IMG/VR virus record: IMGVR_UViG_2526164599_000005
Direction: 5' to 3' (one strand)
DNA from: a virus
Taxonomy: Duplodnaviria; Heunggongvirae; Uroviricota; Caudoviricetes
DNA length: 12,701 nucleotides
Shown here: in pieces, positions 1 to 12,701 of the stretch
Layout of the letters: each line of letters begins with the position of its first letter
Position numbering within the stretch: the stretch's first letter is position 1
The notes under the pieces: generated by a model
What the model saw: the letters and a program-made list of their open reading frames with translations, nothing else
The model's database searches: none
Told to the model about the DNA's origin: nothing
Program-made: the position numbers and the translations under genes

Positions 1-294
1 CTTTAAGGAGTTCATTTTCCAACGTTTTTTGCCGAGCAGGCGCTGGAGTTCTTTAATCTGCTTCATGGCAGCAGCAAGTTCAGAGGCAGGAACGACCTGC
101 TCTCCTGCGGCCACAGCAGTAAGACTTCCCTCCTGGTATTGCTTGCGCCAGAGAAATAACTGGCTGGCTGCCACACCGTGTTGCCGGGCAACAAGGGAGA
201 CCGTCATTCCCGGTTCAAAACTCTGCTGAACAATAGCGATCTTTTCCTGTGTAGTACGCCGTCTGCGTTTCTCCGGTCCTAAGACATCAATCAT
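1..294 (-). CDS. insC: IS2 transposase OrfA (InsC), 3' end outside window; apparent 1-nt frameshift in the A-run at 25-30
   Basis: Minus-strand translation from ATG (plus 292-294): [90 protein letters not shown]..., matching InsC as I remember it. After GKK the conserved continuation (K)TLENELLK is only in the neighbouring frame. Confidence 0.8.
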
Positions 295-385
295 CTGCTC
301 TCCAATGACTAGTCTAAAAACTAGTATTAAGACTATCACTTATTTAAGTGATATTGGTTGTCTGGAGATTCAGGGGGCCAGTCTA
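1..385 (-). mobile_element. IS2 (IS3 family), partial; left end with terminal inverted repeat, remainder lies beyond the window start
   Basis: Reverse complement of 301-385 reads TAGACTGGCCCCCTGAATCTCCAGACAACCAATATCACTTAAATAAGTGATAGTCTTAATACTAGTTTTTAGACTAGTCATTGGA, which matches my recollection of the IS2 left end; insC follows directly. Terminus placed at 385. Confidence 0.8.
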
Positions 386-560
386 GTCAGCAATGAAATC
401 ACGCAGACCGTCAATAAGAAACTGGAAAACCAGAGTGCGGCAATTCAGCAGATACAGAAGGTTCAGGTTGATACAAATAATAACCTGAACAGCATGTGGG
501 CTGTGAAGCTGCAGCAGATGCAGGACGGACGCCTTTATATCGCGGGTATTGGTGCCGGTA
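386..560 (+). pseudogene. J: Internal fragment of phage host-specificity / central tail fibre gene J, isolated between two IS insertions
   Basis: Open frame VSNEITQTVNKKLENQSAAIQQIQKVQVDTNNNLNSMWAVKLQQMQDGRLYIAGIGAG; joins in frame to 3261-4032 once the IS66-family element and one TSD copy are removed. Confidence 0.65.
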
Positions 561-590
561 GTAAGCGGCTCGTCAGAACCGTATTGATAT

Positions 591-2164
591 TTACTGAGAG
601 CTCAGATCAACTTTCCAGGGCAACAGATCGCGTACCCGGTTTGCCGGCCAGTCCTGGATATGTTCAATGACGTAGCGCAGCCACTTTCTGGTCTCCACCA
701 TTGTTCAGACGGCATGTGCCGATCAGCGAGTACAACACCGCCGCATGTTCACCACCGCTGTCGGAACCCGCGAACATCCAGTTTTTCCGGCCTACGGCCA
801 CTCCCCGTAAGGCGTTCTCTGCGATGTTGTTGTCGATTTCCACCCAGCCATTACTGCAGTACACGTTCAGTGCATCCCACTGTTTCAGCAGGTATGCGAA
901 CGCTTTTGCCGTATCTGAGTGACGCGACAGTGTTTTCATCTGTTGCTGTATCCAGTCATACAGTGACTGCATCAGTGGCGCGGCTCTGGTTTTTCTTGCC
1001 GCCAGACGCTGTTCTGCTGAACAGCCCCGGACCTCTGCCTCGATGGCATACAGTTCACCGATACGCTGCAGGGCTTCCGTGGTGATGTCGGTGGGCGCTC
1101 TTGCATGCACATCGTGGATTTTTTCTCCGGGCATGAGCCATACACGCGGCTTCCGTTATTCTGCCGGATTCGTATAACGCCCGGTAACCACCGTAAGCAT
1201 CGGCCTGAAGCACACCGCTGTAACCGGCCAGGTGATTTTGTGGATGGATACCTTTCCGGTCCGGACTGTACGCGAACCAGACCGCCGGGGGCATCTGTGA
1301 ACCGGCGTTACGGTCATCACGGACGTAGACCCACAGCCGGGCTGTCCGGGTTTTACCGCTGCCCGGCTCCTGGACCGGGACGGGGATATCATCAGCATGG
1401 ACTTTACCGGGCATCAGCACATACTGGCGCAGGACGTCATACAGCGGCTCCAGTAGTTCAGCAACGGCACCTGTCCAGCGCCCCAGTGTGGCACGGCTCA
1501 GCTCCACACCCTGACGGCGGTATATCTCTGACTGGCGGTATAACGGCAGATGGTCTGCATATTTTCCGGTGACGACATGGGCCAGGAGCCCCGCTCCGGC
1601 ATAACTGCGTGCAATGGGTTTTGAAGGTACTGGTGCCTGCACGATATGGTCGCACCGACAACAGGCCAGTTTCGGACGTTGTGTTTCGATAACCTTAAAG
1701 GCGCTGCTGATAAGCTCCAGTTGCTCTGACACATCACATCCCAGAGAACTGAGTTCACCACCACAGGCAGGACAGCATTCCTCTTCCGGCCGGATAACCC
1801 GGGTTTCACGGGGAAGTGAGGCCGGTAACGGTTTACGGGCTGAAGACTGGCGCAGGGCGGATGGCAGTACCGGGTCATATTGCTCACCCAGCGTTTCCGC
1901 CATTTCTTCCTGAAGTGCGCTGATTCGCTCCTGTGCTTCCTGTATCTGCCGTTCGGTTTTTGCACGAAGTTTTTCTGAGCTTTTACCGAACTGCATACGT
2001 TGCAGTTTCGCAACCAGCGCCTTCAGCCGGTTGATTTCGGAAGCATAAGCCGCCACCCGCTGTGAGAGCAGGCGGTTGTATTCAGCCATCTGGCGTATGG
2101 TGTCCTGTTGCGTCTGCAACAGTGCCCGCAGGCGGGCGTTCTCATGAGCAAGTGAGGTGTCCAT
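591..2164 (-). CDS. tnpC: IS66-family transposase TnpC, reading frame broken by two single-nucleotide frameshifts (possibly pseudogene)
   Basis: ORF pieces 1055-2164 ([17 protein letters not shown]...MAHARRK) and 664-1134 (...[29 protein letters not shown]...[46 protein letters not shown]), plus a third-frame tail [35 protein letters not shown] ending at stop 591-593. Frame changes fall at T6 (1119-1124) and near 695-703. Confidence 0.85.
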
Positions 2165-2183
2165 ATCCTCACTTTACAACGGG

Positions 2184-2531
2184 TTATATGCGGATTCCAG
2201 CGCGTTCCGTTCGTTTCGGGTGCTTCCAGTTGATACCTTCAAGAAGCATGGATAACTGAGCCGGAGTAAGGTGCACCTTGCCGTCACGGGTGACTGGCCA
2301 GACGAAGCGGCCCCGCTCCAGGCGTTTGGTGAAGAGGCACAGTCCGTCACTGTCAGCCCACAACACTTTTATCTGGTCACCCCGGCGTCCGCGGAAGATG
2401 AACAGGTGTCCGGAGAACGGGTCATCCTTCAGGACGTTCTGAACTTTTGATGCCAGGCCGTTAAAGCCATTTCGCATATCGGTGATACCTGCAACCAGCC
2501 AGATACGCGAACCTGCAGGGAGAGATATCAT
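2184..2531 (-). CDS. tnpB: IS66-family TnpB (Orf2), intact
   Basis: 115-aa [96 protein letters not shown]... typical IS66 Orf2; its ATG overlaps the tnpA stop (ATGA overlap). Confidence 0.9.
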   Translation of the reverse strand: MISLPAGSRIWLVAGITDMRNGFNGLASKVQNVLKDDPFSGHLFIFRGRRGDQIKVLWADSDGLCLFTKRLERGRFVWPVTRDGKVHLTPAQLSMLLEGINWKHPKRTERAGIRI

Positions 2532-3207
2532 CAGTGGCTGCTCCCTTTTATTTCGCGGATAAGTGTCTGTAATAACGCCGGCGTCAGTTTACCTTTAAGC
2601 CTGAGAGTTCCGGCCGGCAGAACCAGCTCACAACACAGACTGTCGGACGGTGTATTTATCTGCTCTGGTTCCTGTGCGGGGGCCGGGATTTTATTATCCG
2701 GCTCCGGCGTTAACGTCACGGGAAGCAGTGCCGGCATATTTTTCCGGAAGGCAGCAGGCCACCTTTCCGGTATTGATGGCGCCAGTTGAAGAGCAGGTTA
2801 TCGTTGATTCCGTTTTCCCGGGCGATCTGCGCCACACAGGCTCCGGGCTGCAGTGACTGCTCCACTAAGGCGATTTTAAACTCATAAGGGAAGTTGGGCC
2901 GCCGGGGACGTTTTTTTACCACGGGGGCTTCGGATATAACGGTGCTTTCAGGACGTACGACTGGTACCGTGGAAAATTGTCCGTAAAGGCAGGCATCAAG
3001 TTCCTGCTCCGACATGCCTGCGGGCAAAGGCCACGAAAGGCCAGCTCTCCGAAAGCGCACGAACATACTACAAACTGTTGATTTTGGTACACCCAGGCGA
3101 CGCCCGGCCACAACCCGGGGTAAATGTTCTTCAAAGTGAAGACGTAAAGCTTCAGTGATCCAGGTCCGGTGTTTCATACGATAGTGTCCATTAAAAATGA
3201 TGGACAT
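2531..3207 (-). CDS. tnpA: IS66-family TnpA (Orf1) with one apparent frameshift and an unusually long N-terminal extension; start codon uncertain (3207 or 3177)
   Basis: ORF 2716-3207 contains the IS66 Orf1 HTH core [53 protein letters not shown]; ORF 2531-2737 gives the expected C-terminal part [11 protein letters not shown]...[29 protein letters not shown]. They are joined by a frame change at the T5 run 2739-2743. Confidence 0.7.
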
Positions 3208-3260
3208 TATTTTTGTAGAGCCGGAGGAAACAGACCAGACGGTTTAAATGAGCCGGTTAC

Positions 3261-4032
3261 TGCCGGTATTGAGAACACCCCTGACGGCATGCAGAGTCAG
3301 GTGCTGCTGGCGGCGGACAGGATTGCGATGGTTAATCCTGCGAATGGCAACACAAAACCGATGTTTGTTGGTCAGGGCGATCAGATATTCATGAACGACG
3401 TGTTCCTGAAACGCCTGACGGCCCCCACCATTACCAGCGGTGGAAATCCACCGGCATTTTCCCTGACTCCGGACGGAAAGCTGACCGCTAAAAATGCGGA
3501 TATCAGTGGCAGTGTGAATGCGAACGCCGGGACGCTCAACAATGTCACGGTAAATGAAAACTGTACGATTAAGGGCATGCTGGAGGCGACTCAGGTCAGA
3601 GGTGACTTCGTTAAAGCTGTATCCAAATCATTCCCGAAACAGGCTGGTACGTGGGGTAACACGGAAACACCAAACGGGACGGTTACAGTCACCATAAGCG
3701 ATGATCATAACTTTGACCGTCAAATCATTATTCCGCCCATTATCTTTAACGGAATAGCGTATAGCGATCCGGGAAGTGGTAATAACCCGGGAGGTACAAG
3801 ATACACGGGTTATGGTTTTGAAGTTCGCAAAAACGGTGTATTAATCGCATCCAGAGAAACTAAAGGGGCTATTCCCGGTAGCTACAGTGCGGTTATTGAT
3901 ATGCCGAGTGGCAGGGGAAGCGTCACTCTGGAGTTTAAGGTTTTCCATAAAGGCAATCAGTGGGCAGGTAATATCACCGACTGTACGGTGATTGTGACCA
4001 AAAAAGCCGCTTCCGGCATCAGTATTCGTTGA
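3261..4032 (+). pseudogene. J: C-terminal (receptor-binding) fragment of phage host-specificity protein J, severed from its 5' part by the IS insertions
   Basis: [86 protein letters not shown]...[10 protein letters not shown] resembles the lambda J C-terminus as I recall it; position directly upstream of lom fits. Confidence 0.85.
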
Positions 4033-4052
4033 AATTGTTATAACCCATATAA

Positions 4053-4080
4053 GGGCACCAGAAATGGTGCCTTTTTTATT
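4053..4080 (+). terminator. Rho-independent terminator downstream of J
   Basis: GGGCACC (4053-4059), loop AGAAAT, GGTGCC (4066-4071), then TTTTTTATT. Confidence 0.6.
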
Positions 4081-4101
4081 GCAGAAAAGCGAGAGGTAAT
4101 T

Positions 4102-4701
4102 ATGCGTAAACTTTATGCCGCCATTTTGTCCGCAGCCATTTGTCTGGCCGTATCCGGTGCGCCTGCATGGGCATCTGAACATCAGTCCACGCTGAGCGCG
4201 GGGTATCTTCATGCCTTGACGAACGTTCCCGGCAGCGATGATCTTAACGGGATTAACGTGAAATACCGTTATGAGTTTACGGACACACTGGGGCTGGTGA
4301 CGTCATTCAGCTATGCAGGAGACAAGAATCGCCAGCTTACCCGTTACAGCGATACCCGCTGGCATGAAGATTCAGTGCGTAACCGCTGGTTCAGCGTGAT
4401 GGCGGGGCCGTCTGTGCGCGTGAATGAATGGTTCAGCGCGTATGCGATGGCGGGTATGGCTTACAGCCGTGTTTCGACTTTCTCCGGGGATTATCTCCGC
4501 GTAACTGACAACAAGGGGAAAACGCACGACGTGCTGACCGGAAGTGATGACGGTCGCCACAGCAACACGTCTCTGGCGTGGGGGGCTGGCGTGCAGTTTA
4601 ACCCGACCGAATCCGTGGCCATTGATATTGCTTATGAAGGCTCCGGCAGTGGTGACTGGCGCACTGACGGTTTCATCGTGGGTGTCGGTTATAAATTCTG
4701 A
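4102..4701 (+). CDS. lom: Lom-family outer membrane protein (Ail/Lom/PagC/OmpX beta-barrel family)
   Basis: 199 aa with N-terminal signal peptide [24 protein letters not shown] and C-terminus [27 protein letters not shown] as in lambda Lom; SD GAGAGG 6 nt upstream; located between J and stf. Confidence 0.9.
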
Positions 4702-4728
4702 TTAGCCAGGTAACACAGTGTTATGACA

Positions 4729-4754
4729 GCCCGCCGGTTCAGGCGGGCTTTTTT
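4729..4754 (+). terminator. Rho-independent terminator downstream of lom
   Basis: GCCCGCC (4729-4735), loop GGTTCA, GGCGGGC (4742-4748), then TTTTTT (4749-4754). Confidence 0.65.
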
Positions 4755-4765
4755 GTGGGGTGAAT

Positions 4766-7700
4766 ATGGCAGTAAAGATTTCAGGTGTACTGAAAGACGG
4801 CACAGGAAAACCGGTACAGAACTGCACAATCCAGCTGAAAGCAAAACGTAACAGCACCACGGTGGTGGTGAACACGCTGGCCTCAGAAAATCCGGATGAA
4901 GCCGGGCGTTACAGCATGGACGTTGAGTACGGTCAGTACAGCGTTATTCTGTTGGTGGAAGGCTTCCCGCCGTCACATGCCGGGACCATCACCGTGTATG
5001 AAGATTCCCGACCCGGTACGCTGAATGATTTTCTCGGTGCCATGACGGAGGATGATGCCCGTCCGGAGGCACTGCGCCGTTTTGAACTGATGGTGGAAGA
5101 GGTGGCGCGTAACGCGTCCGCAGTGGCACAGAACACGGCAGCCGCGAAGAAGTCAGCCAGTGATGCCAGCACATCTGCCCGTGAGGCGGCAACCCATGCA
5201 ACCGATGCTGCAGGCTCAGCACGTGCCGCCAGCACGTCAGCCGGACAGGCTGCATCATCTGCTCAGTCAGCATCTTCCAGCGCAGGAACGGCATCAACAA
5301 AGGCCAGTGAAGCATCGAAAAGTGCTGCTGCTGCAGAGTCCTCAAAAAGCGCGGCAGCTACCAGTGCCAGTGCCGCGAAAACGTCAGAAACGAATGCGGC
5401 AGCGTCACAAAAATCTGCAGCCACTTCTGCATCCGCCGCGACCACGAAGGCGTCAGAAGCTGCCACCTCAGCCCGGGATGCGGCGGCCTCAAAAGAGGCA
5501 GCGAAATCATCAGAAACGAACGCATCATCAAGCGCCAGTAGTGCAGCTTCCTCGGCAACGGCGGCAGGAAATTCCGCGAAGGCGGCAAAGACGTCTGAGA
5601 CAAACGCTAAGTCTTCTGAGACGGCAGCGGAACAGAGTGCCTCCGCAGCAGCAGACTCAAAAACAGCGGCTGCATCATCTGCCAGCGCCGCGTCAACAAG
5701 TGCCGGGCAGGCCTCAGCCAGTGCCACCGCCGCCGGAAAGTCGGCAGAAAGTGCCGCATCGTCTGCTTCAACAGCCACAACGAAGGCTGGCGAAGCCACT
5801 GAACAGGCCAGCGCAGCAGCGAGTTCTGCTTCCGCAGCGAAGACATCCGAAACGAACGCGAAAGCGTCGGAAACCCGTGCAGAATCCTCAAAAACGGCTG
5901 CCGCATCGTCAGCCAGTTCGGCGGCGTCATCGGCATCATCTGCGTCTGCTTCAAAAGATGAGGCGACCAGACAAGCGTCAGCAGCGAAGAGCAGCGCCAC
6001 GACGGCATCCACGAAGGCGACAGAGGCAGCTGGCAGTGCGACGGCGGCAGCACAGAGCAAAAGTACGGCGGAATCCGCGGCAACGCGCGCCGAGACAGCG
6101 GCAAAACGGGCAGAGGATATTGCATCCGCCGTGGCGCTTGAGGATGCGAGCACGACGAAAAAGGGGGTAGTACAGCTCAGCAGTGCGACCAACAGTACGT
6201 CTGAAACGCTGGCGGCAACGCCAAAGGCAGTAAAATCAGCCTATGACAATGCAGAGAAACGTCTGCAGAAAGACCAGAACGGCGCTGATATACCCGATAA
6301 GGGACACTTCCTGAACAACATTAACGCGGTCAGTAAAACAGACTTTGCTGATAAGCGCGGTATGCGTTATGTGCGGGTTAATGCTCCTGCAGGTGCAACA
6401 TCTGGAAAATATTACCCTGTTGTTGTTATGCGTTCTGCTGGCTCAGTAAGCGAACTGGCATCAAGGGTCATTATCACCACGGCAACGCGAACCGCAGGCG
6501 ATCCGATGAATAACTGCGAGTTTAACGGATTTGTTATGCCTGGTGGCTGGACTGACAGGGGGCGTTATGCTTATGGCATGTTCTGGCAATATCAAAACAA
6601 TGAACGAGCCATCCACTCAATAATGATGAGTAATAAGGGCGATGATTTGCGCTCTGTGTTCTATGTTGATGGCGCTGCTTTCCCTGTTTTTGCGTTTATC
6701 GAAGATGGCCTGTCAATATCCGCACCTGGTGCTGATCTCGTTGTTAATGATACGACCTATAAGTTTGGGGCAACAAATCCGGCGACTGAATGTATCGCGG
6801 CGGACGTTGTCCTTGATTTTAAGAGTGGGCGTGGTTTTTATGAGTCTCATTCGTTAATCGTTAACGATAACTTGTCGTGCAAAAAACTTTTTGCCACAGA
6901 CGAAATTGTAGCGCGTGGTGGTAATCAGATTCGAATGATAGGTGGGGAGTATGGTGCATTATGGCGTAATGATGGCGCTAAAACTTACCTGCTGCTTACC
7001 AATCAAGGTGATGTTTATGGTGGCTGGAATACATTAAGACCGTTTGCTATTGATAACGCAACCGGCGAACTGATTATTGGAACCAAACTGTCCGCAAGTC
7101 TGAACGGTAATGCATTAACAGCAACAAAGCTGCAAACGCCAAGACTGGTTTCTGGTGTTGAGTTTGATGGTTCCAAAGATATTACTTTAACCGCTGCGCA
7201 TGTGGCTGCTTTTGCCAGAAGGGCAACTGATACATATGCCGATGCGGATGGTGGCGTTCCCTGGAATGCCGAATCAGGCGCTTACAATGTCACCCGCTCT
7301 GGCGACAGCTATATTCTGGTTAACTTCTATACCGGAGTCGGAAGTTGCCGGACCCTGCAGATGAAGGCGCATTACAGAAATGGAGGTCTGTTCTACCGTT
7401 CCTCAAGAGATGGCTATGGTTTTGAGGAAGACTGGGCAGAAGTTTATACCTCGAAAAATCTTCCACCAGAAAGCTACCCAGTCGGCGCACCAATCCCGTG
7501 GCCATCAGATACCGTTCCGTCTGGCTATGCCCTGATGCAGGGGCAGACTTTTGACAAATCTGCATACCCGAAACTTGCAGTGGCTTATCCGTCAGGCGTT
7601 ATTCCTGATATGCGTGGCTGGACGATTAAGGGCAAACCTGCCAGTGGTCGTGCCGTATTGTCTCAGGAACAGGACGGCATTAAATCGCACACCCACAGCG

Positions 7701-8164
7701 CCAGCGCATCCAGTACGGATTTGGGTACGAAAACCACATCGTCGTTTGATTACGGCACTAAATCCACGAATAACACCGGGGCTCATACGCATAGTCTGAG
7801 CGGCTCTACAAGCTCGGCTGGAGCACACTCGCACGTTGATGGGCGCAGGTTTAATACAAGCACTTTTAAAGACACCTATCAGTATGGTTCTACAGCTGTC
7901 GGAAGTAACTCATACCAGGTACAAGGGGCGGTTGGTCTGGGCGTTGGTACGATGGCGAATACGAACTCTGCTGGCGCGCACACCCACTCACTGTCCGGCA
8001 CTGCTGCAAGCGCAGGCGCACACGCACATACTGTCGGTATTGGTGCACACACGCACTCCGTTGCGATTGGTTCACATGGACACACCATCACCGTTAACGC
8101 TGCTGGTAACGCGGAAAACACCGTCAAAAACATTGCATTTAACTATATTGTGAGGCTTGCATAA
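4766..8164 (+). CDS. stf: Side tail fibre protein Stf (lambda Stf / Rac StfR-like), 1132 aa from ATG 4766 (ORF track starts at GTG 4760)
   Basis: N-terminus [37 protein letters not shown] matches the lambda Stf N-terminus as I recall it; Ala/Ser/Thr-rich SETNA repeat region; C-terminal His-rich GAHTHS/GAHAHT motifs ending [18 protein letters not shown]; stop overlaps the tfa ATG (TAATG). Confidence 0.9.
5110..6200 (+). repeat. Coding low-complexity tandem repeat region in stf (Ala/Ser/Thr-rich, [15 protein letters not shown] fibre repeats)
   Basis: Protein residues about 115-480 are almost entirely A/S/T/K/E with recurring TSETNA, SSASAA and TKASEA units; GC-rich DNA with open frames on both strands. 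Confidence 0.6.
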
Positions 8165-8745
8165 TGGCATTCAGAATGAGTGAACAAGCACGGACCATAA
8201 AAATTTATAATCTGCTGGCCGGAACTAATGAATTTATTGGTGAAGGTGACGCATATATTCCGCCTCATACAGGTCTGCCAGCAAACAGTACCGATATTGC
8301 ACCGCCAGATATTCCAGCAGGCTTCGTGGCTGTTTTCAACAGTGATGAGGCATCGTGGCATCTTGTTGAAGACCATCGGGGTAAAACAGTTTATGACGTG
8401 GCATCAGGGGACGCGTTATTTATTTCTGAACTCGGCTCATTACCGGAAAATGTTACCTGGTTATCCCCGGAAGGGGAGTTTCAGAAGTGGAACGGCACAG
8501 CCTGGGTGAAGGATACGGAAGCAGAAAAACTGTTCCGGATCCGGGAGGCGGAAGAAACAAAAAACAGCCTGATGCAGGTAGCCAGTGAGCATATAGCGCC
8601 ACTTCAGGATGCTGTAGATCTGGAGATCGCAACGGAGGAAGAAAACTCGTTGCTGGAAGCCTGGAAGAAGTATCGGGTGTTGCTGAACCGTGTTAATACA
8701 ACAACTGCACCGGATATTGAATGGCCAGTAGCACCTATAGGGTAA
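8164..8745 (+). CDS. tfa: Tail fibre assembly protein Tfa
   Basis: 193 aa [91 protein letters not shown]... closely matches lambda Tfa as I recall it; translationally coupled to stf. Confidence 0.92.
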
Positions 8746-8827
8746 ATTCGTAATGATTACCTAAATACGTTATTCTTTTGCTCAAAAAGTGATTTTGCTA
8801 TAGGTAGAGAGTATGTTCTTGGATTAA

Positions 8828-8861
8828 GAATAAAAAATCGCCATGAAAGAGCTTCATGGCG
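8828..8861 (-). terminator. Candidate rho-independent terminator for a minus-strand transcript converging on tfa
   Basis: Plus strand has 9-bp stem CGCCATGAA (8839-8847), loop AGAGC, TTCATGGCG (8853-8861), preceded by TAAAAAAT (8831-8838); on the minus strand the hairpin is followed by ATTTTTTATTCTT. Confidence 0.45.
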
Positions 8862-9331
8862 AGTACATAAACGGTACAAAATATGATGAAAGTAGAGCGG
8901 CGTAAGCCACTATATTAAGATATGACAATAGCGAAGAAAAGTAAATAACATTTTATGGACGTTTAATTGTTAATTATAAAAACTAGAGTGCCCGATATTG
9001 TTTATCTTGCTTTAAAATAATGTACTCAAACCAAATTTTTGAGCTAAAAGCTCAAATAATATAAATGCAATGATAATGTTTAATAAGACAATTAGCTTGC
9101 TTTGTATTTTCATTTCGGAATACTGTTAAGTAACTTTGATGACCCTAACAATAGATCGGAATTTTCTTAGAGTCAATGGTCACTGTATTTGCTTGCAAAG
9201 CAAATGTTTTGGTGGTTATAAGTTTTCTTAATATAGTCACCTATGCAACTTGTTCCGTGTGGAGATTAAAGGTTAAAATTTAATGCGAAGATGGAATTAT
9301 ATTATATTTTTATAATTAATTTAACCTTAAC

Positions 9332-9432
9332 ATCGTTGCTGGCGGCATGGAAGAAATATCGGGTCTTGCTGATGTCGTGTTGGCACTTCCTTAGTGCCGG
9401 ATATCGAAAGGCCAGCTGTACCTGTGGGGTGA
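9332..9432 (+). repeat. Degenerate direct copy of the tfa 3' end (remnant 1, non-coding scar)
   Basis: ATCGTTGCTGGCGGCATGGAAGAAATATCGGGTCTTGCTGA...CCGGATATCGAAAGGCCAG...GGGGTGA aligns to tfa 8647-8745 (CTCGTTGCTGGAAGCCTGGAAGAAGTATCGGGTGTTGCTGA...CCGGATATTGAATGGCCAG...AGGGTAA). Roughly three-quarters identity by eye, with indels and an internal stop. Confidence 0.7.
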
Positions 9433-9564
9433 AAACTTTATATGGATGCTATTTTTATAATAGCTGGTAAAAACTGGCCGAACTGAAATTCACTGTTGAT
9501 AAAAAAGATGTGTTTGAGTGTATGTCATTGTTTTCTTAATGGAATCCACTAGAATACAGCGAAT

Positions 9565-9762
9565 TTAAGAAGGTGGATTTTTATTGGAATATAAACTACA
9601 ATAATGCTCAACTCGTTCGTAGAATTGTTTTTTCTTATTTCTTGGAATGCTAACTATTATATGCATTATGGGGGCGATACTTCCTGATAATTTACATGAT
9701 GCATACATTGAAGCAATAAATTCAATATCATTGTCATCAAAGTTAAAGCTTTCTCCGTTCAT
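9565..9762 (-). CDS. Hypothetical small protein (65 aa), unrecognised
   Basis: ORF MNGESFNFDDNDIEFIASMYASCKLSGSIAPIMHIIVSIPRNKKKQFYERVEHYCSLYSNKNPPS; minus-strand context TAAGGAATTGAAATG gives an AAGGA Shine-Dalgarno 6 nt before the ATG. AT-rich, so a chance ORF is possible. Confidence 0.3.
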   Translation of the reverse strand: MNGESFNFDDNDIEFIASMYASCKLSGSIAPIMHIIVSIPRNKKKQFYERVEHYCSLYSNKNPPS

Positions 9763-10087
9763 TTCAATTCCTTATGTGTTTGACACAACTGATGCTGTAT
9801 CCCATGAGAATTTATGCAAGTTGTTATGTTTGATTTGATATTGCAATGATAATTGTAGCTAATTGTTTTCAATTGAGTGAAAGTTTATTTCGAGTGATTA
9901 AGTCGAAAAAAAAGATTTCTCACGGTTAGTAAGCGTATTAGGTCAGTATTCAGATATGAATGGTATTAATGACTAAATTTTCAATCATATATGGATTTTT
10001 ATGCTGATGAAGGTGTTTTATTTGGCGATTCGTCAAGCATCTTCACTTAAGTAATCGTATATTTTAAGAGTGCAAAAGAGAAAGGGA

Positions 10088-10190
10088 CAACGTTGCTCGC
10101 ACTCTGGATTAAATATAGGGTATTGTTAAACTTCGTTGATACATAATTGTACCGGATATTGAGTGGTCTGAAGTCCCAGTCATTAAGTAA
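10088..10190 (+). repeat. Second, more diverged and AT-shifted direct copy of the tfa 3' end (remnant 2)
   Basis: ACGTTGCTCGCACTCTGGATTAAATATAGGGTATTGTTAAACTTCGTTGATACATAA...CCGGATATTGAGTGGTCTGAAGTCCCAGTCATTAAGTAA; translation TLLALWIKYRVLLNFVDT* / PDIEWSEVPVIK* parallels tfa [20 protein letters not shown] / [11 protein letters not shown]. Confidence 0.6.
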
Positions 10191-10538
10191 TTGTTTCGTG
10201 ATATGCTGCAGAAACGTTGTATGCAATAACGTTCTGCGGTTGGCTGGTGAACTTTCGATAGTGCGGGTATTGAATGATTTCCAGCCGTTACCGATTTTAT
10301 ATAACTGCAGTGGAATTATTCAACACACAGGCAAAACGGAATAAGCTGAGAAAAAAGCGTGCTTTCCCAATCTGGGGCAAATCACTTCTGAATGACACCT
10401 GAAAACAGGTGGTGGACTCAAGAAGGCTTGGAATATTCTTCTTTAATGTTATGTAATTCATTGATTTTTCGTGTACGATTTTAAGACATTTATTCCAAGA
10501 AAAATTTTTAACTCTTTGATTTTTCGACTCTGTATCAT

Positions 10539-10600
10539 CGGTCTCGAAAACCGGAGTAGGGGCAACTCTACCGGGGGTTCAAATCCCCCTCTCTCCGCCA
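10539..10600 (+). other. 3' fragment (about 62 nt, anticodon stem to CCA) of tRNA-Ser(CGA); attR-type core repeat, not a functional tRNA
   Basis: CGGTCTCGAAAACCGGAGTAGGGGCAACTCTACCGGGGGTTCAAATCCCCCTCTCTCCGCCA matches the 3' part of E. coli serU as I recall it (anticodon loop CTCGAAA, long variable arm, T-arm GGGGGTTCAAATCCCCC). No complementary 5' acceptor strand upstream. Confidence 0.75.
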
Positions 10601-11184
10601 CTTTATCAATGACTTATCTCCCGACTTCCCGCCTTGCTTTTCCTAAACAGAACAATCGTAGAATATTCTTGAAGGGTTAGATCGTCACTGTTTTCTGTTC
10701 GATACTGTGACATTCAGCACTTGATTCACTATGGATCTGACAGGAAGGTTTTGAGCGAAAATTTGCAGTTATTCAGTCGTTTTCTTATCGGTCACCATTA
10801 TTCTTTTAGACATTGATCCTACAAAGCTGCCGCAAAGTTGGTGGTGGGAACTGAAGTTGCGTAGAGAAGGGGTCAATACCCGGAGGCAAACATGGGCTGG
10901 CAAAAGTGTAGCGGTATTAGGCGCAGCTATTTAGCCTAGTTATGTTTTATGAAAACTTGATATCATATAAGTGTCTTACTTATTGGCTGTAAATAAGTTT
11001 TTCCTAAGGAATTGTTTCTTGAGTATCATTTGTAACTGTAACGGAATTTATAATCCTTTGCTTTATTGTTACGGTATTTTTTATCACACCCTATTTTTTA
11101 TGTGGTTTTTTATACTGAAGTTTGGCAAAGTGAACTTTATATGCATATACTTCATCCTGGTTTCAGTTAAGTTGGGTGGATGAT

Positions 11185-11928
11185 ATGGCAACTACATGTT
11201 CAGTTATATTGATTTTGGAGTCCTTTGATGTTTATTTCGGAAAAGAGAGTGTGTTTCTAGAGAAAGGTTCATCTGTACTTGTCGACTCTAGCTCTAGAGA
11301 TTTTTTCCTGACATATCCTGAAAGAGTGATAGTGGCGGATTTTGGCGCTGAGTTTATTAGTCGCTATTTGAAAGCTAATAACTTAAGGGATATTTCTGAT
11401 TGTAGGGAATATCCATCTTATTTAAAAATAAACTTTGCTGACTTCAGTTTAATTAAAGGATTAATTAGTTGGGCTAATCACTGTGCTGAATACATAGAAA
11501 TTTTTGATGAGTCTATTGCTTTTACATGTCTCTCTGCATTTTCTTCTGAAAAACAATTTGGAGTATTTCTGTTTGAATGTTTGAAAAGCACAGAGGCTAA
11601 AGTTAAAACGATTATTCATACGGATTTATCTGCACCATGGCGTCTTAAGGATATATCATCAAGATTATATCTCAGCGAAAGTTTACTAAAGAGGAAATTG
11701 AAAGAAGAGGGGGTATCATTCAGTAAGATCATACTTGATGAGAGGATGCAAATGGCTGAATATTTACTCAGCACTCGTTGTTATCCTATTAGTAAAGTAG
11801 CTAAGGTCTGTGGTTATGCCAGTGTCTCATACTTTACTTATGTATTTAGACGTTATTTTGGTGTTTCTCCAAGTCAATACTCTCAGAGGAGTTCAGAAAG
11901 TAAAATTCTTACTCACCAGGGAATCTGA
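11185..11928 (+). CDS. AraC/XylS-family transcriptional regulator, YdeO/AppY/EnvY-like (horizontally acquired type); 247 aa from ATG 11185 (ORF track starts at GTG 11176)
   Basis: C-terminal dual-HTH region WRLKDISSRLYLSESLLKRKLKEEGVSFSKIILDERMQMAEYLLSTRCYPISKVAKVCGYASVSYFTYVFRRYFGVSPSQY resembles YdeO/AppY as I recall them; N-terminus TCSVILILESFD resembles their CSV(V/I)FI motif; GGTGGA SD-like sequence 4 nt upstream; very AT-rich. Confidence 0.85.
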   Translation: MATTCSVILILESFDVYFGKESVFLEKGSSVLVDSSSRDFFLTYPERVIVADFGAEFISRYLKANNLRDISDCREYPSYLKINFADFSLIKGLISWANHCAEYIEIFDESIAFTCLSAFSSEKQFGVFLFECLKSTEAKVKTIIHTDLSAPWRLKDISSRLYLSESLLKRKLKEEGVSFSKIILDERMQMAEYLLSTRCYPISKVAKVCGYASVSYFTYVFRRYFGVSPSQYSQRSSESKILTHQGI

Positions 11929-12422
11929 TCATTGTTCTTGCCCCCTTATTTCCAGACAGGGGGTGTATCTTAAGTTAACGTTACCCGCTGACGTCGATAT
12001 TCTCGCGGAGAGCGATAACCCAACGCACTGTGCGGATGGTTTTCATTGTAATGATCGATCGCCACTGCAAGATTATGCAATGCCGTTCTTACATTCGGTT
12101 TCGGCATGAACGCGATGTAGTCTTCCTTCATCGTTTTCACGAACCTTTCTGCCATTCCATTACTCTGAGGACTGCTGATTGCCGTTGTGCAGGGCTCCAG
12201 ATTCAACTCTCTGGCGAACTGCCATGTTTCATGCGCTCTATACGCTGAACCGTTATCTGTCAGCCACTGGATGGACTGTTCCGGTACTTTATCGCCAAAG
12301 CGTTTTTCTATCGCTCCTAACATGACATCCTGCACTGTCGCTTTATCGTAACCTCCCGTGCTTGCGGCCCAGTCTATGGCTTCACGATCGCAACAGTCCA
12401 GGGCGAACGTAACACGCAGTTT
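11929..12422 (-). mobile_element. Remnant of an IS2-like element (right end plus 3' part of insD), 5'-truncated by another IS
   Basis: 11929-11975 resembles the IS2 right terminal region (…TTGCCCCC…ATTTCCAGACA…CTTAAG…CCCGCTG…); contains the insD-like C-terminal ORF. Terminus is within about 5 nt of the regulator stop codon. Confidence 0.7.
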
Positions 12423-12437
12423 TGAATCGCCACGGGT
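11970..12437 (-). pseudogene. IS2-like transposase OrfB (InsD-like, integrase core), C-terminal fragment only
   Basis: Minus-strand translation ...[108 protein letters not shown]...[14 protein letters not shown] parallels IS2 InsD (...[42 protein letters not shown]...). An upstream in-frame stop at 12438-12440 shows the N-terminal two-thirds are missing. Confidence 0.75.
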
Positions 12438-12701
12438 TTAACAGACACCTCAGAGTCATTTAAGATGGCTTAAAGAGAGGTGCCCATGAGCGGTAAGCGT
12501 TATCCCGAAGAGTTTAAAACTGAAGCAGTCAAACAGGTTGTTGATCGCGGTTATTCTGTTGCCAGCGTTGCAACACGTCTCGATATCACCACCCACAGCC
12601 TTTATGCCTGGATAAAGAAGTACGGTCCGGATTACTCCACTTTTTCATCAAGCCAATCCGCCCACCACTGCATCATTTCTCTGCGCTTATCGAGATACTG
12701 A
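12423..12701 (+). mobile_element. Left end of a different IS3-family element (terminal TGA..., then orfA); extent to the right uncertain
   Basis: Begins TGAATCGCCACGGGTTTAACAGACACCTCAGAG exactly where insD-like homology stops; followed by an SD (AGAGAGG) and an IS3-type OrfA. Confidence 0.5.
12486..12701 (+). CDS. IS3-family transposase OrfA (HTH), probably truncated or disrupted after about residue 50
   Basis: MSGKRYPEEFKTEAVKQVVDRGYSVASVATRLDITTHSLYAWIKKYGPD is a typical IS3-family OrfA N-terminus; the following residues (YSTFSSSQSAHHCIISLRLSRY*) lack the usual leucine-zipper character. Confidence 0.6.
   Translation: MSGKRYPEEFKTEAVKQVVDRGYSVASVATRLDITTHSLYAWIKKYGPDYSTFSSSQSAHHCIISLRLSRY

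Follow-up and report, generated by a model that had tools for sequence, protein, structure and literature searches.

The window, i.e., the whole stretch of DNA of 12,701 nucleotides that was analysed here, covers the initial 12.7 kb of a contig from the draft genome of E. coli DEC13D, its sequence being that of AIHI01000009.1 counted from position 2 of that record. The host of the insertion studied here is a lambda-like prophage in this strain, and the target gene is J, of which two fragments lie in the window in the company of two insertion sequences (Table 1). The first insertion sequence is an IS2-like element that interrupts J at codon ~854. The second, 175 bp further downstream, is an element of the IS66 family with the gene order tnpA-tnpB-tnpC, which reads antisense to J. 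It is noted that the contig terminus falls inside the IS2-like copy, 560 bp from the second element, with an N near that terminus.

Table 1. Features of the interrupted J gene and of the two insertion sequences, with positions in the window
Feature	Positions	Strand	Basis
End of IS2-like element (IS3 family), truncated by contig end	1..385	-	94% identity with the strain 12A IS2; terminus exactly at 385
J fragment between IS2-like element and ISCro1, ~codons 854-912 of 1165-aa J	386..560	+	PF09327 profile 1-40; alignment to J of strain 19KM2326N
Left target-site duplication (TSD) copy, 8 bp, TGCCGGTA	553..560		read directly
Full-length ISCro1 (IS66 family)	561..3260	-	100% coverage, 99.8% identity to copies annotated ISCro1
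Terminal inverted repeat, tnpC end (IRR), GTAAGCGGCTCGTCAGAACCGT	561..582	+	17/22 vs opposite end; 10/11 in terminal 11 nt
tnpC C-terminal part, 156-codon ORF	664..1134	-	PF03050 profile 159-283; NF033517 positions 233-373
tnpC (DDE transposase), N-terminal 369 codons	1055..2164	-	PF13007, PF13005, PF03050 profile 1-166 of 284; NF033517 profile 5-234 of 387
tnpB (IS66 Orf2 accessory protein), 115 aa, intact	2184..2531	-	PF05717 4.7e-40; NF033819 5.2e-38
Rest of tnpA, 68-codon ORF, shifted frame	2531..2737	-	beyond 1-nt deletion
tnpA, N-terminal 163 codons	2716..3207	-	NF038385 IS66_access_TnpA 2.1e-66, profile 1-139 of 190; PF01527
Terminal inverted repeat, tnpA end (IRL), reverse complement = GTAACCGGCTCATTTAAACCGT	3239..3260	-	inverted-repeat comparison
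Right TSD copy, 8 bp, TGCCGGTA	3261..3268		read directly
Distal J fragment, ~codons 910-1165, receptor-binding C-terminal domain and stop	3261..4032	+	PF09327 profile 40-138; PF12421 Ig_GpJ_C 7.7e-27

The initial annotation expected an IS66-family, IS679-like match over the full length of the second element, and a match to the IS66 family is present from end to end, with 99.8% identity over 2700 of 2700 nt to copies that are named ISCro1. It should be mentioned that this name rests on the RefSeq annotation of the matching copies. Of the 5,426 complete genomes, 1,493 contain 80% or more of its length. Relative to the commonest copy (L001/L002), the copy in the window has five single-base indels and zero substitutions, and because the five indels sum to a net +1 its length is 2700 bp rather than the canonical 2699 bp, the latter being also the published length of ISCro1, for which an 8-bp TSD is given (PMC12115866). 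Thus, the window copy shares with the named ISCro1 the termini, the gene order and the 8-bp TSD, and it differs from the named element in having one extra nucleotide and in having tnpA and tnpC frameshifted as recorded, the frameshifts being probably errors.

ISCro1 was first named in Citrobacter rodentium ICC168. A related element, IS679 on plasmid pB171 of EPEC B171, which Han et al. are said to have described in 2001, is reportedly also a member of the IS66 family with a length of ~2.7 kb and an 8-bp TSD, and all of its three genes, tnpA/B/C, are reportedly required for transposition. In the genome of C. rodentium ICC168, 24 copies of ISCro1 have been counted, with ISCro1 and IS679 given as separate elements (PMC3072379), and RefSeq calls the copies that match the window ISCro1, not IS679. 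A relative with ~94% identity, covering 85% of the length, is present in E. coli. ISEc8, an IS66-family element of E. coli O157:H7, is clearly a different element, with ~71% DNA identity in the transposase genes over ~870 nt and with 32% of the query aligning.

The element starts at position 561 with GTAAGCGGCTC... and ends at position 3260 with ...GAGCCGGTTAC. Its two ends form imperfect terminal inverted repeats that both begin with GTAA (GTAAGCGGCTC... versus GTAACCGGCTC..., 17/22 identical), so that both the extent of 561-3260 and the GTAA-initiated repeats claimed in the initial annotation are borne out. Starts with GTAA are said, reportedly by Gourbeyre et al. in 2010, to be typical of the IS66 family. 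A longer inverted repeat, 555-582/3239-3266, which extends 6 nt past the ends of the element, was also considered and was rejected as a part of it, because independent copies cease matching exactly at GTAA/TTAC; the overrun of 6 nt arises from the CCGG palindrome within the TSD.

Between these ends, ORFs match the IS66-family profiles of all three proteins, TnpA, TnpB and the transposase, as would be expected from the claimed tnpA-tnpB-tnpC content. As in the IS66 family, tnpA is the first gene, codes for an HTH protein and overlaps tnpB, and tnpB, whose DNA has no difference from that of the canonical copy, is located directly upstream of tnpC. Note that the tnpB of IS66 here has no relation to the TnpB nucleases of IS200/IS605. 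The IS66-type transposase domains (LZ, zinc-finger, DDE_Tnp_IS66) are all matched, spread over the two tnpC ORFs. The 369-codon part of tnpC, whose product is exactly EHX67063.1 of E. coli DEC13D, stops just past an extra T in the run at ~1114-1119 (T6 versus T5 in the canonical copy), and three indels at 684-698 alter the end of the 156-codon ORF, while the canonical TnpC has 523 aa with the PF13817 C-terminal domain. The tnpA gene is cut short at ~2734-2738, where a T5 run is present here and a T6 run in the canonical copy, the canonical TnpA having 225 aa. The initial annotation called the element complete; this is true of both ends and of the presence of all three genes, but single-base indels break the recorded frames of both tnpC and tnpA.

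The intact 8-bp duplication reported at the two ends is exact, with TGCCGGTA on both sides and no further occurrence on the two strands of the window, and the probability that one 8-mer abuts both ends by chance is ~1.5e-5. That an 8-bp duplication is a trait of the IS66 family, as had been asserted, agrees with the published data (PMC6778807, PMC12115866) and is also seen at four independent copies elsewhere, which have the same termini and their own different 8-bp TSDs (GATACATC, TTTGTTGA, CATGAACA and GAATGACA). The first 8 nt of the distal J fragment, i.e., the right TSD, are the same as the last 8 nt of the fragment 386-560. When the element and one copy of the repeat are removed in silico, an open frame of 312 codons results, and the rejoined J aligns over 939/939 nt in one ungapped alignment, with 99.9% identity, to annotated gpJ of other E. 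coli, at least 80% of it being covered in 1,178 genomes. At the protein level, 299 of the 312 residues are identical to residues 854-1165 of the 1165-aa J of strain 19KM2326N. The Phage_Tail_Tip domain (PF09327), which is cut at profile position 40, and the Ig_GpJ_C domain that follows it become contiguous upon the excision. The claimed restoration of the J frame is therefore confirmed.

Based on these data, we consider it highly probable that the known element ISCro1 transposed into J at codon ~912, recently and with no later rearrangement, that J is now cut twice, and that the recorded indels are likely errors. From what is known of DDE transposases and of the IS66 family, TnpC together with the accessory proteins TnpA and TnpB would cut the target TGCCGGTA with an 8-bp stagger, the GTAA...TTAC ends would then be joined to the staggered cuts, and the 8 bp would be doubled by gap repair. 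The insertion splits the Phage_Tail_Tip domain and cuts off the receptor-binding C-terminus from the remainder of J. The description of the insertion as fairly recent is supported by the zero substitutions relative to the commonest copy and with the junction being found in 0 of the 5,426 complete genomes in the E. coli junction search. As for the consequence for J, it holds true that the gene is cut and its receptor-binding C-terminus detached, but ISCro1 is not the sole lesion. The IS2-like element is a second, independent interruption, and therefore the loss of J cannot be assigned to ISCro1 alone; since J is cut twice, the prophage is unable to form a normal tail tip.

Now we consider the origin of the five indels. 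Three of them (684, 1119 and 2738) alter the length of T-runs, 4-6 long; the remaining two (692 and 698) are single-base insertions not in such runs. Assemblies of the DEC collection reportedly used 454 data. The additional T at 1119 is present in 0 of 2,300 complete-genome records and the cluster of indels at 684-698 in 0 of 2,473. Since four of the five indels are thus present in no complete-genome copy among thousands, an error of assembly in the repeat is the likeliest origin, and from the sequence comparison we take the five indels to be, in all likelihood, mistakes in the consensus of a repeat that the draft assembly contains in multiple copies. If this is the case, the real copy is predicted to be probably intact and active.

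The other scenario is that the indels are real too. The ISCro1 copy would then be a decayed pseudo-element with tnpA and tnpC inactivated, being mobile only if other copies supply TnpA and TnpC in trans. This scenario, which we regard as unlikely, takes the record as it stands, with tnpC of 369 + 156 aa and tnpA of 163 + 68 aa, and it is consistent with the T6-to-T5 change of tnpA being known from 12 of 1,924 complete-genome records and with the absence of host selection on IS copies. However, indels make up about one tenth of the spontaneous mutations in E. coli, and it is very unlikely that natural decay would give five indels and zero substitutions in a copy that in all other respects equals the commonest, active-looking one, with four of the five being absent from all of at least 2,300 records. 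Moreover, the indels occur only in the repeat. In the same window the four unique genes, lom, stf (1134 aa), tfa and an AraC-family gene, amounting to ~5.3 kb of coding sequence, are unbroken, while with the indel rate of the IS applied to this length ~10 frameshifts would be expected and none is seen. The apparent pseudogenisation of tnpA and tnpC is not to be taken as biology, because its site is a repeat within a draft assembly.

For the indel in tnpA there is one further point. As the T5 form recurs in complete genomes and in drafts, where other assemblies show the −1 variant on four or more distinct sequence backgrounds of ISCro1, the A6/T6 run at ~2734-2738 could be a real slippage hotspot. 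If so, slippage would toggle TnpA between its 225-aa version and a shorter one of 163 aa having only the HTH, which would tune transposition. We give this idea little credence, and recurrent homopolymer miscalling explains the recurrence at least as well.

It is also conceivable that the locus itself is a misassembly, with a collapsed repeat having been placed by the draft assembler between two fragments of J. The source is a draft whose contig terminus is inside an IS close by, and repeats are frequently misplaced in drafts. By contrast, both junctions here are located exactly at the ISCro1 termini, and the flanks belong to one gene, in which they abut without a base missing and share a perfect 8-bp duplication, whereas with flanks taken from two different copies the 8-mers would be unrelated and J would not be contiguous; what such a misjoin looks like is illustrated by another copy (L011, GCA_000355155.2), which has no TSD. 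A misassembly is thus highly improbable. Least probable of all is that the 8-bp repeat arose by chance or was left behind by recombination, the element having come by homologous recombination between IS copies, a process that ISCro1 copies do mediate (PMC12115866), because inter-copy recombination yields non-matching flanks (PMC6778807), while here the flanks agree at 8/8 positions, excision restores J exactly, and the rejoined sequence with a single TGCCGGTA aligns without gaps to the intact gene.

Returning to the recent transposition of ISCro1 into J, the element is already known and the insertion is a private one. When the same insertion was looked for in other genomes, the best long matches proved to be ISCro1 at other sites of the tail region: in isolate DCE7 the element is in J but 498 bp downstream of the present site, in ES5 it is between J and lom, and in 19KM2326N and 12A it is in the tail-fibre gene. 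Each of these insertions used another target site and arose independently, with the DEC13D junction in none of them. A hotspot in J or a preferred orientation, which might be read from these cases, was rejected because the search joins same-strand pieces only and the sample is biased.

Finally, we note that the finding is right but ordinary, with low novelty. It has little consequence beyond annotation, where the doubly interrupted J marks the prophage as unable to yield infectious particles whose tail tip is normal, and it adds one more case of the inactivation of prophages by the build-up of insertion sequences, a pattern that has already been reported for the genomes of C. rodentium and EHEC O157 (PMC3072379).

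The element at 561-3260 is a copy of ISCro1. Its 2700 nt align from end to end, with 99.8% identity, to copies whose RefSeq annotation reads 'IS66-like element ISCro1 family transposase', alongside tnpA and tnpB, and its ORFs match IS66 family models: the TnpC ORFs match Pfam PF13007, PF13005 and PF03050, the TnpB ORF matches PF05717, the TnpA ORF matches PF01527, and NF033517, NF033819 and NF038385 are matched as well. The IS66-family assignment made in the initial annotation is thus borne out. By contrast, identity to ISEc8 is just ~71%, and a third of the length aligns. At 2699 bp, the canonical copy encodes TnpA of 225 aa, TnpB of 115 aa and TnpC of 523 aa, and ISCro1 has been published as a 2699-bp element with an 8-bp target-site duplication (PMC12115866). 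In the window its genes occupy the minus strand and run antisense to J.

The bases read at both junctions, together with the comparison of the ends, agree with the coordinates, inverted repeats and 8-bp duplication that had been proposed. The left junction (553-561) reads ...GGTATTGG TGCCGGTA / GTAAGCGGCTCGTCAG... and the right one (3260-3268) reads ...AATGAGCCGGTTAC / TGCCGGTA TTGAGAAC..., with no further TGCCGGTA site in the window beyond the two flanking copies. The terminal inverted repeats, both initiated by GTAA, are identical at 10/11 and 17/22 positions, and four independent ISCro1 copies share exactly the same first and last bases, each being flanked by an 8-bp duplication of its own (GATACATC, TTTGTTGA, CATGAACA and GAATGACA). 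A different situation is seen in the 2698-bp copy of GCA_000355155.2 (AQFG01000028.1), where the 8-bp flanks differ (CCACCTCT versus CGGCCTTT); it exemplifies a recombined or misassembled copy, with which the window copy contrasts.

When 386-560 is joined in silico to 3269-4032, an open frame of 312 codons results, which aligns over 939/939 nt, ungapped and with 99.9% identity, to the annotated gpJ of strain 214-4 and others, as expected from the claim that excision restores a continuous J. Against a 1165-aa J it covers residues 854-1165, with 299/312 identical. From the rejoined frame, these alignments and the division of the domains between the two fragments (see the table), it follows that the IS entered J at codon ~912 and that exactly 8 bp were duplicated.

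Features of the window: domains, indels relative to the canonical ISCro1 copy, and neighbouring genes
Feature	Coordinates	Strand	Remark
IS2-like element end	1-385	-	94% identical to IS2 of strain 12A; ends exactly at 385
Left J fragment			Phage_Tail_Tip profile positions 1-40 (Pfam)
Right J fragment			Phage_Tail_Tip profile positions 40-138 and Ig_GpJ_C receptor-binding domain (Pfam)
-T	~684		changes T-run length
+T	692		outside T-runs, clustered with 684
+C	698		outside T-runs, clustered with 684
+T	1119		in T-run
-T	2738		in T-run
Tail-fibre gene, 1134 aa	4760-8164	+	long Ala/Ser/Thr-rich repetitive middle
AraC-family regulator	11176-11928		after ~2.4-kb ORF-poor stretch
IS3-family integrase-core remnant	11970-12335	-	

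It had also been argued that the prophage cannot build a normal tail tip. That reasoning is sound, but ISCro1 is not the sole cut, because the IS2-like element also interrupts J, at codon ~854, leaving only 175 nt of J between the two elements. Upstream of this codon the contig stops, short of the first 853 codons. Note also that a candidate ORF of 287 codons (3169-4032, +) has a GTG start inside the tnpA-proximal end of ISCro1 and continues in frame past the inverted repeat, taking in the distal J fragment and its receptor-binding domain; the exact predicted protein is absent from a collection of 15 billion proteins.

Escherichia coli DEC13D has a protein, EHX67063.1, that is identical to the 369-aa product of the ORF at 1055-2164 (-); it is encoded on contig AIHI01000009.1 of assembly GCA_000250375.2. 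From position 2 on this contig is identical to the window except for an N at window position 22, and thus the window corresponds to the opening 12.7 kb of a draft contig that terminates within the IS2-like sequence.

Relative to the canonical copy, the window copy has no substitution and five single-base indels, which split tnpC into 369 + 156 codons, breaking the DDE domain at profile position ~160, and tnpA into 163 + 68 codons. The element described as complete is therefore so in structure but not in its recorded reading frames. Most likely, the five indels are assembly errors. Five indels with zero substitutions are unlike natural decay; three of the five (684, 1119 and 2738) alter the length of a T-run; they occur only in a multi-copy repeat, on a draft contig ending in another IS, while lom, the tail-fibre gene, tfa and the AraC-family gene are intact in the same window; and the +T at 1119 and the 684-698 cluster are present in 0/2,300 and 0/2,473 complete-genome records, respectively. 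The exception to this absence is the tnpA frameshift from T6 to T5 (A6 to A5, window ~2734-2738), found in 12/1,924 complete-genome records. It also recurs in one Logan contig and five further draft assemblies, on several ISCro1 backgrounds that differ by 4-17 substitutions. Repeated miscalling of a homopolymer and a genuine slippage hotspot would both account for this recurrence.

The zero substitutions, the intact duplication and the lack of the window's J/ISCro1 junction in any of the 5,426 complete genomes are consistent with a recent, lineage-private insertion and support the earlier view of it as fairly recent. Based on knowledge of DDE transposases and of the IS66 family, the target would be cleaved with an 8-bp stagger, the IS ends would be joined to the cleaved target, and gap repair would produce the duplication. 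According to Han et al. (2001), TnpA and TnpB are reportedly required along with TnpC. The feature is an ordinary, already known one: the insertion is private, and the IS itself is well known and very common, at least 80% of it being found in 1,493 of the 5,426 complete E. coli genomes, at up to 34 places per genome.

ISCro1 has also inserted independently at other sites of lambdoid tail regions: DCE7 has a copy in J, 498 bp downstream; in ES5 one lies between J and lom; and 19KM2326N and 12A each carry one in the tail-fibre gene. Such insertions agree with the published observation that mobile elements, prophages among them, are where IS elements concentrate (PMC3072379). Since the search joins pieces in a way that biases this sample, no conclusion on a hotspot is drawn. 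In strain 12A, IS2 is nested within the ISCro1 copy, with 4035 bp between the termini and the duplication CATGAACA intact.

In the remainder of the window, the low complexity of the tail-fibre gene gives rise to long spurious ORFs, in other frames as well as on the opposite strand, at 5160-6170 (+) and 5263-6192 (-), and no ORF of at least 90 aa occurs in the ~2.4 kb after tfa (within 8746-12701). Strain 214-4, the closest complete relative, has the same J-lom-stf-tfa-AraC region, and there the block 8746-12701 is followed by ybhB-bioA.

Follow-up and report, generated by a model that had tools for sequence, protein, structure and literature searches.

Direct repeats of the tfa 3′ end in a lambdoid cargo region as apparent scars of serial recombination

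The window analysed here, the whole 12,701-nucleotide stretch of a Caudoviricetes virus (IMG/VR record IMGVR_UViG_2526164599_000005), carries an intact tail fibre assembly gene, tfa, that is 95% identical to lambda tfa. The 3′ end of this gene is present in three direct copies: the reference copy inside tfa itself, and two partial copies further downstream, separated by AT-rich spacers and followed by a conserved hairpin element (Table 1).

Table 1. Features of the tfa region, with coordinates in the window
Feature	Position	Strand	Description
Intact tfa, tail fibre assembly gene	8164-8745	+	193 aa; Pfam Caudo_TAP 3.4e-43, phrog_105
Reference repeat copy	8600-8745	+	last 146 nt of intact tfa
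Spacer 1	8746-9332		AT-rich (29% GC); always follows the resident tfa tail type
Intrinsic-terminator-like hairpin and T-run	8838-8862	-	11-bp stem then TTTTTTATTC; would close the minus-strand unit
33-codon ORF, unannotated	9012-9113	-	candidate small membrane protein, MKIQSKLIVLLNIIIAFILFELLAQKFGLSTLF; conserved, hydrophobic
Promoter-like site	9148-9176	-	TTGACT-17-TATTGT, upstream of the 33-codon ORF; consensus scan
Copy 2	9333-9433	+	5′-truncated, frameshifted tfa end; tfa positions 484-585
Spacer 2	9434-10043		AT-rich (31% GC); found always right of copy 2
65-aa hypothetical ORF, doubtful gene	9565-9762	-	PGAP hypothetical protein
Copy 3	10044-10190	+	older, AT-shifted, frameshifted tfa end; tfa positions ~433-585
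Conserved hairpin element	10194-10304	+	hairpin 1 10206-10239, hairpin 2 10242-10286, then GATTTTA

Local alignment of tfa with the downstream DNA gave scores of 68 for copy 2 and 53 for copy 3, against 21.6 ± 2.3 and 20.4 ± 2.0 respectively for dinucleotide shuffles (z = 20 and z = 16), which rules out similarity at the chance level of AT-rich DNA. Matches between the copies and tfa were also found with nhmmer, with E-values of 2.4e-28 and 3.7e-38. Both copies are colinear with tfa and in the same orientation, as a first-pass annotation of this DNA had noticed, and they qualify as tfa (Caudo_TAP, PF02413) pseudogene fragments. The N-terminal two thirds of the gene are missing from both, and their reading frames are disrupted. 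The stops or indels that the annotation had seen in each copy are a one-nucleotide insertion in copy 2 and a one-nucleotide deletion together with stops in copy 3. Two details had to be corrected. Copy 3 does not start at 10088, as had been proposed, but about 45 nt further 5′, at tfa position ~433 of 585; and the shift towards AT holds for copy 3 (36% GC) but not for copy 2 (53.5% GC).

In copy 2 the insertion puts the frame into RVGTSLVPDIERPAVPVG, which ends at a stop codon. A residue that is W in relatives is R in this window, and the lesions of copy 2 differ from strain to strain. PGAP labels the copy 'tail fiber assembly protein; frameshifted; missing N-terminus' at loci L004, L012 and L013. 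An ACTTCC.TAG block is common to copy 2 and tfaX, and copy 2 resembles the K-12 tfaX lineage. The adjoining spacer 2 was present in 583 of 5,426 complete E. coli genomes, and gave no matches beyond copy 2 in the phage collection. It would be the native flank of the copy 2 gene, but neither the E. coli genomes nor the phage collection yielded a phage in which an intact tfa leads straight into spacer 2. The 65-aa ORF within spacer 2 is doubtful as a gene: it has no Pfam or PHROG match, its homologues are near-identical, confined to E. coli and variable in length (45 to 83 aa), and its substitutions in L012 are mostly non-synonymous.

Copy 3 reads AKEKGTTLLALWIKYRVLLNFVDT up to a stop codon, after which the deletion puts the frame into IIVPDIEWSEVPVIK, again closed by a stop. 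At sites invariant across four intact tfa genes it carries 25 GC to AT changes and 7 in the opposite direction, a bias that points to decay under relaxed selection. Aligned together with its downstream flank, copy 3 matches the end of lambda tfa and 51 nt beyond it at 79-81%, and the end of K-12 tfaD and 54 nt beyond it at 72%. It has a lambda/tfaD-type tail and retains lambda's native downstream hairpin. This hairpin element lies immediately 3′ of intact tfa in lambda, K-12 tfaD, PhiR29_1, L040, L054, L063 and L090, is also found in HK97, and is positioned after cargo in L011, L013, L018, L088 and L089. Its pair 12-32 covaries (CG:7, AU:4). The element natively flanks lambda-type tfa on the downstream side, and it bounds a variable zone on the right. 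Past it comes the same pre-AraC DNA that is found after spacer 1 in ev099-type phages. The 86-bp filler of those phages was considered as a collapsed remnant of the array and rejected, its similarity being no higher than that of shuffled sequences.

Copies 2 and 3 belong to different tfa allele lineages, with different tail codons; neither is a duplicate of the resident gene, and each is the pseudogene end of a separate earlier tfa. This difference counts against a tandem origin, in which the tfa 3′ end and the DNA downstream of it were duplicated locally and the spacers then decayed. The start-to-start spacings of 686 and 757 nt are similar, as a duplication of that kind would have it, but the two spacers show no resemblance to each other (z = -0.1) although the repeats are still 70-88% identical. 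Homology ends abruptly at 9333, and no larger duplicated stretch contains the repeats. A tandem origin is effectively refuted. Inversion of the Pin/Gin type was also discarded: the copies are direct and no invertase is present. The known crossover sites of such systems lie in stf, not in tfa. The copies are best read as scars of serial recombination, neither chance similarity nor local duplication. They are probably inert now, being frameshifted, neutrally decaying, and neither long nor similar enough for recombination between them; the longest exact runs common to the present copies are only 8-12 nt.

Spacer 1 was present in 829 of the 5,426 E. coli genomes, and at every locus examined it is preceded by either an intact tfa or a tfa remnant of 143-159 nt. 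It is related neither to spacer 2 nor to ybcY. Decayed ybcY and decayed tfa were both rejected as sources of the spacers, tblastn having found nothing of the former and nhmmer with full-length tfa having matched only the 3′ stubs. The slots between the repeats had been described as essentially empty, which fits spacer 2, where there is no convincing gene, but not spacer 1, which holds the conserved 33-codon ORF. This ORF is intact in all 38 copies, which comprise six nucleotide alleles; its variable sites are distributed 8/2/13 over the three codon positions, and comparison with the L013 version (79% identical) gave a pN/pS of 0.16. It is under purifying selection. Variants carry disrupted versions of the other spacer ORFs. 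The product has a single hydrophobic stretch. The -35 hexamer of the promoter-like site upstream does not vary among the divergent copies and the -10 hardly does, and the site may serve the ORF. The terminator-like hairpin forms in the MFE fold, and no other 50-nt stretch of spacer 1 is as well conserved (94% against L013). A small hydrophobic protein with its own, predicted, transcription signals is a feature shared with type I toxin-antitoxin systems. Of the cognate antisense RNA that such a system would also have, the only possible signs are a weak promoter-like sequence on the plus strand (8922-8951) and a hairpin formed by a palindrome (9038-9056). A search for wider homologues gave only two matches in a set of 1.8 billion representatives, and one-genome-per-species contigs contained no match. 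Current annotation pipelines miss this conserved 33-codon gene.

Within the intact tfa, the Rfam model RF02111 (IS009) matches positions 8507-8705 at 225.6 bits, entirely in coding sequence, and it matches the coding sequence of K-12 tfaD and PhiR29_1 tfa as well. What Rfam calls the IS009 family is a stretch of tfa coding sequence, which is useful to know for annotation. The remnants might have been kept for a function, as RNA or regulatory elements, or as portable homology arms that would allow the fibre module upstream, or neighbouring cargo, to recombine into any lambdoid phage. The listing of the tfa region in Rfam as a candidate RNA gene, stub lengths that cluster around 100-200 nt in five lineages, and the persistence of stubs in viable phages would agree with such a role. 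Against it, the strong IS009 match lies inside intact tfa; the copies score only 39.3 and 32 bits, far below the gathering score of 117, which the intact tfa region alone passes, and the part of the model that they share is unstructured. Copies 2 and 3 also gather frameshifts, strain-specific lesions and AT drift. We regard retention for function as very unlikely. The combined proposal that stubs of about 100-200 nt are kept as portable arms for moving fibre modules or cargo, and that spacer 1 is a mobile moron encoding a 33-aa membrane protein, possibly type I toxin-like or superinfection-related and expressed from the minus strand, seems to us quite unlikely as a whole. A lead to the PasB sRNA, from a paper linking IS009 with PasB flanks, was abandoned as the PasB probe is absent from the window; in E2348/69 PasB is located between a tail assembly gene and J.

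The array forms one conserved block in about 580 of the 5,426 complete E. coli genomes, the contiguous spacer 1, copy 2 and spacer 2 junction being found in 579, and it was seen in 11 IMG/VR loci. Its sites include att-lambda, ydfJ and a locus adjoining intS/tRNA-Arg. The array sits in a hypervariable cargo zone whose borders can now be defined as the tfa 3′ end, at the stop codon, and the conserved hairpin element. Elsewhere this zone contains sitABCD, restriction-modification, catalase, cdt-like, ompT and ybcY genes; in near-identical phages this hotspot carries iron uptake, restriction-modification, catalase, toxin and regulator genes. The proposal of an exchangeable locus was well founded in this respect, content varying among lambdoid prophages. 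In position, too, the array lies where exchangeable effector loci do, in the variable stretch from the tail-fibre genes to the prophage end. No ORF in 8746-11175 had a Pfam or PHROG match, so there is no type III secretion effector; the sole nearby gene encodes an AraC-family regulator.

Variant loci bear on how cargo is exchanged. In cassette exchange the tfa 3′ block would serve as a homologous crossover site, at which units of tfa end plus cargo are added or removed with duplication of the block, either through one crossover with a circular intermediate or through unequal crossing-over of two phages. The anatomy is like that of genes used as integration targets, with the displaced 3′ end at the far side of the insert; the ybcY unit has a tfa end plus hairpin 1 on both sides; and many alternative cargoes occupy the zone. 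Moreover, tfa genes with different downstream flanks lose homology within the last 10-20 nt, just past the PDIEW codons, and the conserved tfa 3′ end could therefore plausibly act as the left-hand arm in cargo swaps that leave no scar. However, the observed structural variants break at 9292/10215, 9323/10344 and 9462/10208, all outside the repeats, and a further one is a deletion within spacer 1. On different cassettes between the same repeats, the small sample of loci read offers L013, which has a Bcr/CflA transporter after copy 2 but no remnant on the right, with junctions 29 and 18 nt beyond the copies. Only two remnant-bearing arrangements were found among about 41 informative IMG/VR loci, and most alternative cargoes come without a remnant (about 21 loci). 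The stubs of five independent lineages begin at tfa positions 484, ~433, 440, ~454-464 and 376-425, leaving no shared core; exact identity between copies does not exceed 12 nt; and no recombinase gene is nearby except IS transposases. Since the remnant 5′ ends differ and the variant junctions fall outside the repeats, crossover within the repeats is not supported, and we consider cassette exchange unlikely. Of the first-pass interpretation, the scars of serial recombination stand and the repeats as crossover points probably do not.

On balance, the array probably arose by serial replacement of tail-fibre modules, each of which left behind a 5′-truncated old tfa with its own flank. Copies 2 and 3 would be the non-functional remains of two former tfa genes from separate lineages. 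Both have lost the 5′ side but would keep the DNA that once followed the gene, which is spacer 2 for copy 2 and the lambda-type hairpin element for copy 3. At each replacement, a new stf-tfa segment would have entered by recombination together with part of its own downstream flank. Its left crossover would have been homologous and placed in conserved sequence further upstream (J, lom or the stf N-terminus), and its right join non-homologous, within the last third of the resident tfa. The outcome would be the new tfa with spacer 1, then copy 2 with spacer 2, then the older copy 3 with the hairpin, and the completed array would then have spread as one block between lambdoid prophages by ordinary homologous recombination. 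The anatomy of the array, the difference in lineage between its copies, its distribution and the junctions of its variants are observed; the order of events, and the one-sided homology of the mechanism, are what we infer. Several features of the array speak for this reading. The copies are real and 3′-only, the spacers between them are unrelated, and the copies derive from different alleles, as judged by the tfaX block in one and the lambda/tfaD tail and flank in the other. Decay is visible in both, as the GC to AT bias of copy 3 and the strain-specific lesions of copy 2. In independent parallels, too, replacement of a fibre module has left a tfa 3′ stub: one of 143-159 nt comes after S74-type fibre genes in PhiR70_1, a viable phage, and at L009, L012 and L013; phage 2G7b has another fibre set plus stub; and tfa-ybcY-tfaX is carried by K-12 DLP12, PhiR29_1 and 2G7b. 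The differing stub 5′ ends and the occurrence of the array as a single block, at several sites, also argue for serial module replacement. So does the finding that all extra tfa matches in the IMG/VR sample are 3′ fragments of at most 205 nt in direct orientation, with no tfa 5′ fragment and no second full-length tfa in that sample.

Some points count against serial replacement. The five stub 5′ ends all lie within tfa 376-484, and random breakpoints would cluster less tightly, so that selection for short stubs or a local hotspot must be invoked. The final structure looks identical to that expected from Campbell-type insertion of a circular unit of tfa end plus spacer. As the pre-AraC DNA beyond the hairpin is the same as in ev099-type phages, either donor and recipient shared this region or the history was more complex.

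The array is a clear and datable example of the rebuilding of a lambdoid tail-fibre and cargo region, in which three tfa generations can be read within 2 kb; it reveals no new recombination system. An integron-like or integrase-driven cassette array would have a common core at identical boundaries and a dedicated adjacent recombinase. Here there are five different 5′ edges, and only IS66- and IS3-family transposase fragments in the window. Displaced gene ends at integration sites, such as those of icd/e14 and ttcA/Rac or the tRNA 3′ halves that are duplicated at att sites, resemble the array in their succession of gene, foreign DNA and direct 3′-end copy, and an icd remnant of this kind is carried by L015. 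Those systems depend on a site-specific integrase acting at a defined core, whereas the array has no associated integrase, its copy edges differ and its copies come from different alleles.

Like the lambda b-region morons and the exchangeable effector loci of EHEC, the array occupies the interval from the tail-fibre genes to the end of the prophage, and as in mosaic tail-fibre and hotspot systems its content varies in near-identical phages and recombination swaps modules. Haggard-Ljungquist 1992, Sandmeier 1994 and Tobe 2006 are the classical papers on mosaic tail-fibre genes and effector loci. Unlike the array, the EHEC loci hold type III effector genes. Crossover at the tfa end had been cited by the first-pass annotation as the mechanism proposed for such loci; in the literature searchable here we found no such proposal, and one paper attributes effector-locus variation to IS-associated events. 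Searches under tfaX and tfaD matched only unrelated abbreviations.

The closest likeness is to tfaD-ybcY-tfaX of the K-12 prophage DLP12, also present in PhiR29_1 and 2G7b. There, too, an intact tfa is followed by a direct, 5′-truncated tfa end, with an AraC-family regulator (appY in DLP12) and other cargo next, and the tfaX remnant retains its own downstream hairpin, as copy 3 does. DLP12 differs in having one remnant instead of two, in a remnant that begins further 5′ (tfa 376-425) than copies 2 and 3, and in a spacer of unrelated sequence that is a real gene, the minus-strand SAM-dependent methyltransferase gene ybcY. The array is a real recombination scar of an ordinary kind, one already known from DLP12.

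The right arm of a lambda-like prophage makes up the window; its features are collected in the table. A locus in the bovine strain OkiPb01701 is 99.5% identical, has gene J intact and runs on into ybhB-bioA, the lambda attachment site. Because J is intact in the near-identical related locus L001 and interrupted by IS66 in the window, the prophage copy in the window is probably tail-defective. The IS66-family transposase is broken into ORFs of 369 and 156 amino acids. The AraC-family regulator is also present on the viable phages ev099, mEp332 and PhiR70_1.

Features of the prophage right arm and of the array downstream of tfa
Feature	Position	Strand	Remarks
IS66-family element	~660-3210	-	Splits gene J; HTH ORF, TnpB, DDE transposase
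lom	4102-4701		Downstream of J
stf	4760-8164		Between lom and tfa
tfa	8164-8745	+	Followed by AT-rich zone
Spacer 1	8746-9332
Terminator hairpin of 33-codon ORF	8862-8838	-	Strong
33-codon ORF in spacer 1	9113-9015	-	Stop at 9012-9014; hydrophobic, unannotated; MKIQSKLIVLLNIIIAFILFELLAQKFGLSTLF
Promoter-like site of 33-codon ORF	9176-9148	-
Copy 2	9333-9433
Spacer 2	9434-10043
Copy 3	10044-10190
Conserved two-hairpin element	10194-10304		Hairpin 1, 10206-10239; hairpin 2, 10242-10286; downstream of copy 3
AraC-family gene	11176-11928	+	phrog_1450 (1.4e-94); b region; IS3-family fragments follow

The 3′ end of tfa recurs twice downstream of the intact gene, both times in the same orientation, as the first-pass annotation had proposed. 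Local alignments of tfa with the downstream DNA scored 68 for copy 2 and 53 for copy 3, against 21.6 ± 2.3 and 20.4 ± 2.0 for dinucleotide shuffles (z = 20 and 16), which is well beyond chance similarity. The two spacers are unrelated to each other (z = -0.1), and a larger tandem duplication is therefore ruled out. Neither of the outcomes that the first-pass annotation had named as refuting its proposal was observed. The homology of copy 2 to tfa has a sharp 5′ limit at 9333. Copy 3 exists as described, but starts about 45 nt further 5′ than was first seen, at approximately position 433 of 585 in tfa. In copy 2 the conserved tfa peptide is followed by a 1-nt insertion, after which the next frame reads RVGTSLVPDIERPAVPVG and stops; in copy 3, TLLALWIKYRVLLNFVDT is retained and gives way to a stop codon plus a deletion of 1 nt, beyond which the reading is IIVPDIEWSEVPVIK and a stop. 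The GC content is 0.48 in tfa, 0.29 in spacer 1, 0.535 in copy 2, 0.31 in spacer 2 and 0.36 in copy 3. Exact runs common to the three copies reach only 8-12 nt, less than the length that RecA-type recombination uses efficiently.

Both copies were aligned with four intact tfa ends and with other remnants. Copies 2 and 3 are relics of different tfa genes, and not duplicates of the resident tfa. Copy 2 has the block ACTTCC.TAG in common with K-12 tfaX, and its tail codons (PAVPVG-stop) are similar to the resident type, while the tail of copy 3 is of the lambda/tfaD type. Together with approximately 55 nt downstream, copy 3 aligns at 79-81% to the lambda tfa end with 51 nt of flank, and at 72% to K-12 tfaD with 54 nt of flank. 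At sites invariant in intact tfa genes, copy 3 has 25 GC to AT changes and 7 AT to GC; the corresponding numbers for copy 2 are 4 and 9. The lesions of copy 2 vary by strain, and in relatives PGAP already annotates it as a frameshifted tfa with its N-terminus missing. The Rfam family IS009 (RF02111) was rejected as an identity for the copies, whose scores of 39 and 32 bits fall short of the 117-bit threshold. It scores 225-230 bits inside intact tfa coding sequence (window 8507-8705, and related loci L008 7857-8055 and L016 4147-4345), and the IS009 'RNA gene' as modelled is a piece of tfa.

The slots between the repeats had been described as essentially empty. This holds for spacer 2, which has no convincing gene; its annotated 65-amino acid ORF shows no constraint signal and has relatives of varying length only in E. 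coli. It does not hold for spacer 1, where all 38 copies have the 33-codon ORF intact, with variable sites distributed 8/2/13 over the codon positions. Compared with a 79%-identical version, in which every other small ORF is broken, it has a pN/pS of 0.16. PGAP annotates nothing there, no source carrying the ORF names it, and it has essentially no relatives elsewhere. The ORF may encode a small membrane protein or represent a moron of the type I toxin-like sort. An effector locus was rejected, as the array contains no effectors, and so was an integron-like array, as there is neither a common core nor a recombinase.

The hairpin element lies directly 3′ of intact tfa in lambda, K-12 DLP12 (tfaD), PhiR29_1 and several IMG/VR loci, and is also found in HK97. 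Hairpin 1 contains one covarying pair, CG in seven sequences and AU in four. The element marks the right-hand limit of the variable cargo zone; it is probably an end-of-late-operon or convergent terminator region. Further right, 87 nt (10539-10625) match a chromosomal tRNA-Ser gene of nearly all E. coli at 100% identity, covering its 3′ part and approximately 24 nt of the flank that follows; ARAGORN found no full tRNA there. This piece appears to be att-region DNA of the host that was captured into the b region of the phage, in the manner of the 'att-in-prophage' sites of Nakamura et al. Besides the array itself, three features merit mention: the 33-codon ORF, the hairpin element as a border, and the tRNA-Ser piece.

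Cargo was surveyed in 80 IMG/VR loci with a Tfa at least 94% identical to that of the window. Approximately 41 have at least 1 kb downstream, and among these the array was present in 11, ybcY-tfaX in 9-10 and no remnant in about 21. In the surveyed loci the interval from tfa to the hairpin element held, among other things, an EcoRII-type restriction-modification pair, Mn catalase with DUF892, a cdt-like operon, a PDC-S31 candidate defence gene, a GGDEF protein, an invertase, sitABCD and ompT. Where tfa genes have different flanks, homology stops 10-20 nt before the stop codon, just past the PDIEW codons. The notion of an exchangeable locus bounded on its left by the tfa end therefore holds in general, although most swaps are scarless. 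The iron/manganese uptake genes sitABCD lie just past the hairpin element at lambdoid prophage ends (loci L011, L013/L014, L015 and L090), at least where the prophage occupies the site of Rac (uspF side) or of e14 (icd).

Of 5,426 complete E. coli genomes, 829 contain spacer 1, 583 contain spacer 2, and 579 have spacer 1, copy 2 and spacer 2 joined contiguously, nearly all of these at 95-99% identity. The array is found at att-lambda (L001), at the Qin site ydfJ (L004, L005, L010) and beside intS/tRNA-Arg (L012). Given this shared junction and the recurrence of the same array at several sites, the array is one old block spread by recombination rather than a place where the repeats still drive turnover. 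In ev099 and mEp332, tfa and spacer 1 are followed by 86 bp and then pre-AraC DNA (join 9323/10344). In L011, spacer 1 breaks off at 9292 and continues into the hairpin element at 10215, with sitDCBA behind it. L013 retains copy 2, has a Bcr/CflA transporter in place of 9463-10207, and likewise continues into the hairpin element and sitDCBA; L010 has a deletion within spacer 1. None of these junctions lies inside a tfa repeat. Over the left part of spacer 1, L012 and L013 share 79-88% identity with the window, but from ~9215 they are nearly identical to it, a mosaic breakpoint inside the spacer and not in a tfa copy.

Truncated tfa ends also occur elsewhere. In PhiR70_1, L009, L012 and L013 an S74-type tail fibre gene is followed by a 38-nt spacer, a tfa stub of 143-159 nt and spacer 1, and in 2G7b another fibre set precedes a stub starting at tfa position ~454-464. 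Fibre genes with a C-terminal S74-type intramolecular chaperone domain need no Tfa (L006 471-3146; L009, L012, L013), and the carriers of such a gene with a stub include the plaque-forming phage PhiR70_1. Stubs of five lineages, starting at tfa positions 484, ~433, 440, ~454-464 and 376-425, are all 3′ fragments in direct orientation; neither a 5′ tfa fragment nor a second full-length tfa was seen in the 80 IMG/VR loci. Random breakage leaves the clustering of all stub edges at 376-484 unexplained. To selection of stubs as short, harmless and recombination-proof, or to their use as homology arms, we give a low probability. Serial replacement of the tail-fibre module is the most economical history, and we favour it with some confidence. 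In each round, an incoming stf-tfa segment would bring along some of the DNA that follows its tfa and be inserted in front of the final third of the resident tfa, by one homologous crossover and one illegitimate join, leaving the truncated old tfa with its native flank. Copy 3 and the hairpin element would then be the oldest of three generations, copy 2 and spacer 2 the next, and tfa and spacer 1 the current one. A Campbell-type or unequal-crossover cassette model would give the same final structure, but fits less well with the differing stub edges, the junctions outside the repeats and the scarcity of cargo types bearing remnants, and seems unlikely.

A parallel to the window is K-12 DLP12, which carries tfaD, ybcY (minus strand), the tfaX remnant and appY, the positional counterpart of the AraC-family gene. 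In the viable phages PhiR29_1 and 2G7b this arrangement recurs and ybcY is intact, and in IMG/VR loci of the ybcY-tfaX type the tfaX remnant has a hairpin 1 of its own downstream. The tfaX of DLP12 is a known case of the same kind, and copies 2 and 3 belong with it among the partial tfa pseudogenes of the lambdoid b-region/moron zone.

Follow-up and report, generated by a model that had tools for sequence, protein, structure and literature searches.

Anatomy of the AT-rich segment downstream of tfa

The window, that is, the whole 12,701-nt stretch of viral DNA analysed here, carries an intact tail fibre assembly gene (tfa) that is directly followed by a segment of very different composition (positions 8746–10538). 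The GC content of this segment is only 0.332, compared to 0.529 at positions 1–8745 and 0.479 in tfa, and the 300-nt GC profile falls from 0.50 to 0.30–0.34 directly past the tfa stop at 8745. The longest ORFs have 65 aa and lie at 9565–9762 on the minus strand and at 10147–10344 on the plus strand. The initial annotation was thus right to call the segment AT-rich and ORF-poor, and its description as a prophage cargo position was correct as well. The lack of ORFs is at chance level, because it is predicted by the AT-rich composition: in dinucleotide-preserving shuffles of the segment the longest ORF measured 75 ± 18 aa, and in 35% of the shuffles it did not exceed 65 aa.

As judged from its sequence, the segment is the left part of the accessory, non-essential b region of a lambdoid phage, and it is built from cassettes. 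The features of the segment and its edges are:

8164–8745, plus strand: tfa, intact tail fibre assembly gene (193-aa ORF; Pfam Caudo_TAP, E = 3.4e-43)
8746–9323, leftward unit: cassette A, a moron-like unit of promoter-like site, 33-codon ORF and terminator
8828–8862, minus strand: intrinsic terminator of the yncL-like unit (terminator scan; stem 8862 to 8838, U-tract 8837 to 8828)
8863–9011, minus strand: 3' UTR of the predicted yncL-like mRNA, conserved towards the terminator and variable next to the stop codon
9012–9113, minus strand: ORF33, MKIQSKLIVLLNIIIAFILFELLAQKFGLSTLF, a predicted YncL-like single-pass membrane peptide of 33 aa (homology and selection)
9148–9176, minus strand: putative sigma-70-like promoter of ORF33 (consensus scan; TTGACT, 17-nt spacer, TATTGT)
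9333–9433, plus strand: tfa 3' remnant 1, a scar between cassettes A and B (88% and 66% repeats, families D1 and D2)
9565–9762, minus strand: ORF65, a small soluble orphan protein (genome annotation; PGAP 'hypothetical protein' WP_001438255)
9852–9881, minus strand: promoter-like site upstream of ORF65, inferred from a consensus scan (TTCACT, 18-nt spacer, TACAAT)
10071–10299, plus strand: tfa 3' remnant 2 (to ~10190) and normal tfa-downstream sequence (10191–10299)
10344–10538, plus strand: fossil right arm of a serU-integrating lambdoid prophage (97–98% identity to the right ends of the serU prophages L006 and L012)
10539–10878, plus strand: the 3' 62 nt of the serU tRNA-Ser and 278 bp of host serU–yodB intergenic DNA, at the right edge just outside the segment

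On its left, the segment borders on tfa, which the matching genomes label tail fiber assembly protein and whose 3' end recurs as a recombination anchor.

Alignment with other genomes establishes the mosaic anatomy of the segment. Its cassettes are bounded by the tfa 3' end, either as the intact gene or as a remnant of ~100 nt. The tfa-derived repeats noticed in the initial annotation were recovered at 9333–9433 and 10090–10190 (families D1 and D2), with matches to Rfam IS009, the match of remnant 1 being partial. The L003 and L010 records list remnant 1 as a partial, frameshifted tail fiber assembly protein. The remnant 2 region has 79% identity to the end of lambda tfa, and positions 10071–10299 match the spacer between a tfa pseudogene and dinI in O157 contiguously (76%); in the L080 record, a DinI-like gene comes next after this region. 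Furthermore, positions 10219–10299 are 91% identical to the ykgJ–ecpE spacer of the core genome. The same geometry is found at ykgJ in the core genome, where a tfa remnant is followed by a minus-strand gene and then by the 81-nt tfa-downstream element.

The fossil serU arm, with which the stack of cassettes closes, contains direct repeats at 10454–10471 and 10509–10526 (family D6), which may represent integrase arm sites. The captured serU block to its right has 97% identity to positions 2043191–2043530 of K-12 MG1655 and recurs in two viable phages, ev099 and PhiR70_1; ARAGORN detected no intact tRNA at this block (10539–10878). A 54-aa ORF at 10297–10461, annotated in ev099, straddles the recombination junction at 10344 and is probably spurious.

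Probably, the segment grew through successive recombination events at the conserved tfa 3' end, each of which would leave a tfa remnant and stack a short AT-rich cassette. Small leftward genes, convergent to the late operon, are found in two of the cassettes. The locus would then offer a clean example of how recombination at the tfa end and aberrant excision, with its captured serU flank, build the cargo regions of prophages.

The small genes of cassettes A and B

Cassette A occurs in 831 of the 5426 complete E. coli genomes (~15%) at several attachment sites (lambda att, Qin/ydfJ, serU and the sit island), and is present in the viable phages ev099, PhiR70_1 and mEp332. In L080, tfa is followed by cassette B and not by cassette A. 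A metagenome scan with a back-translated pattern returned only the two known alleles, and only two matches of 21–22 nt turned up when 185,579 species-representative genomes were scanned with 20-mers, about one being expected by chance. Compared to the diverged allele in L010, the promoter block is 90% conserved (63% upstream and 75% downstream of it), the ORF 82% without indels and the terminator 91%, whereas the spacers, including those that flank the terminator, reach 56–67% and contain indels.

ORF33 is intact in every full-length copy (32 unique sequences and 22 metagenome contigs) and in both known alleles, and it is unannotated in all 70 genome records listed. Its 18 differences from the L010 allele are distributed 7/1/10 over the three codon positions. 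They comprise 11 synonymous and 7 non-synonymous steps (pN/pS 0.16; randomisation P < 5e-5), in a selection test that amounts to about one deep comparison because only two allele families exist.

The predicted peptide resembles YncL, a small protein that is translated, membrane-localised and stress-induced, and that depolarises the membrane when overproduced (PMC12542507, PMC10470546, PMC5437024). YncL is b4598 in E. coli and STM14_1932/STnc1110 in Salmonella, and its NCBIfam model is NF000537. NF000537 was the only NCBIfam match of ORF33 (E = 1.3e-5, 25.0 bits, profile positions 1–28 of 30; 23.5 bits for the L010 allele), at a score below the curated NCBI equivalog cut-off of 35 bits. BLASTP against K-12 YncL gave 39% identity and 64% positives over residues 1–28 without gaps (E = 2e-7). 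The Smith-Waterman score of this pair was 60, which none of 20,000 shuffles reached (20 ± 4), and seven unrelated small hydrophobic proteins scored 20–29 against ORF33. GRAVY and the best 19-residue window were 1.51 and 2.54 for ORF33, versus 1.34 and 2.15 for YncL. A tblastn search of phages with ORF33 was uninformative, as it returned no match despite exact copies there, presumably owing to low-complexity masking. No recognisable Shine-Dalgarno sequence precedes the start of ORF33, whereas K-12 yncL has AAGGTGG.

The promoter-like site of ORF33 matches the consensus at 9 of 12 positions, and the region holds no excess of matches of this kind. Its −35 element is identical in both alleles, while the −10 element reads TATTGT or TATCGT. 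We infer that this promoter fires in lysogens. An ORF annotated in PhiR70_1 (window positions 9144–9257, minus strand) overlies the promoter region, has indels there in L010, and was rejected as a gene.

At the other end of the unit, the minus strand carries the hairpin TCGCCATGAAG-CTC-TTTCATGGCGA (8862 to 8838), an 11-bp stem that is followed by the T-tract TTTTTTATTC. None of 300 shuffles contained a terminator of equal strength (perfect stem of ≥9 bp, ≥4 GC pairs, T-tract), and the stem at 8862–8838 is invariant in five aligned copies. The initial annotation had rightly recognised a good minus-strand terminator, but saw no obvious protein gene placed to use it. Contrary to that view, a conserved 33-codon ORF on the same strand ends 150 nt upstream.

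The sequence comparisons thus demonstrate the integrity of ORF33, purifying selection on it, its homology to YncL, the conservation of the promoter and terminator blocks and the occurrence of the gene in viable phages. Initiation at the promoter (9176–9148) would give a transcript of ~310 nt that encodes a YncL-homologous, single-pass membrane peptide of 33 residues and ends at the terminator (8862–8838), which would also block leftward antisense transcription into tfa. The peptide would reside in the inner membrane, and its production would lower the membrane potential, an effect known for YncL (PMC12542507). If the promoter fires and the peptide depolarises, the lysogen would gain a stress, dormancy or exclusion phenotype.

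In cassette B, ORF65 is preceded by a conserved Shine-Dalgarno sequence (AAGGA, 9773 to 9769) and by the promoter-like site, of which the −10 element is unchanged in L080 and the −35 element reads TTCACC there. The diverged L080 copy of ORF65 (79% nucleotide identity) keeps exactly 65 codons; all six indels between the two versions of cassette B lie in the flanks and none in the ORF, with a pN/pS of 0.38 for the latter (randomisation P = 2e-4). AF2 predicts a 3-helix bundle (pLDDT 85). Family and protein searches found no family and no relatives of ORF65 outside E. coli, and searches of 5.8 billion clustered and 1.84 billion representative proteins returned none of greater length. A relationship with the theta subunit of DNA polymerase III (HolE) or with phage P1 Hot was considered; the likeness in fold is not specific. 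The plus-strand ORF63 (9647–9838) was rejected as a gene, as a 2-nt deletion shifts its frame in L080 and most of its polymorphisms are non-synonymous. The predicted product of cassette B is an orphan protein of 65 aa with three helices, and its gene has a good ribosome-binding site. Cassette B is absent, together with remnant 2, from viable phages, and truncated ORF65 variants circulate, so that it is dispensable and may be decaying. Since it lacks its own terminator, cassette B may read through into cassette A.

Explanations for the segment

We consider it probable that the segment is a stack of b-region cassettes, in which cassette A is a moron-type unit for a YncL-like peptide, ended by the terminator, and cassette B carries the ORF65 gene. 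Among the options raised initially, this agrees with a small-protein locus: the promoter–ORF–terminator unit encodes a YncL-like 33-aa peptide under purifying selection, and ORF65 is constrained too. A degraded cargo gene, another of these options, found no support, as homology searches of cassettes A and B detected no degraded larger gene; blastn at distant sensitivity recovered the same cassettes only.

Alternatively, the whole segment might be non-functional debris, made up of tfa scars, a fossil att arm and AT-rich filler, with the small ORFs and the hairpin being incidental. Such pure decay had been suggested before, and the suggestion holds for about half of the segment, because the two tfa 3' remnants, the displaced tfa-downstream flank and the fossil serU attachment arm, together ~40% of its length, are recombination debris. 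The chance-level scarcity of ORFs would suit decay, as would the viable phages that lack cassette B and remnant 2, and the absence of significant matches of the segment ORFs of at least 33 aa in Pfam, PHROGs and PADLOC. Yet debris would not be expected to show synonymous-biased divergence and indel-free ORFs in both cassettes, promoter and terminator blocks conserved beside fast-diverging spacers, significant homology to YncL, or a terminator unexpected by chance, and we regard decay of the entire segment as unlikely.

A different alternative is that cassette A acts through its RNA, as an Hfq-type sRNA derived from the 3' UTR or as a dual-function RNA, to which the peptide is secondary. The 120 nt proximal to the terminator are indeed the best conserved part of the unit (88–91%, versus 82% for the ORF): within the 3' UTR, identity to L010 is 88% at 8863–8950 and only 56% directly after the stop (8951–9011), with indels confined to the latter. 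This proximal part contains two hairpins with wobble or loop changes only, including a 6-bp hairpin at 8896–8911 for which this applies in three lineages, and the 138-nt 3' end of the unit folds with z = −4.8. The missing Shine-Dalgarno sequence of ORF33 also points in this direction, prophage sRNAs are common in E. coli (10.64898/2026.05.13.724894), and the yncL transcript of Salmonella was itself first catalogued as an sRNA, STnc1110, before its coding nature was shown (PMC5437024), a precedent that also suits the small-protein reading. However, the codon-position pattern indicates that the ORF is constrained as a protein, and compensatory changes were found at 0 of the 37 predicted pairs in the aligned cassette A copies. 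Moreover, a covariance-model search of the segment against Rfam (E ≤ 1) yielded only the tfa-derived IS009. PasB and other Pas sRNAs were likewise rejected as content of the segment; in E2348/69, the PasB locus falls between gpI and gpJ, and the window does not contain the PasB probe sequence. An RNA as the main product therefore seems quite improbable.

Less probable still, in our opinion, is that cassette A is a type I toxin-antitoxin system in which ORF33 is a membrane toxin controlled by an antisense RNA. ORF33 is a small hydrophobic prophage peptide without a Shine-Dalgarno sequence, overproduction of YncL depolarises the membrane and lowers viability (PMC12542507), and a plus-strand promoter-like site at 8922–8951 faces ORF33, all of which would be consistent with such a system. 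This site is the only promoter-like one on the plus strand, however, and its −35 element is lost in L010 (ATGACA to ATAGCA); no plus-strand terminator was found in cassette A. In addition, ORF33 has no similarity to Ibs, Ldr, ShoB, TisB, DinQ or ZorO (scores 20–29), its NCBIfam matches are to YncL only, and YncL is described as a stress-induced small membrane protein rather than a toxin-antitoxin toxin (PMC12542507, PMC10470546, PMC5437024).

Returning to the cassette stack, a wider and rather speculative reading is that the conserved tfa 3' end serves lambdoid phages as a reusable recombination anchor for gathering, stacking and swapping short AT-rich cassettes, each with a small leftward gene, and that the YncL-like peptide is a regulated, membrane-depolarising prophage cargo. 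Superinfection exclusion, abortive infection and dormancy would then be possible roles, and control at the RNA level could act through the conserved 3' UTR hairpins and the start without a Shine-Dalgarno sequence.

This conserved gene for a predicted small membrane protein, unannotated in the records inspected, is thus found in about 15% of the complete E. coli genomes and in no fewer than three viable lambdoid phages. Few small membrane proteins have a described effect on the cell; YncL is one of them, causing membrane depolarisation and nucleoid condensation, and its phage-borne paralog therefore provides a concrete case, open to testing, in which a phage would have borrowed a stress micro-protein from its host. 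ORF33 thereby gives a handle on what YncL-type peptides do. For prophage DNA that appears ORF-poor and AT-rich, it would be advisable to screen ORFs of <50 codons before labelling such regions as junk or sRNA.

Comparison with known systems

Phage morons are independent promoter–gene–terminator units of deviant composition that lie between conserved phage genes; the concept is said to go back to Juhala and Hendrix, with gp15 of HK97 reportedly an example. Cassette A is alike in that ORF33 has its own promoter-like site and terminator, and in its GC content of 0.30–0.34 compared to ~0.5 (0.48–0.53) in its neighbours. Furthermore, it is variably present in related prophages, lies in a non-essential region and encodes a predicted small membrane protein. 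It differs in its location, since ORF33 lies outside the late operon, within the b region, and is oriented convergently to that operon.

Exchangeable effector loci downstream of the tail fibre genes in lambdoid prophages of EHEC and EPEC were reportedly described by Tobe et al. in 2006. In O157, such a cargo locus contains espW, espM2 and a tfa remnant. The segment shares the position right after the tail fibre and tfa genes, the AT-rich composition and the flanking tfa pseudogene remnants. In contrast to these loci, it contains two small ORFs, and no type III secretion effector or known virulence gene was found in it.

The Pas sRNAs (Pearl Mizrahi 2021, PMC8550237; Zhu, Shabalina and Storz 2026 preprint) are also prophage-encoded and lie near Rfam matches to IS009 and isrG, as found in the window; the preprint gives these two as the usual neighbours of PasB. 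PasB differs in its antisense location between gpI and gpJ, as noted above.

The closest comparison is with YncL itself. K-12 yncL resides in the core patD–yncL–ortT region, whereas ORF33 is prophage-borne, AT-rich and located after tfa at no fewer than four attachment sites. The C-terminus of ORF33 is 2 residues longer, its profile score is below the equivalog cut-off, it lacks a Shine-Dalgarno sequence, and the two loci share no similarity at the DNA level. Conversely, both peptides have ~31–33 aa with a basic residue at the N-terminus and one hydrophobic helix, and 11 of 28 residues aligned without gaps are identical, among them those of L-x-N, L-F-x-L and [RK]-F-G. Both yncL and ORF33 are short monocistronic units with an intrinsic terminator and their own promoter, which in the case of ORF33 is putative.

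A mosaic segment at the right end of the prophage

We interpret the AT-rich segment to the right of tfa (8746-10538) as a small-protein locus set in recombination debris. The initial annotation was therefore partly right: a small-protein locus was one of its candidate explanations, and debris does surround it. The window covers the right end of a lambdoid prophage of E. coli. An IS66-family element (~560-3260) splits the tail tip gene gpJ, and because gpJ is left as fragments, the prophage cannot make tails.

Prophage genes and insertion element in the window
5' part of the window, gpJ, interrupted by the insertion element
305-670 and 3169-4032, residual J fragments
664-1134 and 1055-2164, minus, DDE transposase of the IS66-family element in two frameshifted pieces
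2184-2531, minus, TnpB_IS66
2716-3207, minus, tnpA-like HTH ORF of the IS66-family element
between gpJ and stf, lom
4760-8164, stf, side tail fibre gene
8164-8745, tfa, directly left of the AT-rich segment

In line with the initial annotation, composition shifts abruptly after the tfa stop: the GC profile drops from ~0.50 to 0.30-0.34 directly 3' of it, and GC is 0.332 in the segment versus 0.529 in all sequence upstream. The segment indeed lacks ORFs above 65 aa (the longest in the ORF scan), although this is expected because its composition alone predicts it; the longest ORF in shuffles of the segment was 75 ± 18 aa, and was at most 65 aa in 35% of them. The tfa-derived repeats were recovered by the repeat search, and comparison with annotated genomes and phages resolved the following pieces.

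Pieces of the segment
8746-9323, cassette A, in 831 of 5426 complete E. coli genomes
9333-9433, tfa 3' remnant 1
9434-10070, cassette B, in 591 genomes
10071-10299, tfa 3' remnant 2 and the sequence that usually follows it, 79% identity to the lambda tfa end
10344-10538, right arm of a serU-integrating prophage, 97-98% identity to prophage ends at serU

These pieces occur as tfa-A-joint-serU arm in phages and serU prophages, as tfa-A-remnant-B-remnant-host at the Qin/ydfJ and lambda att sites, and as the recombinant A-B-serU arm of the window. The latter was found in one other fetched locus (L001), and also in eight closely related OkiPb genomes (99.4% identity) from bovine faeces in Okinawa. 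A dinI-like gene comes after the sequence of remnant 2 and its downstream part in O157 and strain 210205630. In the latter strain, an intact tfa is directly followed by a diverged cassette B; A and B are therefore alternative post-tfa cassettes, which have been stacked via tfa 3' homology.

The Rfam family IS009 (RF02111) has a 225-bit match in the 3' part of the tfa coding sequence (8507-8705) and weak matches in both tfa remnants (9317-9392 and 9957-10148). What counts as an 'sRNA family' is, in the window, no more than the conserved 3' end of tfa. An 81-nt element normally located 3' of tfa (10219-10299) shares 91% identity with the ykgJ-ecpE spacer, and this part of the query has a match in 5219 of 5426 E. 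coli genomes. The opposite flank of ykgJ holds a tfa 3' remnant (79% identity; L005, NZ_CP148119, 2448-3081). With a remnant on one side and the 81-nt element on the other, the minus-strand core gene ykgJ is therefore arranged like the leftward small genes of cassettes A and B, between a tfa end and the tfa-downstream element.

Directly beyond the segment, 10539-10878 consists of the 3'-terminal 62 nt of tRNA-Ser serU and 278 bp of host serU-yodB intergenic DNA (97% identity to K-12). The b regions of the viable phages ev099 and PhiR70_1 hold this block, an AraC-family regulator gene and IS fragments; in ev099 these sit upstream of a lambda-type int/xis, while the PhiR70_1 record stops before any int gene. 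Since host flank is carried in a phage b region, its most plausible reading is as a relic left by aberrant excision from serU; it looks like a fixed product of such excision in the style of specialised transduction. The two copies of an 18-nt direct repeat immediately left of the serU core (10454-10471 and 10509-10526, 55 nt apart; TAATTCATTGATTTTTCG and TAACTCTTTGATTTTTCG) are candidates for the arm-type sites bound by integrase in the fossil attachment site. The regulator gene (11176-11928; Pfam HTH_AraC/HTH_18) is part of the AT-rich b region, has IS fragments after it, is >99% conserved in both phages, and likely encodes a lysogenic-conversion regulator.

Coding potential of cassettes A and B

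The minus-strand terminator singled out previously stands up well: the terminator scan found an 11-bp stem (8862->8838) followed by TTTTTTATTC, and none of 300 dinucleotide shuffles gave a comparably strong site. Contrary to the earlier statement that no obvious protein gene is placed to use it, a conserved ORF ends 150 nt upstream on the same strand.

Small ORFs of the segment
9113-9012, minus, ORF33 of cassette A, 33 codons, encodes MKIQSKLIVLLNIIIAFILFELLAQKFGLSTLF
9762-9565, minus, ORF65 of cassette B, 65 aa, PGAP hypothetical protein

Each of the 32 unique full-length copies found in genomes and viral contigs has an intact ORF33, as do 22 metagenome contigs. The known copies fall into just two allele families, and divergence was measured against the allele of L010 (strain 7.1994/NIST0056), which is 81% identical over cassette A. 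The 18 nucleotide differences in ORF33 cause just 5 amino-acid changes (11 synonymous and 7 non-synonymous steps, pN/pS 0.16; 7/1/10 by codon position), a pattern that 18 random substitutions equalled in 0 of 20,000 trials. Within alleles, three further polymorphisms are synonymous and two are non-synonymous singletons.

Conservation of cassette A relative to the L010 allele
Region upstream of -35: 63% identity, indels present
Promoter block (9148-9176): 90%, no indels
ORF33: 82%, no indels
Stretch 3' of the ORF33 stop codon: 56%, indels present
Terminator-proximal 3' UTR: 88%, 2 gap columns, one private to the window
Terminator: 91%, no indels
tfa-to-terminator spacer: 67%, indels present

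This conservation profile is that of a functional gene. The sequence of the promoter-like site is TTGACT-17-TATTGT, with an identical -35 in both alleles. A weakness of the coding case is that no Shine-Dalgarno sequence was found before the ORF33 ATG. A 1-nt insertion at 8873 in the conserved 3' UTR (ACGGT vs ACGT) sets the window apart from every other copy compared, even from the OkiPb genomes with their 99.4% identity, and an A-to-G change in the window makes one base pair of the 8896-8911 hairpin a G-U wobble. ORF33 was annotated in none of the 70 genome matches listed nor in phage records, and a 15-billion-protein collection held one two-member cluster only, derived from metagenome gene calls.

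ORF65 is a real yet dispensable orphan. In the 79%-identical cassette B copy of strain 210205630 it keeps exactly 65 codons, with all six indels between the copies in non-coding sequence and 0 within the ORF (pN/pS 0.38; randomisation P=2e-4). Its Shine-Dalgarno sequence AAGGA, which precedes the ATG by 6 nt, and an upstream -10 TACAAT are also unchanged. The AlphaFold model is a confident three-helix bundle (pLDDT 85), and sequence and structure searches found no family, relatives outside E. coli or specific structural neighbour. Truncated variants circulate, and cassette B is absent from viable phages. The terminator scan found no intrinsic terminator 3' of ORF65; transcription of ORF65 may therefore continue into cassette A and stop at the terminator there.

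Proposed function and alternative explanations

The leftward b-region genes converge on the late operon, and the terminator ends the leftward unit or units just short of tfa. The product is most likely a small inner-membrane peptide made by the lysogen from its own promoter.

Pure decay of the segment is unlikely, as it conflicts with the coding-type substitution pattern. The same pattern conflicts with an RNA as the only product of cassette A, for which neither an Rfam match nor pair covariation was found, and which we consider slightly less probable still. A type I toxin-antitoxin system is very improbable, since no conserved antisense promoter or terminator was found. We interpret cassette A as a YncL-family micro-protein gene carried as a phage moron, with an orphan small protein gene alongside.

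Relationship with YncL

The sole NCBIfam match of both ORF33 alleles is NF000537, "stress response membrane protein YncL" (E-value 1.3e-5; 25 bits, under the 35-bit equivalog cut-off). ORF33 aligns gap-free over residues 1-28 with the product of yncL read from K-12, 39% of positions being identical and 64% positive (BLASTP, E=2e-7). The Smith-Waterman score was 60, versus 20 +/- 4 for shuffles, and seven unrelated small hydrophobic proteins and toxins scored 20-29. The literature searched made no mention of the ORF33 sequence or of a prophage YncL.

YncL, an inner-membrane protein of 31 aa, is induced by heat shock and in minimal medium, and its production leads to membrane depolarisation and nucleoid condensation (PMC12542507). 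It is cleaved in vivo by RseP (PMC10470546). In Salmonella, the sigma-S dependent yncL transcript was initially catalogued as sRNA STnc1110 (PMC5437024). By analogy, the ORF33 peptide, once induced, would lower the membrane potential; that it serves in tolerating stress or in excluding phages is speculation. In contrast to ORF33, yncL of K-12 is preceded by a strong Shine-Dalgarno sequence, and the two loci share no DNA similarity. ORF33 is thus a relative of YncL that is a diverged paralog rather than an ortholog.

Follow-up and report, generated by a model that had tools for sequence, protein, structure and literature searches.

A probable serU attR fossil carried with patE inside lambdoid prophages and phages that use other attachment sites

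The window analysed here, a stretch of 12,701 nucleotides from a tailed virus (IMG/VR record IMGVR_UViG_2526164599_000005), covers the right-hand portion of a lambdoid prophage. Downstream of its tail fibre genes stf and tfa, and on the plus strand, lies a 62-nt fragment of the Escherichia coli tRNA gene serU. We conclude, with a probability of about 0.85, that this fragment is a fossil attR which, together with captured host DNA, travels as a passenger inside a phage that uses another attachment site, and that the arrangement arose through repeated exchange of the integration module. It is a relic without a demonstrated present function. The first-pass annotation of the window had recognised the origin of the fragment in a serU-type attR, and in this it was right. 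On the other hand, its placement of the prophage boundary at the fragment, the tRNA and integrase that it expected at the left end, and the status that it gave to the AraC-family gene and IS remnants on the right did not stand up to comparison with related prophages and phage genomes.

A partial tRNA gene beside tail fibre genes is a common cue for calling the end of a prophage. If the fragment were taken as the end here, the boundary would be off by about 2.4 kb and the regulator gene patE would be left outside the phage by mistake. Of 5426 complete E. coli genomes, 524 (about 10%) present the same trap. Relics of this kind are known and ordinary; judging from a light check of the literature, this particular one seems not to have been pointed out before.

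Organization of the window

The features of the window are listed in Table 1. The order J-lom-stf-tfa and its orientation toward the fragment were correctly described at first pass, but J is present only as a truncated, IS-interrupted remnant, and the 1134-aa ORF, to which that order would assign the role of J, is stf. The N-terminal half of the stf product is long, repetitive and rich in Ala, Ser and Thr.

The insertion in J is delimited by collinearity with the comparison locus L007, where window positions 386-560 correspond to 3001-3175 and the sequence from 3261 onward corresponds to 3168 onward, giving an overlap of 8 bp. The IS66-type tnpA, tnpB and tnpC genes were assigned by inspecting ORF translations, and tnpC is frameshifted. 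Since J is broken twice, by the IS66 insertion and by the IS3 end that abuts it at 386, the prophage is probably defective for its tail tip. No genome in the collection covers at least 80% of the window in one place, because of the IS insertions in J.

Table 1. Features of the 12,701-nt window. Loci with the prefix L are the comparison sequences used in this work.
Feature	Position	Strand	Remarks
IS3-family element end	1-385		Abuts J at 386
J piece	386-560		Collinear with L007
IS66-family element in J, 2.7 kb	561..3260	-	8-bp target duplication, 553-560 / 3261-3268
Tail tip gene J, C-terminal part	3261..4032	+	Pfam Ig_GpJ_C, Phage_Tail_Tip; collinear with L007 J from 3168
lom	4102..4701	+	Pfam Ail_Lom, E = 9e-120
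stf, side tail fibre, 1134-aa ORF (not J)	4760..8164	+	Collinear with 'prophage tail fiber N-terminal domain-containing protein' in L001 and L007
tfa, tail fibre assembly	8164..8745	+	Pfam Caudo_TAP, E = 3e-43; same annotation in relatives
AT-rich stretch, no gene identified	8746-10538		One short hypothetical ORF annotated in one relative
Left arm, P-arm-like, of the serU-type attP of lambdoid phages	10203..10538	+	Matches SCU-105 attR arm
serU' relic	10539..10600	+	Chromosomal (B') version; 62/62 against K-12 serU; no tRNA call
E. coli chromosomal DNA directly downstream of serU, 278 bp, probably captured	10601..10878	+	96-98% identity to serU flank
AT-rich patE upstream region, from the novel joint	10879..11184	+	GC about 33%
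patE-type AraC/XylS-family regulator, 247 aa	11185..11928	+	Pfam HTH_AraC, HTH_18
Partial IS3-family element, ISEc48-like, integrase-core remnant	11933..12406	-	Pfam rve_3, rve on ORF 11970-12335
Second IS fragment, N-terminal transposase piece	12486..12632	+	Counterpart L001 16187-16333, annotated 'transposase, incomplete'
IntS-type integrase gene, 3' stub	12632..12701	-	Continues 14 nt beyond window end; relatives keep last 27 codons and stop

In the spacer between tfa and the fragment two minor observations were made. The Rfam family IS009 gave a full-score match in the 3' part of tfa (8507-8705, 225.6 bits) and weak matches at 9317-9392 and 9957-10148, which suggests that decayed copies of the tfa 3' end lie between tfa and the serU arm. 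In addition, the window and the OkiPb strains share a stretch of 1,020 bp (9324-10343) that is missing from Res13, 181.1 and the phages ev099, mEp332 and PhiR70_1, all of which resume at 10344; it is an indel within the AT-rich spacer.

The fragment is the chromosomal half of a serU attachment site

Positions 10539-10600 of the window (CGGTCTCGAAAACCGGAGTAGGGGCAACTCTACCGGGGGTTCAAATCCCCCTCTCTCCGCCA) match nt 29-90 of K-12 serU, which encodes tRNA-Ser(CGA) (L003 3030..2969), without a single difference (62/62), and a chance match of this quality is impossible. The fragment begins at the second base of the anticodon stem and ends with the terminal CCA, so that four of the five bases of the left anticodon-stem arm are kept along with everything to their right. 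The 28 bases upstream of 10539 do not match the 5' half of the serU tRNA, and ARAGORN called no tRNA in the whole window. The exact coordinates and extent of the 3' portion, the lack of a 5' half next to it and the expectation that no complete tRNA would be called had all been given correctly in the first-pass annotation. Two sub-threshold Rfam matches on the fragment were dismissed as echoes of the tRNA T arm, one to Plastid-psbl-rps4 antisense (40.9 bits against a gathering score of 68) and the other to tmRNA over 18 nt.

serU is a recognised prophage site (PMC7067040), and genuine serU prophages served as the reference for an attR at this locus. In strain SCU-105 the left end of such a prophage, at the true serU locus, consists of mtfA, an intact tRNA-Ser(CGA) gene and an integrase gene, and its right end of J-lom-stf-tfa, an arm like window 10203-10538, the 62-nt fragment, the serU flank and zinT. 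Phage SerU-LTIIb (KU052038.1) likewise has a 62-nt pseudo-tRNA-Ser annotated at its end in GenBank, followed by yodB. Window positions 10203-10878 are 97.6% identical to the attR region of the SCU-105 prophage (L002 11906-12579), the left arm (10203-10538) being the phage arm of bona fide serU attR sites. Its part from 10344 to 10538 is common to all lambdoid carriers, and the sequence from 10344 onward is present in Res13, 181.1, ev099, mEp332 and PhiR70_1. The match of arm, 62 nt and 278-bp flank to the attR of a serU prophage, with intact serU and an integrase at the opposite end in SCU-105, identifies the fragment as an integrase footprint and upholds the proposal of a tyrosine integrase acting on a tRNA gene.

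The variable arm of the tRNA gene distinguishes the two partners of the crossover. The window, K-12 and the SCU-105 attR have the chromosomal form (GTAGGGG...CTCTAC), whereas the SCU-105 attL has the phage-borne form (GTGGGGG...CTCCAC). From this split the crossover can be placed between tRNA nt 29 and 47, in the anticodon stem-loop, and the chromosomal bases in the window identify its copy as the displaced host half, as an attR would have. We also note that serU as restored by the phage at the SCU-105 attL (L013 13219-13308) carries a compensatory change of a stem pair in the variable arm (A>G, T>C) and is still called tRNA-Ser(CGA), so that lysogens express a slightly different tRNA.

The 278 bp that follow the fragment match a serU flank present in essentially all of 5426 E. 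coli genomes, K-12 included. In the window the homology to the serU locus stops after 10878 (TCAATA|CCCGG), whereas K-12 and SCU-105 stay collinear to 509 bp. Fragment and flank thus form a 340-bp block of host DNA that carries no host gene. Beyond it come patE, IS pieces and the IntS stub, and the chromosome does not continue. Compared with the canonical serU attR of SerU-LTIIb and SCU-105, the window has the same 62-nt fragment, the upstream phage arm and the first 278 bp of host flank. In contrast to these prophages, where the flank runs on into yodB or zinT and the partner repeat is the intact serU beside the integrase, the flank in the window breaks off at 278 bp, where the patE region begins, and other att sites probably delimit the prophage. 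A scan of the plus strand from 10600 to 11180 found no serU terminator-like site, and no insulating function is therefore claimed for the segment.

The prophage boundary probably lies beyond the fragment

OkiPb01701 is the closest relative of the right half of the window, with 99.7% identity over 10201-12701. In this genome the block is found between tfa and ybhB-bioA, and the other end of the prophage reads ybhC - GCTTTTTTATACTAA - lambda-like int - xis. No tRNA was found at this left end, contrary to the intact tRNA and integrase predicted there at first pass. The prophages of OkiPb01701, Res13, 181.1, A14 and 1332KP all lie between ybhC and ybhB with lambda-type att sites as their ends; the block is followed by the lambda P-arm, the core (G/A)CTTTTTTATACTAA and ybhB-bioA, and the opposite end is ybhC - core - int - xis, with no tRNA. 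For OkiPb01701, Res13 and 181.1 the sequence was followed from the IS fragments through a P-arm matching that of lambda-family phages and the core (ACTTTTTTATACTAA or GCTTTTTTATACTAA) to the right flank of K-12 attB; the core is present at both ends, with int/xis, in OkiPb01701, and at attR in 181.1 and Res13. The same arrangement occurs in 90 genomes, and two further ones that were sampled, A14 and 1332KP, show it too. The empty site that corresponds to the prophage of these relatives is K-12 attB-lambda between ybhC and ybhB, and not serU. The fragment, for which the role of right boundary had been claimed, lies about 2.4 kb inside the lambda att limits of these prophages, and it belongs to a longer duplicated segment that comprises the arm, the 62 nt and 278 bp of serU flank. 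The missing tRNA partner at the other end and the duplication of a longer segment are the two outcomes that the first-pass annotation had itself named as refuting its reading.

As the expected core would fall about 225 bp past the last base of the window, the chromosomal position of the window is taken from the relatives by collinearity. On this comparison the working attR of the window is most probably lambda-type, its core falling near the equivalent of position 12925, about 2.39 kb rightward of the first base of the fragment. Its host may instead be of the argW/IntS type, like strain 673, but the window keeps an ISEc48 piece that is absent in strain 673, and its closest matches are the lambda-site relatives.

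The block is also found in free phage genomes. Phage ev099 (47.2 kb) carries J, lom, stf, tfa, serU' (the exact 62-mer), the AraC gene, the IS pieces, the attP core with the lambda P' arm, int and xis. In mEp332 and PhiR70_1, window 10344-12701 recurs at 99.2-99.6% identity with the P arm directly after it. All three count as packaged genomes by their status in the phage database. On this evidence the AraC gene and the IS remnants belong to the cargo of the phage, in a b-region position, and not to the chromosome or a separate island. The first reading of them as chromosome or an adjacent island is likewise contradicted by the relatives, in which they lie inside the lambda att limits. patE is thus packaged and spread by phages recovered as free genomes. 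As the block is internal to present-day phages at lambda attB, thrW and argW, the functional right boundary in the window is not the fragment.

Cargo to the right of the serU segment

The AraC-family protein of the window is identical to ECs_0287 of the Sakai prophage Sp1 at 244 of 247 positions (99%), and a promoter-like site (match 10/12) is located upstream of its gene at 11122-11151. [quoted passage not shown] From that work and from the position of the gene in Sp1/OI-8 we infer that ECs_0287 is Z0321/PatE. When the GTDB species representatives were scanned for a chromosomal source of patE, only distant AraC proteins of Paenibacillus were returned. The Sakai counterpart of the IS piece that follows patE is annotated as 'ISEc48 Family: IS3 partial', and after the end of this piece (12406) the carriers of the thrW type diverge from the window.

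The stub at the right end of the window translates to IYNHAQYLDKRREMMQWWADWLDEKVE followed by a stop, which is the C-terminus of IntS. Window 12422-12701 is 100% identical to a segment of strain 673 (L020 8596-8875) that runs into a full-length intS beside argW, and in the lambda-site relatives an 84-nt IntS stub directly adjoins the lambda P arm. The identity of the stub to the end of the strain 673 intS, together with the adjacent lambda P arm, indicates that a lambda attP-int-xis segment has replaced most of an IntS-type module. The 2.4 kb interval between tfa and attP thus holds relics of three integration systems in a row (serU-type attR, IntS stub and lambda attP), and is a compact record of lambdoid integration-module swapping and host DNA pickup.

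A search for the lambda core in the window gave a single match with two mismatches, at 11104-11118 just upstream of patE (GGTTTTTTATACTGA followed by AGTTTGGCA), and it was rejected as a core. Local alignment of this region with the ev099 attP reached a score of 30, whereas shuffled sequences averaged 21.3 and went up to 31. The match is probably due to chance in AT-rich DNA; it looks like a lambda att core with the beginning of the P' arm, and may be a degenerate att relic.

Distribution among E. coli genomes

A chimeric query, composed of intact serU, the window flank and the AraC gene, was compared with 5426 complete E. coli genomes. None of them had patE attached to an intact serU, and the truncated serU-patE joint was present in 524 (about 10%). 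Genomic context was inspected for about a dozen of these 524 carriers, and comprised lambda, thrW and argW sites; the serU locus was the context in 0 of the roughly 12 inspected, and the fragment was internal in every arrangement found.

A second left arm, e14-like and with pinE and a GIY-YIG gene (the ECE228 type), is joined to the relic and the 278-bp flank in about 414 genomes. Carriers of this arm at thrW are ECE228, CEC13091, Sakai Sp1 and Ceylon31, with the block internal in each. In ECE228 the real thrW' attR is located 277 bp to the right of the block, and in Ceylon31 the arm and pinE are present with different cargo replacing the GIY-YIG gene. The lambdoid arm is found at the thrW/yagP site in CD45, after nle effector genes. 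In strain 673 a complete lambdoid prophage is inserted at argW, and the block abuts the full-length intS.

In Sakai Sp1 (CP-933H / OI-8 of EDL933) the order serU' (L012 12458) - 278 bp - ECs_0287 - partial ISEc48 is the same as in the window, and the serU'-patE block is within the annotated limits of Sp1. Unlike the window, Sp1 is a deleted e14-like/lambda-like remnant at thrW, has the left arm with pinE and the GIY-YIG gene, and has neither the distal IS fragment nor the IntS stub.

Origin of the relic

The history that we favour would have begun with the integration of a lambdoid phage into serU, by a tyrosine-integrase crossover in the anticodon stem-loop that displaced the chromosomal 3' part of serU to the right end of the prophage. 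This right end (arm, serU 3' part and 278 bp of host DNA) would then have been captured into a phage genome, by imprecise excision or other illegitimate recombination of the lambda-bio type, and in this step the block would have become joined to its cargo (patE and pieces of IS elements) in the b-region, which lies between the tail-fibre genes and attP. Subsequently the integration module would have been exchanged at least twice, leaving first the IntS-type stub and finally the lambda-type attP-int-xis. Today the block is passenger DNA in phages integrating at lambda attB (ybhC/ybhB-bio), thrW or argW. We infer the mode of capture from the anatomy of the junction, and the order of the module swaps is a reconstruction of the same kind.

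The lambda bio and gal specialised transducing phages provide a precedent, since they capture host DNA next to att by imprecise excision. Like them, the window has host DNA contiguous with an attR-type junction, in the b-region/att position, and an abrupt novel joint. It differs from them in that the host DNA is just 340 bp without a host gene, that other integration modules have been acquired since, and that the capture event is read from the junction. Another parallel is found in the ends of K-12 cryptic prophages, which are marked by pseudo-tRNA fragments such as ptwF at CP4-6. These are also 3' tRNA fragments left by integrase-mediated integration; they are situated at the boundary between prophage and chromosome by their own tRNA locus, whereas the fragment in the window is internal and away from serU.

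The two left arms raise the question of whether the relic could still be active, either as a secondary att site or as a 340-bp homology patch at which phages specific for serU swap right ends; activity of this kind would account for the movement of the patE block between unrelated phage families. The right joint (278 bp | patE) has a single origin, with the same breakpoint and 99.2% identity between the types, and it is combined with two unrelated arms, both of which are found at genuine serU attR sites (the lambdoid arm in SCU-105, the e14-like arm in MB15). Identity to the tRNA begins at nt 29 with the lambdoid arm and at nt 25, or at nt 20 with one mismatch, with the e14-like GIY-YIG arm, and the relic retains most of the left anticodon-stem arm (4/5 bases) and all that lies to its right. 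However, the pattern would look no different if the block had been captured twice, independently, from an unsampled chromosome in which patE lay downstream of serU, and the SNPs in the 340-bp block across carriers are too few to locate an exchange point. The two-arm pattern is accounted for either by the serU segment as exchange point (through an integrase at the core, or through homologous recombination within the 340 bp) or by two captures. Present activity is on balance unlikely, and it is equally doubtful, going by these comparisons of arms and joints, that the relic would act as a portable, recombination-competent serU att site which grafts the patE block onto unrelated phages or nests incoming phages. 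If it did, fossil att sites would be a vehicle for the exchange of cargo between phage families.

A chromosomal rearrangement, in which a serU prophage recombined with one at another locus, the attR end was thereby moved within one chromosome and the block is in no phage genome, is very improbable. Recombination between prophages is reported to be common in E. coli, serU included (PMC7067040), and the block is flanked by IS fragments. Yet merely 278 bp of serU flank were moved and no chromosomal segment, the identical joint is present in 524 genomes with the sampled carriers at three different loci, and three sequenced phage genomes have the joint in the b-region next to attP. Hardly tenable at all is the reading of the fragment as the working attR of a serU prophage, with intact serU and the integrase far to the left and the AraC gene and IS pieces as chromosome or island: the arm, the fragment and the first 278 bp do look like a serU attR, J-lom-stf-tfa are oriented toward it and the flanks of the window are outside view, but the serU-locus homology is gone after 278 bp, the DNA that follows is 99.3-99.7% identical to blocks inside lambda-site prophages and free phage genomes, and the counts of intact serU-patE joints (0/5426) and of serU contexts (0 of about 12 inspected) are both nil.

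Variable DNA upstream of the serU arm

The slot that directly precedes the serU arm was occupied by different genes in the three prophages compared. In Ceylon31 it contains two large hypothetical genes and an IS4 piece (L015 1202-4631), in CD45 the effector genes nleB2/nleC/nleH/nleF (L025 254-3411), and in SCU-105 a manganese catalase/ferritin-like/general stress cluster (L002 9229-11442).

What the first reader, a model, noticed from the sequence alone, without database searches (positions are those of the whole stretch)
10930..11933. Orphan YdeO/AppY-like AraC regulator in very AT-rich DNA, with an IS terminus directly at its stop codon
The 247-aa protein has the dual-HTH C-terminal domain of the AppY/EnvY/YdeO group, whose members are often prophage- or island-borne and regulate acid-resistance or secretion genes. 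It sits alone, with no target operon visible in the window, in strongly AT-rich DNA behind a 250-nt AT-rich leader, which suggests H-NS-silenced foreign DNA. The IS2-like terminus begins within about 5 nt of its TGA stop (11926-11928), so the native 3' end or downstream partner genes may have been removed by the insertion.
Basis: partly seen in the sequence, partly recalled or inferred. Interest (0 to 1): 0.6.

Follow-up and report, generated by a model that had tools for sequence, protein, structure and literature searches.

The report
patE, a known prophage acid-resistance regulator
The gene is an intact copy of patE, an already characterised prophage-borne AraC-type activator of the E. coli acid-resistance genes, and the insertion-sequence fragment next to its stop codon is an old scar that leaves the protein complete, so the finding is ordinary.

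Summary
A 247-aa AraC/XylS-family ORF (11185-11928) lies in 35% GC DNA, and the end of an IS2-group element (ISEc48, partial) starts at 11933, 4 nt after the TGA.

The protein is 244/247 identical to ECs_0287 of Sakai prophage Sp1 and to the identical EDL933 protein. That is the only AraC-type gene of that thrW prophage (O-island 8), where reviews place PatE (z0321). PatE activates gadE, gadBC and hdeAB and lowers LEE expression.

A 1.87-kb module (10538-12406) is 99.1% identical to Sakai Sp1. It comprises a serU tRNA 3' fragment, 278 bp of serU-yodB host DNA, an IS630-family end, patE and the ISEc48 fragment. Here it sits in the b-region of a defective lambdoid prophage at att-lambda.

The C-terminus is native. 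Homologues of 78-84% identity with no IS have the same length, and one has the same TGA position. They lie between phage Q and the holin gene, so no partner operon was lost, only the 3' UTR.

Identity is 37% to PsrA/PsrB, 35% to YdeO and 29% to AppY. patE is present in 645 of 5426 complete E. coli genomes.

Verdict: already known, low interest.

The parts
10219..10538 (+). Phage-side arm of the attR of a serU-integrating lambdoid prophage; context, left edge of the mosaic.
   Evidence: 96% blastn match to strain E2863, running from after nleC up to the serU fragment next to yodB.
10539..10600 (+). 3' 62 nt of tRNA-Ser (serU). A fragment, not a gene.
   Evidence: 100% match to the annotated tRNA-Ser next to mtfA/yodB in nearly all E. 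coli genomes. ARAGORN finds no tRNA in the window.
10601..10878 (+). Captured host DNA: the serU-yodB intergenic region.
   Evidence: 97% identity to the native chromosomal locus (L008 6001-6340).
10879..10935 (+). Right-end fragment of an IS630-family element (ISEc33-like). It marks the left boundary of the patE cassette.
   Evidence: 93-98% matches to the 3' end of IS630-family elements in about 600 genomes.
10936..11184 (+). patE upstream region, 29% GC. From 10941 it is homologous to the Q-to-araC intergenic region of lambdoid prophages.
   Evidence: blastn to L005 from 5752, which is the last codons of Q; alignment; GC.
11122..11151 (+). Promoter-like site TTGGCA-18 nt-TATACT (10 of 12 matches), followed by a Shine-Dalgarno-like GGGTGGA at 11174-11180.
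   Evidence: Consensus scan. The same site is found in L005 and the block is almost invariant across window, Sakai, L005 and L006. Function is inferred, not shown.
11185..11928 (+). patE coding sequence: 247 aa, an AraC/XylS-family activator. The dual-HTH domain is residues 161-238 (nt 11665-11898).
   Evidence: Pfam. 244/247 identical to Sakai ECs_0287 and the identical EDL933 WP_000246059.1, differing at R27K, G131E and G137E. dN/dS is 0.16-0.33 against the 78-84% homologues.
11929..11932 (+). 4-nt spacer (TCAT) between the native stop codon and the IS end.
   Evidence: Alignments.
11933..12432 (-). 500-bp right-end fragment of ISEc48 (IS3 family, IS2-like). It carries only the C-terminal part of the transposase (rve domain; ORF 11970-12335).
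   Evidence: 96.6% identity to a full ISEc48 copy (L007). Pfam rve_3/rve. Sakai curated repeat_region. Present after patE in every high-identity locus inspected.
12416..12641 (+). Fragment of a second IS3-family element, holding the N-terminal part of orfA (ORF from 12480).
   Evidence: Pfam HTH_Tnp_1. 97-98% matches annotated 'IS3 family transposase'. RefSeq calls it 'transposase, partial'.

Best explanation
The ORF is an intact allele of patE, the prophage-encoded AraC-like regulator characterised in EHEC EDL933.

**How it most likely works.** The protein binds DNA through its C-terminal double helix-turn-helix. It acts in trans on distant chromosomal promoters: hdeAB directly, and gadE and gadBC of the glutamate-dependent acid-resistance island. 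This raises acid resistance. In LEE-positive strains it secondarily lowers type III secretion gene expression. The absence of a neighbouring target operon is therefore expected.

**Expression.** It is probably transcribed from its own conserved sigma-70-like promoter about 35 nt upstream of the ATG (inferred).

**Context.** The gene sits in the cargo (b) region of a defective lambdoid prophage at att-lambda. It is part of a 1.87-kb mosaic module bounded by IS remnants, and that module has moved between prophages.

**The IS.** The ISEc48 fragment abutting the stop codon is an old, fixed junction. It replaced the 3' UTR but not any coding sequence.
For: **Shown here**
- 98.8% identity over all 247 residues to Sakai ECs_0287 (Sp1) and to the identical EDL933 protein in the thrW prophage. 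That is the only AraC-type gene annotated there.
- 99.1% nucleotide identity over 1869 bp, including both flanks.
- Pfam AraC HTH domains above their cut-offs.
- Full-length resemblance to YdeO and GadW, with the shared N-terminal CSVI motif.
- IS-free homologues of the same length, one with the same stop position.
- dN/dS of 0.16-0.33 against those homologues.
- A conserved promoter-like site and Shine-Dalgarno-like sequence.
- The att-lambda attR lies 225 bp beyond the window end, so the module is inside the prophage.

**From the literature**
- PatE is z0321 on OI-8. It activates gadB, gadC, gadE and hdeAB, acts on hdeA promoter positions -132 to -45, and lowers six LEE genes (review PMC10877973).
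Against: - No experiment was done on this allele. It differs from the studied EDL933 protein at three N-terminal-domain residues (R27K, G131E, G137E).
- Among near-identical patE alleles, nonsynonymous changes outnumber synonymous ones (3:1 and 8:2). The counts are too small to interpret but are compatible with relaxed constraint.
- The native 3' UTR and terminator are gone.
- The equation ECs_0287 = z0321 rests on position and uniqueness in the thrW prophage plus my own knowledge that Sp1 = CP-933H = OI-8. The primary PatE paper was not available.
Confidence: 0.88

Rival explanations
1. The gene is a silent or decaying passenger. It would be xenogeneically silenced AT-rich cargo in a defective prophage, deprived of its terminator by the IS, and contribute nothing to this host.
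For: - The prophage is defective: an IS66-family element disrupts gpJ.
- The cassette is bracketed by IS debris.
- GC is 29-35%.
- Near-identical alleles show as many or more nonsynonymous than synonymous changes.
Against: - The ORF is intact here and in every locus inspected, and patE is present in 645 of 5426 complete genomes.
- The promoter-like site and Shine-Dalgarno-like sequence are conserved.
- Purifying selection is clear against the 78-84% homologues.
- The EDL933 copy sits in the same IS-flanked context, and a patE mutant there has a phenotype according to the review.
Confidence: 0.08
2. It is primarily a phage life-cycle regulator, controlling late or lysis genes rather than host genes. 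The argument is that its relatives sit between the antiterminator Q and the holin.
For: - The 78-84% homologues lie directly between Q and the holin. The 52-53% homologues lie just upstream of the holin, with two other genes separating them from Q.
- PsrA and PsrB lie just downstream of the antiterminator region, before tRNA genes.
- In L005 a terminator-like hairpin follows Q and another follows the araC gene.
Against: - This position is the classic moron slot, the same as stx, for host-directed cargo.
- In this window and in Sakai the gene is detached from any phage late genes yet is kept intact.
- Published targets of PatE, PsrA/B and AppY are host acid-resistance genes.
Confidence: 0.03
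3. It is a truncated or chimeric protein whose C-terminal tail or stop codon is supplied by the IS.
For: The IS end lies only 4 nt from the stop. Rare database variants of 306-308 aa read through into the IS after frameshifts.
Against: - The IS begins at 11933, after the TGA at 11926-11928.
- L006, which has no IS, has ...ATCTGA at the same position and also encodes 247 aa.
- L005 stops three codons earlier.
- All family members are 237-249 aa.
Confidence: 0.01

Closest known systems
PatE (Z0321 / ECs_0287; prophage CP-933H = Sp1, O-island 8, of E. coli O157:H7)
   Same: 244/247 residues are identical. The upstream 650 bp is the same (serU fragment, serU-yodB DNA, IS630 end, promoter region), and the same ISEc48 fragment lies 4 nt after the stop.
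   Different: Three substitutions in the N-terminal domain (R27K, G131E, G137E). The host prophage and attachment site differ: a lambdoid prophage at att-lambda (ybhC/ybhB side) rather than the thrW remnant.
Unnamed PatE-like regulators in the Q-holin moron slot of lambdoid prophages (P0007 at 84%, P0008 at 78%; P0011-P0019 at 52-55%)
   Same: Same length (243-247 aa), same N-terminal CSVI motif, and a conserved promoter-like block in the 78-84% pair. All are in the moron slot upstream of the holin.
   Different: They sit inside an intact late region, with a terminator-like hairpin downstream in L005, and have no IS. The patE cassette is cut out of that context at the end of Q (10941) and at the stop codon.
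PsrA (ECs1087, Sp4) and PsrB (OI-57) of O157:H7
   Same: Prophage-borne AraC-like regulators reported to induce gadE and hdeA and to repress type III secretion. They share the same domain layout and N-terminal motif.
   Different: Only 37% identity. They are 237 aa and lie next to the ileZ-argN-argO tRNA genes.
YdeO, GadW, GadX (chromosomal acid-resistance AraC regulators of E. coli K-12)
   Same: Full-length similarity to YdeO (35%) and GadW (33%), and C-terminal similarity to GadX (35%). They act in the same regulatory circuit.
   Different: Scores are far below the NCBIfam equivalog cut-offs (149 against 348 for YdeO; 112 against 500 for GadX). Those genes are core-genome, not prophage cargo.
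AppY (DLP12 prophage, K-12)
   Same: An AraC-like regulator at the right end of a defective lambdoid prophage, after tail-fibre-assembly remnants. It is reported to boost acid resistance and to be H-NS controlled.
   Different: 29% identity.

Membership tests
AraC/XylS family transcription factors | C-terminal domain with two helix-turn-helix motifs (Pfam HTH_18 / HTH_AraC above the gathering score) | tested here: met
   HTH_AraC 60.7 bits (cut-off 26.6) and HTH_18 58.4 bits (cut-off 33.6), on residues 161-238.
PatE (Z0321/ECs_0287) orthologue | Near-identity over the full length to the O157:H7 protein | tested here: met
   244/247 identical to Sakai ECs_0287 and to the identical EDL933 WP_000246059.1.
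PatE (Z0321/ECs_0287) orthologue | Shared flanking DNA, showing the same locus rather than a paralogue | tested here: met
   99.1% identity over 1869 bp, window 10538-12406 against Sakai Sp1 13457-15323 of L004.
PatE (Z0321/ECs_0287) orthologue | ECs_0287 really is the gene published as patE (z0321, OI-8) | tested here: inconclusive
   The review gives z0321 on OI-8. ECs_0287 and its EDL933 twin are the only AraC-type genes in the thrW prophage. The primary paper and the Z-numbered record were not available.
PatE (Z0321/ECs_0287) orthologue | Activates gadE, gadBC and hdeAB and raises acid resistance | not testable with these tools
   Reported for the EDL933 protein only.
YdeO (NCBIfam NF007407 equivalog) | Score at or above the curated cut-off of 348 bits | tested here: not met
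   149.2 bits, although the alignment is full length, 1-235 against 1-233 of 253. 35% identity.
GadX (NCBIfam NF007432 equivalog) | Score at or above the curated cut-off of 500 bits | tested here: not met
   112 bits, C-terminal half only.
PsrA/PsrB group | High identity to ECs1087 or the OI-57 protein, which are 90.7% identical to each other | tested here: not met
   37% identity to both.
AppY | High identity to K-12 b0564 | tested here: not met
   29% identity over 232 aligned residues.
ISEc48 (IS3 family, IS2-like) | Terminal sequence and body match a full-length copy | tested here: met
   96.6% identity over 500 bp, starting at the 5'-TG end at 11933. Curated as 'ISEc48 partial' in Sakai.
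ISEc48 (IS3 family, IS2-like) | Complete element with both ends and an intact transposase | tested here: not met
   Only the right-hand 500 bp is present, and the transposase ORF lacks its N-terminus.

The most novel reading that the evidence does not exclude
The 1.87-kb patE module may be a fossil of a specialised-transduction-like capture. In this reading, a serU-integrated lambdoid phage excised aberrantly and took with it 340 bp of host DNA (the serU 3' end plus serU-yodB spacer) together with an IS-flanked patE cassette. That cassette had earlier been cut out of the Q-holin late-operon slot. The module then spread by recombination into prophages at thrW (O157 Sp1), at att-lambda (this window) and near paoABCD. 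A corollary is that ancestral patE-like genes were, like stx, also driven by the Q-dependent late promoter, which would couple acid-resistance regulation to prophage induction.
Probability: 0.35. Interest if true: 0.3.

Novelty: already known. Interest (0 to 1): 0.12.

Why it matters
There is little new biology here. PatE and its role in switching on the glutamate-dependent acid-resistance system in EHEC are published, and the gene is routinely annotated as an AraC-family regulator.

Three modest points are useful:
- patE is not restricted to O157. It is in about 12% of complete E. coli genomes, including commensal, avian and ETEC strains, and always with the same ISEc48 scar.
- The IS did not damage the protein, so annotation pipelines and readers need not treat it as truncated.
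- The module carries a piece of the serU-yodB chromosome. This documents how a regulatory moron was excised from a phage late operon and passed between prophages at different attachment sites.

Tried and rejected
**Sources that were not available**
- The primary PatE and PsrB papers (PMC3416394, PMC4288888) are not held.
- The Z-numbered EDL933 record NC_002655.2 is not in the collection.
- As a result, the link from ECs_0287 to z0321 rests on reviews and on position.

**Looking for psrA**
- I looked in the potB-site prophage of EDL933 (OI-50), as the reviews state. tblastn found no AraC-like gene in 80 kb.
- This was resolved through PMC13502914, which names psrA = ecs1087 in Sakai Sp4.

**Leads that went nowhere**
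- ARAGORN and Rfam were run on the tRNA-like stretch. ARAGORN called no tRNA. Rfam gave only a sub-threshold hit to a plastid 3' UTR family on the opposite strand, which I take to reflect a tRNA-like fold. The stretch was then identified by BLAST as the serU 3' end.
- The sub-threshold Rfam IS009 hits at 9317-9392 and 9957-10148 were not pursued.

**Readings rejected**
- The stop codon being supplied by the IS.
- The 70-aa upstream ORF 10971-11183 as a real gene. It has no family evidence, and it appears only fused to patE in rare variants that lack a short stretch at the junction.
- The GTG at 11176 as the start codon, because RefSeq and the Shine-Dalgarno spacing favour the ATG at 11185.

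**Not attempted**
- Structure prediction, judged unnecessary at 99% identity to a named protein.

Full report

- An ORF runs from 11185 (ATG) to the TGA at 11926-11928 and encodes 247 aa. The mechanical ORF list starts it at an in-frame GTG at 11176. RefSeq annotations of identical loci use the ATG, and GGGTGGA lies 5 nt upstream of it.
- Pfam finds both AraC-family HTH models well above their gathering scores on residues 161-238.
- The region is very AT-rich: GC is 0.347 for the gene and 0.293 for the 250 nt upstream, against 0.529 for the phage structural genes.
- In such DNA a 264-codon stop-free run is far beyond chance. In 2000 shuffles the mean was 71 codons and the maximum 166.
- The end of an IS3-family element lies right after the stop. 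Identity with a full-length ISEc48 copy begins exactly at 11933 (5'-TGTTCTTGCCCCC), leaving four bases (TCAT) after the TGA.

**2. What is it?** It is patE.

- The protein is 244/247 identical to ECs_0287 of prophage Sp1 of E. coli O157:H7 Sakai. The EDL933 protein at the same place (WP_000246059.1) is identical to the Sakai one.
- In both strains this is the only AraC-type gene in the small lambdoid remnant at thrW. Reviews place PatE (z0321) on O-island 8. That Sp1 = CP-933H = OI-8 is my own knowledge; the primary paper and the Z-numbered record could not be read.
- The match is not limited to the gene. Window 10538-12406 is 99.1% identical to Sakai Sp1 over 1869 bp, and Sakai's curated annotation shows the same 'ISEc48 Family: IS3 partial' starting 4 nt after the stop.
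- The three substitutions (R27K, G131E, G137E) all lie in the N-terminal domain.

**3. Anatomy of the surroundings**

The window is the right end of a lambdoid prophage integrated at att-lambda. In genomes with an almost identical right end, the IS debris is followed by ybhB and bioA. An att-lambda core with a lambda-like P arm (ACTTTTTTATACTAACTTGAGCG) lies 225 bp past the window end. The patE module is therefore inside the prophage, in the b-region cargo position.

The prophage is defective, because an IS66-family element splits gpJ.

The segment around patE is a mosaic:

| Window coordinates | What it is |
|---|---|
| 10219-10538 | Phage-side arm of the attR of a serU-integrating lambdoid phage |
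| 10539-10600 | Last 62 nt of tRNA-Ser serU |
| 10601-10878 | Native serU-yodB intergenic DNA, 97% identity |
| 10879-10935 | Right end of an IS630-family element |
| 10941-11928 | patE cassette |
| 11933-12432 | 500 bp of ISEc48 |
| 12416-12641 | Piece of another IS3-family element |

The junction between patE and ISEc48 is present in every high-identity patE locus I inspected. These were at att-lambda, at thrW and next to paoABCD.

**4. Was the gene damaged by the IS?** No.

- The closest relatives without an IS are P0007 (84% identity, 244 aa) and P0008 (78%, 247 aa). They lie directly between the antiterminator Q and the holin of lambdoid prophages.
- In the DNA alignment, P0008's gene ends ...ATCTGA at exactly the same position as the window gene. 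Similarity stops right after the stop codon.
- More distant relatives (52-55%) are 243-245 aa and lie just upstream of the holin, with two other genes between them and Q.
- The rare 306-308-aa database variants arise in two ways. Some are frameshift read-throughs into the IS. One (P0001) is an N-terminal fusion with the upstream 70-aa ORF.
- What the IS did remove is the 3' untranslated region. In L005 a terminator-like hairpin (GCCAGCATTATTGCTGG followed by a T run) lies about 60 nt after the stop, and it has no counterpart here.
- The ancestral downstream neighbour is the lysis cassette, not a target operon.

**5. How it most likely works**

By orthology with PatE, the protein is a trans-acting activator. 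It binds the hdeA promoter and switches on gadE, gadBC and hdeAB, which raises acid resistance. In LEE-positive strains it lowers expression of several LEE genes (review). This step is inferred for the present allele.

The whole-length similarity to YdeO (35%) and GadW (33%), which act on the same circuit, fits this.

A promoter-like TTGGCA-18-TATACT at 11122-11151 and the Shine-Dalgarno-like sequence are almost invariant between the window, Sakai and the 78-84% homologues, while the DNA further upstream diverges. I therefore take the gene to have its own promoter about 35 nt before the ATG. This is an inference.

dN/dS against the 78-84% homologues is 0.16-0.33, so the family is under purifying selection. 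Among near-identical patE alleles the few differences are mostly nonsynonymous, but the counts (4-10) are too small to interpret.

H-NS silencing is plausible from composition and by analogy with AppY, but it could not be tested.

**6. Comparison with known regulators**

| Regulator | Identity to the window protein |
|---|---|
| PatE (Sakai ECs_0287, EDL933 twin) | 98.8% |
| PsrA (Sakai ECs1087) and PsrB (EDL933 OI-57) | 37% each |
| YdeO | 35% |
| GadX | 35%, C-terminal part only |
| GadW | 33% |
| AppY | 29% |

- PsrA is named psrA in PMC13502914. Extended to its 237-aa ORF, it is 90.7% identical to PsrB, which matches the published 90% figure.
- The NCBIfam equivalog models for YdeO and GadX are matched far below their cut-offs, so the protein is not a member of those orthologous groups.

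**7. Distribution**

At least 80% of 10860-11932 is present at about 98% identity or more in 645 of 5426 complete E. coli genomes. These include O157:H7 and bovine, avian, porcine and human non-O157 isolates.

**8. Verdict**

- The element is an already known gene in a known kind of context.
- The only mildly new point is the natural history of the module: host serU-yodB DNA and an IS-bracketed moron carried between prophages at different attachment sites.
- Interest is low.

Noticed in passing
window 29-3207 (also 305-670 and 3169-4032): An IS66-family element (ISCro1-like by the RefSeq names of matching loci) is inserted in the tail-tip gene gpJ. Its main transposase gene is split into two ORFs (1055-2164 and 664-1134, minus strand), so the IS looks frameshifted and the prophage is tail-defective.
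   Followed up: partly
window 10539-10878: A piece of core chromosome (the last 62 nt of tRNA-Ser serU plus 278 bp of the serU-yodB spacer) sits inside a prophage integrated at att-lambda. The same piece sits in Sakai Sp1 at thrW. It looks like a fossil of aberrant excision of a serU-integrated phage, or of recombination between prophages.
   Followed up: yes
window 10879-10935: A 57-nt remnant of the right end of an IS630-family (ISEc33-like) element sits exactly where homology to the phage Q gene would otherwise continue. patE is therefore bracketed by two unrelated IS ends.
   Followed up: yes
window 8746-10538: A 33% GC stretch between the tail-fibre-assembly gene and the serU attR. It holds degenerate tfa remnants (ORF 9291-9470; weak matches to the K-12 DLP12 tfaD/tfaX region upstream of appY), sub-threshold Rfam IS009 hits at 9317-9392 and 9957-10148, and an unannotated-function 65-aa ORF (9565-9762, minus strand; WP_001438255.1; no Pfam hit).
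   Followed up: partly
window 5150-6200: The Ala/Ser/Thr-rich repeat segment of the tail-fibre gene (GC about 0.60) produces long ORFs in other frames and on the opposite strand (5160-6170 plus strand, 5263-6192 minus strand). These are almost certainly artefacts of codon periodicity.
   Followed up: no
L014 and L015 (EDL933 1.62-1.70 Mb) and L019:18678-19391 (Sakai Sp4): Two reviews place psrA = z1789 on OI-50, but tblastn finds no AraC-like gene in the potB-site prophage of the EDL933 CP008957 assembly. A 2026 paper names psrA = ecs1087 in Sakai Sp4. ECs_1087 is annotated as 195 aa, but the ORF extends to 237 aa starting MVVVCSVIMV, which matches the family N-terminus and is 90.7% identical to PsrB.
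   Followed up: partly
L005:5729-5835 and 6798-6815; L006:51-204: In the IS-free homologous loci, a promoter-like site overlaps the end of Q and a strong hairpin with a T run follows it. This could be a PR'/tR'-like pair. Another terminator-like hairpin follows the araC homologue. L006 carries tRNA-Met and tRNA-Lys upstream. The araC homologues thus occupy the same slot as stx genes in Stx phages.
   Followed up: partly
L022:16382-17457 (EDL933/Sakai Sp2, next to Sp1): The P4-like element immediately after the O157 patE locus carries genes that RefSeq names 'ABC-three component system' proteins. This is a candidate anti-phage defence cargo and is unrelated to the finding.
   Followed up: no
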